DNA of 64,000 bases from assembly GCA_965602015.1 (NCBI GenBank), contig OZ271918.1, positions 1,888,001 to 1,952,000 on the forward strand. Direction: 5' to 3'. The stretch comes from Salinispira sp. Lineage in GTDB: Bacteria; Spirochaetota; Spirochaetia; DSM-27196; Salinispiraceae. The translations under genes and the position numbers were made by a program. Below, one piece after another: positions 1 through 64,000 of this stretch (the stretch's first letter is position 1; every line of letters starts with the position of its first letter). The notes under the pieces are model-generated. The model was not told the origin of the DNA. It made no database searches and saw only the letters and a program-made list of their open reading frames with translations.

Positions 1-295
1 TGTCCCGGCTTACGTGGTGGCTGTGAAGCACGGCACGCTCAAACACGTGATTGAACGAGGCCGATGAAAGAGGCTCCTGATTATCTACCGAAGGCGTATT
101 GTCGACAAGAAAGGCCCGAAGGGTCTCCCGGATTTCATCGGGCTCTCCCCCGCACTGCAAAATCACTTCCCGGGGATACGGGTAGTTCAACGCGGCATAC
201 AGAACATGCTCGGGGGTGAGGAACTCGTGTTTCCAGCTCAGCGCTTCCTGATACGCGCTGTTTAATATATCCTGAACTTCGCCACTAACTTTCAT
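1..295 (-). CDS. clpA: ATP-dependent Clp protease ATPase subunit ClpA, N-terminal part (runs off the window)
   Basis: Manual translation MKVSGEVQDILNSAYQEALSWKHEFLTPEHVLYAAL... is a Clp N-domain; lies directly downstream of clpS; SD GAGG upstream. Confidence 0.85.
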   Translation of the reverse strand, partial: MKVSGEVQDILNSAYQEALSWKHEFLTPEHVLYAALNYPYPREVILQCGGEPDEIRETLRAFLVDNTPSVDNQEPLSSASFNHVFERAVLHSHHVSRD

Positions 296-304
296 ATCTA
301 CCTC

Positions 305-613
305 TTATGCTTTTTCGACACGGCAGCGGAGAGGGTATTCCCGCTCCTTGGCGTATCTATGGACCTGCTGGATTTTGCTCATGGCAATGTCATAGGTGTA
401 GGTTCCCACATCGCCAGCGCCTTTCTCATGGATTTCCAGCATTATCCGTTGGGCGTCATGGGAATCTTTCCTGAATATTTTCATTAAAACCTCGACCACG
501 AACTCCATGGTCGTGTAATCATCATTGAGCATGATGACCTTGTACATTTCCGGTTTTTTAATAACGGTCTTTTTCTTGGTTTTTACGTCACCCTGACCGC
601 CGAGCTCCGGCAT
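305..613 (-). CDS. clpS: Clp protease adaptor ClpS
   Basis: YKVIMLNDDYTTMEFVVEVL...YPLRC signature. Confidence 0.97.
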   Translation of the reverse strand: MPELGGQGDVKTKKKTVIKKPEMYKVIMLNDDYTTMEFVVEVLMKIFRKDSHDAQRIMLEIHEKGAGDVGTYTYDIAMSKIQQVHRYAKEREYPLRCRVEKA

Positions 614-630
614 GTATTGCCTCCGAAATC

Positions 631-2694
631 CTAGAATTCGAGAGGTGCGAAATACCCGCCTTCATCCCTTCCACTCTTGGTGAAATGGGAAACCTCCACT
701 TCAATAGGAAGATACTTTCTTCCAAAGTCAGCGTCAAACAATGAAGTGGTGCTGAGGGTATAAATGCCGGTCCTTCGGTTCAGGAAATCGTCCTGCAGCG
801 GGGCGAGGCCCGCTTCAGCAAAAATGGTATAGATGTGGCCGCCGGTTTGTTCAACCAGGAAGCGAAGAGCATTGTCCAGCGGCGCCTGTGAACTATGGGC
901 GATATTAAAGCGGATGTGATTATTCTGCAGATAGGCAAGGGATTGAGTCAGCCCGATATTTTCGAATGCCCAATCGGGCAGCTGGCCACCGGAAACGAAG
1001 AGTATCTCCCGCTTGGCCTGATCGAGCAGAAGCCGGTCCCCCGCCAGACGGATGGCCTGATCGAGGCGCCACTGGCCGTCTCCGGCGATGCCCCGGAGAA
1101 CGGGAATGATGTCATCCGCACTGTCAGTCCGGTCCCATTCCAAAACCGGCGAGAGGCCCGCGGAAAAAATCCTCAGCCCTGACTGGGGGGGAAGATTTTG
1201 AATGGCCTGAAGGGCGGCTTCCTGCTGTCTTGAGCGGAATAACTCGTCGGAGCGCCGTTCGCTTGCTTCTACAATCATCGCGACACTGCTGAGCTCGTCG
1301 AATGAACCGCTGTAGTCCAAATCCCAGTTATCGAAGGTCAGCCCTTCCTCGGTGAGGATAAAATTTTCCGATTCCAGACCGAGCACATCATTTCCCAGGA
1401 TATCCCGAACGGAAACTTCTACGGAGACACGGGGAAAATCAGAGGCCTCGACCCGAAGTATCTCGACCTGATATCCGGAATACAGGCCCGAAAGCCTTGA
1501 GAGATACAGGACCCGACTGTTTCGAAAATCGCTGATGATGAGATTGCTGTTATCGTCAAATATCGCAGATACGAACTGGGCGTTCTCCCGTTCGCCGGCC
1601 CGATGAAGCGGGGTGAGACGCAGAGCCGAGGGATCAAAGGAGTACACGGCTTCCCGGCTGGTCAAAAGGAGCCGACCATTTTCGCCGGCGGAAATATCTT
1701 CCAGGTCGCTGACCCCTGGCAGCTCGAATGCCTCGAGAAGATTGCCGCTGACATCGAAGCGGTACAGAATCGACTGGTCGTTCCGATTATCACCGACAAA
1801 AATGTGATCACCGTCGGCGTGAACTCCGGCTATCCGGCTGAATCCGGGAAATTCCGACGATACCCTCCTGAAAGCCGCGGGCTCGCCGAAGTGGAAGAGA
1901 AAATCACCGCCGGTGGTGTATTTCACAATCCGCTGATTACCAAAATCGCTGACGTAGACCGCAGGTTCCCGGGATACGCTGATGTATTGGGGACCGAGAA
2001 GCTGCCCCTCCCCTATGCCGCTAGAACCGAACTGCCGGATGGTGTTCCCATCACTGCTGAGAACGGAAATAAAATCGCCGAGGAAGTTCGTTACGAACAC
2101 TTCATCTTCATAGCGGTCGCTGTCGAAGGGGCCTGCAAGGGGCGAAAATCCGCCATTGAGATTTATTAGCAGTCTCCCGCTCTGATTAATCAGACTGATA
2201 TTGTTGCTGCCGAAGGATGTGAGAAGAATCCTTCCACGTCCATCGGGCAAAACTCCGCCGGGAAAAACCATGGAATTGGAGTACTCACTGCGCTCAAACT
2301 GCTCGACGATGAGAAAATCCCGGTCTTCCTGCAGTTCCTGCGCAAGACTGCGCCGGGCCAACAGGTGATCGATAAATGCCCGAAGGAATGGAGCCGCCAG
2401 CCCCTCTTCCTCGAGGTCCTGCCATTCATTAAGCGCCGCATCCTCAAAACCGGAAAAATAGTACGCCCTGCCGAGCCAAAGGCGTACCAGCGGGTCGTCG
2501 GGAACAAAACTCAAGCTCCGCTGAAAGGAAAGAATCGCTTCATTGTAGCTGGCCCTGTGAAAGCGGACCACTCCTTCGCGAAAGCTCTCGTCGGCGTTAA
2601 GGACATCAAAATCCACCTGGGCAAACAGGGACGCGGAAACTGCAATGAGGAAGAATAAGGCTGCAATGTGCTGGAGACGGCGGAAGTACTTCAT
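631..2694 (-). CDS. Secreted protein with N-terminal TPR, NHL beta-propeller and vWA-like C-terminal region
   Basis: Signal peptide; TPR-like helices; NHL repeats (FGSSGIGEGQLLGPQYI, VYVSDFGNQRIVKY); FPRVSVEVSVRD pre-vWA motif. Confidence 0.7.
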   Translation of the reverse strand: MKYFRRLQHIAALFFLIAVSASLFAQVDFDVLNADESFREGVVRFHRASYNEAILSFQRSLSFVPDDPLVRLWLGRAYYFSGFEDAALNEWQDLEEEGLAAPFLRAFIDHLLARRSLAQELQEDRDFLIVEQFERSEYSNSMVFPGGVLPDGRGRILLTSFGSNNISLINQSGRLLINLNGGFSPLAGPFDSDRYEDEVFVTNFLGDFISVLSSDGNTIRQFGSSGIGEGQLLGPQYISVSREPAVYVSDFGNQRIVKYTTGGDFLFHFGEPAAFRRVSSEFPGFSRIAGVHADGDHIFVGDNRNDQSILYRFDVSGNLLEAFELPGVSDLEDISAGENGRLLLTSREAVYSFDPSALRLTPLHRAGERENAQFVSAIFDDNSNLIISDFRNSRVLYLSRLSGLYSGYQVEILRVEASDFPRVSVEVSVRDILGNDVLGLESENFILTEEGLTFDNWDLDYSGSFDELSSVAMIVEASERRSDELFRSRQQEAALQAIQNLPPQSGLRIFSAGLSPVLEWDRTDSADDIIPVLRGIAGDGQWRLDQAIRLAGDRLLLDQAKREILFVSGGQLPDWAFENIGLTQSLAYLQNNHIRFNIAHSSQAPLDNALRFLVEQTGGHIYTIFAEAGLAPLQDDFLNRRTGIYTLSTTSLFDADFGRKYLPIEVEVSHFTKSGRDEGGYFAPLEF

Positions 2695-3362
2695 ACGTCA
2701 ATCATACCAGCTTTTTTCACCAGTTCAAGATGCTCGCGTATTTCGCTTTCCTTGGGAGCCAGGTCCACAGCCTTGTTGAGGACCCGGCGGGCGTTTACCG
2801 GATCGCCCATTTTATGAAGAACCCAGCCGAAGGTGTCCAGATAGGCCGGATGATCTGGCTTGAGCTCCAGGGCCTTGCGGATATAATCCCTGGCCTTGGG
2901 CAGCTGGATGCCCTGATCGGCCATGATAAACGCCAGGGAATTTAATGCGGTGGCGTTTTCCGGATTTATGGCCAGGGCCTGTTCCAGATTTTTTATGCTG
3001 GCGGGAATGTTTTCCTGTTTGTAGAGGATATACCCCAAGGCAGCGTGCACTTTTGAGCTGTCATAGCCTTCATCGAGAAGATGCTGGAACTCGTATTCAG
3101 CCAAACGGTAGCGGCCGGTGTTGGCGTACACATATCCGATGAGCATCCTGCTCTGGTAAACCTGGGCGAAATCCTCTGAGGATGCCACCACCTGGTCGAG
3201 ATAAATCAGTGCCTCGTCAAACTGTTCAAGCTGAGCGTAGCAGAGTCCCAGGTAGTAGGAAATTTCGGCATAGCTGTCCTCATTGGCCTGGATACTCCGG
3301 AAATGCCTGAGAGCCTCGTTGTATTTTCCGCTCCGGTAGAGCTCGATTCCCTTTTTCATCAT
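2691..3362 (-). CDS. Tetratricopeptide repeat protein
   Basis: Multiple TPRs (ALAINPENATALNSLAF, AYLDTFGWV). Confidence 0.85.
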   Translation of the reverse strand: MMKKGIELYRSGKYNEALRHFRSIQANEDSYAEISYYLGLCYAQLEQFDEALIYLDQVVASSEDFAQVYQSRMLIGYVYANTGRYRLAEYEFQHLLDEGYDSSKVHAALGYILYKQENIPASIKNLEQALAINPENATALNSLAFIMADQGIQLPKARDYIRKALELKPDHPAYLDTFGWVLHKMGDPVNARRVLNKAVDLAPKESEIREHLELVKKAGMIDV

Positions 3363-4109
3363 CTACACTTTAAACTCGGCCTTTTTATACACCTCATCAA
3401 TAAGATTATTCACCGGATGAAGATGTACGGGACTAATGGAGATGGCTCCAGCCAAAACCGCTTCCTGATCCGAACCGGGGTCTTCCAGACTCTCATCCGG
3501 CACCCCGGACAAGAACCAGTATTGGTCGCCGTCGGGAGCCTCGAAGCTGTGAAGGGCGTCTTTATACACCCGTTTACATGGGTGGGTTATTCTGATGTCT
3601 CCGGTTTCATGGCCCGGACCGTTTATATTGATAAAATGATGCTCATCCCACAGGCGGATAAACCCGCCGACATTCCGGGAGACCATGCGGGCCAGGGGCA
3701 TGAAGTTATACGGCGGGCGAGTGGATATCAGGCTGATGGCAACTGAGGGGATGTTCATATAAGCGCCTTGCCGGGCTGCAGCGGCGGTGCCCGAATAGGT
3801 CAAATCGGTTCCCAGGTTTGGACCGTAATTGATTCCCGAGAGAATGATATCCGGCGGACCATCCATGATCCCCAAAATAGCAGTCATGACGCAGTCCGCA
3901 GGGCTTCCGCTGGTCTGAAACTGACGCTCCGAGAGCCGTCGGCTGCGAATTGCGTCCTTCAGGGAAATTGAATGGGAATTGCCGCTGCGCTCGCCGTCAG
4001 GGGCGACGATCCATACATCTGCCTGGGGATAATCGCTCAGAAGAACCTCGCGCAGAAGCTGAAGACCCTCGCTGCTTATTCCGTCATCGTTTGTCAGTAA
4101 TATTTTCAT
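3363..4109 (-). CDS. surE: 5'/3'-nucleotidase SurE
   Basis: MKILLTNDDG, SGINYGPNLG, YSGTAAAA motifs. Confidence 0.97.
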   Translation of the reverse strand: MKILLTNDDGISSEGLQLLREVLLSDYPQADVWIVAPDGERSGNSHSISLKDAIRSRRLSERQFQTSGSPADCVMTAILGIMDGPPDIILSGINYGPNLGTDLTYSGTAAAARQGAYMNIPSVAISLISTRPPYNFMPLARMVSRNVGGFIRLWDEHHFININGPGHETGDIRITHPCKRVYKDALHSFEAPDGDQYWFLSGVPDESLEDPGSDQEAVLAGAISISPVHLHPVNNLIDEVYKKAEFKV

Positions 4110-4115
4110 TGCTGC

Positions 4116-5264
4116 CTATATTTCCCGGGTGCTGCCCTTCCCGGGCACAATCGGGTAGATATTCGGATGGAAGCCAAAAATGCGCTCGTATTCTTCCATT
4201 TTATCTCGGTAACTGTCCATGGCGTCATGGCGTATCATGACTAACACGCAGCCCCCGAACCCCCGCCCGCTGAGCCGGGATCCCAGAACACCGTCCATTT
4301 CGCTGCCTCGTTTCACAATCCAGTCGATTTCCGGAACCGATACTTCCATAAGGTCTCTGAGTCCTTCATGACTGCGCATCATTTCCTTGCCCGCATGTTC
4401 AAAATCCCCTTCGGCGAGCATGGCGCTGACCTCGCTGACCCGATGGAACTCCTGGGCTACATGAATGCACACCCGCCGGCGGGATTCGGGGAGAATTCCC
4501 AGGCTCTGACGGATTTCGCTCAGACTCAGGTGACGGTAGTCCCGTCCGCCGAGCCGGTTTTTTAACTGGGTCATACACTGGTTGGAAAGTTCAATCCGCT
4601 CTTCCCGGTCTTCTTCGGCTTCCTGTGACGGCACCCTGGTATCTACCAGCAGAAGGCGTATGTCAGCGGGATCGAAGGGAATGTGCTGAACGGTCAGATT
4701 GTGGGTGTCGATGAAGCTGATGTGTTTTTCCCGGGCGTGATGACTGGCCAAATGAGGAAGAAACCCCGTGTCTTCATGGAGGAATGCGGTTTCAGCCTGA
4801 TGGGCGCATTGCAATAACTGGAGTTCGGTGAGGTCAAAATTCTCGAGTTCGGCTATGGCCCTTGTTGCGGCGACCACTATTGCGGCCGAACTTCCCAAAC
4901 CGATGCCCCCGGGGACGTCGCCTCCGACGGTGACATTCAGTCCGTCGATGGGGCAGCCCATGTTCTGAAGTCCGTAAATAGATCCTTTAAGGTAGTTGGC
5001 CCAACGGTCTTCCCGTTTGTATTTGAGATTGGTAAGACTGCATTTTTTGCGCTCCTCGTAGTCCGGAGCGAAAAAGCGGAAACTGTGATCGCCTCGACGG
5101 GATACCGCGACGGTCATTCTAAAAGGAAGAGCGAATGAAAGACCGTGGCCTTCGGCGAACTCGGTGTGTTCGCCCAAAACATTGGCAACTCCGGGGGCGG
5201 AAACCATGACTTCGGGATCTTCCTGATATTCCCTGATGTGTAGCGCTCGGTAGTCCTGATCCAA
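4116..5264 (-). CDS. galK: Galactokinase (GHMP kinase)
   Basis: SAPGVANVLGEHT, VPGGIGLGSSAA, GSRLSGRGFGGC motifs; some substrate-binding residues diverged. Confidence 0.8.
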   Translation of the reverse strand: MDQDYRALHIREYQEDPEVMVSAPGVANVLGEHTEFAEGHGLSFALPFRMTVAVSRRGDHSFRFFAPDYEERKKCSLTNLKYKREDRWANYLKGSIYGLQNMGCPIDGLNVTVGGDVPGGIGLGSSAAIVVAATRAIAELENFDLTELQLLQCAHQAETAFLHEDTGFLPHLASHHAREKHISFIDTHNLTVQHIPFDPADIRLLLVDTRVPSQEAEEDREERIELSNQCMTQLKNRLGGRDYRHLSLSEIRQSLGILPESRRRVCIHVAQEFHRVSEVSAMLAEGDFEHAGKEMMRSHEGLRDLMEVSVPEIDWIVKRGSEMDGVLGSRLSGRGFGGCVLVMIRHDAMDSYRDKMEEYERIFGFHPNIYPIVPGKGSTREI

Positions 5265-5348
5265 TAACTCCCCCTGGGCTAAAAATATAGTACCCGATTA
5301 TGTAAAACGTATCAATTAAAACCCATTTTTCTGCTATCCTGACTCAAC

Positions 5349-7037
5349 ATGAAAAATCAACAATCATCCCTGCTCGAACCGCTTGCCCTCGTTCTTCTTT
5401 CAGCTCTCCTGAATTGGCTTTCCCAACCAAACGAGCTGTTTGTCGGCGGCAACTGGTTTTTCGGATTGATCAGTTATATCCCGCTGTACGTGATGTTTGC
5501 TTCATTTCCCCTCAGTATCAGAAGCTCCGGTCGGCTCGGCCTGCTGTATGCCCTTATCAATACCTTGAGCTCGTATTTCTGGCTCACAAATTTCGGAGAC
5601 TACTCGCTGTGGACCATAAGCGGCGTAACCCTGGTATACCTGATTTTTTACCGGGCTTTTTTCCGCATGATGCAGCATCTTTTTGCCCGGTCACCGCGGC
5701 CGGTTGTATCCAATTCCTCCGACGGAGACCTTCGTGTCGGAGAGTCCAAAGCGCAGACGTTTTTCTCTGCCGGGGAATCAGGACCGCTGATTTTCGCCGT
5801 CGCCTGGACGGCGTTTGAATTTTTCCGGAGCCGGGGCTATTTGGCCTTCCCGTGGAATCTGGCGGCCTTTCCCTTCCACGAAGCGGTGTTTTTCAACCAG
5901 ATAGCCGAGCTAAGCGGAGTATGGATTATCAGCTTCGCGGTTCTATACCTTCAGGCGGCTTCCGCAGACCTGCTCATCATGGGGCGAGGAGGTATGAGGT
6001 TTCACCTCTACGGCCCGGAGCACCGTTTCGCATCAGCGGCATTGATTCTCCTTATTGGAGCTTACGGGCTTATACGAATGAGCAGCTTCGCTACTTCCGA
6101 TGACCGTGGCTCCGGAGAGGAGCTGATCGTGCTGCTGGTGCAGCAAAATGTTGACAGTTGGGCGCAGGAAGACCGCACCCTCGGCGTAAGCCGGGCCATC
6201 GACCTGAGCATGCAGGGCATCGACGAATCCGCAGAGCGCTTCGGCAGAGAGCCCGACCTCATTGCCTGGAGCGAAACCAGCCTCACCTACCCGTATTCTC
6301 CTGAGGGAAGTTATTATCAGCATCGACCTCGCCCCATAAGTTTGCGGGATTTCCTGGAGTCGAGCTCAGCGGAACTCATAACCGGAGCGCCGGTAATAGA
6401 AAGCATCCAGCCCTTCACGGCATTCAACTCGAGCATCCATATCGACAGCGAAGGCAGGCTCCTTGGCGAGTACGGTAAAATTCAGCTCATCCCCTTCGCC
6501 GAGCATGTCCCCTTTACGGATTTCAAGCCGCTGGCGGATTTCCTGGAAGGCGTTGTCGGCATACCAGCCAGCGGCTGGACTCCGGGCAGATCGGTTGAGC
6601 TGTTCACCCTCGACAAGGGCATAAAGCTCGGCACCCCCATATGCTTCGAAGACTCCTTCGCCTCCAACACCAGATATTTTACCCGGGCCGGCGCCGATGT
6701 GCTTCTGAACCTGACAAATAACGCCTGGTCCGAAACCCGCTCCGCCCAAATGCAGCACCTGGTATCCGCCCGCTACCGGGCAATTGAAAACCGCCGATAC
6801 CTTCTTCGATCGACAAACGGCGGTGTGACGAGCATCATATCTCCCGACGGCACAATCCTCGCTGAGATACCCATGTTCGAGGAGGCCTTCCTGCTGGAGA
6901 GGATAATCATTCCGGACCACAGACCTCTCACGGTTTATGCCCGGTTCGGAGACTGGTTCGCCTGGGTTATGGTACTGCTGCTGTTTGGTTTCCTGGTACA
7001 GCGCAAACTGGACCTGGAGGATAAAAGTACAGGGTGA
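5349..7037 (+). CDS. lnt: Apolipoprotein N-acyltransferase (paralog 1)
   Basis: TM N-terminus; nitrilase E-K-C triad in WSET, YGKIQLIPFAE, PICFED; NLTNNAW, RAIEN. Confidence 0.93.
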   Translation: MKNQQSSLLEPLALVLLSALLNWLSQPNELFVGGNWFFGLISYIPLYVMFASFPLSIRSSGRLGLLYALINTLSSYFWLTNFGDYSLWTISGVTLVYLIFYRAFFRMMQHLFARSPRPVVSNSSDGDLRVGESKAQTFFSAGESGPLIFAVAWTAFEFFRSRGYLAFPWNLAAFPFHEAVFFNQIAELSGVWIISFAVLYLQAASADLLIMGRGGMRFHLYGPEHRFASAALILLIGAYGLIRMSSFATSDDRGSGEELIVLLVQQNVDSWAQEDRTLGVSRAIDLSMQGIDESAERFGREPDLIAWSETSLTYPYSPEGSYYQHRPRPISLRDFLESSSAELITGAPVIESIQPFTAFNSSIHIDSEGRLLGEYGKIQLIPFAEHVPFTDFKPLADFLEGVVGIPASGWTPGRSVELFTLDKGIKLGTPICFEDSFASNTRYFTRAGADVLLNLTNNAWSETRSAQMQHLVSARYRAIENRRYLLRSTNGGVTSIISPDGTILAEIPMFEEAFLLERIIIPDHRPLTVYARFGDWFAWVMVLLLFGFLVQRKLDLEDKSTG

Positions 7038-7104
7038 ATGACCAGGTTTCGGTCCGCCCCTGAGCGCATGTAAAATTCGCAAACCGCCTGCATTGTGATT
7101 GCAT

Positions 7105-7136
7105 AAAAAAAGACCGGGCACAGTGCCCGGCCTTTT
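7105..7136. terminator. Bidirectional intrinsic terminator between lnt and rpmE
   Basis: AAAAAAAGA-CCGGGCAC-A-GTGCCCGG-CCTTTT between convergent genes. Confidence 0.75.
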
Positions 7137-7169
7137 CCTTCCGCTCCCGCATATGGGAGGCTATACGTC

Positions 7170-7415
7170 TTACTTGATATTGTACTTTCTCTTGAAACGC
7201 TCGACCCGGCCCGCGGTATCGACCAGCTGCTGCTTGCCGGTAAAGAAGGGATGGGATGCCGACGAGATTTCCAGCTCGTAGAGCGGATATTCGTTGCCGT
7301 CATCGTGCTTCATGGTCTTGTTTGTCTCAACAGTAGACTTGGTAAGAAATACGGTTCCGCTGGCGATGTCCTTGAAGGCCACCAGGCGGTAGTCAGGATG
7401 GATGTCCTTTCTCAT
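7170..7415 (-). CDS. rpmE2: 50S ribosomal protein L31 type B (no Zn-binding cysteines)
   Basis: MRKDIHPDY...[14 protein letters not shown]...AGRVERF; lacks CxxC. Confidence 0.95.
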
Positions 7416-7507
7416 TTTTACAAACCTCTCTTTGCTATTGCTCCCCGCCGTGCGAGGCTGATGCTGTGCGGCACTTTTGCCGACGCTGCTCCCCGGGAAA
7501 GAGTAAT

Positions 7508-9283
7508 TTACTCTCCAGTCGGCGAGGTATTCATCGACCGGAGGAAGGCCTCATTATTCTTAGTTTTCCTCATCCTGTCAATAAGAAGCTCCAGGACCTC
7601 GGTGTCCTCCATGGGGTTGATAACCTTGCGAAGGACCCACATTTTTTGGAGTTCGGTTTCTGCAAGCAGCAGGTCCTCCCGGCGGGTGCCCGAGCGCTTA
7701 ATATTAAAGGCGGGAAAGAGCCGGCGATCTGCCATTTTTCGGTCGAGATTGACCTCCATATTGCCGGTTCCCTTGAATTCCTCGAAGATAACCTCGTCCA
7801 TTCGGCTCCCGGTTTCGATGAGGGCGGTAGCCACGATGGTAAGGCTGCCGCCGTGTTCAATATTCCGTGCGGCTCCGAAAAAACGCTTCGGTTTATGAAG
7901 TGCGTTGGAATCCACACCACCGGAGAGAATTTTACCCGAGGTGGGAACAGTCTGGTTGTATGCCCGAGCAAGCCTCGTAATTGAGTCCAGCAGAATAACA
8001 ACGTCCTTGCCGTGCTCAACCAGGCGGCGGGCCTTTTCAAGCACCATCTCCGCTACCTGCACGTGCCGGGTAGCCTGCTCATCAAACGTTGAGGAGATGA
8101 CTTCGGCTTTAACGTTTCGCTGCATGTCGGTTACCTCTTCGGGACGCTCATCGATGAGCAGGACAATGAGGTAGACTTCAGGATGGTTTTCCGTAATGGC
8201 ATTGGCGATTCTCTGCAGCAGAATGGTTTTACCGGTTCTCGGGGGGGCGACAATAAGCCCGCGCTGGCCCTTACCGATGGGACAAAACAGATTTATCATC
8301 CTGGTGGATTTTTCCCCGTTTTTTGTCTCCATGTTCAGCCGCTCGTCGGGATACAGGGGCGTGAGGTTGTCAAAGGGTATCCGGGTTTGAGCTACCGTGG
8401 GATTGTCGAAGTTGACCGATTCAACCCGAAGCATGGCGAAAAACCGCTCGCCGTCTTTCGGCGGACGGATTTGCCCGTACACCGTGTCGCCGGTCTTTAG
8501 ATTAAAGAGGCGTATCTGACTCGGGGAAATATAAATATCGTCAGGTCCTGGAAGGTAGGAGTTTTGCGGCGAACGCAGGAAGCCGTACCCGTCGGGAAGT
8601 ATTTCAAGGCTTCCGTAGGCGTAAATGGTGCCGTTCCGCTCGGTATGCGCCTTGAGAATGGCGAAAATTATCTCCTGCTTCTTGAGGGACAGCATGTTTT
8701 CCTTGCTGATTCCCATTTGTCCGGCCAAATCTCTCAGCCCCTGCATGTGGGTGGTAATCAGGTCGTTGATGCTCAGGGAACGGCTCATGGCTTTCTGACC
8801 GGTGCCCGAAGACCCTCCATTGCCGCCGCCTCCCTTGGAGTTGGCTCGCTCGGCGGAGTCTGACGCGCTGTTGTCGTCGCGGCTATCTCCGTTGTCTTTT
8901 TTCACCTCGACCCTAACCTTGCGCTTGCGCGAACGGCCTGAATTTTTTCGTGGTGAATCTTTTTCCCTGGCTTCCCGGGAGGAAGAAGCATCTGCAGTGG
9001 CTTCCTCACCGTCGGCGGCCTCGTTCTTTTCACCTTCGCTTTTGTCTGTTGTGTCAGATTCTTGGGGAGGGGAACTAGCGCCTGGTTGGGAACCTTCGTC
9101 GGGAGCAGCATGTTCGCTCTGTGCGGCGGATGCCTGGTCAGACGGGGTTTGATTGTTTGATTGCTCGGAGGATTCGGTCTGCCCGTTCTGCTCATCGCCG
9201 GGATTGCCGTTGGTGGGGTTTTCGTTTGAGGACAATGCGTCGTCGGAAGCATTATCCTCTCGTTTTCTTCTGATAATTGGCAT
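7508..9283 (-). CDS. rho: Transcription termination factor Rho with long low-complexity N-terminal extension
   Basis: [37 protein letters not shown] motifs. Confidence 0.98.
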
Positions 9284-9398
9284 GTAAAAAACTCCAGAAA
9301 TGTTATCGGTGGTGTATGTCGCGCAATTGCTGATTTTTGAAAGGAATCAAGGAATTATTGGACTGCACGTCAAATATAGTATGCTGTTTCAACAACTG

Positions 9399-10064
9399 TC
9401 AAGCTCCGCTCATGCTCATGAGAATTTGCATCAAAGCGGCAGTTCCGGCAAAGCTCCGCACCTGTCGTCGGTCGCCGTCAAACTCCCACCTGATAATTTC
9501 GGGCTCTCCGTTTATTCCGCTGCGTTCAGAATTACCTGCTGTGGCGATATAGACCAGGCCAACAGGCTTTTCATCGCTGCCCCCTCCCGGTCCGGCAATT
9601 CCAGTCACCGCGACGGCGATATCTGCGGGAATACGGCGCAAAACCCCCTTCGCCATTTCGCCGCAGCATTCCGCCGAAACAGCGCCATAGTTATTGAGCA
9701 CCCGGGGGGAAACCCCAAGGAGCCGGGATTTGACGTCGTTGTGGTAGCTCACGACTGATCCGAGAAACACCGAAGAACTTCCGGGAATCTCGGTGAGGTC
9801 GCGGGAAATGCCGCCGCCGGTACAGGACTCCGCGGCGGCAACGGTAAGCCCTTCTGCCCTTCCGATGGTAACGATGCGCTTGGCTACCAATTCCCGTACG
9901 GATTCCCAGGAGATGTCCGATGCGCTATGGGAATCGGGAAGCGTGAGAATCAGAGCTGAGTCATCTCGCATTATCTCACTGCCGGAGCTGCCAAGGCTGC
10001 CGGAGCCGCCGCGAGTAAAATGTGCTTTGGTTATTTTTTGGGAGAACGGAAAATATATGTGCAT
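9399..10064 (-). CDS. pncC: CinA C-terminal domain protein / NMN amidohydrolase PncC (true start may be 9971)
   Basis: AAESCTGG, GAVSAECCGEMA, TGIAGPGGG, KPVGLVYIA. Confidence 0.85.
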   Translation of the reverse strand: MHIYFPFSQKITKAHFTRGGSGSLGSSGSEIMRDDSALILTLPDSHSASDISWESVRELVAKRIVTIGRAEGLTVAAAESCTGGGISRDLTEIPGSSSVFLGSVVSYHNDVKSRLLGVSPRVLNNYGAVSAECCGEMAKGVLRRIPADIAVAVTGIAGPGGGSDEKPVGLVYIATAGNSERSGINGEPEIIRWEFDGDRRQVRSFAGTAALMQILMSMSGA

Positions 10065-10126
10065 TGCAGCCTTTTTCTCCCCGGATGCGGCAGGAAAGCC
10101 TATCGGCCAAAGAACACCGCTTGGGA

Positions 10127-10549
10127 CTAATTATGCTCGCCGGACTGGATATTTTCCCTGAGTTCCTTGGCGGGAGATGAGAAAATGTCGAGGTTTTCCG
10201 CCTTGCGTATCATTTCGCATCGGCCTTCGAATACCACACCGTCGGCGATGCGCAGTTTTACCGAGCGAACGTTCCCGTAAATTCTGGCGCTCTCGAGCAT
10301 TTCCACCATTCCGGAGGCTTCGATATTTCCCTTTACGGTTCCGCCGATTACCACATCCTGTACGAAAATATCCGCTTCAATTTCCGCGCCTTCTTCAATG
10401 TACAAAAATCCGCCGGAGGAGATTTTTCCCTTGAACCGTCCGCTGATTTTCATGGAACTGTCGAATTTGAGTTCACCGTTTAAGAACGTCTGGGAACCAA
10501 GACGGGTCTTGGTTTGCTCGAGGACACTTTTATCAAATGACGAGGGCAT
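10127..10549 (-). CDS. Bactofilin (polymer-forming cytoskeletal protein)
   Basis: Beta-helix repeats (ISGRFKGKI, VVIGGTVKGNI, IADGVVFEGRC); ATG at 10549 with SD GGAG. Confidence 0.88.
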   Translation of the reverse strand: MPSSFDKSVLEQTKTRLGSQTFLNGELKFDSSMKISGRFKGKISSGGFLYIEEGAEIEADIFVQDVVIGGTVKGNIEASGMVEMLESARIYGNVRSVKLRIADGVVFEGRCEMIRKAENLDIFSSPAKELRENIQSGEHN

Positions 10550-10578
10550 AGAAACTCCGGATATAAACGCGGCGGGCG

Positions 10579-10800
10579 TTACTTTGTTTTCATTGTGAAC
10601 ACCCCGTCCCAATCTTCCTCGGGGGGGTTTTTTAGGTAGTGCTTGCAGCGCACCTCATAGACCCTGGAGGGGCCGTCATCGGGTTCGATTGTCCTGGCTT
10701 TTTGAAAAAACTTCAGCGCTTCCTCGAAATTCATCAGCTTATACTGACGACGTCCCTCGGCGAATAACTCCAGCAGCTGCTTTTTTTCTTCGGTTATCAT
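10579..10800 (-). CDS. Small TPR-like protein resembling the C-terminal module of class III adenylate/guanylate cyclases
   Basis: FEEALKFF...PDDGPSRVY..RC......PP..WDGVF motif. Confidence 0.65.
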   Translation of the reverse strand: MITEEKKQLLELFAEGRRQYKLMNFEEALKFFQKARTIEPDDGPSRVYEVRCKHYLKNPPEEDWDGVFTMKTK

Positions 10801-10831
10801 ATATCGCTCCCGACTACGCTTAGGCCCAGGA

Positions 10832-11560
10832 TCAGATTTTTACGTTCTTAGCCTTATAACTATTAAAATGCTTCTGGTATTTCATTTCAAGGCTTTCCAG
10901 GCTAACTTCATCTTCCTTGAGCTTGTCGCCACGCGCCTGCAGGTCTTCGACCTTTTCTTCAAGCCCCCGGATTGTTGCCAGGGTCTCTTCGGTTTCGGCG
11001 ATTACCGACTGGACAAATTTTTTCACATCATCGGCATTGCCCACATCGATGTTTTGAGCCTGATCGAGCAGGTCGGCGGTGGGTTTTTTCACGTGATTGG
11101 TAAAATACAATAGTGACTGATTAAGACTCTCGGTTAATGCGATGCGTTTTTCCCGCTGAAGGATCTGCTGGGTAAGGTCGCGGTTGCGCAAGACAGCCTT
11201 GATTCGCGCGAGTACCTCGGAAAAATTAAAAGGTTTGGTGATGTAATCTTCAACACCAAGCTCGAATCCCTCGATTTTATCCTTCACGTCATCCATGGCG
11301 GAAAACATGACCACTGGAATTGTCGCGTAGTCTGCATACTCAGCGTCGTTCTTGATGATTTTTGTCACTTCCCAGCCGGACAGCCGGGGCATAATGTTGT
11401 CAAGAATGATGAGGTCCGGGTTGCACTCTTTCACTTTTTGAAGAGCCCGTTCGCCGTCCTCCGCCTTCTCAACGCTGAAACCGAGTTTGGAGAGCATGAC
11501 TTCAAAGAAATCGAGGTTTATCTGCTCATCATCAACTATTAAAATTTTCTCTTTTTTCAT
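10832..11560 (-). CDS. Response regulator (receiver plus helical/coiled-coil output)
   Basis: ILIVDDE, LIILDNIMP, DYITKPF receiver motifs. Confidence 0.9.
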   Translation of the reverse strand: MKKEKILIVDDEQINLDFFEVMLSKLGFSVEKAEDGERALQKVKECNPDLIILDNIMPRLSGWEVTKIIKNDAEYADYATIPVVMFSAMDDVKDKIEGFELGVEDYITKPFNFSEVLARIKAVLRNRDLTQQILQREKRIALTESLNQSLLYFTNHVKKPTADLLDQAQNIDVGNADDVKKFVQSVIAETEETLATIRGLEEKVEDLQARGDKLKEDEVSLESLEMKYQKHFNSYKAKNVKI

Positions 11561-11629
11561 GCCTTATACCCCCAGGTGGCGTATGTCTATTTTCACAGGA
11601 ACTGCCTATTCTGTCAATTGACCATTGAT

Positions 11630-13300
11630 TTAGCGGATATCACGCCCAGCGCGCCGCCGGATCAACAGGGTCAGGCTGATGAGAATCGCCAGTATTCCCA
11701 GGATGAGGAAAAGATACGCAAAGGCGTCACCGATAACGGTGTATACCCCGGTGCGCTCGGTGTAGATCGGGACATCGCTGACGATATAGCTCTCGGTGAA
11801 CGGCTCGTTGCTGTCAATTATAACACCATTGGGGTCAATAACCGCGGTCATACCGCCGTTGGTCGACCGGACCATTGTCCGCCGATTTTCAACTGATCTG
11901 AAGACTGCCATCGCAAGATGCTGGGTTGCCGAGGGAACCGATTCGGACCAAGAGTCATTGGTGAGGTTGATGATGACCTCAGCCCCCCGCCTGACGAATC
12001 CCCTGGAGAGATAGCCGAAGGTATCTTCGAAACAGATTGGCGTGGCAAATTTGAGACCGTTGACATCAAAAATTGTCCACTCGTCGCCCTGGTACCAGAA
12101 GCTGGTGTCGTTCTCCACCAAGAGGCGATGAAGCCAGGGGAACTGACGCTCATAGGGGAAGTGTTCGGTGAACGGAACGAGGTGGAGCTTCCGGTATATT
12201 TCCCGGTCCTGCCTGTTGGTATACACATACACGGCGTTATAGTCATGACGCTCGAATTCCCCGTCATCATTGAGCACCAGCTGACCGTCCCCGTTGCCGA
12301 TGATAAAGGGCCGGCTCTGCCCGTCGATGTAATCAAGCAGCTCATCCACCAACTCGTAGCGCTCGGGGTCGGTGCGGTAGCGGCTATGCCAGTCAATAGA
12401 GGGAATAAAACTCGTTTCGGACCACACCACGAATTCCGCATCAGGAGCCTCGTTCAGGGCCAAATCAGTCTGCCGGATGCTCGCGTCCATTGATGCCCGG
12501 TATGCCCGGGTCCCGCCTATCCACGGGTCGACATTTTGCTGTACCAGAATCATTTTTCGCTGGGGTGAGTCGCTGTAGTCAACTTGGGAAAAAAAACCGG
12601 CCAGGGGGGCCACTACTACCAGTGAAACAAGTGCGATGATTTCGGTCCTTCGCCCTGCGGCTAATTCTTTCAGGAAGACGCCGATCCCCTCTTTCCATTG
12701 TGCTGCGGCAGGTTCCAGGCGGGAAGCCAGGAAAATCTGGGGAGCCAACACCACCAGCGAGACCCCCCACACCCCGGTGAACTGTGCGAAGTTGACCAGA
12801 GGAATATTGAGATACTGGGTATACCCGATAATACCGTAGGCATAGCCGAGAAAGCCCTGCGTTCGAAGAAACTCATACGCCAGCCAGATAACCAGCTGCC
12901 CCAGCCATGCCGCCCGTCCCAAAGCCAAAACCGGAAGCTTGAGCAGGGGCAGAAGGATGGTGTAATACGCCGCGTATATGACCGGAACGATAAAAATCGC
13001 CATCGGGTGGAAATTAATCAGCCATACGTTAAATGTCGCATAGGTGGCAAAACCGGTCAGGGGGCCGTAGATAAACAGACGCCACAGCGGCGCCCGGTTA
13101 ACCACCCAGAACAGGGGAAGAAGGGCTGCAAACCCCAAAAACCCGAACCCGTCGTAGTGTATGTCATTCGGAAAAGCCAGATAAAACAAAAGAACTGACA
13201 GCGAAAGGGCCGTCAGTTCTTGTATTATCCGGGCCGGAGATTTCCATCTCCGGGCGCCAGACGTCGCTGTTTCCGTTGCATGTACTGTGGAAGCCTTCAC
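11630..13300 (-). CDS. lnt: Apolipoprotein N-acyltransferase (paralog 2)
   Basis: WSET, YRKLHLVPFTE, PICFED, NLTNDSW, RSVEN motifs. Confidence 0.93.
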   Translation of the reverse strand: MKASTVHATETATSGARRWKSPARIIQELTALSLSVLLFYLAFPNDIHYDGFGFLGFAALLPLFWVVNRAPLWRLFIYGPLTGFATYATFNVWLINFHPMAIFIVPVIYAAYYTILLPLLKLPVLALGRAAWLGQLVIWLAYEFLRTQGFLGYAYGIIGYTQYLNIPLVNFAQFTGVWGVSLVVLAPQIFLASRLEPAAAQWKEGIGVFLKELAAGRRTEIIALVSLVVVAPLAGFFSQVDYSDSPQRKMILVQQNVDPWIGGTRAYRASMDASIRQTDLALNEAPDAEFVVWSETSFIPSIDWHSRYRTDPERYELVDELLDYIDGQSRPFIIGNGDGQLVLNDDGEFERHDYNAVYVYTNRQDREIYRKLHLVPFTEHFPYERQFPWLHRLLVENDTSFWYQGDEWTIFDVNGLKFATPICFEDTFGYLSRGFVRRGAEVIINLTNDSWSESVPSATQHLAMAVFRSVENRRTMVRSTNGGMTAVIDPNGVIIDSNEPFTESYIVSDVPIYTERTGVYTVIGDAFAYLFLILGILAILISLTLLIRRRAGRDIR

Positions 13301-13321
13301 AAAATTACCCCGAAACAGTTC

Positions 13322-13624
13322 CTATTTTCTCAGCGGCCATGCGCTGTCTTTTAACTCTTTACCCGGACGGAAGTTTACCACGCCGTGATCCTCAACCTTC
13401 ACAGTCTGACCGGTTTTCGGATTGCGGGCTTTTTCCCTTCCCTTGCGGGTGCGGATCTCGAAGGTGCCGAAGCCCCGGAGTTCGATAATCCGATCTTCAG
13501 CCAGGGCGTCCTTCACCTGCATCAGCATCAAATCGATGATGTGGTGGACGCTCTTTTTCGGAAGACCTGTCGACTCAGAAATATTGTCGACGATCTCCGC
13601 CTTAGTCATTTTTACTTTGGACAC
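13322..13624 (-). CDS. HU/IHF family DNA-binding protein (Hbb-like)
   Basis: MTKAEIV, IELRGFGTF, ARNPKTG, FRPGKELK; downstream of rpsT. Confidence 0.92.
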   Translation of the reverse strand: MSKVKMTKAEIVDNISESTGLPKKSVHHIIDLMLMQVKDALAEDRIIELRGFGTFEIRTRKGREKARNPKTGQTVKVEDHGVVNFRPGKELKDSAWPLRK

Positions 13625-13756
13625 AAAAACTCCTCATCACCGGTATAAAAAATGGCCCGCTCGAGGATTCCCATTGGCGGGAACCATCTGTCGGGCTAAA
13701 CGGGTGAAGGATAAAAACTCCGCCCCGTCAAAACGCCGGGGCAAAAGCTTTCAGAA

Positions 13757-14020
13757 TTAGTTCATGCTGTTAAGGTGTTTCGCCAGACGTGATTTCTTGC
13801 GGGCTACTGTATTCTTGTGCATGATGCCGCGGCTCACAGCAGTGTCCATCAGCTTTTTGATAGCATTAAATTGCTTGTCCGCACCGTCTTTACTACCGTC
13901 GTTTACCGATACGAGAAACTTCTTGATTGCGCTGCGGATTTCGCTCTTCGCCGTGCGGTTCCGCATGCGACGGCCCACACTCTGGCGGTGACGCTTTTCA
14001 GCTGTTTTTGAATTCGCCAA
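13757..14020 (-). CDS. rpsT: 30S ribosomal protein S20
   Basis: MANSKTAEKRHRQS...HKNTVARKKSRL. Confidence 0.97.
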   Translation of the reverse strand: MANSKTAEKRHRQSVGRRMRNRTAKSEIRSAIKKFLVSVNDGSKDGADKQFNAIKKLMDTAVSRGIMHKNTVARKKSRLAKHLNSMN

Positions 14021-14115
14021 GGATTAACCTCCGATGAGTTTTGCGTTACAATGGGCATCGCTGCCGTGCAACAGGCGCAAAAACTATCAGATAAATCTTT
14101 AGCTGTCAATAGTAT

Positions 14116-14880
14116 ATGCGAGGTCATATGAATGTGCTGATTTTCCTGAGTCTTGTCCTGTTTTATCTCATTGTAATAGATATCCGCCTTGCGGCGATCA
14201 GCATTTTTCTCAAAGACCGACGGAGGGATCTGGCTGTGCAGCGCCAGGGAGTCCTCGGTTCCCGGTGGATCCTGTTTTGGGGAGAGCGGCTTATCGGCCT
14301 CAAGGTGAGAATGGAGACCCCGTCGGAACCCCTGCCCGCCCGGTTCGTGATGCTCGCCAATCACCAAAGCCTGCTGGACATTCTGGTTGCCTTGGCCGGT
14401 TTTCCCGATTCGCCCCTGAGATTCGTGGCAAAGCGCGAGCTGGGGCGCCTGGTTCCCGGTGCGTCCCGGGTCCTGCGCTACGGCCGCCATGCGCTGATAC
14501 ACAGAAAAAGCAACCTCAGGCAGACCGCCGCGGCGCTCAAGCTATTCGCCCGGCGATGCGAACGCCGGCACTGGTGCCCGGTCATTTTTCCCGAAGGAAC
14601 CCGGAGCCTGGACGGAAAGCTCAAGAAATTCCATCCGGGGGCATATCGATTCGTGCAGGAGCCCCTTATGCTGCCGACGGTTGTGCTAGCCATTGACGGC
14701 GGGTGGAAATTCAGCCATTTCAAAGACTTTCTTCGCAAAAAAGCGTATTTTTACCGCATACGGGTCGTATCAGTTTTGCCGCCGCCTGCCAGCCCCAAGG
14801 GCATCGCCGCTGACCTCGAAACCGCCCGCAATCGAATCCAGGATCAGCTGGAAAGCTGGGGCTCTGGACAACCCGCATAG
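14116..14880 (+). CDS. Lysophospholipid acyltransferase (PlsC family; likely start 14128)
   Basis: NHQSLLD, FVAKREL, IFPEGTRS motifs. Confidence 0.9.
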   Translation: MRGHMNVLIFLSLVLFYLIVIDIRLAAISIFLKDRRRDLAVQRQGVLGSRWILFWGERLIGLKVRMETPSEPLPARFVMLANHQSLLDILVALAGFPDSPLRFVAKRELGRLVPGASRVLRYGRHALIHRKSNLRQTAAALKLFARRCERRHWCPVIFPEGTRSLDGKLKKFHPGAYRFVQEPLMLPTVVLAIDGGWKFSHFKDFLRKKAYFYRIRVVSVLPPPASPKGIAADLETARNRIQDQLESWGSGQPA

Positions 14881-14924
14881 CCCAAGCCTTACTGCGCACG
14901 GCACATCATTCCCGGGAGGCACTG

Positions 14925-16670
14925 TTGTTCAAGGAATACCGCACATTAATTCGCCACATGAAACCCTACCGCTGGTGGTACCTGGCCGGCTTCGTCAGCC
15001 TGGTTGCCACCAACGGCTTCCAGCTGCTGATACCTCAGTTCATCCGCCGGGTCATCGACACCTTGACCCTGCCACAGTTCGCGTTGGCTGACGTCGGGAG
15101 GATTGCCCTCTCCATGCTTGCCGCCGCCGCTGTGGTGGGTCTGGGCCGGCTGGGCTGGAGGTTTTTTCTGGGGACCACCTCCCGCAGAATCGAAGCGACT
15201 ATCAGGGAAGATCTGTTCACCCATTTGATGAAGCTCGATACCCGATTCTATCAGGAGAACAGCATCGGCGACCTGATGGCCCGGGCCACCAATGATATGA
15301 GGAGCATCAGGATGGCTTCCAGTATCGCGTTGGTCGCCGCGTTCGACGGTTTGTTTATTACCGTATTTGTGCTTATCATCCTCTTCAGTCAAAATGCCCG
15401 GCTGGCGTCATTGGTCATCATCCCGCTTCCGGCCATTACGGTGCTTTTGATTTACTTCGGAAAATTCATTGGACCACTGTTCAAAAGCGTTCAAGAGGGC
15501 TTTTCCAAACTCAGCGATCACAGCCAGGAAACCTTCGCGGGAATACGGATTATCAAATCCTTTGTCAAGGAAGGCTTTTTTACCCGCCGTTTCGCCGTTC
15601 TAAATGATGAATACCGCTCGAAAAACATGCGGCTCACGGCGATTCACGGCGTACTCTTCCCGGTGGTGATGTTCCTCTCGGGTTTGACAATGATGATCCT
15701 TCTCATGGTGGGCGGGCGGCTGGCCATCCTCGAAGAGCTCACTCCAGGCGAGCTGGTTGCGACCCTGAGCTACCTTCAGATGCTCATTTGGCCGATGCTC
15801 GGCGCGGGCTTCACGGTAAACCTCCTGCAGAGGGGGGCCGCGAGCCTGGGGAGAATCAACCGCATAATGGAATATGACCCCGCAATTCAAAATCCCGAAA
15901 ATGCCTTTAGCGGCCCCCTTAAGGGAGATATACAGCTTGAGCACGTCAGCGTGGAACTGGAGGGAGCCGAAGTCCTGAACGATGTTTCCTTCATCCTGCG
16001 TCGGGGAACCCTGCTGGGAATAACCGGGCCGGTCGGGGCGGGAAAAACTACCCTGTTAAATACCCTTCCGAGAATATGCGATACGAGCTCGGGGATTATC
16101 CGCATCGGGAAGCAGGACATCGGCAGCGTGGATCTGGGTCATTTACGGGCCCAATTCGGGTACGTGCCCCAGAGAAGCTTTTTATTTTCCGCCAGCATCA
16201 GGGACAACATCTCCTTTGGAAATGAAACCCTCGCCAAGGAAGATCTCGACCGGCTTATTCACGCTGCCAGCCTGGATCAGGATTACAAGCTGTTTCCCAT
16301 GGGCTGGGATACCGTCGTCGGCGAGCGGGGAATCACCATCTCCGGCGGACAGAAGCAGCGGGTGAGCATCGCCCGGGCCCTGGCGGTGGAGCCCCCGATT
16401 CTGCTCTTGGACGATCCTCTCAGCGCCGTCGATGCGGATACCGAAGAGCGGATTCTCAGTGAAATTCTCAAGAACATCGAAGGCCGCACCGCGGTAATTG
16501 TGAGCCACAGAATATCAACGTTGAAACACTGCGACGAAATTCTGGTTCTGGAGGGCGGAGCAATCACTCAGAGGGGCAGTCACGATGAGTTAAAGGAAGG
16601 CGGGGGCTACTACCGGACCATTTTCGATATCCAGCAGGTGGAAGCGGCGACCTTGGGAGGCGTACAGTGA
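14925..16670 (+). CDS. ABC exporter, fused permease-ATPase (heterodimer subunit 1)
   Basis: TM domain; GPVGAGKT, ISGGQKQR, degenerate Walker B LLLDD. Confidence 0.92.
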   Translation: MFKEYRTLIRHMKPYRWWYLAGFVSLVATNGFQLLIPQFIRRVIDTLTLPQFALADVGRIALSMLAAAAVVGLGRLGWRFFLGTTSRRIEATIREDLFTHLMKLDTRFYQENSIGDLMARATNDMRSIRMASSIALVAAFDGLFITVFVLIILFSQNARLASLVIIPLPAITVLLIYFGKFIGPLFKSVQEGFSKLSDHSQETFAGIRIIKSFVKEGFFTRRFAVLNDEYRSKNMRLTAIHGVLFPVVMFLSGLTMMILLMVGGRLAILEELTPGELVATLSYLQMLIWPMLGAGFTVNLLQRGAASLGRINRIMEYDPAIQNPENAFSGPLKGDIQLEHVSVELEGAEVLNDVSFILRRGTLLGITGPVGAGKTTLLNTLPRICDTSSGIIRIGKQDIGSVDLGHLRAQFGYVPQRSFLFSASIRDNISFGNETLAKEDLDRLIHAASLDQDYKLFPMGWDTVVGERGITISGGQKQRVSIARALAVEPPILLLDDPLSAVDADTEERILSEILKNIEGRTAVIVSHRISTLKHCDEILVLEGGAITQRGSHDELKEGGGYYRTIFDIQQVEAATLGGVQ

Positions 16671-18745
16671 TACACAGCGAAGAGGCGGAAATCCGCGGAT
16701 ATGACCCGGCGACGGTAAGACGCATTTTGAACTACATGAAGCCCTACTGGCTTCTTGTGGGATTAAGCATGCTTTTTATCCTCCTTTCCACCGGCGGTCA
16801 GCTCCTGCTTCCGGTGATTATTCAGCGCACTGTCGATGAGCACCTGAGGCCCGCCTGGCTCAGCGCCCCGGCATCGGATTTACCCGAGATTCTCGAGTTT
16901 GACCCGCGGATAGAACAGGAGTATCGGCGTCTGGGAGAACGGGTGTTCATCCCGGAAAACAGCGGCGGCCCCTGGTTCCGCTCGCGATATGAAAACATTG
17001 AACTGCACTTTCTCATAGACCTGGACGAAACGGAAATGAGCCAGGCACAGCTTGTCCGGCTGGCCGAAACAGAGGGTGTGACCATAATGAGCGGCAGCGT
17101 CGCGCTGTCCGAGCTTTCATATGCCGGGCTGGACAGCGAGCTCAAAAATCTTCTTCGGAGCGCTGATATCGATGGGGTGGGACAAAAGGCCATGCAGTAC
17201 CTGGGAGTCCTGGTGGTTGTTCTGGCAGCAAGCTTTTTGCAGATTTTCCTCATGGCGCTGGCAGGTCAAAACGTGATGAAGGACCTTCGAATGGACCTCT
17301 ATTCCCGCACGGTCAACCAGAATCTGCGATTCCTCCAGGACCAGCAGGTCGGTAAGCTGGTGACCCGGGTTTCCAGCGACGTGGAAACCATCAACGAGCT
17401 GTTTACCAATGTGCTCAGCGCCATCATTTCAGATGTGGTCATGATGATCGGGGTGGTCATCACCCTTTTTCTCCTCAATCCCCGATTAGCATTCTATTCC
17501 CTGGTAATCCTGCCGCCGGTTATCATTCTCATGCTGATTTTCCGGGTGAAGGCCCGGGATGCCTACCGGAAAGTGAGGAGCTGGGTGTCTTCGGTGAACG
17601 CATACATCTCCGAGCACCTTGCCGGCGTTTCCCTGGTGCAGGCCTTTGTTCAGGAAAAGCGGGTGAACAGCGAGTTCCGGTATAGGAACACCAAGCTGTA
17701 CAAGGCCAATGTGGGCGAGCTGTATGTGTTCACGGTTTTTCGGCCCCTGGTCGACTTATTGGCCATAGCTTCCGTCGCCATGATTATCTACTTCGGAGCT
17801 TCATCCCTCATCAGGGGTCTGGTGAGCCTCGGGGTTCTGATTGCCTTTATCAATCTTATTCAGCGCTTTTACCAGCCCGTGCAGGATATGGCGGAGAAAT
17901 TCACCCTCATTCAATCCGCAATGGCCGGAAGCGAACGGGTTTTCGCCCTATTGGATGAAGACCACCAGGAAGACAGGGAGGGCAAGAGTGAACCAGTCGC
18001 TTCCCAGGTCCGAGGCGATTTGCGTTTTGACAATGTGCGCTTTGCCTACAAGCAGGGCGAAGACGTTCTCAGGGATATCAGTTTTTCCTGCACCGCCGGA
18101 GAGCGCATTGCCCTCGTGGGCTATACAGGCTCGGGCAAAACCACAATCGCCAATGTATTGTCCCGCCTGTGGGAATACGATTCCGGCCGGATCAGCCTGG
18201 AAGGCACCGATATCCGGGATATACCTCTGGACAGCCTGCGGCAGATTATCCAGCCGATTCAGCAGGATGTTGCCCTTTTTCATATGAACGTCAGGGACAA
18301 CCTGCTTCTGGGCAACGAGCTGAACGACGAAGAAATATACGCGGTCCTCGACGAGGTCCAGGCGGGAGACTTTATCAGGCGATTGCCGAAGGGCCTGGAA
18401 ACCATAGTTGCGGAAAACTCCGGGAATTTCTCCGCAGGTCAGCTCCAGCTCCTGTCATTTGCCCGGCTATTAATCCAGAACCCGAGGATAATCATTATGG
18501 ACGAGGCCACGGCGAACATCGATACCGACACCGAGCAAAAAATCCAGGCGGCGATGCAGCGTATTATGGAGGGCAGAACTTCAATCGTTATCGCCCACCG
18601 GCTGTCGACAATCAAGGATGCCGACAGGATTCTGGTGCTCAATCGGGGAAAGGTTGTGGAGTCGGGAAACCACGAAGAACTCCTGGAGAAACGAGGGCTG
18701 TATCATGCCCTGCAGGAAATACAGTTTAACCGTATGGGAGCCTAG
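16667..18745 (+). CDS. ABC exporter, fused permease-ATPase (heterodimer subunit 2)
   Basis: GYTGSGKT, FSAGQLQL, IIMDEAT, IAHRLST; 4-bp overlap with partner. Confidence 0.92.
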   Translation: MIHSEEAEIRGYDPATVRRILNYMKPYWLLVGLSMLFILLSTGGQLLLPVIIQRTVDEHLRPAWLSAPASDLPEILEFDPRIEQEYRRLGERVFIPENSGGPWFRSRYENIELHFLIDLDETEMSQAQLVRLAETEGVTIMSGSVALSELSYAGLDSELKNLLRSADIDGVGQKAMQYLGVLVVVLAASFLQIFLMALAGQNVMKDLRMDLYSRTVNQNLRFLQDQQVGKLVTRVSSDVETINELFTNVLSAIISDVVMMIGVVITLFLLNPRLAFYSLVILPPVIILMLIFRVKARDAYRKVRSWVSSVNAYISEHLAGVSLVQAFVQEKRVNSEFRYRNTKLYKANVGELYVFTVFRPLVDLLAIASVAMIIYFGASSLIRGLVSLGVLIAFINLIQRFYQPVQDMAEKFTLIQSAMAGSERVFALLDEDHQEDREGKSEPVASQVRGDLRFDNVRFAYKQGEDVLRDISFSCTAGERIALVGYTGSGKTTIANVLSRLWEYDSGRISLEGTDIRDIPLDSLRQIIQPIQQDVALFHMNVRDNLLLGNELNDEEIYAVLDEVQAGDFIRRLPKGLETIVAENSGNFSAGQLQLLSFARLLIQNPRIIIMDEATANIDTDTEQKIQAAMQRIMEGRTSIVIAHRLSTIKDADRILVLNRGKVVESGNHEELLEKRGLYHALQEIQFNRMGA

Positions 18746-19656
18746 CTCTCGACCCGAAGGGGTACGGGCTCCCAGACGTTTTTTTCTCTCAGGAATCTCA
18801 GAGACTCCGAGGAGAACTCCCGCCGAATACCGTCCCGGTCGCTGGCGTAGACTTTTTTATTGAGTATGTTAACCTCGAAAATTCGAAGGCGCGAATCGCC
18901 TTCATTGATCCATTGGCCTTCCCGGGGCAAACCCCGCTGCTCGTTCTGGTAGGTCTCGTATTCGAATGCCAGGCAGCACAGCAAACGACCGCAGGGGCCG
19001 GAGATTTTTTGGGAATTAAGGCTGAGCTTTTGAACCTTCGCCATTTTAATGGAAACCGGTTCAAGATTATGGCTCACAGCGGAACAGCATAATGATCGGC
19101 CGCACACTCCCCGGCCTCCTATCATCCGCGATTCGTCGCGCACCCCGATCTGTCGAAGCTCAATTCTGGCCCTGAAATGGCTGACCAGATCTCGAACGAG
19201 ACCGCGGAAATCCACCCGTTTTTCGCTGGTGAAGAAAAAGACGATGCGGCTTTCTCGGAGAACGAAGTGCACCTTGACCAGCTTCATGTTCAGCCCGTGC
19301 TGTTCGATTAGCTCCCGCGAAATAGTCAGGGCTTCGTTCGCCTTTTCCCGGTTTACCCGGTACTCTTCAAGATCCTGGGGCGCAGCCTTGCCCTCGGGCA
19401 CCACGAGGGAAACATCATCGCTGTTGTTATCCTTGGACGGCAAAAGGCATCCGAGGCAATCACCGCTGGTTCCCGTCAGCCTGGCAAGATCCAGTCCGAA
19501 CTTTGTCGGAACTATTACATGATCACCGATGTCGAGTCCGAGATCGGCATTTATTTCTCCGAAAAGAATTTCCTTGGTATCGAGAACGGAAAAAACCCAA
19601 TACTCCCCGGTGTTTTGATTGGCAGCGGCCGTACAGGCCGGTGAATTTTGCGACAT
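18742..19656 (-). CDS. PSP1-domain protein (RicT/YaaT family)
   Basis: RVDFRGLVRDL, RIELRQIGVRDE, CGRSLCC, ISGPCGRLLCCL. Confidence 0.92.
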   Translation of the reverse strand: MSQNSPACTAAANQNTGEYWVFSVLDTKEILFGEINADLGLDIGDHVIVPTKFGLDLARLTGTSGDCLGCLLPSKDNNSDDVSLVVPEGKAAPQDLEEYRVNREKANEALTISRELIEQHGLNMKLVKVHFVLRESRIVFFFTSEKRVDFRGLVRDLVSHFRARIELRQIGVRDESRMIGGRGVCGRSLCCSAVSHNLEPVSIKMAKVQKLSLNSQKISGPCGRLLCCLAFEYETYQNEQRGLPREGQWINEGDSRLRIFEVNILNKKVYASDRDGIRREFSSESLRFLREKNVWEPVPLRVES

Positions 19657-19765
19657 ATATGTTCTCCCGAATGGGCTTATCTTTTTATTACTCTCATACT
19701 ACCCCATCGGGAGGAAAAATTAAAGGTATTTTGATTACTATTATTTTTGGACTTTTATTACTATA

Positions 19766-20911
19766 TTACTCAGGAATTACCTCTGTCAGCACAGCGCCGA
19801 TGTACCGAAGGGGAATCTCCCAGAGCAGGATTGATACGCCGAACTCAGTCAGGGACTGTCCCTCAAGGGCTTCGAGCATCGGTTCCAGGGGCCCCCTGCC
19901 TTCCCGGGCCAAAGCAACAACATCGGCTTCCAGGGCTCCCCGCAAAAAGCCTTCAAATCCCCAGGCCTCCCCTGCGCTGTAGCTGGTTCCCACGAGAGCC
20001 ACGGGAACCCGCGGCGTATCGAACAAGCCGAATTGCGGCGATTCCACCGTGTAATGCTCCCACTGACTAATGCGGTCCTCCCTGGGTAAGGACCGGGAAA
20101 AAACTCCGATCTTCGGCGAGCTGTCCGGCAGAAACTCGAACAGGTCGCCCCGGTAATAACCAGTGCTTATCCTTCGGGATGCGAATTGTCCCCGGGGAAT
20201 ACCGTCCAACAGCCTGCTATAGTCCAGGTGCCGGCGTATTTCTTCCGCCGCAATTCGGGCGCCCTCAGGGGTCCAGTGAGTGTCGGTCCGCAAATACAGA
20301 GCATGCCGGGAGCGCTCCCGAAGGTATACCGTCCTGAGATCCAGCGCATGAATCCCCGATTGCTTCATATGGTTGAGAAAATTTTCATAGGCGGACTGTA
20401 GCTGCGAATCTATGGGCACGGAGAGTTGGGCATTGTAGATGGTGTTTTTTGCGGGAACCGGAACGATTACCAGCTCAATATCACGTTCTGCCAGCCGCCG
20501 CTGAATTTCGGGGATGGAACGAAGCAGTTCCCCGGCGCCCTCCGGCGCCTGGCGCCATTCCTCGGCAGTGTACAGCCATCCTCCCTCGCCAATAAGCACT
20601 CCATCGGCGCCCTCACCGGTGATCAAAAACCGGGATGCATTCCACAGCGATATTAGTCCCTTCCTCAGAGGCAGAGCCGCTTCAAATTCCTGCTCAAAAC
20701 GAAGAGCCCACCCCCCACTGACAAACTGGTCAAATGACCGGGGTCGGGGAAGGTGCATGGTGAACAGGGAAAAGCCGCCGGCAAAGAGAATAATCACCGA
20801 AAAAAGAAGAATGTAGAGCCCGGTTAAATGGCGCTTGGTCCTAGATGTCCTGCGCATGCTATTATCACCATGACCGGCATGTAAAACCTGTTTTTTAACT
20901 CTATTATCCAC
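19766..20911 (-). CDS. AlgJ/AlgX-like SGNH O-acetyltransferase
   Basis: LIGEGGWLY, RTDTHWTPEGA, GDL, LVGTSYS motifs. Confidence 0.88.
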   Translation of the reverse strand: MDNRVKKQVLHAGHGDNSMRRTSRTKRHLTGLYILLFSVIILFAGGFSLFTMHLPRPRSFDQFVSGGWALRFEQEFEAALPLRKGLISLWNASRFLITGEGADGVLIGEGGWLYTAEEWRQAPEGAGELLRSIPEIQRRLAERDIELVIVPVPAKNTIYNAQLSVPIDSQLQSAYENFLNHMKQSGIHALDLRTVYLRERSRHALYLRTDTHWTPEGARIAAEEIRRHLDYSRLLDGIPRGQFASRRISTGYYRGDLFEFLPDSSPKIGVFSRSLPREDRISQWEHYTVESPQFGLFDTPRVPVALVGTSYSAGEAWGFEGFLRGALEADVVALAREGRGPLEPMLEALEGQSLTEFGVSILLWEIPLRYIGAVLTEVIPE

Positions 20912-20926
20912 GGACCTATCTCCCGA

Positions 20927-22450
20927 TCAGAATTGAAAATACAGAAACGGCGAATAGCTGTCAGCAAGTAACTTCACCACTGCCAGGATAAAAAAGCCCA
21001 GGGCAGCTCCACCGGTGATGATTTTGCCTTCGAGCCGGTGTAACCATGCTGCGCGCGTCCGTGATGCCTGCATCGAGCGAAACCATCGAACAAGCGCCGG
21101 TTCGGCAATGACAAAACTCAGGGCCAGGAAGAAAACAATTCGCTCCCCGACTCCGAATTGCCAGGCATAGGCATCGGACAGGGTCAGGCCATTGGCTCCG
21201 AAAAGCCCCCAAATCATTCCCAAGGCTGATGCCGCATCGGGCGATCTGAAAAACACCCAACCGATTGCTACAAACACCAGGGTTATGATGCGGTACAACC
21301 AGAATCCCGGCATCCGGGAAACGAGACGCCGGCGCAGCCGGAGCTGCTGATCATCGCTCCTCTCCGCCAGGAGAAGCAGGCCGTGCCATGCGCCCCACAA
21401 TAGAAACGTCCAGTTCGCCCCGTGCCAGAGACCCCCAAGCAGCATTACCACAAAGAGATTTACCCTGGTGCGCCACGGTGAAACTCGATTACCCCCCAGG
21501 GGAATGTATAAATAATCCCTCAACCAGGTTGAAAGGCTGATATGCCAGCGCTGCCAGAACTCGGTAATGCTTGCCGAGTGATAGGGCTGACGGAAATTTT
21601 CCCGAAAGCGGAAACCGAGCATGAGGCCCAGACCTATCGCCATGTCGGAATACGCCGCAAAGTCCAAATACAGCTGCAGGGAATATGCCAGCACCCCTAT
21701 CCAGGCATCGGCGGCGTGGGGATGTGCCAGGGCAAAGCTTCCGCTGACCAATGCGGCAAGGCTGTCAGCCAGAATAATTTTCTTCGCGAAGCCAAACATA
21801 AATCGCCGCAAACCCCGTGCGAGGCGGCCGGGTGAACGGTGGGGCTCTGTCAATTGATCTGCAATATCCTTGTACCGGACAATGGGCCCGGCAATCAGCT
21901 GGGGAAACAGGGCGATGTAGGCGGACAACTCCATAAAGTTCTTCGCGCTTCTGGCGTCTCCCCGGTACACATCAATGCTGTAACTCATGGCCTGAAAAAC
22001 ATAAAAGGATATGCCCACAGGGAGTATGACCGCGGTCCACGGCAGGGCCGGCAGAGATGCCCGCTCAAGCAGGCTGTTAAAGGATTCCACCCCGAAATTC
22101 GCGTATTTGAAATACCCAAGAATGGACAGGTTTACCACAACGCTTGTAACCACAATAAAACGCTTTGAGGAAACCACAGCCCTAAGCCTGTGACAGAATG
22201 AATCGAAGCTGCCGGTGTCGGACCCGTGCTCTCTTCCGCCGTCGGGAACTCGGTCCATAAGCAAACCGGCGAAATAATTGATGGCGCTGACAAAAATGAG
22301 CAGAAAAAGAAAATCTATCCGCCAGAATGCATAAAACAGCCAGCTGCCAAAAAGAATCCACGGTATGAGCATGGTTTTTTTTATTGGGTAGTACACCAGC
22401 ATAAACAGAGGAAGAAAAAGGAATAAAAAAAGTGGGGAACTAAAAACCAT
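20927..22450 (-). CDS. MBOAT O-acyltransferase, AlgI-like
   Basis: MVFSS, LPVGISFY, FPQLIAGPIVRY, EFWQRWHISLSTWLRDYLYIPLGG, GLWHGA, FLYFQF. Confidence 0.93.
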   Translation of the reverse strand: MVFSSPLFLFLFLPLFMLVYYPIKKTMLIPWILFGSWLFYAFWRIDFLFLLIFVSAINYFAGLLMDRVPDGGREHGSDTGSFDSFCHRLRAVVSSKRFIVVTSVVVNLSILGYFKYANFGVESFNSLLERASLPALPWTAVILPVGISFYVFQAMSYSIDVYRGDARSAKNFMELSAYIALFPQLIAGPIVRYKDIADQLTEPHRSPGRLARGLRRFMFGFAKKIILADSLAALVSGSFALAHPHAADAWIGVLAYSLQLYLDFAAYSDMAIGLGLMLGFRFRENFRQPYHSASITEFWQRWHISLSTWLRDYLYIPLGGNRVSPWRTRVNLFVVMLLGGLWHGANWTFLLWGAWHGLLLLAERSDDQQLRLRRRLVSRMPGFWLYRIITLVFVAIGWVFFRSPDAASALGMIWGLFGANGLTLSDAYAWQFGVGERIVFFLALSFVIAEPALVRWFRSMQASRTRAAWLHRLEGKIITGGAALGFFILAVVKLLADSYSPFLYFQF

Positions 22451-22452
22451 GG

Positions 22453-23136
22453 TTAGGGTTGTTGGATTTCCGCTCTGCGAAGGCTGGGAATAAGCGTTCC
22501 GTCTTCCGAATCCCGCAGAGCTATGGCAATGCTGTCTCCCCTGCTCATGGCCGGGTCGAAGGCTTCGCTGATGCGGCGGCCATCCTGAGAAAATATCGCT
22601 AGTTCGACGGAAACCGGATTGACCGAAACGAAGGAAGACCGACCCGCATCGATGTCAGAAATAAGCGTCTGATTACCGTCGGCGGTCCGCAGGGACAGCT
22701 TTTGCTGGTAAGACCCCGAATAGACGTAAAGCTGACAGCGAATCGGATCGTTGTGGGCCTGGTCTTCAAGAATCTCAAGAGAATCGTCAAAAAGCAGGAT
22801 GCTGTATACTGTGCCCTGCTGAGGAAGGAACTCGGTGTTTTCACCATGGTGACGCAAAATAAACACATCGGCCGGAATGGGGTAATAGGTGCTGATGTCA
22901 CCAGGGGCATCGAGGGAAATGCGATTGGCACCGAGACGCAAACTCACGCTGTCCTGGCTCCGGAGATTTATCAGGCGCACCAGAATGGCCGAATCGTCGA
23001 GGCTCAAACCGTACAGCGATGCGCTTTGGGCAGATAGCGAAAAAGCGGTGAACAGCAGCAGCATCAGCACCATCAACACCCTTGGGGAATATCTCGTAGA
23101 GCAGGAGCAATGCGGTAAGGACTCAGGTTCGAACAT
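22453..23136 (-). CDS. AlgF-like periplasmic O-acetylation accessory protein
   Basis: Signal peptide; LYG...AILVRLIN pattern; first gene of the algI/algJ-like operon. Confidence 0.6.
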   Translation of the reverse strand: MFEPESLPHCSCSTRYSPRVLMVLMLLLFTAFSLSAQSASLYGLSLDDSAILVRLINLRSQDSVSLRLGANRISLDAPGDISTYYPIPADVFILRHHGENTEFLPQQGTVYSILLFDDSLEILEDQAHNDPIRCQLYVYSGSYQQKLSLRTADGNQTLISDIDAGRSSFVSVNPVSVELAIFSQDGRRISEAFDPAMSRGDSIAIALRDSEDGTLIPSLRRAEIQQP

Positions 23137-23178
23137 AGGGGCAATACTATCACAGGGTATAAATGGTTTGAAGTAGAA

Positions 23179-24429
23179 AGTGCCCCCAAAACAGCTGATT
23201 TCCGCCCCTCAGGCCACCGCATAACCGGGTAGGTCGATCTTCAACGCACTCACCGGCGTCTTCCAGATCCGGTGCCAGGTCTTCCATTGGCTGATGTCCA
23301 GCACCAGATGATGAACGAATGCCCGCTGTGTAAACATCCTTTTTGCCAACGTGAGTACCCGCCTTCGGTCAAACCCCGCAACCTCACCATGGCTGATATC
23401 GTTTCTTCCGTTTATCCGATACGGCTTGAGCAGGTTATGATAGGCGATGTAAATCATCATCCGCTCCATGCTGTTGTTCACCGATTTTGACCACTGGACA
23501 CTCTGGCGGACATGACAGGATTGATCCTTTCGTATCTCCCGGTCCAGGTAATTCACCGGAAACAGGGGGTTTTCAGTGGTCCTGACAACCCTCGATGAGG
23601 TTCGGTGATGGATAACCCGCCCTGCATTTTCCAACGCCGCCCAGTCCCGATGAGCGCACAGCTCACGGCGGTATTCGAGTTTTTCATCGCTCAAGAGATA
23701 GCATGGCCTCTTCGATGAATAAGCCTTCCACCGGGGAAGAATGGTGTTTATCACATCCCGGAAAGATCGCGCAATTTGTCCCCCTGCAATAGGATACCGG
23801 CGATTGAGCTCATCGCGCCGGCGCTTTTGCGCGGGGGTCATCCGCCCTTTGCGCCGCATCTGCGCATAGTCGCACGCATAGACAACCTGGCTGTCGGAAC
23901 CCACCGCGAGAGTGAAGTTGTTCGGCCAGTATTGGCTATATACAAAGCTTTCAAACCCATCAACGGCAATATCCTCATCGATTGTATGATCATTCAATAA
24001 CTGGGCCATGGCAGCGATCGCCTGACGGGACAGGCGGCTCAGCCGATTGAGAATGACCTTGTCGGTGACATAAAACTCCCGGGCAATGTCGCGGATGCCG
24101 GAAGCCGAGTTGATTGAAGAGAAGATGCGCCGGTAATCGAGGCGATGATGTGCGCGATAATCGAGGTGAAACGCGCTTTCGCAGAAGTATCGACGGCAAT
24201 GCTTACAGCGATAGCGCTGGGAAGAACCGAGGCGGCGGCAGTGATAGTGGCCGTTTCGGACAAACCAGCATCGGCTTGATTCTCTGTCGCGATGATGCTG
24301 AGAACAGTCCGAGTACGGACAGAAACGGGGGTGAAATGCCATGGTAATCTCCTATGAACTGGTAATCGTGTCATAGAAGACTACTGGCAAAAGAGTTATG
24401 TTGATTCGATCAGCTGTTTTGGGGGCACT
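23179..24429 (-). mobile_element. Insertion sequence of uncertain family with perfect 21-bp TIRs
   Basis: AGTGCCCCCAAAACAGCTGAT (23179-23199) and its exact reverse complement (24409-24429) enclose a single ORF. Confidence 0.85.
23209..24342 (-). CDS. Putative transposase (IS1-like Zn ribbon, HTH, DDE-like core)
   Basis: CP..DC...RNGH...QRYRCKHCRRYF resembles the InsA Zn ribbon; GIRDIAREF HTH; acidic motifs IAVDGFES, LSDEK; enclosed by TIRs. Confidence 0.75.
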   Translation of the reverse strand: MAFHPRFCPYSDCSQHHRDRESSRCWFVRNGHYHCRRLGSSQRYRCKHCRRYFCESAFHLDYRAHHRLDYRRIFSSINSASGIRDIAREFYVTDKVILNRLSRLSRQAIAAMAQLLNDHTIDEDIAVDGFESFVYSQYWPNNFTLAVGSDSQVVYACDYAQMRRKGRMTPAQKRRRDELNRRYPIAGGQIARSFRDVINTILPRWKAYSSKRPCYLLSDEKLEYRRELCAHRDWAALENAGRVIHHRTSSRVVRTTENPLFPVNYLDREIRKDQSCHVRQSVQWSKSVNNSMERMMIYIAYHNLLKPYRINGRNDISHGEVAGFDRRRVLTLAKRMFTQRAFVHHLVLDISQWKTWHRIWKTPVSALKIDLPGYAVA

Positions 24430-24476
24430 ACTAAATTATTGTAAACCCCGTTGAGTTCTGATAGTGTCTCATTACT

Positions 24477-25709
24477 ATGCCAATTTTTCCCATCCGATTA
24501 CCGGTTTACCTTGCACTCGCCCTTGCTTGTTTGAGTCCGGCGCTCAGCGCCATGCCTGGAGATATTATATCTTTGGAATTCGAACGGAGTTTCACCCCGG
24601 CCCAGACGGAAAATTTCATTTCCACCCTGTATGACGGATACAAAACGCCTGAAGCACTGTACCCGGTAGACGTATATCAGCTCGTTTTCGAAAGCACCTA
24701 TCCCGACGGTTCTCCCGCCCGGGCATTCGCTCAGGTTTTTCTGCCCCGCTTCGGCAATGAAGAACGGGATTTTCGGGGCTTATATGTCTTTGCTCCGGGT
24801 TCTACCGGACTTCTGGACAACTGCCGGGCATCCAGGGAACACGAGGCGGGAATCAGGTGGGGACTGTACCGGGCCCACGTGCTCAGCCACGCCGCCCGAG
24901 GAACTATAGCCATTCAACCCGACTATCTGGGGTTTCGCGATCCTGAGAGGTATCAATACTACATGGTCGCCGAAGCAGAGGCGGCGGTGTTGCTGGACAG
25001 CATACGAGCGATGAAAAAAGTATTTATGCGCACCGACTACCGCTATGTGAGCGAGACTGTCAATTTCGCCGGGGGTTTCAGCCAGGGTGGCCATGCTATT
25101 CTCGCTGCCGCGGATTTTCGAAGCCGTTATGCCCCTGAACTGGAATTAACCGGCGTCGTGGGATTCGGTGCCACCGCCAATCCTCTCCAGCTTATGCTGG
25201 AGTACCCGGGAGTTGCGCCGATGATTGTGTACACCTACTGGCAACTCTACGGCAGGGACAGGGTGGATCCCTGGCGGATACTCAGACCGGAGTATGCGGA
25301 CTTCCTGGAAGACGATGTCCTCAGCCAGTGCGTGGGAGGTATGCAGTCATACTACCCTCATGACCCGGAGGACCTGTACACCCCCGAGTTTTACCGCGCC
25401 TTGCGAAACGGAAGTGTGGAATCCGAGTACCCCGAACTTGCCCGGGTTATGGCGGATAATACTGTCGGGTATCGAAGCTACGGAACAGATATTCTCCTCA
25501 TGCAGGGGGGGAACGACATCGTAATTTTCCCAGATACCCAGAGGGCATTTCTCGACAGTCTGCAGCAGCGGGGGCTGGAGGCGGAAATGATTTTTTATCC
25601 TTCCGCCCGTCATGACACCCGACAGATTTCCTATAATCAATTCCGTCAGTGGATGGACGGGCATATTCAGACAAAAAAAGACGTTGAAAGCACCGGCGTA
25701 GCCCGGTGA
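24477..25709 (+). CDS. Secreted alpha/beta hydrolase (secretory lipase-like), paralog 1
   Basis: Signal peptide; PDYLG, GFSQGG nucleophile elbow, QGGND, ARHD. Confidence 0.82.
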   Translation: MPIFPIRLPVYLALALACLSPALSAMPGDIISLEFERSFTPAQTENFISTLYDGYKTPEALYPVDVYQLVFESTYPDGSPARAFAQVFLPRFGNEERDFRGLYVFAPGSTGLLDNCRASREHEAGIRWGLYRAHVLSHAARGTIAIQPDYLGFRDPERYQYYMVAEAEAAVLLDSIRAMKKVFMRTDYRYVSETVNFAGGFSQGGHAILAAADFRSRYAPELELTGVVGFGATANPLQLMLEYPGVAPMIVYTYWQLYGRDRVDPWRILRPEYADFLEDDVLSQCVGGMQSYYPHDPEDLYTPEFYRALRNGSVESEYPELARVMADNTVGYRSYGTDILLMQGGNDIVIFPDTQRAFLDSLQQRGLEAEMIFYPSARHDTRQISYNQFRQWMDGHIQTKKDVESTGVAR

Positions 25710-25776
25710 ACGGGAACCATCCCGACAGATAGTAACATATGCGGCGGATGCGCCGTAGATTTATGGAGGAACTACC

Positions 25777-27030
25777 ATGTACACTACATCGCCGAAACGC
25801 AGGATGCTATGTATCCTCGGGTTTCTGTTGATTCTGGCTTCAATGCTCACCGCTCAGCCGCGACCGCTTGAAGAGATCGCCGTAGAGCCGGCCTCTTCGG
25901 CCGGAACCCTGGTGGAAATACGGCAGGGCAGCTTTCACAGCATTGAAGATCTTAGTCAGACGATTCCGGGATTCTTCGAATTCTATCCCGTGCCCGTACC
26001 CCGGTATCCGGTCCAATCCTGGAGCCTCACCTTCGTGAGCACGGACTATGACGGGAGCCCGGTAGAGATACGCGCCCAGTTTTTTACGCCGGTTACCCAG
26101 GTCCCCGAACAGTTTCCCAGTTATGTATTTGCGTCGGGAACCACCGGATTGGGGGACGAAAGCGCTCCGTCATTAGAGATCCCCACTGAAGAGCGCTGGG
26201 GATGGTATACCCAAAACATGCTCGCCTATGCATCACAGGGTTTTATTGTCATGTTTCCCGATTACACGGGCTTTAACGATCCGGAGCGCACCCAACGCTA
26301 CTTCAGCCGCTTTGCCGAGGGATACATGATGCTCGACGCAATCCGGGCGCATTTGTCGTTTTTTGATACGGAAGATGCAGCCGACGTCCTTGTCAGCCCC
26401 GACGGGCATGTGTTTACCGCCGGCTACAGTCAGGGCGGCCATGCTGCTATGGCCGCTGCCGACCTGAGGCCTTACTATGCGGCGGATGTGCCTCTTACCG
26501 GGGTAATTACCTTCGGTTCAACTAACGATGTTGAAGCCCTGTTCAGGGAGGGTGTGGCCTACGGCCCCCTCATCCTCTACTCCTATCGGGAAATCTACGG
26601 TGAAGACTCAATAGATGTTAGCCGGTATCTGCTGCCGCGCTGGCTCGAGAACTTCGAAACCGAGGCCCAGGGAAGGCTGCCCCAATTTCAAGCGACCTAC
26701 GGGTTTTCGCAGGAGCGGGTATTTACCCCGGAATTCCGCGACGCCCTGAATAACCGGACGGTAGCCAGGGATTTCCCCGAAATACATCGTCTTATGGCGG
26801 AGAACCACAGCGGGCATAGCGGACACGGCCTGCCCTCGCTGGTTATCCAGGGAGGCCGGGACTTCATTGTCACCACTGCAAGCCAGGCGCTATTTGTCGA
26901 CGGCCTGAGGGAACGGGGAAGTCAGGTTCGCTTCCTGGTGTATCCAAAAGCAACCCATCGCTACACCCGCCATGCGGGATTCCCCGCAACCGTCTGGTGG
27001 ATGAACGAATTGACGGGCCGGAACGACTAA
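25777..27030 (+). CDS. Secreted alpha/beta hydrolase (secretory lipase-like), paralog 2
   Basis: Signal peptide; PDYTG, GYSQGG, QGGRD, ATHR; colinear with paralog 1. Confidence 0.82.
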   Translation: MYTTSPKRRMLCILGFLLILASMLTAQPRPLEEIAVEPASSAGTLVEIRQGSFHSIEDLSQTIPGFFEFYPVPVPRYPVQSWSLTFVSTDYDGSPVEIRAQFFTPVTQVPEQFPSYVFASGTTGLGDESAPSLEIPTEERWGWYTQNMLAYASQGFIVMFPDYTGFNDPERTQRYFSRFAEGYMMLDAIRAHLSFFDTEDAADVLVSPDGHVFTAGYSQGGHAAMAAADLRPYYAADVPLTGVITFGSTNDVEALFREGVAYGPLILYSYREIYGEDSIDVSRYLLPRWLENFETEAQGRLPQFQATYGFSQERVFTPEFRDALNNRTVARDFPEIHRLMAENHSGHSGHGLPSLVIQGGRDFIVTTASQALFVDGLRERGSQVRFLVYPKATHRYTRHAGFPATVWWMNELTGRND

Positions 27031-27062
27031 CCCATCCTGGCAATCAGCGAGCGCCATCAAGG

Positions 27063-27093
27063 ACCCCCGCCGGACTGTCGGCGGGGTTTTTTT
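27063..27093. terminator. Intrinsic terminator after the lipase pair
   Basis: CCCCGCCG-GACTGT-CGGCGGGG-TTTTTTT. Confidence 0.8.
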
Positions 27094-27592
27094 AGCTTCT
27101 ATGAAGGATATTCACCAACAGGCCCTGGATTTCCTCCAGGTTGGCGAGCATGTCGATTTGGCTTGACTGGCTGACAAAGACCTTTCGGCTGAGATCATCC
27201 AGACGTTCATCGATTACTTTTATGATGGTGTACTTTTTTTGATTCAGAATGGTACGACGTGAGATATGTTCCTCTGTGCTGTACGCGTTATCGGTAACAT
27301 GAGCGATAAAATCCCGGATGGCCTGCTTGTATCGGGTAAGATTATCTATACCCGGGTATTTAACCAGCTCCTCTCCGAGGCGCTGAATGTCCCCGATTAT
27401 CTCCTGAAGCTCATGGTCGCTGTTGATGGGATGAACCGAGTCCAGCCTCGCATCGGCCGACTGGTTTGAACTGAACAGCTTTCCCAGCACTCCGGTAAAT
27501 CCTCCGGATTTACCGGTCTTTTCCTGTTTCTTTTTTTCAGGCGTATAATCTGGGCGGAACGGCAGGCCGCTGGTGCCGTCAATTTTCTCCAT
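27092..27592 (-). CDS. YaaR/DUF327 family protein
   Basis: LGEEL...YKQAIRDFI...IDERLDDL...EEIQGLLVNI helical-bundle pattern; start at MEKIDG. Confidence 0.8.
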   Translation of the reverse strand: MEKIDGTSGLPFRPDYTPEKKKQEKTGKSGGFTGVLGKLFSSNQSADARLDSVHPINSDHELQEIIGDIQRLGEELVKYPGIDNLTRYKQAIRDFIAHVTDNAYSTEEHISRRTILNQKKYTIIKVIDERLDDLSRKVFVSQSSQIDMLANLEEIQGLLVNILHRS

Positions 27593-28160
27593 GGCTTCCG
27601 CCGCCGGAACCCTTGGACCGGGAGGCATCTTTGCGCCGCCGACGAAAACCGCGAATGAATTTGGAACCCGAAGGTTCATCGGACGACTGATCTGCCGTGT
27701 TCCCCCGCCTGCTTTCGGCAGAGGGATCAGACAGCTGCCTTGACGCCGGAGCTTCAGCGGCTTGCAGGGACTCGCCTGACCGCCCGGCCCGGGTTCGAAT
27801 CATTTTCTGCCGCTTATCGCTTTTGCCGGTAATCACCAGGGAGCAGTGCATCAGAACCCCCTCCTCTGCAATCAGCCTGGGAGTGTAGAGATTTCCGATA
27901 ACCACCGCCGAAGCGAGGATGAGGATTTTATCAGTTGCGTAGATCGTTCCGCGGAAAACCCCGCCGATTACCACCACCCGGGCATTGACTGTGCTGTCGG
28001 CCCGCCCGTGAGTGCCGATGAGAACCTTGCCCTCAGTTTTTATTGATCCTGAAAAGTCGCCGTCTACCCTGAAAAGACCTTCTATTTCTATATCGCCTTT
28101 AAAGCGGCTGCCGAAACCGATGAGAGAATTTACATACTGTTCTTCCGGGAATCGTTCCAT
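27579..28160 (-). CDS. Bactofilin with disordered C-terminal tail
   Basis: SLIGFGSRFKGDI...RVDGDFSGSI...VIGNLYTPRLIAEEG. Confidence 0.9.
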   Translation of the reverse strand: MERFPEEQYVNSLIGFGSRFKGDIEIEGLFRVDGDFSGSIKTEGKVLIGTHGRADSTVNARVVVIGGVFRGTIYATDKILILASAVVIGNLYTPRLIAEEGVLMHCSLVITGKSDKRQKMIRTRAGRSGESLQAAEAPASRQLSDPSAESRRGNTADQSSDEPSGSKFIRGFRRRRKDASRSKGSGGGSHGEN

Positions 28161-28175
28161 GTGAACGGGATTATA

Positions 28176-29192
28176 TCACCGACGGGTGCTGTTCGACCAG
28201 CGGATAAAGTCGTTATTGATGTTGAGGAAGGTTGTGGGGTCCAAAACCTCGGTACCGAGCATTATTTGAAAGTCCAAATGGCGCCCGGTGGACAGGCCGG
28301 TGTTTCCCATGACCCCGATTCTCTGGCCCTGATAGACGATGTCGCCGGCGTTAACTGATCGGGACTGGAGGTGGGAGTACCGGGTTCTGAAACCGTATTT
28401 ATGTTCAATGAGCACGTAATTTCCAAAGCCCGTCTCACCGAACTTTGATTCGATAACTTTGCCGTTTGCCGCCGCAACGATGGGAAGGCTTTGAGATGCG
28501 GCGATGTCTATTCCCTTGTGCATGTACCAGTTTCCGTACACAGGGTGAATGTTCGGCCCGAATTCCATGGTGACTATGGAACGGGCCGTGCCCACTACCG
28601 GCCACATGGTGGGGAGATCGGCCATAATTTCAGATCTGGTCTGGAGCGCCGAGGCGATATTATTCAGGGGATCGAGTGCGCCGGAGAGAGACTCCCTGAG
28701 TTGGCGCAGATCGTAGATTTCCCGAGCTTCTCCGTTGTTTATTTCCTGGAGATTGTTGATTGAGGCCAAATCGCCGCCCTGATTGATGGAGCTGTCCTCA
28801 CTGGCGCTCAACTCCAGCTCCCGAAGGGTATTGAGCATGCTGCTTTCGAATAATTCAAAAACCTTGACCGTGTCGGTTACCTCGTCGCGAATGGCGTCGA
28901 GATTTCCCTGAGTGATGATTAAATCATCCTGCTGTTCGCTGATGAGCTGTTCAGAACCGGTAAAATGGGTAGTCATGTAAAAGAAGCCGCCAACCATACC
29001 CATAAAAACCGCGGCGAGGAAAATAAGCAGCAGGGTGCTCATTTGGAAATTCACCACTTTTTTTTCGGAGTGAGGAATAAACATGACCGTAAATTTCTGG
29101 CTCATAATTGAAGTAAACCATGAGCCTGTGCGTCGGAAGAGTGTGTTGATGCCGCTAAAAATTGTTTTTTTGATGTGCTTGTCTGACCGCAT
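28176..29192 (-). CDS. M23 family peptidoglycan endopeptidase
   Basis: TM plus coiled coil; HKGIDIA, YSHL, GNTGLSTGRHL. Confidence 0.92.
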   Translation of the reverse strand: MRSDKHIKKTIFSGINTLFRRTGSWFTSIMSQKFTVMFIPHSEKKVVNFQMSTLLLIFLAAVFMGMVGGFFYMTTHFTGSEQLISEQQDDLIITQGNLDAIRDEVTDTVKVFELFESSMLNTLRELELSASEDSSINQGGDLASINNLQEINNGEAREIYDLRQLRESLSGALDPLNNIASALQTRSEIMADLPTMWPVVGTARSIVTMEFGPNIHPVYGNWYMHKGIDIAASQSLPIVAAANGKVIESKFGETGFGNYVLIEHKYGFRTRYSHLQSRSVNAGDIVYQGQRIGVMGNTGLSTGRHLDFQIMLGTEVLDPTTFLNINNDFIRWSNSTRR

Positions 29193-29413
29193 GGGGCTCG
29201 TCTGGTCCTCCGCCTCTTCGCTAGCAAAATAAATCTAACGGTATTGTACAGTACTCCGTGAAAAGAGCATAGATGTACCCTCTATATGTTTCGACAGTAT
29301 TATACCAATACCTAATATTTTTTTAATTTTGAGCACATTATACGAGATTAATTACGAAAATGTACCACGAAAGCGACGCATTTGTCAAATATTAGGGGTT
29401 TTATCTATAGATA

Positions 29414-29442
29414 TTGACGATCACTTTGCCGCGTGATACCTT
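29414..29442 (+). promoter_or_regulatory. Sigma70-type promoter for tatD
   Basis: TTGACG-17 bp-TACCTT with extended -10 TG. Confidence 0.55.
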
Positions 29443-29500
29443 TGAAGCAATAACACCATGCTACTGCATGTGTTGTACATCTTTTCTTACTGGAAATCAT

Positions 29501-30271
29501 ATGAAGTTATTTGATACTCACGCCCATATCGGGTTGATTCACGAAGACCCGATCGAACAGCTCATTATTACTCAGGAAGCCCGCCAGTCCGGCGTGGAAG
29601 GCATAATCAGCATCTGCAATAATCTGCATGATTTTTTTGCCGTCTATGAAAATCTAAAGACCGCAAACAATGTGTATCACGCCGTCGGCGTATCTCCCTC
29701 TGAAGTACAGAATCCGGGCCTCGACTGGGAAGGAAAAATCGAGCAGGGCGCCGCCCTAGACCGGGTCGTAGCTATCGGCGAGACGGGTCTGGACTACTAC
29801 CGCAAATTCGGCGATAAGGACAGTCAGGTCGAACTGTTTATCCGCCAACTGGAACTCGCTGATAAGCTCGATTTGCCGGTTATTATTCATAATCGTGATG
29901 CGGGCTCCGATATTCTCGATATTCTGCGGGAGAGAATACCCTCCCGAGGCGCCGTGCTGCATTGTTACGGAGAGGATTGGGCATTCGCTCAGAAAGCCCT
30001 GGAGCTCAACCTGTATATTTCGTTTGCCGGCAATGTCACCTACCGAAACGCGCGAAATCTTCACGAAACCGCCAAAAACATGCCTCTTGAGCGCATTGTC
30101 ATTGAGTCGGAGAGTCCCTTTATGGTCCCGGCGGCTTTCAGGGGAAAACGAAACAAGCCGAGCTATATGGTAAGCACTGCGGAATTCCTCGCGGATTTAC
30201 GGGGAATCAGCGCAGAGGAGTTTGCGGAGACCAGTTACGCCAACGCGTGTACCCTCTTTAATATCAGCTAA
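29501..30271 (+). CDS. tatD: TatD family hydrolase/DNase
   Basis: FDTHAH, AIGETGLDY, PVIIHNRDA, VLHC, ESESPF. Confidence 0.93.
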   Translation: MKLFDTHAHIGLIHEDPIEQLIITQEARQSGVEGIISICNNLHDFFAVYENLKTANNVYHAVGVSPSEVQNPGLDWEGKIEQGAALDRVVAIGETGLDYYRKFGDKDSQVELFIRQLELADKLDLPVIIHNRDAGSDILDILRERIPSRGAVLHCYGEDWAFAQKALELNLYISFAGNVTYRNARNLHETAKNMPLERIVIESESPFMVPAAFRGKRNKPSYMVSTAEFLADLRGISAEEFAETSYANACTLFNIS

Positions 30272-30331
30272 GCTGTACGCCGGAAGGCCCATACGGTCCG
30301 CGGCGAACGCTTTTACTGGCAAACCTGTCAC

Positions 30332-30364
30332 AAAACCGCAGCGGCAAAGCGCTGCGGTTTTTTT
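30332..30364 (+). terminator. Intrinsic terminator after tatD
   Basis: AAAACCGCAGCG-GCAAAG-CGCTGCGGTTTTTTT. Confidence 0.8.
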
Positions 30365-30455
30365 ATTATGTGTTTTCAGATTGCGCGTATCGGCCCCGCT
30401 TGCGGGTTTTTATCACACTTGACCCTGGTAAAAACAAGGTGGTATACAATCTAGC

Positions 30456-31901
30456 GTGAATGCAGAAAAGCCCGGACATTATTGCGGGGTTGTTGGAATA
30501 TACAGCCCCGAACCGATAAACATCCCGGAAAAAATTTATTTCCCCCTCTTTTCGCTCCAACACCGGGGGCAGGAAAGCGCCGGCATCGCATTCCGGCAAG
30601 CGGACGAAACAATCGTGCACAAGGATCTTGGCATGGTCAGCACCGTTCTCAGCAGCTACCTCGATTCTGAACATCTTTCCCGGGTAGGCATCGGACATGT
30701 GCGCTACTCCACCCACGGGGGAAACAAAAAAGAAAATGCTCAACCGCTTCTGGTGAACAGCAACAAGGGCGAGATTGCCATTGCCCACAACGGCAACCTC
30801 ACGAACACCCGCGAACTGCAAAAAGAACTCTTTGACGAAGGCGCCATATTCCAGACGACTTCAGACACCGAGGTCATTCTTCATTTGTTGAGCCGTTCTC
30901 GCGCCGATGACTTTCAGCAAGCGCTCATGGAAACCCTGAGCAGGCTGAGAGGGGCATTCTCCATAACCGCCGTTCACGACAACAGCCTGATTGCAATCCG
31001 CGATCCCTGGGGTTTTCGCCCGTTGTACATCGGCGAGTTGGACGGGGTGACGTATCTCGCCTCGGAAACCGTTGCCCTCGATATGATGAGGGTAACGGAA
31101 TACCGTTCGGTAGAGCCGGGGGAAGTCATTGTCATAAACGAATCGGGCCGCCATAGCTATCGGATCGAGAGGGAACCGGAGGGCGTACATCAGTGCGTTT
31201 TTGAAATGATTTACTTCGCCCGACCGGACTCAGAGGTGTACGACAGATCGGTGCATGAATTCCGAAAGAGCATCGGCGCCGCTCTGGCGCGACGGGACAG
31301 GGAGCTGCTCAGCAGGCCCTTCCCTGCGGGAGATGTGGTGGTGCCTGTTCCCGACAGCGGTACAATCGCCGCCCTGGGCTATGCACAGGAGTCCGGTCTG
31401 CCGTTTGAAATGGGTCTGACGAGAAACCACTACACCGGCCGTTCATTTATCATGCCGAGCAATGCGGAGCGCGAACTGATGGTGCGTCTCAAGCTCCATC
31501 CGGTCAAATCGGTAATTAAGGGCCGGAGGGTATTCCTGATCGATGACAGCCTGGTTCGGGGCACCACCGCGAAAATACTGGTAAAACTTATTAAAGAAGC
31601 CGGCGCCGCCGAAGTCCACCTGCGCTTGTCAGCGCCGGAGATCCGTTGGCCGTGCTTTTTCGGAATTGATATACCCACCCGCGACGAGTTGATCAGCAAC
31701 TTCAAAACGCCGGATGAGCTTGCAGAGGAGCTCCAGGCCGATTCGCTTATGTTTCTGGAGGTGGGAGATCTCGAGGAAAACAGCTCTTCGCCCGGGGCAT
31801 TCTGTTATTCCTGTTTCACGGGTACATATCCCTTCGACGTGCCGCTGCGGCCGGAGGCCCGGCGGCTGTATCCCAGAGATAATAAAACCGCAGGAAGATA
31901 A
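30456..31901 (+). CDS. purF: Amidophosphoribosyltransferase
   Basis: Short propeptide then CGVVG; LQHRGQESAG, GHVRYST, DDSLVRGTT. Confidence 0.97.
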   Translation: MNAEKPGHYCGVVGIYSPEPINIPEKIYFPLFSLQHRGQESAGIAFRQADETIVHKDLGMVSTVLSSYLDSEHLSRVGIGHVRYSTHGGNKKENAQPLLVNSNKGEIAIAHNGNLTNTRELQKELFDEGAIFQTTSDTEVILHLLSRSRADDFQQALMETLSRLRGAFSITAVHDNSLIAIRDPWGFRPLYIGELDGVTYLASETVALDMMRVTEYRSVEPGEVIVINESGRHSYRIEREPEGVHQCVFEMIYFARPDSEVYDRSVHEFRKSIGAALARRDRELLSRPFPAGDVVVPVPDSGTIAALGYAQESGLPFEMGLTRNHYTGRSFIMPSNAERELMVRLKLHPVKSVIKGRRVFLIDDSLVRGTTAKILVKLIKEAGAAEVHLRLSAPEIRWPCFFGIDIPTRDELISNFKTPDELAEELQADSLMFLEVGDLEENSSSPGAFCYSCFTGTYPFDVPLRPEARRLYPRDNKTAGR

Positions 31902-31951
31902 GCTTCCGGTAAAATCGCTCCTTCGGAGCATAGTTTGCCTCAGGAGAACGT

Positions 31952-32914
31952 ATGAAACCCAAAAAGTATTCCGAAGCTGGAGTGGACATTGAAAAAGGTG
32001 ACGCGTTTGCCCGCTTCATCGCGGCCATGAAGTCGCCGGCGGTATCTTCAGGCATCGGCGGATTTGCCGGGGGAATAGAGCTTGACTTAATGGGAATAGA
32101 AAACCCCGTAATGCTCAGTTCAACCGACGGCGTCGGCACCAAACTGCTGGTTGCCCGAAAACTGGGAAAGTACCACACTCTGGGCATCGACCTGGTTGCC
32201 ATGTGCGTCAACGACCTCATTGTGGCCGGAGTGAAGCCTCAGATTTTCCTCGACTACATTGCCTGCGGAAAGCTCGAGGAGGGGCTGCTTCATGAGCTAA
32301 TCACCGGAATAGTACAGGGATGCGAGCAGGCGCAATGCGTGCTGGCCGGCGGGGAGACCGCTGAAATGCCCGATTTATACGGACCCGGAGATTTTGATCT
32401 TGCAGGATTCTGCACAGGCGTGGGGGAAAAATCCCGTCTCTTGCCAAAAAAAGAACATTTACGCGAAGGCGACGTGCTATTCGCCCTCCCCTCATCGGGC
32501 ATTCATTCAAACGGCCTGTCGCTGGCGCGCAAACTCGTCGACGATGCTGATATGCCGATGTGGGAAGAACTGCTCACCCCGACCCGAATTTACGTCCGGG
32601 AAATGGCCGAACTCCTGGAGACCGGATGTATACAGGCTGCGGCTCATATTACCGGCGGGGGATTAGCGGGCAATGTTCAGCGGGTGCTCCCCGATGGTCT
32701 GGTGCCCGACTTCAGCTGGGACTGGGAAATTCCCCGGGTCTTCTCCGAGCTGCAGCGCCGGGGAGGAGTTGAAACGGACGAAATGCGCCGGGTATTTAAC
32801 ATGGGACTGGGTATTGTGATGATGGTTTCGGCGGGTGACCGGGCACAGTTTGAAAAACTCGCCGAAAAGGCCGGAATACCCGTGCTACCGGTAGGATCTC
32901 TGGTCCGTGGCTGA
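31952..32914 (+). CDS. purM: Phosphoribosylformylglycinamidine cyclo-ligase
   Basis: YSEAGVDI, TDGVGTK, GGETAEMP, HSNG, HITGGG, FNMG. Confidence 0.97.
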   Translation: MKPKKYSEAGVDIEKGDAFARFIAAMKSPAVSSGIGGFAGGIELDLMGIENPVMLSSTDGVGTKLLVARKLGKYHTLGIDLVAMCVNDLIVAGVKPQIFLDYIACGKLEEGLLHELITGIVQGCEQAQCVLAGGETAEMPDLYGPGDFDLAGFCTGVGEKSRLLPKKEHLREGDVLFALPSSGIHSNGLSLARKLVDDADMPMWEELLTPTRIYVREMAELLETGCIQAAAHITGGGLAGNVQRVLPDGLVPDFSWDWEIPRVFSELQRRGGVETDEMRRVFNMGLGIVMMVSAGDRAQFEKLAEKAGIPVLPVGSLVRG

Positions 32915-33467
32915 CATCGCGGTTTTCGCATCAGGCCGGGGAAGCAATTTTCAGGCAATTCACGAAGACCTGCGCAGAGACGGCCGTCATAAAATTGCAG
33001 TATTGGTGTGCGATCGAAAGGCAGCCCGGGCCCTCGTTTACGCCCGGGAGCAGGGAATACCAGCAGTATATCTGCCGTATAAAGGAAAAAACCCGCAAGA
33101 TGTCGAACGGGAAATAATCGCCGCCCTCGAAGAGTTCAAACCGCGGCTTCTGGTGTTGGCCGGTTATATGAGACTGCTCAGCCCTGTCATCCTTGACGAG
33201 TACGACCAACGGATAATCAATATCCACCCTTCCCTTCTCCCAAGCCATCCCGGGCTCGACAGCATAGAGAGAAGCTGGCTGAGCAATGATGATTACCTGG
33301 GAATCACAATTCACTATGTTGACCGGGGTATTGACACTGGGCGGGTCATTGTTCAGCAGGCGTTTCACCGAAGCGAAGTCCAATCCCTTGAAGCGGCGGA
33401 AAAACGTATTCATGAACTGGAACATTTCTGGTACCCTCTAATAATCAGGGAACTATTAGAGACCTGA
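32907..33467 (+). CDS. purN: Phosphoribosylglycinamide formyltransferase
   Basis: ASGRGSN, LAGYMR, NIHPSLLP. Confidence 0.96.
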   Translation: MADIAVFASGRGSNFQAIHEDLRRDGRHKIAVLVCDRKAARALVYAREQGIPAVYLPYKGKNPQDVEREIIAALEEFKPRLLVLAGYMRLLSPVILDEYDQRIINIHPSLLPSHPGLDSIERSWLSNDDYLGITIHYVDRGIDTGRVIVQQAFHRSEVQSLEAAEKRIHELEHFWYPLIIRELLET

Positions 33468-33538
33468 CGCCAGCACACCTCGGATAGTGCCCGCCCGAAC
33501 CAGGGCACGGGTAACCGGGAATAAATCGGAGGATATGA

Positions 33539-34801
33539 GTGAAAGTACTGGTAGTTGGTAACGGAGGCCGCGAGCACGCAATTGCCTGGAAATTTTCCCA
33601 GAGCACCCGCCACAGCGGGATTTTTTGCGCTCCCGGCAATGCGGGCACCGCAGAATTTGCCGTAAATTTACCAGACATTGCCTCCGACGACACAGCCGGA
33701 GTCTGTCGGGCAGTAGAGGAACATGGCATTGACCTGGTATTCATCGGTTCCGAGCTGCCGCTTTCGATGGGAATGGCTGACGAACTTCGAAAAAAAGGGG
33801 TTCTCTGCGTGGGACCGGGCGCCGACGGGGCCAAGCTTGAATCAAGTAAAGCATACAGCAAAGACTTTATGCTCCGCCACCACATCCCGACGGCTGAGGC
33901 GCGGGTTATTTCCACGGCAGATGAACTGGAAACCTATCTCAAAACTGCGGATTACCCCCTCGTTGTGAAAAAGAGCGGACTAGCCTCCGGCAAGGGCGTT
34001 CTTGAAACGACGTCGTATAAGGAAGCGATTTCCTTCGCCTCGGAGTATATCGGTGAAGGCCAGGTCGTGGTGGAAGAATATCTCAGGGGATATGAAGTAT
34101 CGATATTCGCCCTGAGCGACGGCGAGAATCACCTGGTCCTGCCCGCGGCGGCTGATTATAAAAAGGCCGGCGAAAACAACAGCGGCCCCAACACCGGGGG
34201 CATGGGCGTGGTTTGTCCCGTGCCCTGGTTCGACACCGGCCTTATGGGGGAGATTCGCCAGCACATAATCGAGCCCAGCTTTACCGGACTGCGCAGTGAC
34301 GGCATAGATTACCGGGGCATCTTATATATCGGCCTTATGATTACTGAGGAAGGACCCAAGGTACTGGAATACAATGTGCGTTTCGGCGATCCCGAAGCCC
34401 AGGCCCTTGTGCCGCTGATACGAAACGATTTCTGCAACCTGTTCGAGGCCGTGGCGGCCGGGAGGCTCAAGGATATAGTCCTGGACGTATCGGACTCCCA
34501 GAGCCTTTGTGTCGTTGTGGCGGCAGAGGGATATCCGGGCCCCTATAAAAAATCTCTGCAAGTCGATCTCGTCCAGGCGAGCGAGGACCGTACCACTCAT
34601 CTCTTCCACGCTTCCACCTATCTCGATGAAGGCACTCTGCGAACCAACGGCGGACGCTGCTTCGCGGCAGTGGGAACCGGGAGCGATTTTCTGAAAGCCC
34701 GCAAGCGGAGCTACGAGCTGGCATCAAAGGTGCGCTTCGAAGGGGCCTGGTTCAGAAAGGACATCGGCAACCGCATTTTCGGCAATAACTCCATCGGCTA
34801 A
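33539..34801 (+). CDS. purD: Phosphoribosylamine-glycine ligase
   Basis: GNGGREHA, LESSKAYSK, GPNTGGMG, EYNVRFGDPE. Confidence 0.97.
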   Translation: MKVLVVGNGGREHAIAWKFSQSTRHSGIFCAPGNAGTAEFAVNLPDIASDDTAGVCRAVEEHGIDLVFIGSELPLSMGMADELRKKGVLCVGPGADGAKLESSKAYSKDFMLRHHIPTAEARVISTADELETYLKTADYPLVVKKSGLASGKGVLETTSYKEAISFASEYIGEGQVVVEEYLRGYEVSIFALSDGENHLVLPAAADYKKAGENNSGPNTGGMGVVCPVPWFDTGLMGEIRQHIIEPSFTGLRSDGIDYRGILYIGLMITEEGPKVLEYNVRFGDPEAQALVPLIRNDFCNLFEAVAAGRLKDIVLDVSDSQSLCVVVAAEGYPGPYKKSLQVDLVQASEDRTTHLFHASTYLDEGTLRTNGGRCFAAVGTGSDFLKARKRSYELASKVRFEGAWFRKDIGNRIFGNNSIG

Positions 34802-34871
34802 GCGTTCCCCGGGGAATGACAATCCACCGAGGACATCTTTACTCCATCACAGACTGCGACCTGGGGCAAAA

Positions 34872-36344
34872 CTCACAGAACGGGGAGACAGCGCCACAAT
34901 CACCGACACTAAAATCACCATCAACCGGACAGGAACCTACCGCCACTACAGCTGGGACCTGTTAAACCGCCTGGAAAACGTCGAAGAGCTCGATGAACAC
35001 GGCAATCTGGTCGTGATAAAAGAATACGGCTATGATGTGAATAACCTGAGGATATGGGAGAAAAACCGACACGGCCAAATCACCCATTACGTCTTCGACC
35101 ACAAGGGCAACAGAATCGAACGGCACACAGACGAAAAGAGCGAATACTACATCTTCAGAAACCTCCACCACATCGCCAAACGGGTGGTAGACCACAGCAC
35201 CAACACCGAAAAGACCTACTTCTACGGCACAGACCACCTGGGAAGCACCGTGCTGATGACAGACGAAGACGGCAACGAAGTTTTCTCAGCAGAGACCACC
35301 CCCTTCGGCGACTCGGTCTCTGAGTCAGGAGCCATGGCCGACACAGAAAACCTCATGTACACCGGAAAGGACCTAGATGAAGATACCGGGCTGTACTACT
35401 TTAATGCACGCTGGTATGACCCAACGGTGGGTAGGTTTATAAGCGAGGATCCGGCGAGGTTTGGCGCGAACTGGTACCGGTATGCTGCAAGCAATCCCCT
35501 CAAATACTTCGATCCAACCGGACTGAATGAAGTGAGCTGGGATACAACGATCTTCGATGCAGGGGATTATCACACAGATACCCCTGAAAATGAGAATTAT
35601 GAAAACGTAGAAGAAACAACAACAGAGGTTGCCACCTATGAGGAAATTACTGAACAGATCAATCACGTCTCCACTGGTATTTCTGCCCAGGAAACGATAA
35701 CCCAGCAGTCAGAAAAACTCGTTGAACTATCACAACAAAATACCAGTGAGATGACTCTTGATGAATTTCTATCTCACCAGCAGGAGATGCAGGATTTAGC
35801 AAAAGAGTTGTTACAAGGAATCCTGGATTATCGTGCAGCGGGATATAATAGCTCAAATTCAGATGAAAACGAAAATTCTCAGAACAATCAAAACATCGAT
35901 ATCGATAGCCGTGGTTTTATTATCTCTTTTGGCTTCACAGGTTTTATAGGAGCCGGTGGTGGCTCCTCGATATCTGGAGGTATTAATTTTGGTATAGATT
36001 TTAACAACGGGGATGTTTTAATGAATTTCTCTGCAGCCCCAAGCGCAGGTCTATTAGTTGGTGCATCTGGGTTTGCTGGTGGGTATTTAGCTATTACACC
36101 TATGGAAACTGATCCTGATGTCCTTGCTGGCAATTTTCTACAAATTGGTCTTTCTGCGGGTGAAGGAAAAGGAATGGGCATTGATATAGCTCTTCCTTTT
36201 CAGCAGGGTGTTAATCCAACCTTGACTGGATCATACGGTGCTACAATAAAATTCCCGATTCCAGGTGAATTTCATATTTATGGAGGTCAAACAACAGTGA
36301 CTGATTCGATCAAAATATTCGATTTTAGACCATTCCGAAAATGA
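34872..36344 (+). CDS. Orphan Rhs cassette 1: N-truncated Rhs core plus C-terminal toxin 1 (ORF call 35013-36344; homologous frame starts about 34872)
   Basis: DHLGST, YTGKDLDEDTGLYYFNARWYDP..GRFISEDP, PLKYFDPTGL; Gly-rich hydrophobic tail. Confidence 0.88.
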   Translation, partial: LTERGDSATITDTKITINRTGTYRHYSWDLLNRLENVEELDEHGNLVVIKEYGYDVNNLRIWEKNRHGQITHYVFDHKGNRIERHTDEKSEYYIFRNLHHIAKRVVDHSTNTEKTYFYGTDHLGSTVLMTDEDGNEVFSAETTPFGDSVSESGAMADTENLMYTGKDLDEDTGLYYFNARWYDPTVGRFISEDPARFGANWYRYAASNPLKYFDPTGLNEVSWDTTIFDAGDYHTDTPENENYENVEETTTEVATYEEITEQINHVSTGISAQETITQQSEKLVELSQQNTSEMTLDEFLSHQQEMQDLAKELLQGILDYRAAGYNSSNSDENENSQNNQNIDIDSRGFIISFGFTGFIGAGGGSSISGGINFGIDFNNGDVLMNFSAAPSAGLLVGASGFAGGYLAITPMETDPDVLAGNFLQIGLSAGEGKGMGIDIALPFQQGVNPTLTGSYGATIKFPIPGEFHIYGGQTTVTDSIKIFDFRPFRK

Positions 36345-36724
36345 TATTTCAAACACTTTTTATGTACTTATCATTCCTGATCGTGCTTCTATCAATAATA
36401 ATAATCAGAAAGAGGAATCAAGCAAAAGCTAGGATCACATCGGAGAAAGCTCAGAAGGGTATTATTTGTGGTGTAAGGTATAATGGGTTGAGCGCTTCAG
36501 CTCCATTTGCATCGCTGAGAATTTTTGAAAATTCGATTCAAGTCAATATTTTAGGTAGGACTGCGCTCTATAAGGATCTAAGTAATCTGGTATCCACTGA
36601 AAAAAAGAAAGGATTATTTGACCTTGGTCTCGAACTAAGATTTGATTCTGGAGAAAAAATAATTATTTGGACAAAATATTCTTATTCGCTTTTTGATTTG
36701 CTAATGGAAATAGAGCATACATGA
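36341..36724 (+). CDS. Putative immunity protein 1 (membrane-anchored)
   Basis: ATGA overlap with the toxin stop; AT-rich; N-terminal TM helix. Confidence 0.65.
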   Translation: MIFQTLFMYLSFLIVLLSIIIIRKRNQAKARITSEKAQKGIICGVRYNGLSASAPFASLRIFENSIQVNILGRTALYKDLSNLVSTEKKKGLFDLGLELRFDSGEKIIIWTKYSYSLFDLLMEIEHT

Positions 36725-36728
36725 TCAA

Positions 36729-36797
36729 CCCACAAGACCTGACTTGAGCTGCGCCGGATCCAATCCCGGCGTCAGCTCCAAGTATCCTTCTTATGGG
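36729..36797 (-). repeat. 69-bp attC-like palindrome, copy 1
   Basis: CCCACAAGACCTGACTTGAGCTGCGCCGGATCCAATCCCGGCGTCAGCTCCAAGTATCCTTCTTATGGG; one substitution relative to copies 2 and 3. Confidence 0.85.
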
Positions 36798-36931
36798 GGT
36801 TGAGCCGGCAAACGAGTTCTTTGAAATACGTCAGTCAGTGACGGACCCATCGAAGAGCATCTTGTTCCCGTAGAGCAAGAACTCTTCTGCTGACCGCTGA
36901 TGCTTGCAGCAGCCTGCAGAAGAGAAAAACG

Positions 36932-37303
36932 TCAGACCACAAAACGCTTGAAGTCCACCCGGCTGCCGTTGAAGTTGACCAGGTAGCCCACCCGGATGCC
37001 CGAAAGCCTGAGGTAGTTTATGAGCTGGGCTTCCATAACAGCCGTGAGCTTTGAAACGCTCTTGAGCTCGAGAATGACCTTGCCCTCGACCACCAGGTCG
37101 GCAATGTATGCTCCGGCAAGCTCCCCTTTGTAGTACACCGGATAGACCTTCTGCTGTTCCACCGTGAGATTTAACCTCCGGCACTCAATAACCAGCGCAC
37201 CCTCGTACGCACTTTCCAAAAGCCCGGGACCCAGGATGTTGTGCACCGAATACAACGCCCCTACCACCGTGTATGACAGTTCCTTGAAAAGATACTCAGC
37301 CAT
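36932..37303 (-). CDS. GxxExxY protein (PD-(D/E)xK nuclease superfamily), copy 1
   Basis: LGPGLLESAYE, ADLVVEGKVILELKS, AQLINYL, GYLVNF; SD AAGGAGG. Confidence 0.92.
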   Translation of the reverse strand: MAEYLFKELSYTVVGALYSVHNILGPGLLESAYEGALVIECRRLNLTVEQQKVYPVYYKGELAGAYIADLVVEGKVILELKSVSKLTAVMEAQLINYLRLSGIRVGYLVNFNGSRVDFKRFVV

Positions 37304-37698
37304 GCTGACCTCCTTTTTCAAGGAAGCAGTCTCGCAGCGACGAGCGGTCAATGCCCGATAATTGGCGTACCGCAGCCATCATGCATGGCGAGGAACGCCA
37401 ATATGAAGAGCGAAGCGCGGCTTGACCGCGAGGAGCGGAGAGATACACTTGAAAAAAACGGAGGAAGCCAGACAGCTCAAGCCCGTGAAATAAGGCGCGA
37501 ATCCTCGCGCCCCATTCTTTCCTTTCTTACAACATACCATCAGCAGAGAAATCCCTTTTACAAAACTGCCCCGGTCACCAAACCAAATCCGTGAATATTG
37601 GTGCTGATACGTGGTACACCCCAACTCCCTAATACGTGGCTTACCAACCTTATCGCTGCTGACCAAAAATCTACAATCTCGGCCAAATCCAATCGGCA

Positions 37699-38315
37699 AT
37701 GATCATCACAGAAGCCGGAAGCGAAGAATGGAAACCCAATCCCCTTCAGCGAAGCCATGGGGTAGTGCAATCCGACGTCCTGGGCACCACACCATTCACC
37801 ATAGACCAGAGGGACCTGGAACTCACCACCACCGCAGACAGCCTGGTCATAGACACCGGCTTCGGCTACACCCTCAAACGCATTGAAATACCCTTTGAGG
37901 CCCTCGATGCAGCCCAGATGAGGCCGGAAACCCTCCAGGTCTATACCGCGCTATACAACAGCGAAATAGCATACGAACGCCAGGAAGAGGCTCACATAAG
38001 CATCAGCCACAACACCGTAACCATCACCTTTCCGGCACCAGTGTTTACCCGCTACGTCAAACTCCATTCAACCGTCCACACCCTCGCTGACGATGGGGAT
38101 GAGCGAAATACTGGTACGATATTCCAGGCCGATGCCAGCGAAATCATCGTCACCGCCATCACCGGGGGCCGCAACGAGTTCTACAACTACACCCCCGACG
38201 GCAACCGCTCCATGCGAAGCATCCTCGCCGGCAGCATGCAGAGTGAACAATACCAGTACTACCCCAACTCAGACCTGCTCCAATACGACGGAACCTACTA
38301 CTATGCATACGATGC
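37699..38315 (+). pseudogene. Rhs cassette 2, 5' fragment truncated by IS66
   Basis: Ends in GRNEFYNYTPDGNR...YYYAYD, shared with cassettes 3 and 4, then abuts the IS66 TIR. Confidence 0.8.
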
Positions 38316-38327
38316 GTAAGCGTCAAT

Positions 38328-39908
38328 TTAAGCCTGCACGATTGACTTCAGCTCCAGTAATTCGTCTTTGATGTTCCAGGGCAGCAGATCTTCCCAGTTC
38401 CCGGAATCCCCAATCTCTGGCGCTTTGGTGAAGACATGCACCAGATACCCATAGGGATTCAGTCCGTTCTGTCGGGCTGTCTCGATAAGCGAAAACATAA
38501 AACAGGAGCTTTCAGCGCCTCCCGGGCTTCCCGAGAACAGCCAGTTCTTTCGGCCGAGAACAAAAGGACGGATTGCATTCTCCGCGCCATTGTTGTCCGG
38601 GGTCAGATGCGGACTCTCTACATATTTCATGACCTTATCCCATTGCGACAGGGCGTAGGTCACCGCCTGCCCGACAGCGCTTGATGGACGAACGCTTAGC
38701 GCTTTCTTTTCGAGCCAGGCTTTGAATCTCTCTGCTACCGGGGCAATGCGGGCTTTGCGCTTCTGGGCAAACTCATCATCACTCAGGTTTTGGCTACGCA
38801 GCTCTTTCTCAATGCGGTAGAACTCGGCGATCTTCGATATGGCCTCATGAGCGCTTCCGGCTTTCTTTGAGGATTTGCCCGCTTCAAAGAATTTCCGGCG
38901 GACATGGGCCATACACCCCACGTGAATAATGTCAGGCCGGTCCTTCAATGTCGTTTCATACCCCACATAGCCATCGGTTTGCAGGTAGCCTGAAAAACCT
39001 GAGAGATAGGCTTTCGCATACTCCGATCCGCGGCTTCGGTGGTAGGCATAATCCACCACCGGTTTCCCAGGCGGACCTCCCCGGGCAAGCCACATATAGG
39101 ACTTGCTGGTGTTGGATTTCTCCGGCTCGTTCATAACCTGAACGGTTGTTTCATCCATTTGAATGACTGGGCCGGATTCTAACTGCTGTTTGAGCAGATC
39201 CTTCAGCGGCTTCAATGCCTGATACGCCTTCTGCTGCCAATTGGACATGTCCTGCCGGCTGATCCTAGCCCCAACCCGCTCAAAGCGCTTTTCCTGGCGG
39301 TAGTACGGCAGGTGATCGACGAATTTATTCTGAATAATGAAGGCCAGAAGCTCCGGGGTCGCAATGCTCTTGGGGATGATGGACGGCGGAACCGGCGCAA
39401 TGCGGAACACCGGTTTGTCTTCATCCCCGGAACCCTCGCAGTTCCGGCAGGCGTACTTGGGCCTGATATGCCGTTCGACGAAAAACTGCTCGGGGATGGT
39501 TTTCAGTTTTTCGCTGACTTCTTCGTCAATTTTGGAAAGCTCGTGCCCGCAGGCGCAGCGTTTCTGGTCTTCTGAGATGTCGTGGATCACATCGACCCTG
39601 GGAAGGTCATCGGATAAAGGCTTTCGCCCCCGCTTCTTCCGCGTATGTGAGGTGACCGTGGTGAGAGAACTGTCGGTTTCCGGCTCATCGGGCGGTGTTG
39701 ACTGAATCTCCCGTTCCTCAAAGAGCATGGCCTGCAGCAGCTCTTCAGCTGATTCACTGCTTCGGGCAAACTTCCGGAACCGGGCCAGCTTGAGCTGTTC
39801 CTGAAGGTCTTCGATTTCCAGTTCCTGCTCTGAAATTCTGGAACCGAGTGCGACTATGTGAGCCTGGACTTCCTCGGGTAACTGTTCAATCTCCGCCGCA
39901 CTCAGCAT
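38328..39908 (-). CDS. tnpC: IS66 transposase TnpC
   Basis: HLPYYRQ, QMDET, LQTDGY, GCMAHVRRKF, DNNGAENAIR, GRKNWLF. Confidence 0.96.
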   Translation of the reverse strand: MLSAAEIEQLPEEVQAHIVALGSRISEQELEIEDLQEQLKLARFRKFARSSESAEELLQAMLFEEREIQSTPPDEPETDSSLTTVTSHTRKKRGRKPLSDDLPRVDVIHDISEDQKRCACGHELSKIDEEVSEKLKTIPEQFFVERHIRPKYACRNCEGSGDEDKPVFRIAPVPPSIIPKSIATPELLAFIIQNKFVDHLPYYRQEKRFERVGARISRQDMSNWQQKAYQALKPLKDLLKQQLESGPVIQMDETTVQVMNEPEKSNTSKSYMWLARGGPPGKPVVDYAYHRSRGSEYAKAYLSGFSGYLQTDGYVGYETTLKDRPDIIHVGCMAHVRRKFFEAGKSSKKAGSAHEAISKIAEFYRIEKELRSQNLSDDEFAQKRKARIAPVAERFKAWLEKKALSVRPSSAVGQAVTYALSQWDKVMKYVESPHLTPDNNGAENAIRPFVLGRKNWLFSGSPGGAESSCFMFSLIETARQNGLNPYGYLVHVFTKAPEIGDSGNWEDLLPWNIKDELLELKSIVQA

Positions 39909-39950
39909 GGGTGAAATTCTAGCATAAAGGGATTAATCGATGGAAGAGGA

Positions 39951-40298
39951 TTAGTTGCATTCGGCATACTGAACTGCTTTGTGGGCGTGCCAAAAATCAA
40001 TGCCATCGAGCAACATCTTGAGTTCGCCCACAGTGATCTGCCGGGCCTGCTCCTCGGTGTTCGGCCAGGGAAAGCGGTCCTTTTCCAGACGCTTGAGCCA
40101 TAGACAGAATCCGTTGCGGTCCCAGTACACGCATTTGATCAACCGACGGTCCCGGTTGCAGAACAGGAACAGGGAGCCTGACATCGCCGACCGGTTCATC
40201 TGCTGTTCAACAATAACAGACAGACCATTCACCTGTTTGCGCATGTCCGTTACCCCCGGGCGGACATAGATTTCCAATCCGGTGAGATCCAGCATCAT
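39951..40298 (-). CDS. tnpB: IS66 accessory protein TnpB
   Basis: TDMRKQVNGL, LFLFCNR, WDRNGFCLWLKRLE. Confidence 0.95.
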   Translation of the reverse strand: MMLDLTGLEIYVRPGVTDMRKQVNGLSVIVEQQMNRSAMSGSLFLFCNRDRRLIKCVYWDRNGFCLWLKRLEKDRFPWPNTEEQARQITVGELKMLLDGIDFWHAHKAVQYAECN

Positions 40299-40597
40299 AC
40301 AAAAGCCGCCAGTACTTCCCGCAGGCGGGCGGAGGAGATTCCATCTGCCAACAGAATGCGAAACCGCCGATCGATCTCGATGATGATTTCCGTCGAACAG
40401 TCTGAGGTGGCAGGTGGCGTGATTCGGACCAACTCGGGTAGCGCTGCTTGGGCGGCCGAAGCCTTTTTTAGCCGCTTCATCCAGTAATGCAGGGTTGAAA
40501 GCTTGATATCCCGGGCCCGACAGAACTCTTTCTGCGTCTGTCCGCTTTCCCGCCACTGGCTAATGACCTCTTGCCACTGTTCAATCTTCGCATCCAT
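40295..40597 (-). CDS. tnpA: IS66 accessory protein TnpA
   Basis: WRESGQTQKEFC...STLHYW HTH. Confidence 0.88.
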   Translation of the reverse strand: MDAKIEQWQEVISQWRESGQTQKEFCRARDIKLSTLHYWMKRLKKASAAQAALPELVRITPPATSDCSTEIIIEIDRRFRILLADGISSARLREVLAAFV

Positions 40598-40668
40598 AAT
40601 TCCTCCAGGTGGAAGAATTATTTCATTTCAGGCTCAGGCTGTGCAGGGCCTGGTAAATTGACGCTTAC

Positions 40669-41254
40669 GTTTGTTCAGGCAAATACTGAAATAGTTATTC
40701 GGCGGGGTGCGCGGGGTACTCCTTACTCATTTCCTTATACACGTTCAGATGGTACAACTATTCAAGTGAAGCACCCAGATGGCGAGTATTATGACGGATT
40801 GCTGGATTTACAAGCTTTCGGAGTTTCATTATTCGATGATCCATTAATTGTACAGACAGTTGCAACTGATAATCTGAAAGATTCAAGAAATGTCATCTAT
40901 GCCCCTGCAGGAAGATATTCAGGAGGTTTATATGATGATCATTATAGCGAAGTTTATGATGAATATATATGGCTCCAAAATCCGGAACTTGGTATAGGAT
41001 TGAATACAGGTGTGTATTTACATTTAGGTAGTAACACACTGTCTGCATTGAGCTGGGCATGTCAGATGCTCTACCGCACTGACTACAATGAACTCTCCGA
41101 TAGGATGAAATCAGGGGGATATCGTTTTGAAGGTAGACGCCCATTTCGTGGTGCAACTGAAGTAAAACCGTCGCACTATATTGATGTTCGAATATATGGA
41201 GATGCACTACCGCCAGAGTCTGAATACAGCTCTCATGGATTTAGTTTTTATTGA
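40669..41254 (+). pseudogene. Remnant C-terminal toxin 2, possibly an L,D-transpeptidase-fold peptidoglycan toxin
   Basis: Open frame from the IS66 end; YLHLGSNTLSALSWAC resembles an H-x(n)-S-x-G-C motif; AT-rich. Confidence 0.55.
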
Positions 41255-41265
41255 GGTTAAAATGT

Positions 41266-42054
41266 ATGAAATGTAATTTAAAGACAATTATATTTATAAG
41301 TTTGCTTTTTTCTCTTTTAAGCTGCAACAAGATAAATGCGTTAGATTTAACTGGTAGAGAGTACACAGCTTGGAATATTACGTTCAGATTCCAAAAGACA
41401 GAAGTAATGATTGAACAATATGACGACACTGCATACACAGGACCAACAGGAATTGTAAATTACTCAATTGCTAACAGATCAGGGGTTGACTATTTGATTT
41501 TAGATTCAAATGGTTACGAAGTCGAATATCTAATTATCCAAGATGATTGGTTATTATTTTTATATGATGGAGATCGAAAGGATCCAATATTTATCGGAAT
41601 TACTTCGCACCCGAGTGATTTGGTTGCATTTTCGGTTTTAGGAGATTTGCCGTTAGACTATGAAGCGAGCTCATATTATCAATTTGGGCAAGAAATGTAT
41701 CCCCCCGAAAATCTAGGGCGTATAGAGTTATTTCAGCCTTGGTGTGAAGGAGTTGAAGGTTTTGGCGTCGGAGAAACAATTATTGTCAGAAACGCTGATA
41801 CTACTATCACTCTTTCAAATGGCTTTGTTTCATACTCACGCCCAGAATTATACGAATGGAACAGCAGGATAAAATCTATCAAGGTTCGTTCTTTGTTAAC
41901 CGATGAAAGCTTTATTGTTGATTTAGAGGATACGCCTCACTTACAGTACTTCGTGCTACCTGTAGAAGGCAAATCTGATTATGAAATTACAATTCTTGAG
42001 GTGTATCCAGGGGAGAAATTTGAGGATGCATGTGTGAACTTCATTTTTTCGTAA
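41266..42054 (+). CDS. Lipoprotein with NADase-type/discoidin-like glycan-binding domain; putative immunity protein 2
   Basis: Lipobox LLSC; PWCEGVEGFGVGE...NGF...NSRIK...LEDT...ILEVYPGEKFEDAC; SD GAGG before ATG 41266. Confidence 0.7.
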   Translation: MKCNLKTIIFISLLFSLLSCNKINALDLTGREYTAWNITFRFQKTEVMIEQYDDTAYTGPTGIVNYSIANRSGVDYLILDSNGYEVEYLIIQDDWLLFLYDGDRKDPIFIGITSHPSDLVAFSVLGDLPLDYEASSYYQFGQEMYPPENLGRIELFQPWCEGVEGFGVGETIIVRNADTTITLSNGFVSYSRPELYEWNSRIKSIKVRSLLTDESFIVDLEDTPHLQYFVLPVEGKSDYEITILEVYPGEKFEDACVNFIFS

Positions 42055-42120
42055 GAAAAATTGAAATTCTAATTAATAGCATGCTGCATTTCAGTTCATT
42101 TCTTGTATTGCCGTATACAC

Positions 42121-42189
42121 CCCATAAGACCTGACTTGAGCTGCGCCGGATCCAATCCCGGCGTCAGCTCCAAGTATCCTTCTTATGGG
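42121..42189 (-). repeat. 69-bp attC-like palindrome, copy 2
   Basis: CCCATAAGA...TCTTATGGG, identical to copy 3. Confidence 0.88.
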
Positions 42190-42323
42190 GGTTGAGCCGG
42201 CAAACGAGTTCTTTGAAATACGTCAGTCAGTGACGGACCAATCGAAGAGCATCTTGCTCCGGCCGGGCAAGAACTCTTCTGCAGACCGCTGATGCTTTCA
42301 GCAGCCTGCAGAAGAGAAAAACT

Positions 42324-42695
42324 TCACACTACAAAACGCTTGAAGTCCACCCGGCTACCGTTGAAGTTTACCAGGTAGCCCACCCGCAGCCCAGAAAGCC
42401 TGAGGTAGTTTATGAGCTGGGCTTCCATAACTGGAGTGAGCTTGGAAACACTTTTTAGTTCGAGGATGAGCTTTCCTTCAATTACCAGGTCTGCAATGTA
42501 CGCCCCGGCAAGCTCGCCTTTGTAGTACACCGGATACACCTTCTGCTGTTCCACCGCCAGATTCAGCCTGCGACACTCAATAACCAGCGCACCCTCGTAC
42601 GCGCTTTCCAAAAGCCCGGGACCCAGGATGTTGTGCACCGAATACAACGCTCCCACCACCGTGTAGGACAGTTCCTTGAAAAGATACTCAGCCAT
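42324..42695 (-). CDS. GxxExxY protein, copy 2
   Basis: 123 aa, about 5 substitutions relative to copy 1. Confidence 0.92.
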   Translation of the reverse strand: MAEYLFKELSYTVVGALYSVHNILGPGLLESAYEGALVIECRRLNLAVEQQKVYPVYYKGELAGAYIADLVIEGKLILELKSVSKLTPVMEAQLINYLRLSGLRVGYLVNFNGSRVDFKRFVV

Positions 42696-42794
42696 GCTGA
42701 CCTCCTTTTTTCAGGAGGCAGTCTCGAAGTGTCAACGCCGGAATGAAATTGCAGTTTTTCACCGGAGTTAAATTGCAGACTTCCGGCAAATTTT

Positions 42795-43556
42795 TTAGAA
42801 GTCAACGACTCCGATTTTCATTCGATCCTTCATCCGATACGAGTCTCCTTTCAGGCTGATCACATGGGAGTGATGAAGCAGCCGGTCCAAAGTGGCCGTA
42901 GCAACTGCGTCATCAGTCATGATTTCTCCCCACTTCCCGAATACTTTGTTGCTGGTCAGAATGATTGATCCATGCTCATAGCGGGTATTGATCAGCTGGA
43001 AAAACAAGGCTGCCTGCTCAGCATTCAGGTTTTCATACCCAACTTCATCAATCAACAGAACGTGGGGTTTGCCAAACCAGGTCAGTTTGTTTTTCAATCT
43101 TCCCTGATCCCGGGAACGCTGTAATCGTTCAAGCAAATCAAGACAGCTGATGAAATAGGCCGTATACCCATTCATACATGCCTTCTGTCCAAGCGCTGTC
43201 ATGAGGTGCGTTTTACCCAATCCACTGGGACCAAGCAGAATGACATTCTCTTTACGTTCAATGAACGCAAGGGTGGACAGTTCGTTGAACTGCTTGTGTG
43301 TAAGACCGCCTTTCGGCCATGACAGATCAAAGGATTCAAGATTCTTTCCCTGGGGAATTCCTGAAACCTTCAAGCGGGTTTTGGCCATTCGTTCCTTTCG
43401 GGGAATCAGTTCCAGATCAATGAGTTCTCCGATCGCTTCAATCAGAGGCGCATCCTGATTCACCTGGCTTGAGAGAAAACTGTCCAGACCGGCAGCCATG
43501 AAGCTCAAACCCAACTCTTCCATACGGGCTGTAATCATTGTGCTTTTACTAGTCAT
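42795..43556 (-). CDS. istB: IS21 helper ATPase IstB
   Basis: GPSGLGKTHL, LLIDEVGY, TSN, LDRLLHH, GDSYR. Confidence 0.96.
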   Translation of the reverse strand: MTSKSTMITARMEELGLSFMAAGLDSFLSSQVNQDAPLIEAIGELIDLELIPRKERMAKTRLKVSGIPQGKNLESFDLSWPKGGLTHKQFNELSTLAFIERKENVILLGPSGLGKTHLMTALGQKACMNGYTAYFISCLDLLERLQRSRDQGRLKNKLTWFGKPHVLLIDEVGYENLNAEQAALFFQLINTRYEHGSIILTSNKVFGKWGEIMTDDAVATATLDRLLHHSHVISLKGDSYRMKDRMKIGVVDF

Positions 43557-44803
43557 GAGGCCGCCTCCTGCAGTGCAAACAAGCGGTCGTACTCCCCAGG
43601 TGAGCGGACATCAACATCGGTAGAAACCTTTATCCGTTTTCTTCTCTTGGGTATCCGGTACTGCCTTTTCCAGAGCTCGGTCAGCGCCGCTGAGTGTTCA
43701 GCCAGGTAGAACCGTTGATTTCGCAATTCGAGGTTAAGCATGAAGGTTCGGATGATCTGATCCTCTGATGATACTTCGGCCTCACCGGTGAGCGGATCGA
43801 TACGTACAATTACCTCTGCACCAATGAATTGCGGGTGAACGCTGTACCAGTTGTTTCTCACCCGTACCAGAGATTCACCGGAGACACGCACATTGGTCGG
43901 TTTCCGGTAATCAAACGGCTGCGTTGGTAAGGGGGTAAGGAAAGCCTTTTCATGCGTAAAGCGTTCTGATCGGCTTTCATTGAGCCCGCCGATGACTCTG
44001 TGGCTGATATCCTCGCACCAGGTGATGACTGCTTCGTTTAACTCAATCAGTCCAGCTGGCAGTGCTTTGTGCTCGATCCAGAAGTTGTTCTCGTAGAACT
44101 GGATGAACCGTTCGACCTTTCCTTTGGTCTGAGGCCGGCGGACCTGGCATCGGCGGGGTGTGAATCCATAGTGCCGGGCCAGAGACAGCAGGTGCTTGTT
44201 GACCTGCCATTTCTCCTCTGCGGCCTGGTAGATAAAGGCGGTTTTCATGTTGTCGTACAGGATTTCTTCCGGCACCCCGCCAAAATATGTGAATGCCAAT
44301 ACGTGGCACATCAGAAAGGTGGCCATGTCCATGCTCGTGGTATGAATGACAAACGGCATTCTCGAGTAGCCGAATACCATGACAAAGGCATAGAGTTTCT
44401 GCCACCGTCCGTCCACCAGCTGTTTTCCCAGGATTTTCCAATCCACCTGAGCCTGGTAGCCCGGTTCGGTTTCGAACCGGATAACTGCCTGTTTTGTGAT
44501 ATCTGCAGCCTTCCTGGCAGCATAATCCCTGAGGATTGTGACCCCGCCATCGTATTTCTGTTTTCGCAGGTTCCTCAACAGAACCTCCCGATTGAAGGAC
44601 GGGTCTTCCTCGAGTATAGTGTCGATGTAGGGTTTGAACGGATCGAGCTTGCTCGTGTAATTCCGCTTCTTTCGAGACCTTGAAGGCTCTGCAAGGTAGT
44701 AGTGAACCATGCGTTCACTTTTTCCCAGGGCTTCGGCGATCTGACCGATTCTCTTACCCTGTTGTTTCAACATCTGTGCTTCATGCATCAGTAGCTCCAG
44801 CAT
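43553..44803 (-). CDS. istA: IS21 transposase IstA
   Basis: RFETEPGYQAQVDW, YDNMKT, PQTKGKVER. Confidence 0.96.
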   Translation of the reverse strand: MLELLMHEAQMLKQQGKRIGQIAEALGKSERMVHYYLAEPSRSRKKRNYTSKLDPFKPYIDTILEEDPSFNREVLLRNLRKQKYDGGVTILRDYAARKAADITKQAVIRFETEPGYQAQVDWKILGKQLVDGRWQKLYAFVMVFGYSRMPFVIHTTSMDMATFLMCHVLAFTYFGGVPEEILYDNMKTAFIYQAAEEKWQVNKHLLSLARHYGFTPRRCQVRRPQTKGKVERFIQFYENNFWIEHKALPAGLIELNEAVITWCEDISHRVIGGLNESRSERFTHEKAFLTPLPTQPFDYRKPTNVRVSGESLVRVRNNWYSVHPQFIGAEVIVRIDPLTGEAEVSSEDQIIRTFMLNLELRNQRFYLAEHSAALTELWKRQYRIPKRRKRIKVSTDVDVRSPGEYDRLFALQEAAS

Positions 44804-45248
44804 TTTAGGGCGTGCTCCTTACTTGAATGATTGTGTGGTAACAACCATTACAAGGTAGCATCGCCCTTTTTTTCAAGCCGGAGTCTGCAATTTTAGTCCG
44901 GTGATTTCCTGCAATTTAGCACCGGTGATGACACGAAGCGACGAGTGGTCAACGCCCCTGAGCGAAGCGCGGCTTGACCGCGAGGAGCGGAGAGATACAC
45001 TTGAGAAAAACGGAGGGAAGCCAAGGCAAAAAAGCCTGAAAATGTCGGGCAAATGCGGTGCGAATCCTCGCGCCCCATTCATTCCTTTCTTTCAACATAT
45101 CGTCAGCAGAAAAATCCCTTTTGCAAAACCGCCCCGGTCACCAAACCAAATCCGTGATTATTGGTGCTGATACGTGGTAGACCCCAACTCCCTGATACGT
45201 GGCTTTCTCTCATCCCCCCGACTTTAGAAAATTCTCACCGCCGAACTT

Positions 45249-45925
45249 ATGGGCCGCAACGAGTTCTACAACTACACCCCCGACGGCAACCGCTCCATGC
45301 GAAGCATCCTCGCCGGCAGCATGCAGAGTGAACAATACCAGTACTACCCCAACTCAGACCTGCTCCAATACGACGGAACCTACTACTATGCCTATGATGA
45401 GAACGGCAACCTCACAGAACGGGGAGACAGCGCCACAATCACCGGCACTAAAATCACCATTAACCGGACATTAACCTACCGCCACTACAGCTGGGACCTG
45501 TTAAACCGCCTGGAAAACGTCGAAGAGCTCGATGAAGAAGGCAATCTGGAAGTAATAAAAGAATACGGCTATGATGTGAATAACCTGAGGATATGGGAGA
45601 AAAACCGACACGGCCAAATCACCCATTACGTCTACGACCAAAAGGGCAACAGAATCGAGCGGCACACCGACGAAAGAAGCGAATACTACATCTTCAGAAA
45701 CCTCCGCCACATCGCCAAACGGGTGGTAGACCACAGCACAAACACGGAAAAGACCTATTTCTACGGCACAGACCACCTGGGAAGCACCGTGCTGATGACA
45801 GACGAAGACGGCAACGAAGTCTTCTCCGGCGAAACCACCCCCTTCGGCGACTCGGTATCCGAATTAGGACCCATGGCCGACACAGAAAACCTCATGTACA
45901 CCGGAAAGGACCTGGATGAAGATAC
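45249..45925 (+). pseudogene. Rhs cassette 3 core fragment truncated by IS3
   Basis: Near-identical to 48279-48955 (3030-bp offset); breaks at YTGKDLDED at the IS end. Confidence 0.85.
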
Positions 45926-45975
45926 TGAACCGCCCCGGCTTTACCGGAGACAAAATCTTGTGAGAGGATGGAGTC

Positions 45976-46302
45976 ATGGTAAAGAAAAACAGCAGGTTTT
46001 CTGAGGAAGTTAAGGAGCGGGCAATCCGCATGGTATTCGCCGCCAAAGGTGAATATGATTCTCAGTGGGCCGCAATTGAGTCGATAGCTGAAAAGATAGG
46101 CTGTACTGCAGAGACGTTACGGCGGTGGGTTCGCCAAGCCGAGAAAGATAATGGTAGTCGGGAGGGACTTACAACCGACGAGAAGAAGCGAATCAAGGAG
46201 CTCGAGCGGGAGAACCGGGAGCTCAAGAAAGCCAATGAGATTCTACGTCTGGCTTCCGCATATTTCGCGAAGGCGGAGCTCGACCGCCAACACAAGAAAT
46301 AG
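45976..46302 (+). CDS. IS3 family transposase OrfA
   Basis: RFSEEVKERAIRMV...SQWAAIESIAEKIGCTAETLRRWVRQ...ANEILRLASAYFAKAE. Confidence 0.93.
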   Translation: MVKKNSRFSEEVKERAIRMVFAAKGEYDSQWAAIESIAEKIGCTAETLRRWVRQAEKDNGSREGLTTDEKKRIKELERENRELKKANEILRLASAYFAKAELDRQHKK

Positions 46303-47198
46303 TCTGCTTCATTGATGAACACCGCGATGACTATGGGGTCGAGCCGATTTGTACTCAGGTGCCAATCGCTCCTTCGGTGTACTACGAACAGAAAAAGCGA
46401 GTAAAACACCCTGAAACAGCTCCCGCAAGGGTAAAGCGCGATGAAATCCTGAAGCCAGAGATCCAGAGGGTTTGGGATGAGAATTATGAGGTTTACGGCG
46501 TTCGCAAGGTCTGGCACCAGCTGAAGCGAGAAGGATTCCAGATCGCACGATGTACCGTGGCCCGTCTCATGGCTGTCATGGGGCTTAAAGGCGTCATACG
46601 AGGCCGCAAGGTGCGAACCACAGTACCGGACCCGAAAAATGAACGTCCGCTCGATTTGGTGCACAGGGAATTCAGTGCCGACCGTCCGAATCAGCTGTGG
46701 GTGGCGGATTTCACTTATTGCGCGTCTTGGGTGGGTTTTGTATATGTGGCATTTATCATCGATGTATTTTCACGAATGATCGTCGGATGGCGTGCCTCGA
46801 GGTCCATGAGCGCAGAGCTGACGCTGGATGCTCTGGAACAAGCCCTGTGGGCAAGGCAACCTGAAAATGGGCTGATCCACCACAGTGATCGTGGGAGCCA
46901 GTATCTGTCAATCCGGTATTCTGACCGCTTAGCAGAAGAAGGCATTGCCCCATCTGTTGGGAGTGTAGGCAGCTCATATGACAACGCGCTGGCTGAAACC
47001 ATAAACGGACTGTACAAATCCGAAATGATCTACCGTAAAGGACCGTGGAAAAACCTGGATGCTATTGAGGCTGCTACGCTGGAATGGGTAAGCTGGTACA
47101 ACAATAAACGGATTTATGAAATCCTGGGATATATGCCTCCGGCAGAGTTTGAGAAGGCATATTATGATCAACTGCAAGACGCAGCCAGCGGGCTGTAG
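46299..47198 (+). CDS. IS3 family transposase OrfB (probably fused to OrfA by -1 frameshift)
   Basis: YGVRKVW, LWVADFTY, HHSDRGSQY, SYDNALAE; homologous frame starts at ATA 46299. Confidence 0.92.
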   Translation: MVCFIDEHRDDYGVEPICTQVPIAPSVYYEQKKRVKHPETAPARVKRDEILKPEIQRVWDENYEVYGVRKVWHQLKREGFQIARCTVARLMAVMGLKGVIRGRKVRTTVPDPKNERPLDLVHREFSADRPNQLWVADFTYCASWVGFVYVAFIIDVFSRMIVGWRASRSMSAELTLDALEQALWARQPENGLIHHSDRGSQYLSIRYSDRLAEEGIAPSVGSVGSSYDNALAETINGLYKSEMIYRKGPWKNLDAIEAATLEWVSWYNNKRIYEILGYMPPAEFEKAYYDQLQDAASGL

Positions 47199-47317
47199 TC
47201 ATACAAAACACTCTCCGGGATTCCCGGGGCGGTTCAGTCTGAAACACATTGCAAAAAAAAGATGTTGCTCTAAAGTTCATAAACAATCATTTATCATGAT
47301 TACCATAAAGCATTTTC

Positions 47318-47386
47318 CCCATAAGACCTGACTTGAGCTGCGCCGGATCCAATCCCGGCGTCAGCTCCAAGTATCCTTCTTATGGG
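47318..47386 (-). repeat. 69-bp attC-like palindrome, copy 3
   Basis: Identical to copy 2. Confidence 0.88.
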
Positions 47387-47520
47387 GGTTGAGCCGGCAA
47401 ACGAGTTCTTTGAAATACGTCAGTCAGTGACGGACCAATCGAAGAGCATCTTGCTCCGGCCGGGCAAGAACTCTTCTGCAGACCGCTGATGCTTTCAGCA
47501 GCCTGCAGAAGAGAAAAACT

Positions 47521-47892
47521 TCACACTACAAAACGCTTGAAGTCCACCCGGCTACCGTTGAAGTTTACCAGGTAGCCCACCCGCAGCCCAGAAAGCCTGA
47601 GGTAGTTTATGAGCTGGGCTTCCATGACCGGCGTAAGCTTAGAAACGCTCTTGAGCTCGAGAATGACCTTGCCCTCGACCACCAGGTCGGCAATGTATGC
47701 TCCGGCAAGCTCCCCTTTGTAGTACACCGGATAGACCTTCTGCTGTTCCACCGTGAGATTTAACCTCCGGCACTCAATAACCAGAGCCCCCTCGTACGCG
47801 CTTTCCAAAAGCCCGGGACCCAGGATGTTGTGCACCGAATACAACGCCCCTACCACCGTGTATGACAGTTCCTTGAAAAGATACTCAGCCAT
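47521..47892 (-). CDS. GxxExxY protein, copy 3
   Basis: 123 aa; nucleotide mosaic of copies 1 and 2. Confidence 0.92.
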   Translation of the reverse strand: MAEYLFKELSYTVVGALYSVHNILGPGLLESAYEGALVIECRRLNLTVEQQKVYPVYYKGELAGAYIADLVVEGKVILELKSVSKLTPVMEAQLINYLRLSGLRVGYLVNFNGSRVDFKRFVV

Positions 47893-48278
47893 GCTGACCT
47901 CCTTTTTCAAGGAAGCAGTCTCGCAGCGACGAGCGGTCAATGCCCGATAATTGGCGTACCGCAGCCATCATGCATGGCGAGGAACGCCAATATGAAGAGC
48001 GAAGCGCGGCTTGACCGCGAGGAGCGCAGAGATACAATGAAAAAACGGAGGGAAGCCAGACAGCACAGCTCAAGCCCGTGAAATAAGGCGCGAATCCTCG
48101 CGCCCCATTCATTTCTTTCTTTCAACATACCGTCGGCAGAGAAATCCCTTTTACCAAACTGCCCCGGTCACCAAACCAAATCCGTGAATATTGGTGCTGA
48201 TACGTGGTAGACCCCAACTCCCTGATACGTGGCTTTCTCTCATCCCCCCGACTTTAGAAAATTCTCACCGCCGAACTT

Positions 48279-49745
48279 ATGGGCCGCAACGAGTTCTACA
48301 ACTACACCCCCGACGGCAACCGCTCCATGCGAAGCATCCTCGCCGGCAGCATGCAGAGCGAACAATACCAGTACTACCCCAACTCAGACCTGCTCCAATA
48401 CGACGGAACCTACTACTATGCCTATGATGAGAACGGCAACCTCACAGAACGGGGAGACAGCGCCACAATCACCGGCACTAAAATCACCATTAACCGGACA
48501 TTAACCTACCGCCACTACAGCTGGGACCTGTTAAACCGCCTGGAAAACGTCGAAGAGCTCGATGAAGAAGGCAATCTGGAAGTAATAAAAGAATACGGCT
48601 ATGATGTGAATAACCTGAGGATATGGGAGAAAAACCGACACGGCCAAATCACCCATTACGTCTACGACCAAAAGGGCAACAGAATCGAGCGGCACACCGA
48701 CGAAAGAAGTGAATACTACATATTCAGAAACCTCCGCCACATCGCCAAACGGGTGGTTGACCACAGCACAAACACCGAAAAGATCTACTTCTACGGCACA
48801 GACCACCTGGGAAGTACCGTGCTGATGACAGACGAAGACGGCAACGAAGTCTTCTCAGCAGAAACCACTCCCTTCGGCGACTCGGTATCAGAATTAGGAC
48901 CCATGGCCGACACAGAACACCTCATGTACACCGGCAAGGACCTGGATGAAGATACCGGGCTGTACTACTTTAATGCACGGTGGTATGACCCGGGGACCGG
49001 GCGGTTTATAAGCGAGGATCCTGCACGGTTCGGTTCGAACTGGTATCGGTATGCAGCGAGCAATCCCCTCAAATACTTCGATCCAACCGGATTGAATGAA
49101 GTGAGCTGGGGTACGAGCATATTCGATGCCGGGGAATTTCATACAGAGAGTAGTGAGAACTATGAAAACGCAGAAGAAACAACGACAGAAGTTGCTACCT
49201 ATGAGGATCTTACTGAGCAGATCAATCACGTCTCCACTGGTATCTCTACCCAGGACACGATAACCCGACAGACAGAAAAATTAGCTGAGCTATCACAACA
49301 AGATACCAGCGGCATGACGATTGATGAATTTCTTGCCTTCCAACAAGAGATGCAGGATTTAGCGAAGGAGCTGCTCCAAGGAATCCAGGATTATGAAGCT
49401 GCGGGGTATGACACTGATAGAGTGCTCACTGGTTTAGCACTAAACGAATCAAATGGGCACCAAAGCGCTTCGTGGGAAATAAATCGAAATACAATATGGG
49501 GCATAGCTGAAATTATCGGTGGTGGAACAGTAATTGGATTATCATGGGTTTCAGCAGCTTCGCTGGCACCTACAACAGGGGGGACATCAGCGATGGTTGG
49601 CTACAATGGCACATTATTTGGGAGCGCTCTATTGGCACATGGATTAAACAGAGTAACTGGAAATACAAACCAAACTGTAATCGAGGATTTAAAGCAAATC
49701 ATTACGCCGCCAATTGCAGAACTTGGAAAAATAAGGACGGAATAG
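48279..49745 (+). CDS. Orphan Rhs cassette 4: Rhs core plus C-terminal toxin 4
   Basis: YD-like repeats, DHLGST, YYFNARWYDPGTGRFISEDP, PLKYFDPTGL; hydrophobic Gly/Ala-rich tail. Confidence 0.9.
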   Translation: MGRNEFYNYTPDGNRSMRSILAGSMQSEQYQYYPNSDLLQYDGTYYYAYDENGNLTERGDSATITGTKITINRTLTYRHYSWDLLNRLENVEELDEEGNLEVIKEYGYDVNNLRIWEKNRHGQITHYVYDQKGNRIERHTDERSEYYIFRNLRHIAKRVVDHSTNTEKIYFYGTDHLGSTVLMTDEDGNEVFSAETTPFGDSVSELGPMADTEHLMYTGKDLDEDTGLYYFNARWYDPGTGRFISEDPARFGSNWYRYAASNPLKYFDPTGLNEVSWGTSIFDAGEFHTESSENYENAEETTTEVATYEDLTEQINHVSTGISTQDTITRQTEKLAELSQQDTSGMTIDEFLAFQQEMQDLAKELLQGIQDYEAAGYDTDRVLTGLALNESNGHQSASWEINRNTIWGIAEIIGGGTVIGLSWVSAASLAPTTGGTSAMVGYNGTLFGSALLAHGLNRVTGNTNQTVIEDLKQIITPPIAELGKIRTE

Positions 49746-49975
49746 TGATAGATTTTTACTTAATCTCAGGCACAATAATAATTATAATTTTCATGTCGGT
49801 TGGGCTTTTAAAATCAACTCCTGACAAAATTGATAAAACTCGTGATGATTTAGATAAAAATCAGAAGGAGAAACTAAAAAGAGTGGCGAAGATATCCGCA
49901 ATAATTGGATTTATTATGGCCACACTTATGCTTATTCTTCTAGTTATCGGTTTTTTGCTTCCGAGTTCAAAATAG
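49745..49975 (+). CDS. Putative immunity protein 4 (76 aa, two TM helices)
   Basis: GTG overlapping the toxin stop (TAGTG); two hydrophobic segments around a charged loop. Confidence 0.65.
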   Translation: MIDFYLISGTIIIIIFMSVGLLKSTPDKIDKTRDDLDKNQKEKLKRVAKISAIIGFIMATLMLILLVIGFLLPSSK

Positions 49976-49984
49976 CTGAGCCCC

Positions 49985-50052
49985 CCCATAAGACTGACTT
50001 GAGCTGCACCGGATCCAATCCCGGCGTCAGCTCCAAGTATCCTTCTTATGGG
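49985..50052 (-). repeat. attC-like palindrome, copy 4 (68 bp)
   Basis: One deletion and one substitution relative to copies 2 and 3. Confidence 0.85.
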
Positions 50053-50335
50053 GTTGAGCCGACAAACGAGTTCTTGGACATACATCAGTCAGTGACGGAC
50101 CAATCGAAGTGCGGTTTGACCGCGATGAGCTGAGAGATACAATGGGAAAATCCGGAGGGAAGCCAGACAGCACAGCCCAAGTCATAGGGAGTAAGGCGCG
50201 AAACCTCGCGCCCCATTCATTCCTACTCTTTCAACCTACCGTCAGCAGAGTATTCACTTTTGATAGGCGGGCCCAGTCACCAAACCCAATACGTGAAAAT
50301 GGGTGGGCATCCGTGGTAGCACCAAACTTCCTGAT
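49985..50335. repeat. Conserved inter-cassette module, copy 4, lacking the GxxExxY segment
   Basis: GGACCAAT-CGAAG joins directly to TGCGGTTTGACCGCG; remainder is a diverged homolog of modules 1-3. Confidence 0.85.
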
Positions 50336-50346
50336 TTGAATTAAAA

Positions 50347-51120
50347 TCAAACAGGCGCCTGACGGCGAATTTCATACATCAGAATACCCGCCGCCACCGA
50401 AACATTGAACGAATCAATTTGACCGCCGCTTGGGATAGTCAGCGTCTGGTCACAGTGGCGGGAAACCTCCCGGGAAGGCCCCCTGCCCTCACTGCCGAGA
50501 ATAAGGGCGATTTTCCCCGAAAGCCTCACCTGTGACGGCGCTGAACCGTTGAGATCTGCAGAGTAAACCCAGAAATCCCGCTCTTTTAACTGTTCGATTA
50601 CTCGTACAAGGTTGGGAACGTAAATCACCGGAGTATGGTGACTGGCTCCGGCGGAGACCTTGCGAACCGTGTCATTTACCTGGGCAGAGCGCTTCTTTGG
50701 CAAAACAAGGGCTTCAACATCGAATAAATTAGCCGAACGTAAAATAGCCCCCAGGTTATGAGGATCGGTTATGCCGTCGAGAATAAGAACCAGGGGATTG
50801 GCTCTCTGACTCCCCTCGAGAATGGACCAGAGATCACTGTCAGCCCTTCTCTTCTCAAGATACTGGGTCGAAACCGCGAGCATAAGATGACGAAGACCCT
50901 TCGGCAGGGGAGAACCCAGAAGCTCGCTCGCTCGCTTCGCGAAAGCCCCTTCATCGAGATGCCGTATTTTTATATTGTCCTGCCCCGCCCTTTTTAGTAT
51001 TTCCTTTTCACGACGATTGAGAGACGGAGAAACAAGCAACTCGCCCCCTCCCCCCGATCGGGAACGCAGGTACTCCTCTATGTCGTGAAGGGAAAAGAGG
51101 ATGCTGTCATTGCTGGGCAT
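50347..51120 (-). CDS. rlmB: TrmH/SpoU family rRNA 2'-O-methyltransferase (RlmB-like)
   Basis: LDGITDPHNLGAILRSA, LGSEGRG, SFNVSVAAGI. Confidence 0.88.
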   Translation of the reverse strand: MPSNDSILFSLHDIEEYLRSRSGGGGELLVSPSLNRREKEILKRAGQDNIKIRHLDEGAFAKRASELLGSPLPKGLRHLMLAVSTQYLEKRRADSDLWSILEGSQRANPLVLILDGITDPHNLGAILRSANLFDVEALVLPKKRSAQVNDTVRKVSAGASHHTPVIYVPNLVRVIEQLKERDFWVYSADLNGSAPSQVRLSGKIALILGSEGRGPSREVSRHCDQTLTIPSGGQIDSFNVSVAAGILMYEIRRQAPV

Positions 51121-51571
51121 AGAGCTTCACCACATCGATTCGACCGTCATAGTCGCTGTCCCGCTCATATCCCTCGACGTAGACCCCTTCGCTCAGGTAG
51201 ACCCACAGATCGATCATTCCGTCGGCATTCTGATCGATTTCTTGACGCACAAGCACTCCGCCCGAGTAGAAGTAAAAATCGTCCATCTGTCCGTCTTTGT
51301 TAAAATCCGAGGCTTCGTATACCTTCTCACCCTCGTCATTAAAGAAGATCCCGTAATCGATCACCCCGTCGCTGTCCTCGTCGTTGACAATCCAGCCGTC
51401 GGTGTAATCAGCGGGATCAAAAGACAGATCTTCGTGAAGGGGGTGGTATGAACCCATATTATCCATACTCGGGTGTGAAGTGGCTGAAAACAACACGCTG
51501 GTCAACAGCAGCCCGGTAAAGGCGGCGGAAAAAATCTTTCCATTTATTGTGAACATAAACTCTCCTGGCAT
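51107..51571 (-). CDS. Secreted protein with repeated DxDxDG Ca-binding-like loops
   Basis: Signal peptide; DEDSDG, DFNKDG, DQNADG, DSDYDG. Confidence 0.7.
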   Translation of the reverse strand: MPGEFMFTINGKIFSAAFTGLLLTSVLFSATSHPSMDNMGSYHPLHEDLSFDPADYTDGWIVNDEDSDGVIDYGIFFNDEGEKVYEASDFNKDGQMDDFYFYSGGVLVRQEIDQNADGMIDLWVYLSEGVYVEGYERDSDYDGRIDVVKLYAQQ

Positions 51572-51577
51572 TATCGC

Positions 51578-51608
51578 AAAAAAAAGACGGGACTTTGAGT
51601 CCCGTCTT
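51578..51608 (-). terminator. Intrinsic terminator after dnaJ
   Basis: AAGACGGGACT-TTG-AGTCCCGTCTT stem with an adjacent A-tract (U-tract on the minus strand). Confidence 0.8.
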
Positions 51609-51651
51609 ATACATCGGCATATGCCAGTCAGCGCTTTACCCGCAGCAGCGT

Positions 51652-52773
51652 TTACAGGTCCCGTAGAAGAACGGGCTTAGGAGCGGTTTCCGTACCTTCA
51701 ATACTGCCGATTTCTTCCATGAGCTTTTTCGCTTTGGAGCTCAAGCGCTGGGGAGTCCGAACCTGGATTTTTATATAGAGGTCGCCCCGGCGATCCGACT
51801 TGTTCAGATGCGGAATGCCTTCATTTCGAAGCCGGAGTATTTTACCGTTTTGGGTGCCCGCGGGAATCTTGAGCTTAACCCGTTTGTCCTCCAGGGTCGG
51901 TACGGTTATTTCCGCACCGAGGCTTGCCTGTACCACGTCGATGGGAATAACGCAGTAGAGATCCGCCCCGTCCCTTTCGTAATACTCGTGGGGTTCGACA
52001 TTGATAAACACGTAGAGATCACCGGATGGACCGCCGTTTTTGCCCGCATCACCCTGACCGGGGATGTTGATGCGTTTGCCGTTTTCGATTCCCGGGGGAA
52101 TTGAAACCTTGATTCGGGTATGCTTGTCAATTCTTCCGACGCCGTGACAAGAATCGCAGGGATTCTCAATGATGGTTCCCTCGCCGTTACAGGTGGGACA
52201 GGTGGAAGCAATTGAAAAGAATCCGCTGGAACGGCGGACCTGACCCGATCCGCCGCAGGTGGGACAGGTTTTCTTGCCGGTGCCGGATTTAGCCCCGCTG
52301 CCGTTACAAACCTCGCACTGCACAGAGCGGTTATAGGATATTTCCACCTTGGTGCCGAAGGCCGCGTCTTTAAACGGTACTCTCAGGTCATAGCGCAGAT
52401 CAGAGCCCCTGACCGCCGAACTCCTGCGGCGATTTTGCCCGCGTCCGCCTCCGAAAAAAGAGTCAAAAATACCGAAGTCGCCGAAAATATCACCGAAGTC
52501 CCTGAACACATTGGAAAAGTCCTGGGCTCCTCCTCCGGCTCCCATTCCTTCGAGACCGGCAAAGCCGAACTGGTCGTATGTTTGCCGTCTCTTGGGATCA
52601 GAGAGAATCTCGTAGGCTTCCGAGGCTTCCTTGAAGCGTTCTTCGGCTTCACGATCCCCCGGATTTTTATCTGGATGATACTTTACGGCGAGTTTTCGAT
52701 AGGCTTTTTTAATTTCGTCCTCGGCGGCGGTTTTACCCACCCCGAGGACTTCATAATAATCTCTTTTGGCCAT
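51652..52773 (-). CDS. dnaJ: Chaperone DnaJ
   Basis: HPD J-domain, G/F region, four CxxCxGxG. Confidence 0.98.
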
Positions 52774-52775
52774 TC

Positions 52776-54725
52776 TTACTTATCGTCCTCGTCGACCACT
52801 TCATAGTCGACGTCTTCGACGTTGTCCTTGGAAGAAGAGGATTGCTGAGAGTCCTGTTCCTGAGCCGATTCACCCTGAGGACCGTCGCCGGCCTCCTGGC
52901 CTTCGGCTCCGCCCTGGGCAGCTTGGGCCTTGTAGACTTCTTCAGCAAGCTTATAGCTGGCCTGCTTCAGAGCCTCTGTTTTCGCCTTGATGTCGTCGAC
53001 ATCGCTGCCTTCCATGGCCTTCTTTAGGTCGGCGACCGCTTCATTAATCTTTGCTTTGTCATCGTCATTGATTTTGTCGCCGTAGTCAGTCACGGACTTC
53101 TCGGTGGCGTAAATCAGACCGTCGGCCTCGTTGCGGACTTCGACGCCTTCCTTGAGCTTCTTGTCTTCTTCCGCATTTACCTCGGCGTCCTTAACCATCC
53201 GGTTGATTTCGTCCTCGCTGAGACCGGAACTTGATTCGATACGGATCTTCTGTTCCTTACCGGTACCCAAATCTTTGGCGCTTACATGAACGATACCGTT
53301 GGCATCAATGTCGAACGTCACTTCAATCTGGGGTACGCCGCGGGGCGCCGGCGGAATATCCGCAAGGTCAAAGCGGCCCAGGGTGCGGTTTTGCCCTGCC
53401 ATTTCCCGCTCACCTTGGAGGACGTGAATTGATACGGCAGTCTGATTGTCCGCCGCGGTGGAGAATATCTGTGTTTTCCGGGTGGGAATGGTGGTATTGC
53501 GCTCGATGAGCTTGGTGAAAACACCGCCGAGGGTTTCGATACCCATGGACAGGGGAGTTACATCGAGAAGCAGTACATCCTTGACGTCGCCGCCGAGAAT
53601 ACCGCCCTGAATTGCCGCACCCAGTGCCACGACCTCGTCGGGATTCACTCCCCGGTGAGGTTCCCGCTGGAAAATTTCCTTAACAAGGGCCTGCACCGCG
53701 GGAATCCGGGTAGAACCCCCGACGAGAATTACCTCGTCAATGTCAGACGCGCTGAGTCCCGCATCTTTCAATGCGGCCCGGCAGGGTTGGGCGGTGCGCT
53801 TAACCAGGTCGTCAACCAGCTGCTCGAATTTGCTCCGGCTGAGGTTGTATTGCATGTGTTTCGGACCGCTGTCATCCGCGGTGATAAACGGCAGATTGAT
53901 GTCGGTGCTGCTGGTGGAAGACAGTTCCTTCTTTGCCTTTTCCGCCGCTTCCTTCAGCCGCTGAAGCGCCATCCGGTCCTTGCTGAGGTCGATGCCGTAA
54001 TCGCTTTTGAAATTGGCGATGAGCCAGTCGATGATTTTCTGGTCAAAGTTGTCGCCGCCGAGATGGGTGTCGCCGTTGGTGGACTTTACTTCGAAAACGC
54101 CGTCGCCAAGTTCCAGAATAGAGATATCGAAGGTACCGCCACCGAGGTCGTAAACGGCGATTTTTTCGTCTTTTCCTTCCTTGCCGAATCCGTAGGCCAG
54201 GGCGGCGGCAGTGGGCTCGTTGACGATACGCTTTACTTCAAGCCCGGCGATTCGACCGGCGTCTTTGGTAGCCTGGCGCTGAGCATCGTTGAAGTATGCG
54301 GGAACAGTAATTACCGCCTCACTTATGGTTTCACCGAGATAGCTTTCGGCGGTTTCCTTCATTTTTTGAAGGATTGCGGCGGATATTTCCGGGGGGGTAA
54401 ACTTCTTGTCGTCGACCAGTACCTTTACCGGTGCGGTTTTGTCGCTCACGTCTACCTTGTACGGCACCATCTCGATTTCGACGTCTACCTCATTGCCTCT
54501 TCGGCCCATAAAACGCTTGATGGAGTAAATAGTGTGATCGGGATTGGTAACCATCTGGTTTTTTGCCGGCTGTCCGACAAGGCGCTCACCCTTTCCGGTG
54601 AAGGCTACCATTGACGGTGTGGTCCGCTGTCCTTCGGCATTTTGAATGACGACGGATTCGCCGTTTTCCATTACTGCAACACACGAATTGGTGGTTCCCA
54701 AGTCTATACCGATTATTCTACCCAT
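52776..54725 (-). CDS. dnaK: Chaperone DnaK
   Basis: [36 protein letters not shown]. Confidence 0.99.
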
Positions 54726-54809
54726 AAAAATCTCCTTAATTCCTCATCCGTCTTCGTCCGACGGACTATCCTTAAAATATACTGAATTTAAATTTGCAAC
54801 GACCGTTTT

Positions 54810-55442
54810 TTATGAGGATGTCTCTTCTGTTTCCTCAGCGTCGCCGCTACCCCCGACGGGATTGGCGACCTTCACCTTTGCGGCGCGTATCACCTGATCC
54901 TTAAGCATGTACCCTTTTTGGAAGTCCTGAAGAACAACCTGTTTGTCGTGTTCAGCGCTGTCCTCCATCATCATTGCTTCATGTCTGTTGGGGTCGAACT
55001 CTTCACCTTCGGCTTCGAATCGAACCAAATTCCATTTGCGCTCGAGCATGCCGACGAATTCCTTTTCGATCATGACTATACCGTCGTGAAACGAGGTATA
55101 ATCTTTAGCGCTTTCCGAACTCTGGATTGCCCGCTCGAAATTATCAATTATGGTGATGAGGTCTTCCAGTAACTGCTTGTTGGAATACGCAATAGCCTCT
55201 TCTTTCTCGCGAAGAAGACGCTTTCGGAAGTTATCCATATCTGCCTGTTTGCGCAGGTACTGGTCTTTGAGATCGGAAACTTCCTGGGTCAGCTTCTCAA
55301 TCTCCCGTTCCTTTTTTACGAGCTGCTCTTCGAGGGAAGATTCGCCCTCTTCCGGCATTCCGGTTCCGGTGTTCTCTTCAACCTGTTCGGAGCCTTCGGG
55401 TGTTTCTGTATCTATGGTCTGATCCTTCTCTTCGGCGGCCAC
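54810..55442 (-). CDS. grpE: Nucleotide exchange factor GrpE
   Basis: ADMDNFRKR, FDPNRHEAM, QKGY...RAAKVKV. Confidence 0.97.
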   Translation of the reverse strand: MAAEEKDQTIDTETPEGSEQVEENTGTGMPEEGESSLEEQLVKKEREIEKLTQEVSDLKDQYLRKQADMDNFRKRLLREKEEAIAYSNKQLLEDLITIIDNFERAIQSSESAKDYTSFHDGIVMIEKEFVGMLERKWNLVRFEAEGEEFDPNRHEAMMMEDSAEHDKQVVLQDFQKGYMLKDQVIRAAKVKVANPVGGSGDAEETEETSS

Positions 55443-55585
55443 GATACCTCCTACGAAATATCCAATAAGAATAGTTTGTGTTGTGTTTTGGACGAGTTCT
55501 GGTAGGAAGAAAATACACAGAGAGAATTACATGGTCAAGTGAAGATGAAATTTTCTCATTCCCCGATTCACCAAAAACCCTAAAG

Positions 55586-55613
55586 AAAACGCCGGCTCCG
55601 TTGGAAGCCGGCG
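55586..55613 (-). terminator. Probable terminator after the coiled-coil gene
   Basis: CGCCGGCT-CCGTTGGA-AGCCGGCG with adjacent AAAA. Confidence 0.6.
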
Positions 55614-55638
55614 CTGCCTGGTCCGCCCGACCGCAGGA

Positions 55639-58600
55639 TTAACGGTGGGCCATTTCGAGTATCAGTTCGACTTCCCCCCGGGAAATCTTGCAAGACTTCG
55701 CAATGTCTTCGATTTTCCAGCCCTGATGTTTGAGTTTAATCACCATATCCCTGACGGATACCGATGGCGCGGGCTTATCATCCTGAAGCTGCAGGCTTTT
55801 CCCCGAAGCCACGCTCCCGAGTATTTCCAGCCTCTGGTCCGCCTGCTGGGCCACTTCCTCCAGGCGGGTTTCGGTGCGGGCCAGCCATTCCCGGGCTTTC
55901 TGCATTGACTCCATTCGTTCTTCCGTCTCGGCCATCATGGCGTTGAGATTCTGAAGATTGCGCATGGCCATATCCGATTCCTTTTTGTTGAGGGCCAGAC
56001 TGTCAAGCCTGCCTTTCATTGCAGACATGCTGTCTCCCATTTCGGATATGCCCCGTCCGAGGTCGGCGATACGGTTTTCAAGGTCGGTCAGACTGTGGAA
56101 ATTTCGGTCGACACCTTCGAGGGTCGTGTCGATAATTTCCTTGCGCTTGGTGAGCCGGTCATAGCGTTGATCCAGTTCCTTCTGAAGCTCATCGAGGTTT
56201 CTGATGGCAAGCTGCACCTGCTGAAGGTTATCGTGTTTAGCCGTCACCTTGCTCAGCTGGCTGTCCACCGTCTGGGACATGTTTATCAGCTTCTTATAAT
56301 TATCTTCTATTCCCTCAAGCCTGCGCTGTTCTACCATAAAACGGGAGAATTTTTCATTGGCCTCGTCGGCCAGCTGCTTCATTTTGCCAAACTCACCCTG
56401 CATTTCGATGACCTGCTTGCCCTCTCCTTGAAGCCGATCGATTTCAGACTTGATGTGGGAAATATCATCCTGCAGGGCCTGCTTCAGGCTGTCTGCCCGT
56501 TCAAACAGTTTCGTCTGCTGAAGGAAGCTCTTCTGCTTTTTATCGATCTCCCTGATGTTGATCTCGAGTACCCGCAGATCTTCATTCAGTCGTTCGACTA
56601 GCCGCTTTTGGGTTCCCTCGAATTCTTCCCGGGTTTGGCTGACAAAGGCCCTGAACTCCCGGGTGGAGTCGTCTATCTCTTTGGTAAAATCCGCCTTATG
56701 GCTGAGGTACTCTTGCTGAAAGGATTGGATATCGAGACTGAGTCGGTTCAACGCCTCCTCGCCGGTGCTTGAGAGATTGTTTTGAAGCTCACGAAGCTGG
56801 ACCGATGCGTCCTGTATGCCGCTTTGCAGGGCATTCCGGGCGGCTTCCCCATCCTTGAGAATGCCGTCTTTCTCGGATTCGAACTCTTCCTTGAGGGTTG
56901 CAACCGTGTCGCTGATTCTGATGCGGAAGGATGACATCTGCTCTTCTACTTCGCTTTCCGAACCCTTCATGCGCTGGAGGATCTGATTTTGCCAGAGGGT
57001 GACATCGGAACGAACCGCATCGTGCAATCCCTGAATTTCGTTGCTATGTTCATCCATCTTGAGGTTCATCTGCTTAACCCGGGATTCCAGATCGCGCTGC
57101 ATGTCGGAGAACCGGTTGCCGAGTATTTCCTGAATATCCTCATAGCGCCGGTCGATAAGGTTTTGGGATTGGCTCTGAAGATCCTCAAGCTGTTTGTCCA
57201 CGCCGCCCCTGACGTTCTCGAGTTTTTGATAGATGACGTCAAGATCCTCCCTGATAACCGACTCCCGGTCCCGGAATTCGCTTTGAACTTCATCAATTCG
57301 GGTGCCGACACCGGTTCTCAGGGTTTCCAGACGGGCGGAAAAATCGTCTAGATATTTCTTCTCAAGGGACAACCGCTGATCCTCGCTGTCCTTGCGGATG
57401 CCGTCCAGGGTGTTGTTGAACTCTTCGGTCCAGCTTTCAAGCCTCTCATCAAGCCCCTGCCCCCTGGCCTTTAAGTCGGTAAAAAAATCCTGCTCGAGAA
57501 TCTGCAGTTGCTCGGACATATTCTGATGGCTTTGTTCCTTCATCCGCTCCAGCAGCTGCTGATGGTTTTGTACCTCTGTGCTGAGTACGGCGAGCTCGGC
57601 CCTGGCAGATTCCAGGTCCTCGCTCCAGCTTTTTTGCATCTCGGAGCTGAAGCTGCGTAGGCGGTCCTTGACATCGCTGTCCATCGCTTCCATGGACTGG
57701 TGTACCTGGCGGTCAAGTTGCTCGAGCTCCTCGCTGAGGTTTTCCAGACGGGCGAGTCGGTAACCGATGCTTCCCTCGTAGTCCGAAAGGCGTTTCTCAA
57801 GATCGCTGAGGATTTTCTGTTCCAACAGGCTGCTGTCGGCTTCTATTTTTTCCCCGATGGCATGGTGGCTCTCGGTCAGCTGGGTCCCCAGCTCTTCCAG
57901 GGATCTCTGAATGCTCACATCGAGCTCGGAAAGCCTTCGGGAACCCTGCTCGCTCAAACCTTCGATTCTTTGGATGTCTGCCCCGGTTTTCTCCAGCTGA
58001 TCCTTAACCCGTTGGGCATGGGCCTCGAAGTCCCGCTGAACCGCTGCTTCAAACTCTTGGCTGCGCTCCGCTGTTTTCCGGACCACGGCTTGGCTCCGGT
58101 CGGAGAAATCGCCTTCTATTCGGGTAATTTCGGCTTCGCCTGCTGCGGCGGCCGCACGGAGGTTTTCATCGTGCTCGCTCCGCCATACGTCGATCTGTTC
58201 CCGGATTTTATCGGCCTGCTGATATGCGGATTCCTGGGTATCCCTGATAAGTCCGTCGAGTTCGGCGAACTTCGCCTCCAGATTTTGCCGATTGACCTGT
58301 CCGGCCTCGGCGATTTCCCGGTTTACCAGGTCCGCCGATTCGGCGACCAGCCGGGCGCTGTCGTTGCGAATTTGCTCAAAGCGCTGGTTGACCTCAGCTT
58401 CGGTTCGGGCGATTTCCTCCTCGACGGATCGCAGGCGTTGGGAATGCTCCTGCTCGAGCTGGACGCTTCGTTCGCTGAGACGGCTGAACTGGCCGTCGAG
58501 CTCATGTATATAGCCGTCACCGCGCTCCATCCACTGCTCAAGCTGATTTTTGATTTCGATAAAGCTGTTCTCAATTCGCTGATGGGAGGCGCTCACCCGG

Positions 58601-59703
58601 GTATCAAGTTCGGAAAGCTGACTTTCGAGGGTCTGCCGCAGGTCGTCAGAACGGGATGTCATATCAGTTTGAATTTGGGTCAATAGCTGGTCCGCCAGTT
58701 TTTGACCTTCATCGAGGGATTCCTTCAGCCTCGCCTCGGTATCCTGCTCGATGCGGTAGGCCCGGGCTTCCAGTTCATCGCTCTGGTCGCGGAGTTTTAT
58801 ACCAAATTCCTTGTCCGCCGCGGAGAGTTCGCTTTCAAGGCGGGCAAATCCCTGCTCGAGAGCCTGCCGGTATTCTTCGAACATGGAGCTTCGCAGTCCG
58901 TCGAGCTCGTTTTTTAGGTCTTCAAAAGCCTGGAGTTCGAAGTTCCGCGCCTTGCCGGCAACTTCATTCATTCTTCGCCTAAAATCTTCTTCGGTCCGTT
59001 CCAGTTCGGCCTGCTGTGAGGCGAAGCGTTCATCGAGCTTTGAAGTAAAATCGGAAAAGCGTTGGCTCATGCCGTTTTCAAGGTCGGTTTTCCGGGATTC
59101 GAAGTTTTCCAGTACCCTGTGGGCGTCAGCTCGGGCATTCTCAACTGCCTGGGAAAGCTCTTCTGTCATATGCTTGCTTTCGCCAAGCACTTCAGCGCTG
59201 GTCTTCTCAAGGATATCCCGGTTACTGGCGTCGAATTTGGCGACCAATCCGGGAATTTGCTGATCGATGCCATCCATTTGCTTAATGGCATCCTTGATTC
59301 GCCGTCCCACCGTATCCACATAGGCTGATTCTTTTTGAATGCCTTTGATGTTGACTTCAGCCCGGTTGGTCATCTCGACCAGCTGTTTGATCGCCAAATC
59401 GTATTGATCGATCCTATGCTGAATTTCATCGATATTGGCTGCTTTTTCGTTGAGCTCTTCAGCGGAGGCTTCAAGGCGTTCAATCGCCCGCCGGGCGGAT
59501 TGCTGATGCACGTCCACGCCGATAGAGATGTCTTTTAATTGTTGAGATTTTTCTTCAGCGATTTCCGCGAGTTCTCCCTGGAGACGATCGGTAAAGCGCT
59601 TTACCTTCTCCAGAGACCGGTTGTTTCGGTCCAGGTGGCGGAAAATGAATATAAGTATCACCACCACGCTAAGGACGAGCAGGTCTCCCAGCGTAAACAT
59701 CAT
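55639..59703 (-). CDS. Large spirochete coiled-coil protein (SpiroCoCo-like)
   Basis: N-terminal TM followed by LDRNNRSLEKVKRF; about 1300 aa of heptads; C-terminal HTH GWKIEDIAKSCKISRGEVELIL. Confidence 0.82.
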   Translation of the reverse strand: MMFTLGDLLVLSVVVILIFIFRHLDRNNRSLEKVKRFTDRLQGELAEIAEEKSQQLKDISIGVDVHQQSARRAIERLEASAEELNEKAANIDEIQHRIDQYDLAIKQLVEMTNRAEVNIKGIQKESAYVDTVGRRIKDAIKQMDGIDQQIPGLVAKFDASNRDILEKTSAEVLGESKHMTEELSQAVENARADAHRVLENFESRKTDLENGMSQRFSDFTSKLDERFASQQAELERTEEDFRRRMNEVAGKARNFELQAFEDLKNELDGLRSSMFEEYRQALEQGFARLESELSAADKEFGIKLRDQSDELEARAYRIEQDTEARLKESLDEGQKLADQLLTQIQTDMTSRSDDLRQTLESQLSELDTRVSASHQRIENSFIEIKNQLEQWMERGDGYIHELDGQFSRLSERSVQLEQEHSQRLRSVEEEIARTEAEVNQRFEQIRNDSARLVAESADLVNREIAEAGQVNRQNLEAKFAELDGLIRDTQESAYQQADKIREQIDVWRSEHDENLRAAAAAGEAEITRIEGDFSDRSQAVVRKTAERSQEFEAAVQRDFEAHAQRVKDQLEKTGADIQRIEGLSEQGSRRLSELDVSIQRSLEELGTQLTESHHAIGEKIEADSSLLEQKILSDLEKRLSDYEGSIGYRLARLENLSEELEQLDRQVHQSMEAMDSDVKDRLRSFSSEMQKSWSEDLESARAELAVLSTEVQNHQQLLERMKEQSHQNMSEQLQILEQDFFTDLKARGQGLDERLESWTEEFNNTLDGIRKDSEDQRLSLEKKYLDDFSARLETLRTGVGTRIDEVQSEFRDRESVIREDLDVIYQKLENVRGGVDKQLEDLQSQSQNLIDRRYEDIQEILGNRFSDMQRDLESRVKQMNLKMDEHSNEIQGLHDAVRSDVTLWQNQILQRMKGSESEVEEQMSSFRIRISDTVATLKEEFESEKDGILKDGEAARNALQSGIQDASVQLRELQNNLSSTGEEALNRLSLDIQSFQQEYLSHKADFTKEIDDSTREFRAFVSQTREEFEGTQKRLVERLNEDLRVLEINIREIDKKQKSFLQQTKLFERADSLKQALQDDISHIKSEIDRLQGEGKQVIEMQGEFGKMKQLADEANEKFSRFMVEQRRLEGIEDNYKKLINMSQTVDSQLSKVTAKHDNLQQVQLAIRNLDELQKELDQRYDRLTKRKEIIDTTLEGVDRNFHSLTDLENRIADLGRGISEMGDSMSAMKGRLDSLALNKKESDMAMRNLQNLNAMMAETEERMESMQKAREWLARTETRLEEVAQQADQRLEILGSVASGKSLQLQDDKPAPSVSVRDMVIKLKHQGWKIEDIAKSCKISRGEVELILEMAHR

Positions 59704-59902
59704 GTGTTCCCTCTCCCATAACCCGAATAAACGGGTCATCTATATTATACAGTAAAAAGGAAATTTGACGAGGGTCTGGCTGGGATTTTCCCTGTTTTGG
59801 AGGGAAATATGATTAATGACGGGCGAAAGGTCTAGATATCTGTTGAGTGCGGAAGCAATCGGGGCCAGGCGATGGCTGCCCTGGGGCGAATCGAGGCCGA
59901 CT

Positions 59903-60838
59903 CTACCGGCCCCGGAAATCCGCTGCGCTTTCTTTCAGAAATGTACCCCGTTGAAATTCTTCAAAGGCGAGTTGAAGCTCCTCTTGTGTGTTCATGACGA
60001 TGGGGCCGTGCCAGGCAACGGGCTCCTTGAGGGGCTGGCCTGAAATGAGGAGGAAGCGCATCCCCTGTTCACCAGAGCGGACAACCACCTCATCGCCGGT
60101 ATCAAAGAGTATGAGATTCCGGTTTTCCGCGGGGTGGGCGGGAATCGCTTCGGTGGTTCCCTGCTCATTAACGTACTCCGTTGGGGCAAGCAGGGGATCG
60201 GAGGCAGATCGGAACTCTCCCGAACCGGCAAATACATACGCGAAGGCCTGGTGGCTCAGGTCTACTTTGAAACGGCGCAGGGTATTAGGGGGAACGGAAA
60301 TATCCAGATAGCGGGGATCGGCAGCAATTCCCTCTACGGGGCCCCGCTTCCCCCAGAAATGCCCGGTGATGATCCTCACCCGGGTACCGTCGTCCTCGGT
60401 TACCTCGGGGATTTCTCCGGCAGGTATGTCCTGGTATCGGGGGTGGGTCATTTTTTTATCCGATGGAAGATTGGCCCAGAGCTGAAACCCGTGCATAGAC
60501 CCCTTGGCGTCGCCCCGGGGCATTTCCTGATGAATGATGCCGCTTCCGGCTGTCATCCATTGAACATCGCCGGCGGTCAGGGTGCCCGTGTTGCCCAGAC
60601 TGTCGCCGTGGTCCACCTCCCCGGACAACACATAGGTTATGGTTTCGATGCCCCGGTGGGGATGCCAGGGAAAGCCCTTGGAGTATTTTTTAGGATCGTC
60701 ATTCCTGAAATCATCGAAGAGGAGGAAGGGATCGGTGAGCTCCTCGCCCCCGAAACCGAACGCCCGGTGGAGATGGACCCCGGCTCCTTCTATGGCAGGC
60801 CGTGCGCTTGATATCTGCTTTACAGGACGAATTGACAT
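59903..60838 (-). CDS. Pirin family protein
   Basis: DPFLLFD, GFPWHPHRGIETITY, MTAGSGIIHQE, GPIVMNT. Confidence 0.95.
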   Translation of the reverse strand: MSIRPVKQISSARPAIEGAGVHLHRAFGFGGEELTDPFLLFDDFRNDDPKKYSKGFPWHPHRGIETITYVLSGEVDHGDSLGNTGTLTAGDVQWMTAGSGIIHQEMPRGDAKGSMHGFQLWANLPSDKKMTHPRYQDIPAGEIPEVTEDDGTRVRIITGHFWGKRGPVEGIAADPRYLDISVPPNTLRRFKVDLSHQAFAYVFAGSGEFRSASDPLLAPTEYVNEQGTTEAIPAHPAENRNLILFDTGDEVVVRSGEQGMRFLLISGQPLKEPVAWHGPIVMNTQEELQLAFEEFQRGTFLKESAADFRGR

Positions 60839-60967
60839 ATAGACCTCCAGTTATATAGGGCACTGGGTAGAAAATAAGAAAATCATTCTCTGGAGGCAAT
60901 AATCCTGAGTAAGACTATCAGATTCCGCTTTCCCGAGAGGACCGGCGGGTATTGTGCTTGCTGCGGG

Positions 60968-61627
60968 CTAAATTCTCGGGATCAGCCAGTCTTTGAGTTG
61001 GGCATAGCGGGAAAAGCTAAAATCAGCAAGGGAATGGGCTTTTGCCCGCCTGGTAATATGGGCGGTCTGCATACCGGCGGCATGGGCACCGACGATGTCA
61101 TACTCGTAGCTATTCCCCACGTAGAGGATATCCGCGGCATCAACGCCAAGCTGTTCAATGAGCAGCTCAAAAGGCCGGGCATGGGGTTTGAGCCGCCCGG
61201 AGACCTCAGAGCTCAACTCCACATCGAAATAATTCTCAATATTCAACACTGTGAGCTTGGTCACCACGGGAAAATCGGACAATACCCCCAAGGGGAGCTG
61301 ACGTTCCTTGAGAACAGACAACAGCTCGATCACGCCGGGGTACAAATTGACATGTTCGAGAACCCGTTCCCAATCGCCGTAGAACGTCCGGTCGATAAGG
61401 GCCCTGGTTTCATCGACATCCTGTCCAAGCTCTTGTGCCAACAGCTCTGCCTGGGTCTGATAAAAATCGTCAATATGCTCGAGTTTCCTGAGCTGAGCCC
61501 GGACGGCGCGAAACCGCCTGAGCAGCGAGAAATTCTTCAGGGCGAAGCCCGTGCTTGCGAGGTACATGCGACTGTTGGGATATAAGGTGCCGTCTATGTC
61601 GAAGGCCACTGCCTTGATTTTTTTCAT
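60968..61627 (-). CDS. HAD family hydrolase
   Basis: FDIDGTLY, LKPH, YVGNSYEYD. Confidence 0.9.
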   Translation of the reverse strand: MKKIKAVAFDIDGTLYPNSRMYLASTGFALKNFSLLRRFRAVRAQLRKLEHIDDFYQTQAELLAQELGQDVDETRALIDRTFYGDWERVLEHVNLYPGVIELLSVLKERQLPLGVLSDFPVVTKLTVLNIENYFDVELSSEVSGRLKPHARPFELLIEQLGVDAADILYVGNSYEYDIVGAHAAGMQTAHITRRAKAHSLADFSFSRYAQLKDWLIPRI

Positions 61628-61662
61628 GTGATAATCCTGGAATCGGAAGTGCGTTCAGAGCC

Positions 61663-62718
61663 TCAGCGCAGCCGGAAGCTGATGCTGCCTTGAACGGGTT
61701 CGGCTCCCGGAGACGACTCGAAAACCGGTCCGGAGAACATTTCATAAATTTTTAGCGAAAGCTCATTATAGATTGAGACATCCGCTTCATTCAATATCCG
61801 GACGAAACCGTCCTCGTTTACATGGAAATCAACCCTGAGACTTGCGGGCCAGTTTTCCCGTCGCTGCGTAAGGTCCCGCAGGCCGTCAAACTGATTCGGA
61901 TTCAACAGCCCCCGACCGCTGTCCCGGATCGCCCCGGTAATATTATCGCTAAGGCTCGATCCCCGGCTGCTTGAAGCCGAGGGAGATGCGGGGGACGGGC
62001 TGTCCGAGGGCGAGTCGGCATAGTTGCTGTTCATCCTCTGCTGAAGCGCAGCGAGCTGGGCCTGAACCGCCGGATCGACGCTCTGCGCTGACTGGGCACT
62101 GGTATCCGCCTGATCCGCAGGGCGGTTTTGGGGGCTGGACGGAGATTCGGCGCTCTGGTCAATAAAGCCTTCGGGGGGCTGCTGATCAGAAGCGTCGGCG
62201 CTGTCGGTATTAAGGAAGCTTCCGATGTCCGTGGCGCTGCGATTCGGCCGTGCCGGTTCCGAGACCTCCAGCCCGCCATCGGTGGTGCTTTGGGGGTTGC
62301 TTGGCTGGACCGCCGTCTCGGTTTGTGGCGTCGGCGTTTGTTGAGCGGCCGGGCGCTGGGGCTGAGCAGGCGCTGGCCGGCTCTGCTGTGCCGGTTGTGT
62401 TTGAACAGGGGCAGCGGCAGGAGCTGCGGCGGGGGCTGCCTCGCTTCGAGCGCTGGCGGTCTCCGCCGGGGCTTCAGCGGCTTGGGTCGTCTCCTGCTGC
62501 GGCTGCTCTATTGCCCTGGACCGTTGGCCGCCGGCCTCGGGAGCCGCCTGGGGAGTAATCGGCGCTTCGCTGCTCAGCGGGGTGAGGGAAACCTCAAGCC
62601 GGATCTGCTGTTCCGGCCTGGGGGCCAGGGCCATAATGACCAACACCGAACCGACAGCAATAATGTGAAGAAGCAGTGAGATGCCAAAAGATGTAAGGTC
62701 CCGGGAATTGAGCTTCAT
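61663..62718 (-). CDS. TonB/TolA-like energy transducer
   Basis: TM SLLLH motif, long Pro/Ala/Gln linker, small C-terminal domain; follows exbBD. Confidence 0.7.
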   Translation of the reverse strand: MKLNSRDLTSFGISLLLHIIAVGSVLVIMALAPRPEQQIRLEVSLTPLSSEAPITPQAAPEAGGQRSRAIEQPQQETTQAAEAPAETASARSEAAPAAAPAAAPVQTQPAQQSRPAPAQPQRPAAQQTPTPQTETAVQPSNPQSTTDGGLEVSEPARPNRSATDIGSFLNTDSADASDQQPPEGFIDQSAESPSSPQNRPADQADTSAQSAQSVDPAVQAQLAALQQRMNSNYADSPSDSPSPASPSASSSRGSSLSDNITGAIRDSGRGLLNPNQFDGLRDLTQRRENWPASLRVDFHVNEDGFVRILNEADVSIYNELSLKIYEMFSGPVFESSPGAEPVQGSISFRLR

Positions 62719-63137
62719 TAGGGCTCTTCATCCTCCTCAGGCAGGGGATTCTTGGCCAGGATACTGGCATTGCGAATTCCCTGACTGCGCAGCATATCGA
62801 GAACCGAGATCAGCTGCTGAAGACTGACATCCGCCTCGCCCTGAACAATCACCCGCTCTTTCTGTTCGTCGCTCAGGGAAGCCAGCTGCTCACCGAGGGC
62901 CAGATCATCGACTTCCTGATCCTGAAAATAAAGCACCCCGTCGCGGGTGACCGTTACCTGATAGAGGTCGAGATTCACCTGCTCCTCGGTGTTGGATTCG
63001 GGTAGCGCCAAACCGATTCCCGGCGCCACAACAAAGGTGCTGGAAACCATAAAAAACACCACGAGCTGAAAGACGATGTCGATCATGGGTATGAGGTCGG
63101 GCTGGACCTGAGCTTTAAGCTGTCGGCGAAATTTCAT
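62718..63137 (-). CDS. exbD: Biopolymer transport protein ExbD/TolR
   Basis: LIPMIDIVFQLVVFFMV. Confidence 0.9.
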   Translation of the reverse strand: MKFRRQLKAQVQPDLIPMIDIVFQLVVFFMVSSTFVVAPGIGLALPESNTEEQVNLDLYQVTVTRDGVLYFQDQEVDDLALGEQLASLSDEQKERVIVQGEADVSLQQLISVLDMLRSQGIRNASILAKNPLPEEDEEP

Positions 63138-63138
63138 A

Positions 63139-63765
63139 TTACCCCTCGGATTTTGAACCCACGTCGCCTTTTAGCAGTACCACCAACTGACTTACCCGGT
63201 TTTCCAGTCGGATAAGGTTGTGATTTACCCGGCTCACCAGCTGATTGTAAAATGCGATAGCCGGGATGGCTGCGACGATACCCGCCGCAGTGGTCACAAG
63301 GGCTTCGGCGATGCCGCCGGCGAGCAGCGAGGGATCGGCTGCGGCTCCGAAATCCGACAGGACACCGAACGCCTGTATATTCCCGGTAACGGTCCCCAAC
63401 AGGCCGAGCAGCGGAGTTATATGCGCAATGGTTCCCAGCAGGGCGATGTTTTTCTCCATTTTAGGAACTTCGAGATTCGCCGCGTCGGAGATGAGGTCGT
63501 GAATAACCTCCGGCGAGTAGTGCCGGTACTCGATGCCAACCCTCATCAGGTCGCTCAAGGGTCCGGGATTCTGCTCGCAGATCGAGAGGGCTTCATCGTA
63601 GTATCCCTTTTCGAGGCTGCTTCGGATACGCCCGAGCAGCCGGTCTTCGTCCGCCCGGCTCTGCCGGAAGTAGCGTAGCCGCTCTATGATGATGCTAATT
63701 CCCAAAATGGATAACAGAATAATCAGCGCCAAGATAATATTGCCGCTGGTCAGCACTTCAGACAT
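63139..63765 (-). CDS. exbB: MotA/TolQ/ExbB proton channel
   Basis: PLLGLLGTVTG, GIAEALVTTAAG. Confidence 0.92.
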   Translation of the reverse strand: MSEVLTSGNIILALIILLSILGISIIIERLRYFRQSRADEDRLLGRIRSSLEKGYYDEALSICEQNPGPLSDLMRVGIEYRHYSPEVIHDLISDAANLEVPKMEKNIALLGTIAHITPLLGLLGTVTGNIQAFGVLSDFGAAADPSLLAGGIAEALVTTAAGIVAAIPAIAFYNQLVSRVNHNLIRLENRVSQLVVLLKGDVGSKSEG

Positions 63766-63809
63766 AGTTTCTCCTCATCTCTCTACAGAACATCAATTCC
63801 GGTATGTGG

Positions 63810-64000
63810 TCACAACATCAATTGAAAAACCCCGGCCTACCGGACTATCAAACGCAGGATTTCCCTGCCCCGACTCCCGGGGCAGCAGGGGAGCCAGGGG
63901 ATCGATCAGATCCACCCGCAATCCGAACCCGCGGCCGAGGGCAAAACGGGCTGCGGAACTGATTTCCGGCAGCCGCAGCTGGGAATACAGCCCCTGTTCG
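63810..64000 (-). CDS. 3' end of a hypothetical protein entering from beyond the window
   Basis: Open frame EQGLYSQLRLPEISSAARF...RVFQLML* ends upstream of exbB. Confidence 0.35.

Follow-up and report, generated by a model that had tools for sequence, protein, structure and literature searches.

Variant attC-family hairpins at the boundaries of orphan Rhs tip/immunity units in Salinispira sp.

Background

By which route are the variable tips of Rhs proteins and their immunity genes exchanged between loci? The model of C-terminal displacement needs a circle, and how that circle is made is a question posed along with the model (Jackson 2009, PMC2935791). An array of orphan Rhs fragments in a spirochaete, Salinispira sp., raises the question anew, as each of its units ends in a hairpin resembling attC, the site of integron cassettes. 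The window analysed here comprises 64,000 nucleotides (contig OZ271918.1, positions 1,888,001 to 1,952,000); an earlier note, made from its letters alone, had read the array as a candidate cassette-shuffling system built of attC-like sites and GxxExxY nucleases.

Results and discussion

The description of the 15.5-kb array between purD and rlmB as four orphan Rhs tip/immunity units was borne out, as was the presence of a palindrome at the end of every unit (4/4). Unit 1 consists of a 5'-truncated Rhs core with a glycine-rich tip (34865-36344, plus strand; open reading frame 35013-36344), whose Rhs homology begins at the identical core position to both sister arrays located elsewhere in the genome, and of an AT-rich gene for a putative immunity protein of 127 aa (36341-36724, plus strand), a role suggested by its position; the protein is without a Pfam match. 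These are followed by the first variant attC site (36730-36796, minus strand; core AAG/CTT, spacers 7/6, one change in R') and by a conserved module (36797-37642, no strand assigned) with hairpins on either side of a GxxExxY/PDDEXK_3 gene of 123 aa (36932-37303, minus strand). In unit 2 a longer upstream Rhs fragment (37699-38315, plus strand) with a weak F5/8 type C match is interrupted by an IS66 family element (38316-40668, minus strand), beyond which lie a tip remnant (40669-41254, plus strand), a putative immunity gene with a lipoprotein-like N-terminus and a PF25302 domain (41251-42054, plus strand), site 2 (42122-42188, minus strand; AAG/CTT, 7/6) and the second GxxExxY gene (42324-42695, minus strand); an IS21 family element (istA/istB; 42730-44933, minus strand) has inserted into module 2 with a 5-bp target duplication. 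Unit 3 retains an Rhs fragment (45249-45925, plus strand) interrupted before the core end by an IS3 family element with an ALIL frameshift signal (45926-47236, plus strand), site 3 (47319-47385, minus strand; AAG/CTT, 7/6) and the third GxxExxY gene (47521-47892, minus strand); its tip and most of its immunity gene are gone, as had been noted, and the IS3 element sits at the gap. Unit 4 carries an orphan Rhs core with a hydrophobic tip (488 aa; 48279-49745, plus strand), a small, hydrophobic putative immunity gene, assigned by position (49742-49975, plus strand), site 4 (49986-50051, minus strand; AAG/CTT, 7/5) and a module with an internal deletion (50052-50338, no strand assigned). The GxxExxY gene is thus convergent in units 1-3 and missing from unit 4, again as described.

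The three IS elements, missed in the earlier note, occupy about 5.9 kb of the array and qualify its claim of an N-truncated Rhs core in each unit: this holds for units 1 and 4, where TIGR03696 (the Rhs-associated core, ending DPxG) scores above cut-off, but in units 2 and 3 the core end was lost at the IS element, unit 2 keeping an upstream Rhs piece and the tip remnant on the two sides of IS66. The 3' end of the array lies just before the rlmB stop codon, and in the two remaining genomes of the genus, G001 and G002, purD adjoins rlmB. In the contigs from the source sample, unique parts of the array have close to single-copy depth, and its two outer junctions are bridged; coming from one sample, these contigs give non-independent support, and no single piece spans the array.

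With a core running to DPxG, a variable tip, a small downstream gene and no N-terminus, the units have the features of orphan Rhs tip/immunity modules. The statement that the window holds no full-length Rhs gene proved correct and extends to the whole 3.87-Mb single-contig genome, where neither a full-length parent rhs, upstream of the array or elsewhere, nor a VgrG-type gene was found; other genomes of the class have open frames of 3,200-3,500 aa that contain the same Rhs core. Lacking a parent rhs, the arrays may here now be at most an immunity store or donor pool. That the tips are toxic and the downstream genes protective is hinted at by an NlpC/P60 domain in one tip of array 2 and by the tip remnant of unit 2, which has no Pfam match and appears YkuD/Tlde1-like by language-model features (scores 0.90-0.94), a lead only.

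The palindrome copies measure 66-67 nt from box to box (about 69 with flanking pairs) and fold with z scores of -3.8 to -7.1, 0/200 shuffles being as good. Their attC anatomy, with R and L boxes, appears on the minus strand, antisense to the Rhs genes; a plus-strand reading via the outer AAC and GTT was rejected, as it has no L box and its AAC varies among copies. A 7-bp R helix and a 3-bp L stem are followed by an extrahelical base, 6 bp and a second extrahelical base, both on the same arm, an arrangement that agrees with the attC layout described in PMC5027507. On the bottom strand the outer extrahelical base is T and the inner one C, where G is usual. The R''/R' 7-mers are fully paired (7/7) in 7/8 copies of this genome, the unit 1 copy having one A-G change. 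All 8/8 copies read AAG/CTT in the core, not AAC/GTT; AA/TT is retained and the first base altered on both arms, so that the conserved AAC/GTT triplet of attC is absent. The central spacers (7/6 or 7/5) likewise fall outside the 5-6 nt per arm expected of attC; in relatives they are 5/5, 5/6 or 6/6. A literature search for tests of a 7-nt left spacer, two above the canonical length, found none; in a synthetic site, shifting both extrahelical bases one position outward increased recombination threefold (PMC7439510). The palindrome is therefore attC-like as an attC-family hairpin marking a sharp cassette boundary, but not in its triplet and spacer lengths. Because the first triplet base need only be identical in both partners (Frumerie 2010, PMC2811028), the hairpins look like a separate attC class, set apart by the crossover base.

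The module is not scattered away from Rhs genes: all copies (8/8) lie within the three Rhs arrays. At the DNA level, a comparison of the module with 60 relatives gave two matches only, both in the GxxExxY region, and the palindrome was absent; the protein and covariance-model searches used thereafter revealed Rhs-linked sites. Among 142 Rhs cores, whose loci were fetched by Rhs protein similarity, 14 had a site within 2.5 kb, compared with 0/426 in shuffles, and the crossover base was non-G in 13 of these 14 sites. As a control, the same parser found AAC/GTT in 58/58 sites of 29 intI-proximal loci. The crossover base is C in this genome and A in most other lineages, versus the canonical G. The crossover pair was intact in 21/21 aligned sites (T-A 12, G-C 5, C-G 4), a count inflated by the parser, which demanded AA/TT and rewarded crossover-base pairing. 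A non-G base is not obligatory, since the Rhs-linked sites of G248, G222, G351 and L231 (twice) are of the canonical G type. Five sites were excluded as ambiguous or not toxin-linked: L206, L227 (register unclear), L224, L198 and L190. At 128/142 cores no site was detected by the parser, which also misses some true sites, and Rhs tip switching thus mostly proceeds without such a site. In G187 a site lies behind the immunity gene of a 2033-aa Rhs open reading frame. A covariance model (R1) trained on 19 Rhs-linked sites also picks up canonical integron arrays; its outer helix is absent, mixed spacer lengths having misaligned the alignment, and it is skewed to short, non-G sites, so that its matches in 4/99 genomes of the order are examples, not rates. 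Run on 151 genomes sampled across the phylum, the same model yielded no further Rhs-linked site, and two exact-pattern scans of viral contigs, weak because of their narrow patterns, gave 0 matches.

The earlier note had found no integrase, which is correct for the window, but the genome encodes an intact integron integrase (IntI; positions 1742714-1743973 of the genome's contig) 179 kb from the array, with a canonical array of its own and scoring 380 bits against a cut-off of 265. It is one of five tyrosine recombinases of the genome, none of them near an Rhs array. The Rhs arrays are not complete integrons, which have intI next to the array; with four same-strand sites and intI 179 kb off, the locus would be a CALIN only if variant sites count as attC. 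In array 2, a canonical attC of the family found in the genome's integron array lies between vapBC and hicB. The ordinary integron integrase, acting in trans, is the likely recombinase of the sites, and for this reason integron biology, in a variant form, describes the locus better than a new nuclease system does. IntI was above cut-off in 14/17 genomes with a toxin-linked site and also in 10/11 Rhs-bearing genomes without a site in the stretches fetched; its co-occurrence does not discriminate between the two groups.

Similarity between module copies ends 0-3 nt beyond R' in this genome and is lost equally abruptly past R' in two other lineages. Homologous recombination cannot make a junction 0-3 nt past R', which is thus not attributable to it. 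Within the modules, 2165/4465 site pairs are incompatible; comparison of the copies thereby shows that homologous exchange occurred among them, and such mosaics are not the outcome of one simple tandem duplication, the history that would have spoken against the earlier reading. Together with the approximately 1.6 kb of homology common to the units, these incompatible pairs indicate that homologous recombination alone can reorder units. The array ends do not coincide with the site, and IntI therefore does not explain the arrival of the three arrays; no repeated chromosomal motif accounts for their shared left junction, where a G/TT crossover would fit the sequence. The source-sample contigs, a type of data that drops rare forms, contained no joint attributable to excision; they held an IS-free module and two long joints, which we take to be units of the two sister arrays (the letters between the sides are missing).

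We consider the chances evenly balanced that IntI excises tip cassettes as circles which re-enter rhs by homologous recombination. Two variant sites with the same crossover base would be recombined by IntI, releasing the tip/immunity module as a circle; homologous recombination would then bring the circle back into a matching rhs core, with a swap of the toxin tip. A non-G crossover base would keep the variant sites apart from the G-type attI and attC sites of the main array, an insulation that we infer by extrapolation from IntI1 mutants. Taken one step further, spirochaetes might possess a second, insulated integron channel, in which one IntI shuffles C- or A-keyed toxin cassettes apart from the main array and supplies the circle of Rhs C-terminal displacement; we put this forward as a tentative proposal, with somewhat less than even prospects.

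A weaker case can be made for the hairpins being disarmed attC relics, which would have been joined to the tip/immunity cassettes when these arose, have lost IntI competence through the altered core and spacers and are now passively copied, all shuffling being due to homologous recombination and IS elements. The mosaic module copies, the 7/6 spacers of this genome, the lack of sites at most Rhs tips, the three IS insertions with deletions in the window, the missing parent rhs and the site-bearing genomes G003 and G185, in which IntI was not found, are all in keeping with it. Decay, however, is not expected to re-pair both arms in several lineages with three different bases while the L-box geometry is kept; moreover, many sites retain canonical 5/5 or 5/6 spacers, and a canonical cassette site is present within one array.

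It is rather improbable that the sites, although attC-derived, are used by the tandem tyrosine recombinases of elements which in some relatives carry Rhs tips, or by a hairpin-cutting nuclease (GxxExxY) joining new tips to the module at the hairpin base. Rhs fragments do directly follow tandem tyrosine recombinase genes in L127 and L222, in L120, L106 and L126 such genes lie nearby, and the G222 site follows such a tandem-recombinase/Rhs unit, but the four non-IntI tyrosine recombinases of this genome are all away from the Rhs arrays and the conserved features of the sites are those that IntI reads. The GxxExxY protein is a clear family member (TIGR04256, 135 bits against 35; PF13366, 128 against 22; a single-sequence structure model with pLDDT 47 was set aside), its PD-(D/E)xK-type motif is intact and its gene lies beside the site in several lineages. 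Nevertheless, 61/66 loci of the proteins most closely related to it lack an Rhs core within 4 kb (5/66 are near Rhs), neither Rhs nor a site accompanies a diverged copy in this genome, many Rhs-linked sites have no GxxExxY gene nearby, and toxin-antitoxin pairs sit in the slot otherwise held by it. The dedicated nuclease role suggested in the earlier note is thus not supported; by gene context GxxExxY is probably cargo, interchangeable with toxin-antitoxin genes. Finally, a function of the hairpin in RNA, ending or stabilising transcripts past the immunity gene with attC resemblance reflecting origin only, is very improbable: the hairpin does follow the stop codon of the immunity gene at a short distance, in either orientation, but no U-tract follows it, the Rfam matches were limited to the IS3 frameshift signal and one chance match, and both extrahelical bases and the R-box AA/TT, needless for a terminator, are retained.

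Immunity arrays associated with recombinases in Bacteroidales also grow by displacement; there the recombinase is encoded in cis and attC is not known, whereas the units described here have attC-family sites and a distant intI. CALINs (Cury 2016, PMC4889954) likewise have at least two attC-shaped sites far from intI with IntI encoded elsewhere, and their units, too, include toxin-antitoxin genes and IS elements; our loci differ from them in a crossover base of C or A that is matched by the partner base, in spacers of up to 6-7 nt, in the frequent inversion of the sites with respect to the variable genes, in a cargo made up of Rhs core fragment, tip and immunity gene, and in the long conserved module that lies between units. 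Orphan Rhs arrays (Jackson 2009, PMC2935791) share the GC-richer core fragment, the AT-rich variable tip, the downstream gene, the tandem arrangement and exchange via homologous recombination in the core, but a site-specific boundary is present here and no parent rhs is left. Replacement of base 1 of GTT, with recombination predicted solely with a same-base partner, has its counterpart in the variants of Frumerie 2010 (PMC2811028); those were laboratory mutants with IntI1, in contrast to natural sites in several lineages with longer spacers and another integrase. Vibrio T6SS effector-immunity arrays, too, contain immunity genes accumulated by displacement and have been likened to integrons, with no evidence of an integrase according to PMC5361080. 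Our full-text literature search, covering few subscription journals and no supplements, found no description of such Rhs-linked variant attC sites.

Conclusions

With these loci, the question of the circle posed in 2009 can be put to a named enzyme and a defined site in a simple assay. If the proposed role of IntI is true, they would be natural cases of att sites with changed specificity, so far described as laboratory mutants, and a class of cassettes may escape integron surveys that look for GTT-type sites. The long-postulated circular intermediate of Rhs C-terminal displacement would then be supplied by the integron integrase.

Rhs arrays of the source genome

The four units described in the earlier note between purD and rlmB are borne out, each with a Rhs fragment, an AT-rich tip, a small downstream gene, the palindrome and a conserved module. 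Absent from its list were three insertion sequences, which occupy ~5.9 kb of the array: IS66 in unit 2, whose core end is lost across it, IS21 inside module 2, and IS3 in unit 3, whose tip and immunity gene are lost across it. Because purD and rlmB are neighbours in both other genomes of the genus, the array was inserted in this lineage. A 34-nt hairpin of modules 1 and 3 (window 37365-37398) has an identical copy beside a tRNA-like stretch on the same contig (C1:1616999-1617032); at roughly the position of this hairpin, other copies of the module contain short inserts that differ from it.

The module is not scattered over the genome: all eight palindromes lie within three Rhs arrays (the window array, C1:3338744-3349904 and C1:3788418-3796609), which together comprise nine Rhs units with differing tips. 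All 7 TIGR03696 matches fall inside these arrays, in open frames of <550 aa, and the genome yielded neither another RHS repeat nor a VgrG-type gene. Two adjoining very long ORFs (3827 and ~2005 aa; C1:2149179-2166666) show no Rhs core matches. The three arrays (starting at window 34865, C1:3349904 and C1:3788418) begin at an identical base of the Rhs core, and a housekeeping gene in the same orientation has its stop 10-183 nt before this start; the flanks are otherwise unrelated, except that two of the starts have five further bases in common. A few bases separate the IS66 insertion in unit 2 from this common point. On the coding strand, orphan Rhs fragments (window 34865-35520, 45249-45925 and 48279-49090; also at locus L076) show a strong excess of A and C at the 5' end (AT skew ~+0.4) and become G/T-richer near the core end.

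The palindrome as a variant attC site

The palindrome folds far better than shuffled sequences. Its minus strand reads R'' (CCATAAG), a 7-nt spacer, a 3-bp stem, an extrahelical base, 6 bp and a second extrahelical base, followed by the apical stem-loop, L', a 5-6-nt spacer and R' (CTTATGG). It matches the L-box geometry of attC sites as given in PMC5027507, but it has AAG/CTT instead of the canonical triplet AAC/GTT, and its left spacer is 2 nt longer. Among the copies in this genome, similarity stops within ~3 nt of R', where the differing immunity-side sequences start.

The absence of an integrase reported by the earlier note holds within the window but not at genome scale, as an intact integron integrase (IntI; 380 bits against a cut-off of 265) lies 179 kb from the array, next to an AT-rich cassette array whose attC sites form a canonical family of their own. 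This complete chromosomal integron (C1:~1714000-1743973) has at least nine canonical attC sites of 100-155 nt, and its AT-rich cassettes include toxin-antitoxin-like pairs. A canonical attC of the same family is located inside the second Rhs array (L001:7516-7640, minus strand). It has vapBC on one side and, on the other, an inverted hicB region, which adjoins the right half of the module.

Sites in related genomes

Relatives were searched with a parser of fixed geometry and AA/TT that left the crossover base free, downstream (at least 700 nt) of 142 distinct Rhs cores, whose loci had been collected by protein similarity outside the source genome. A site was found behind 14 of the 142 cores versus 0 of 426 two-letter block shuffles, a count limited by short contigs in many cases and by real sites that the parser misses (e.g. 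L020, L068). The triplets were AAT/ATT in eight, AAA/TTT in three (for which an alternative register puts C at R'), and AAG/CTT, AAA/CTT and AAC/GTT in one each. Around intI genes (29 loci), all 58 parsed sites, from 14 loci in 11 genomes, were AAC/GTT, and one of them itself lies behind a Rhs module; 13 further array sites of one family comprised 12 AAC/GTT and one AAC/ATT. In two in-register alignments the crossover pair was paired in 21 of 21 rows, with three pair types, although the parser favours such pairing and the rows were picked from parsed sites by spacer length; one row is an integron control, and two have no recognised toxin pair directly in front of them.

Sites occur either way round, close downstream of the immunity stop codon, and one is also found behind the gene that follows a 2033-aa Rhs ORF (G187). 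The window layout recurs in G105, where the slot beside the site holds GxxExxY, a BrnT pair or a presumably HigBA-like pair, and at L231 with canonical AAC/GTT sites. As read from the ORFs, sites in G002 appear to lie behind non-Rhs toxin-like pairs too. Two loci of that genome (L212, L213) carry an array of polymorphic-toxin-like units other than Rhs, which combine a repeated core with variable tips and have lipoprotein-like partners; behind them come C-type sites (crossover base C) and genes that we take to be HicA-like or Rpn-like. Elements at L222, L127 and L120 combine a primase-like gene and two tyrosine recombinases in tandem with a Rhs tip/immunity pair directly behind, and may be a separate vehicle for tip delivery. 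Within one canonical integron array (L314, G231), R' of a site is often complementary to R'' of the next, which is the expected trace of cassette mobility and usable as a positive control.

Of the 151 genomes sampled from the class, 53 gave an IntI match, 50 of them over the cut-off. Among the 17 genomes with a toxin-linked site, 14 carry an IntI that passes the cut-off and G120 a partial one, and none was found in G003 or G185; since IntI also occurs in 10 of 11 Rhs-bearing genomes without a site in the stretches fetched, this co-occurrence is compatible with IntI-mediated excision but no test of it. At 5 of 66 loci of GxxExxY relatives a Rhs core lies no more than 4 kb away, and two of these five are duplicates of arrays counted before. 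The source genome holds a diverged, frameshifted copy with neither Rhs nor palindrome alongside (C1:1270120-1270487). In the literature searched, the name GxxExxY came up in two papers, once in each, and the passage in 10.1101/2021.01.26.428298 states no function.

A possible mechanism of tip exchange

Homologous recombination alone can reorder units, and on the sequence evidence it is demonstrably active among module copies of the source genome, 2165 of 4465 informative site pairs being incompatible among seven copies. A repeated sharp junction at R' is, however, beyond what it can create. We consider evenly balanced the proposal that IntI would excise tip cassettes as circles, which would then re-enter by homologous recombination; such re-entry does not depend on the orientation of a promoter, and this would account for the occurrence of sites either way round. 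The arrays' common start point in the Rhs core is not accounted for by this site model.

The first base of the triplet must only be the same in both partners (Frumerie 2010; PMC2811028), and shifting the two extrahelical bases outward by one position improved recombination of one synthetic site, with little or no further gain for two others (Nivina 2020; PMC7439510). From these findings, C-type and A-type sites would be expected to recombine with sites of their own type and only poorly with the G-type main array. That the re-keyed sites thereby form a channel insulated from the main array is a tentative reading, which we think somewhat less likely than not. Related work includes PMC2935791, PMC5361080, PMC4889954, PMC3607928, PMC13183296 and 10.1101/2022.02.06.479319, and supplementary attC tables could contain such sites; 10.1101/2025.05.08.652813 nowhere mentions integron, attC, recombinase or integrase.

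The sites of the source genome are the most deviant among those seen and a parent rhs is lacking, so the system may be dormant there even if live elsewhere. Across the lineage, we regard as real a variant uniting two known kinds, attC-bounded cassettes with polymorphic-toxin tips, in which the crossover base is re-keyed.

Follow-up and report, generated by a model that had tools for sequence, protein, structure and literature searches.

Short attC-type hairpins with an AAG/CTT core behind Rhs toxin-immunity modules of a Salinispira genome

Our analysis suggests that four palindromes in the window (the whole 64,000-nt stretch of Salinispira sp. DNA that was analysed) are short hairpins of the attC family which carry the core AAG/CTT, and we give about even weight to the reading that an IntI integrase shuffles Rhs units between such sites, like with like and apart from the main GTT integron. 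The wider proposal, which we put forward tentatively and with somewhat less than even confidence, is that spirochaetes have a second, orthogonal channel, in which attC sites with an A or C core and an ordinary IntI would capture and shuffle Rhs modules without mixing with GTT sites. What is shown in support of the channel is the attC anatomy, the base swap and the link to Rhs across Spirochaetia, together with an intact IntI present in trans.

Rhs islands and their hairpins

The genome has eight copies of the palindrome, spread over three Rhs islands with pairs of antibacterial toxin and immunity genes: four copies in the window and two in each of the other islands. The repeat is not an assembly artefact, because public contigs from a sample that may be the source cover it at about 7-fold depth. 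The island of the window is composed as follows.

34866..36344, +, truncated Rhs core with variable C-terminal tip, unit 1 (ORF 35013-36344; TIGR03696, 78.6 bits)
36341..36724, +, predicted immunity gene 1 (by position; no family match)
36729..36797, - (top strand of the site = minus strand), off-core attC-type site 1, AAG/CTT, spacers 8/7, predicted crossover between 36735 and 36736
36932..37303, -, GxxExxY PD-(D/E)XK gene, copy 1 (PF13366)
37304..37698, no strand, constant non-coding segment, recurring in each unit
37699..38319, +, Rhs core fragment interrupted by IS66
38328..40597, -, IS66-family element, three genes
40600..41254, +, putative variable toxin tip remnant, unit 2 (by position; no family match)
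41251..42054, +, predicted immunity lipoprotein 2, discoidin-like domain (PF25302, NF047619)
42121..42189, -, off-core attC-type site 2, spacers 8/7, predicted crossover between 42127 and 42128
42324..42695, -, GxxExxY gene, copy 2 (TIGR04256, 133.6 bits)
42729..44934, -, IS21-family element within the constant segment (terminal repeats I1; istA/istB domains)
45249..45923, +, Rhs core fragment, unit 3, interrupted by IS3
45924..47238, +, IS3-family element with ALIL frameshift pseudoknot
47318..47386, -, off-core attC-type site 3, spacers 8/7; identical to copy 2 over 300 nt
47521..47892, -, GxxExxY gene, copy 3
48279..49745, +, truncated Rhs core with variable tip, unit 4 (TIGR03696, 75.2 bits)
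49745..49975, +, predicted small membrane immunity gene 4 (by position)
49985..50052, -, off-core attC-type site 4, spacers 8/6
50053..50335, no strand, constant segment without GxxExxY, the right end of the island, adjoining a SpoU methylase gene

The units that bear the palindrome are Rhs modules and lie outside integrons, and they have the features of orphan Rhs toxin-immunity arrays: a truncated core ending in DPxG, a variable tip, a small downstream gene and tandem order. No full-length parent Rhs gene was found in the genome, where tblastn with two core pieces matched only the three islands. All three start at one point within the Rhs core (the left end in the window falls inside the core of unit 1) and stop near the joint of constant segment and Rhs, not at a site. 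The constant segments are 90-100% identical among units, no duplicated unit was found, and the orientation of the sites relative to replication is inconsistent across the islands. An RNA-family search matched the IS3 pseudoknot alone. Most copies in this genome are followed by a GxxExxY gene. The convergent immunity and GxxExxY genes that the initial annotation had placed around the sites are present at copies 1 and 2; copy 4 is without GxxExxY, and ahead of copy 3 the toxin tip and immunity gene are largely gone, beside IS3.

The four copies lie where they had been annotated, and the proposed anatomy was borne out. Homology between units sets in with the CCC(C)ATAAG arm, and what lies to the left is indeed cassette-specific, being unrelated beyond 1-2 nt; viewed in attC orientation, the toxin-immunity genes are antisense and joined at the R' (crossover) arm. 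Copies 1, 2 and 4, folded on both strands, gave the described hairpin (z = -5.1 to -7.8; none of 200 shuffled sequences was as stable), with paired outer boxes, an unpaired central spacer and, on the R''-L'' arm, two extrahelical bases separated by 6 bp, which read T-N6-C on the bottom strand. As in attC, the inverted R''/R' and L''/L' boxes fold into one hairpin, and the distance from R-box end to R-box end (66-67 nt) is within the attC range of 57-141 nt. Copy 1 has one mismatch in the left arm, whereas copy 4 lacks one spacer base and has one stem change. The core is AAG/CTT in eight of eight genome copies, where attC has AAC/GTT, and the annotated coherence of this change on both arms holds there and across lineages. 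The R''-L'' spacer, overlooked in the initial annotation, is 8 nt in all eight copies versus 6 nt in all 28 canonical attC sites of the genome. Natural attC spacers are usually 5-6 per arm; the 6 nt from R'' to L'' that we took as the attC spacing (R box to first extra base, 9 nt) is found in the relatives from G596, G763, G002, G003, G005 and G569 and not in the window copies, whose spacer is 2 nt longer and which are likely weaker sites than these relatives. Sequence conservation extends 7-12 nt beyond the predicted crossover.

A covariance model built from canonical attC alone matched, in 26 kb, only three of the four copies, on the predicted strand, with 12-15 bits and E-values of 0.24-1.3, which are not significant. 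Restoration of the core, a check proposed with the annotation, lifted the score of our own four-box profile to 37.9 bits, within the range of true attC, from a background-level 26.5 bits when the first base was set to canonical in silico. A core-free descriptor recovered all eight copies with about 11 junk matches in 3.87 Mb. The L boxes agree with those of canonical attC from the same clade, and locus L054, from another phylum, holds a canonical-core attC with the palindrome's inner stem. The exact pattern of the window palindrome gave 12 mostly chance matches in genome contigs, one of them a canonical attC with the same stem, and none in metagenomes; when 40 relatives were searched at the DNA level, the only matches were homologues of GxxExxY, which lacked the hairpin. 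A motif-free L-box scan was noisy (32 matches in Rhs loci, 32 in the control), and a properly placed R box accompanied nine versus none.

Off-core sites in other spirochaetes

Nine further spirochaete genomes and six loci from metagenomes also yielded short hairpins of the attC type. On both arms these have A or C, and never G, as the first base of the core, and most lie directly behind Rhs toxin-immunity modules. A pattern with nine non-G end combinations gave seven matches in 99 genomes, all with complementary first bases. Over 401 class genomes the R box was paired in 15 of 25 distinct matches (11 ATT, 3 CTT, 1 TTT), and 11 of these 15 had an Rhs core or a Pfam-assigned immunity gene nearby; with the matching GTT pattern, none of four was near an Rhs motif. 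Both arms swap together, positions 2-3 stay TT and the extra bases hold their position in many different stems; the pair counts from alignment A4 are partly circular, most rows having been chosen by a pairing descriptor.

The window's exact outer boxes, CCATAAG/CTTATGG, recur behind Rhs modules in G596 and G763 with canonical spacing (6/6 and 6/7), and G596 also carries an ATT sister site of the same interior family. In G005, in support of the channel, dissimilar interiors meet one downstream sequence at the R' box. An A-site and a C-site of this genome share identical outer arms; thus the channels would not be strictly sealed. Sites accompany only part of the Rhs loci: two full sites among six modules in the array of G569, which is headed by a long Rhs gene, none in the Rhs loci of G014, and 6 of 79 loci in metagenomes, many of which are short. 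In the window a unit beginning at the R' crossover does pair with its own R'', which is uninformative because the boxes are nearly invariant; a one-base cross-pairing in G569 is ambiguous, and the ends of the islands do not agree with such a unit. G588 has similar hairpins with a TTT core between housekeeping genes. An IntI over the cut-off is present in seven of nine site-bearing genomes tested, compared to 127 of 401 overall, kin not being independent; G003 has a site and no full IntI.

The integrase, the proposed channel and its rivals

A genome search proposed with the annotation returned one IntI, ordinary and intact, and 28 canonical AAC/GTT attC sites. This IntI lies about 180 kb from the window sites with its own GTT array, so that the adjacent intI and attI of a complete integron are absent here. 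Integron arrays of site-bearing genomes are all GTT (28 sites in the window's genome, 8 in G002, 14 in G596), and no CTT attI-like site was found. The annotation had suggested a variant attC, either recognised by a divergent integrase or repurposed: the variant attC stands, since models of canonical sites alone single out the copies, though weakly, a divergent or dedicated integrase is rejected, the only IntI being an ordinary one, and repurposing is possible.

Nor is such an enzyme needed, because IntI1 recombines ATT×ATT at 1.0 and CTT×CTT at 0.97 of wild type (attC×attI rates, not attC×attC), and attC-CTT with wild-type attI at 0.0015 (PMC2811028, Table 4); swapped sites recombine about 300-700-fold less with GTT partners (PMC2811028). 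IntI1 also efficiently excises T-N6-C (PMC3053210). As it demands only first-base identity between partners, A-sites and C-sites would be separate channels. In the mechanism that we propose, the recombined bottom strand would be the plus strand of the window, cut between CCCATAA and G. Recombination of two direct copies would release a unit of site interior, GxxExxY, constant segment, Rhs core, tip and immunity gene, which could re-enter at a different CTT site; in a tip swap, the other junction would be supplied by homologous recombination in the Rhs core. Among the matches listed, public contigs of one sample gave only known flanks and no new joints, a result uninformative on excision because contigs drop rare variants.

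Against the channel count the 8-nt spacer, island ends away from sites, the failure to find a CTT attI or a duplicated unit and the many Rhs loci without sites, as well as the conservation past the crossover, the shared arms in G005, G003 without a full IntI and the TTT hairpins of G588. One could argue that the palindromes are decommissioned attC relics, which lost the G of the core, became hidden from the GTT integron and were kept as terminators or RNA-stabilising hairpins, spreading passively as whole Rhs units moved by homologous recombination and gene conversion. This reading is plausible, albeit less probable than the channel. It would suit the 2-nt spacer shift common to all window copies, the off-site island ends, the ample homology of the constant segments, the TTT hairpins at housekeeping sites and the location of the sites between convergent genes; hairpins of the antisense class have U-rich tails following the stem. 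Homologous or homology-facilitated recombination is moreover the standing model for orphan modules (PMC5361080). However, silencing does not require a paired swap, yet both arms change together with TT kept at positions 2-3, both extra bases hold their place across many different stems, and A and C are exactly the two bases with full like-with-like activity in IntI1. A terminator scan, which handles bulged stems poorly, called no copy.

It is unlikely that the hairpins serve another enzyme, such as a Xer-like recombinase that accompanies Rhs loci or the GxxExxY nuclease encoded next to them. Xer-like fragments do occur in the Rhs regions of G003, G596 and G763, G003 has no full IntI, and GxxExxY follows most copies in the window's genome, but the three islands of that genome contain no recombinase gene (its four other tyrosine recombinases are located elsewhere), GxxExxY was not among the genes tagged near the sites of G002, G005 and G495, and the L boxes are those of same-clade canonical attC. 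A REP-like or terminator palindrome resembling attC by chance is very improbable and largely ruled out by L054, G596 and G763, the relatives with canonical core or spacing: the background-level score as is and the E-values would agree with it, but all four boxes, both extra bases and the strand polarity fit attC, and the core-free descriptor finds eight copies against about 11 junk matches.

Meaning and comparison with known systems

To our knowledge, the GTT core is regarded as universal in integrons and first-base-swapped sites are known only as engineered orthogonal ones; the literature we searched yielded no description of a natural off-core attC family. If the channel reading is true, bacteria would partition one integrase into separate channels, with a natural family, tied to polymorphic toxin modules, that relies on precisely those two swaps that are fully active, and the sharp downstream junction of orphan toxin-immunity modules, which current models ascribe to rare illegitimate recombination, would gain a testable mechanism. 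Searches for attC that are anchored on GTT would overlook sites of this class. Were they relics, the off-core sites would still record integron traffic into Rhs islands.

The hairpins resemble integron attC sites, both the short aadA7 type and those of spirochaete chromosomes, in the R''-L''-L'-R' fold of 59-79 nt, in a pair of extra bases with a 6-bp interval on the R''-L'' arm and in the presence of an IntI in the genome; the 6/7 spacing of relatives is that of aadA7, as read from an oligo table. They differ in the first core base (C or A, not G), in the lack of adjoining intI/attI, in their tie to Rhs modules in either orientation and, in the window, in the 8-nt R''-L'' spacer. The swap on both arms is that of the attC-CTT and attC-ATT mutants, which were laboratory constructs, all integrons characterised at that time having the GTT triplet (PMC2811028). 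Like a CALIN (PMC4889954), the island lies far from intI and has at least two attC-type sites arranged in direct order, with IntI proposed to act in trans, and it qualifies as one (at least two attC, no nearby intI) only if off-core sites count as attC. Its core is non-G, however, some sites are more than 4 kb apart owing to IS elements, and the units are not unrelated single genes but repeat a long constant stretch made up of GxxExxY, the non-coding segment and the Rhs core. In gene content the island resembles orphan Rhs C-terminal toxin/immunity arrays formed by C-terminal displacement, with tandem truncated cores, variable tips and immunity genes (PMC5361080). For the effector-immunity arrays of V. 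cholerae no evidence for integrase help was reported (PMC5361080); unlike in orphan Rhs arrays, each variable part here stops sharply at an attC-type hairpin.

Anatomy and descent of the hairpins

The four palindromes described in the initial annotation are present as reported, behind Rhs toxin-immunity units:

36729-36797, minus strand: attC-like hairpin
42121-42189, minus strand: attC-like hairpin
47318-47386, minus strand: attC-like hairpin
49985-50052, minus strand: attC-like hairpin

The genome that holds the window (G000) has eight copies in three islands. In the three copies that were folded, each strand forms a strong hairpin (z -5.1 to -7.8), and the homology between units does start at the CCC(C)ATAAG arm, leftward of which the eight copies have only 1-2 nt in common. 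Along the top strand of the site (the window minus strand), R'' is CCATAAG and is separated by an 8-nt spacer from TT[G]GAGCTG[A]; after a short stem-loop come CAGCTCAA, a spacer of 6-7 nt and R', which is CTTATGG. The extra bases on the bottom strand of the site are T and C, 6 bp apart, a pattern well excised by IntI1 according to the accessible text of PMC3053210; moving extra bases by one base altered recombination about threefold in the one synthetic site treated in the available part of PMC7439510. The site departs from two features that define attC, namely the core and the R''-L'' spacer, which is 2 nt longer (attC spacers are mostly 5-6 nt per arm; PMC5027507, accessible part). The interval from each GxxExxY stop to the attC-type site contains a further imperfect palindrome (36882-36924, 42274-42316 and 47471-47513).

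A covariance model trained on 16 canonical attC sites gave three matches in the 26 kb searched; each was a palindrome copy, lay on the strand that had been predicted and scored a non-significant 12-15 bits. A four-box profile trained on 28 canonical sites from other genomes scored the window site at 26.5 bits unaltered and at 37.9 bits after restoration of the first base, where the top background match reached 28.8 bits and true sites 29-47. The same inner stem is found with a canonical core in a Gemmatimonadota genome (L054). The boxes and extra bases, both models and this relative are the grounds on which we conclude, from sequence, that the hairpin is attC-derived; the variant attC proposed in the initial annotation holds.

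The divergent integrase proposed with it was not borne out: G000 has one intact IntI (TIGR02249, 380 bits), alignable to VchIntIA, catalytic motifs and integron-specific insertion included. A canonical array does exist, as there are 28 distinct attC sites (29 rows less one duplicate), all with AAC/GTT and 6/6 spacers, located in two arrays and once inside an Rhs island. The second array, a CALIN with no integrase nearby (G000:C1:3439700-3456100), has site types overlapping those of the integron array at 1.716-1.742 Mb.

Off-core sites in related genomes

Attention was given to attC-type hairpins whose first core base is not G (off-core sites). A core-free descriptor applied to 87 Rhs-relative loci (498,669 nt) recovered attC-type hairpins whose L boxes are textbook and whose core is never AAC/GTT; six of the 79 metagenome loci carry such a hairpin. 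When the search began from the pattern, the non-G form had four matches in 401 genomes of the phylum, three in Rhs loci, and in 99 genomes of the order the first bases were complementary in all seven matches, with nine combinations permitted. The 401 genomes of the class gave 25 distinct matches; 10 with an unpaired R box were excluded, leaving 15 (11 ATT, 3 CTT, 1 TTT). An Rhs core lies within about 5 kb of nine of these, an Imm8 or SUKH gene directly precedes two, and among the rest are sites that follow a toxin-like pair without family match, follow a TA-like pair or lie between housekeeping genes. The mirrored GTT pattern had four matches, and in no case was there an Rhs motif within 1.5 kb. 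The stems covary across 17 aligned sites, in a partly circular comparison. The feature is real: a new attC variant associated with Rhs toxin-immunity modules across Spirochaetia. It is not a canonical attC.

G596 and G763 have the window's own R boxes, canonically spaced and immediately behind Rhs modules; G596 also has an ATT sister of the same interior family. G569 has the window layout (the hairpin lies antisense, with the immunity gene on one side and the constant block on the other) and an ATT core. The integron arrays examined in G002 (8 sites), G596 (14) and G569 (9) are all GTT. IntI exceeds the cut-off in 7/9 site-bearing genomes tested (G495 left out) versus 127/401 in the class sample, kin not being independent.

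Several further arrangements were seen. The integron array of G596 (L206:7960-15240) is for the most part a tandem of many near-identical 399-bp cassettes. In G005 (L161:8712-8966, L165:1497-1752) a conserved 125-bp segment is flanked by two off-core sites that point towards each other; in L161 one of them closes a TA pair, and an Rhs immunity gene is closed by the other. G003 and G647 have a degenerate L box in the facing position. In G588, where IntI had no match, three attC-like hairpins (L187, L198, L203) with an L box resembling the window's lie in housekeeping intergenic spaces, one with a clean AAA/TTT core; possibly they are a REP-like family derived from attC.

Architecture of the Rhs islands

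In each island an Rhs core fragment is followed by a variable tip, a predicted immunity gene, the hairpin and the constant block; such units stand in tandem, and IS elements break up the series. The constant block, rightward of the hairpins, holds the GxxExxY gene (TIGR04256) together with a non-coding segment and a truncated Rhs core. Two core queries matched no full-length Rhs in G000. One tip of another G000 island has motifs that we take to be NlpC/P60-like, and tips in relatives match M23 peptidases, which fits antibacterial effectors.

All three islands start at one common base inside the Rhs core (window 34866; G000:C1:3349903; G000:C1:3788419), are preceded by unrelated housekeeping genes and end on the right near the constant/Rhs joint; therefore they were not inserted via the hairpin. 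Immediately beyond the start junction, two of them have the same 5-nt sequence; the common start suggests that insertion has a defined end, independent of the hairpin. Where constant segment and truncated Rhs core join (window 48276-48283, 45246-45253), the sequence is CTTATGGG, an 8-mer identical to that of the hairpin arm, and it provides the start codon; R-box recombination may have left it behind, or it may be due to chance helped by start-codon selection.

Inside the second island (G000:C1:3339520-3340300) a canonical GTT attC accompanies a vapBC pair, and an inverted hicAB pair comes next; the vapBC-attC cassette shows that cassettes have travelled into this island; another TA-like pair lies there between hairpin and GxxExxY. 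A more distant, frameshifted GxxExxY copy without hairpin (L027, G000:C1:1270120-1270487) is followed by a gene that presumably resembles type I-F Cas1.

Predicted exchange between like cores

According to the accessible part of Frumerie et al. (PMC2811028), IntI1 requires only first-base identity between partners: relative to wild type, ATT×ATT recombined at 1.0, CTT×CTT at 0.97 and TTT×TTT at 0.044, and swapped attC with wild-type attI at 0.0015-0.003. The swaps in natural Rhs-linked sites are the two fully active ones, and positions 2-3 stay TT, with one CAT exception. Like sites in direct order would thus form a private channel, in which units could be excised and reinserted, the other junction of a moved unit coming from Rhs-core homology, while the GTT integron would be unable to take up off-core units. 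Hints of such a channel, at the level of sequence, are the unlike interiors that meet one downstream sequence at R' in G005, the G495 site, whose immunity gene and left arm are as in locus L093 and its interior as in L133, and the vapBC-attC cassette in the island.

A serious rival reading makes the window hairpin a silenced attC relic spread through homologous recombination, as the prevailing model has it for orphan modules (PMC5361080, accessible part). Against the channel, the window spacer deviates by 2 nt, island ends do not coincide with hairpins (3/3 islands), conservation runs 7-12 nt past the crossover predicted at R', outer arms are common to A- and C-sites in G005, sites are missing from the majority of Rhs modules in relatives, and TTT-core hairpins stand in G588 housekeeping spacers; neither a CTT attI nor a duplicated unit was seen, and full IntI was not found in G003. 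Weighing the private channel against these points, we give about even chances that the window feature works as an orthogonal attC, its activity being a prediction.

In the literature covered, attC or integrons were brought together with Rhs, polymorphic toxins, orphan modules or interbacterial immunity in a single paper, which states that evidence of integrase help is lacking in its own system. Among the papers listed on non-canonical or variant cores, none pointed to a natural first-base swap. GTT was present in every integron characterised at the time, according to the authors of PMC2811028, and CALINs, in the accessible text of PMC4889954, are possibly served in trans by IntI.
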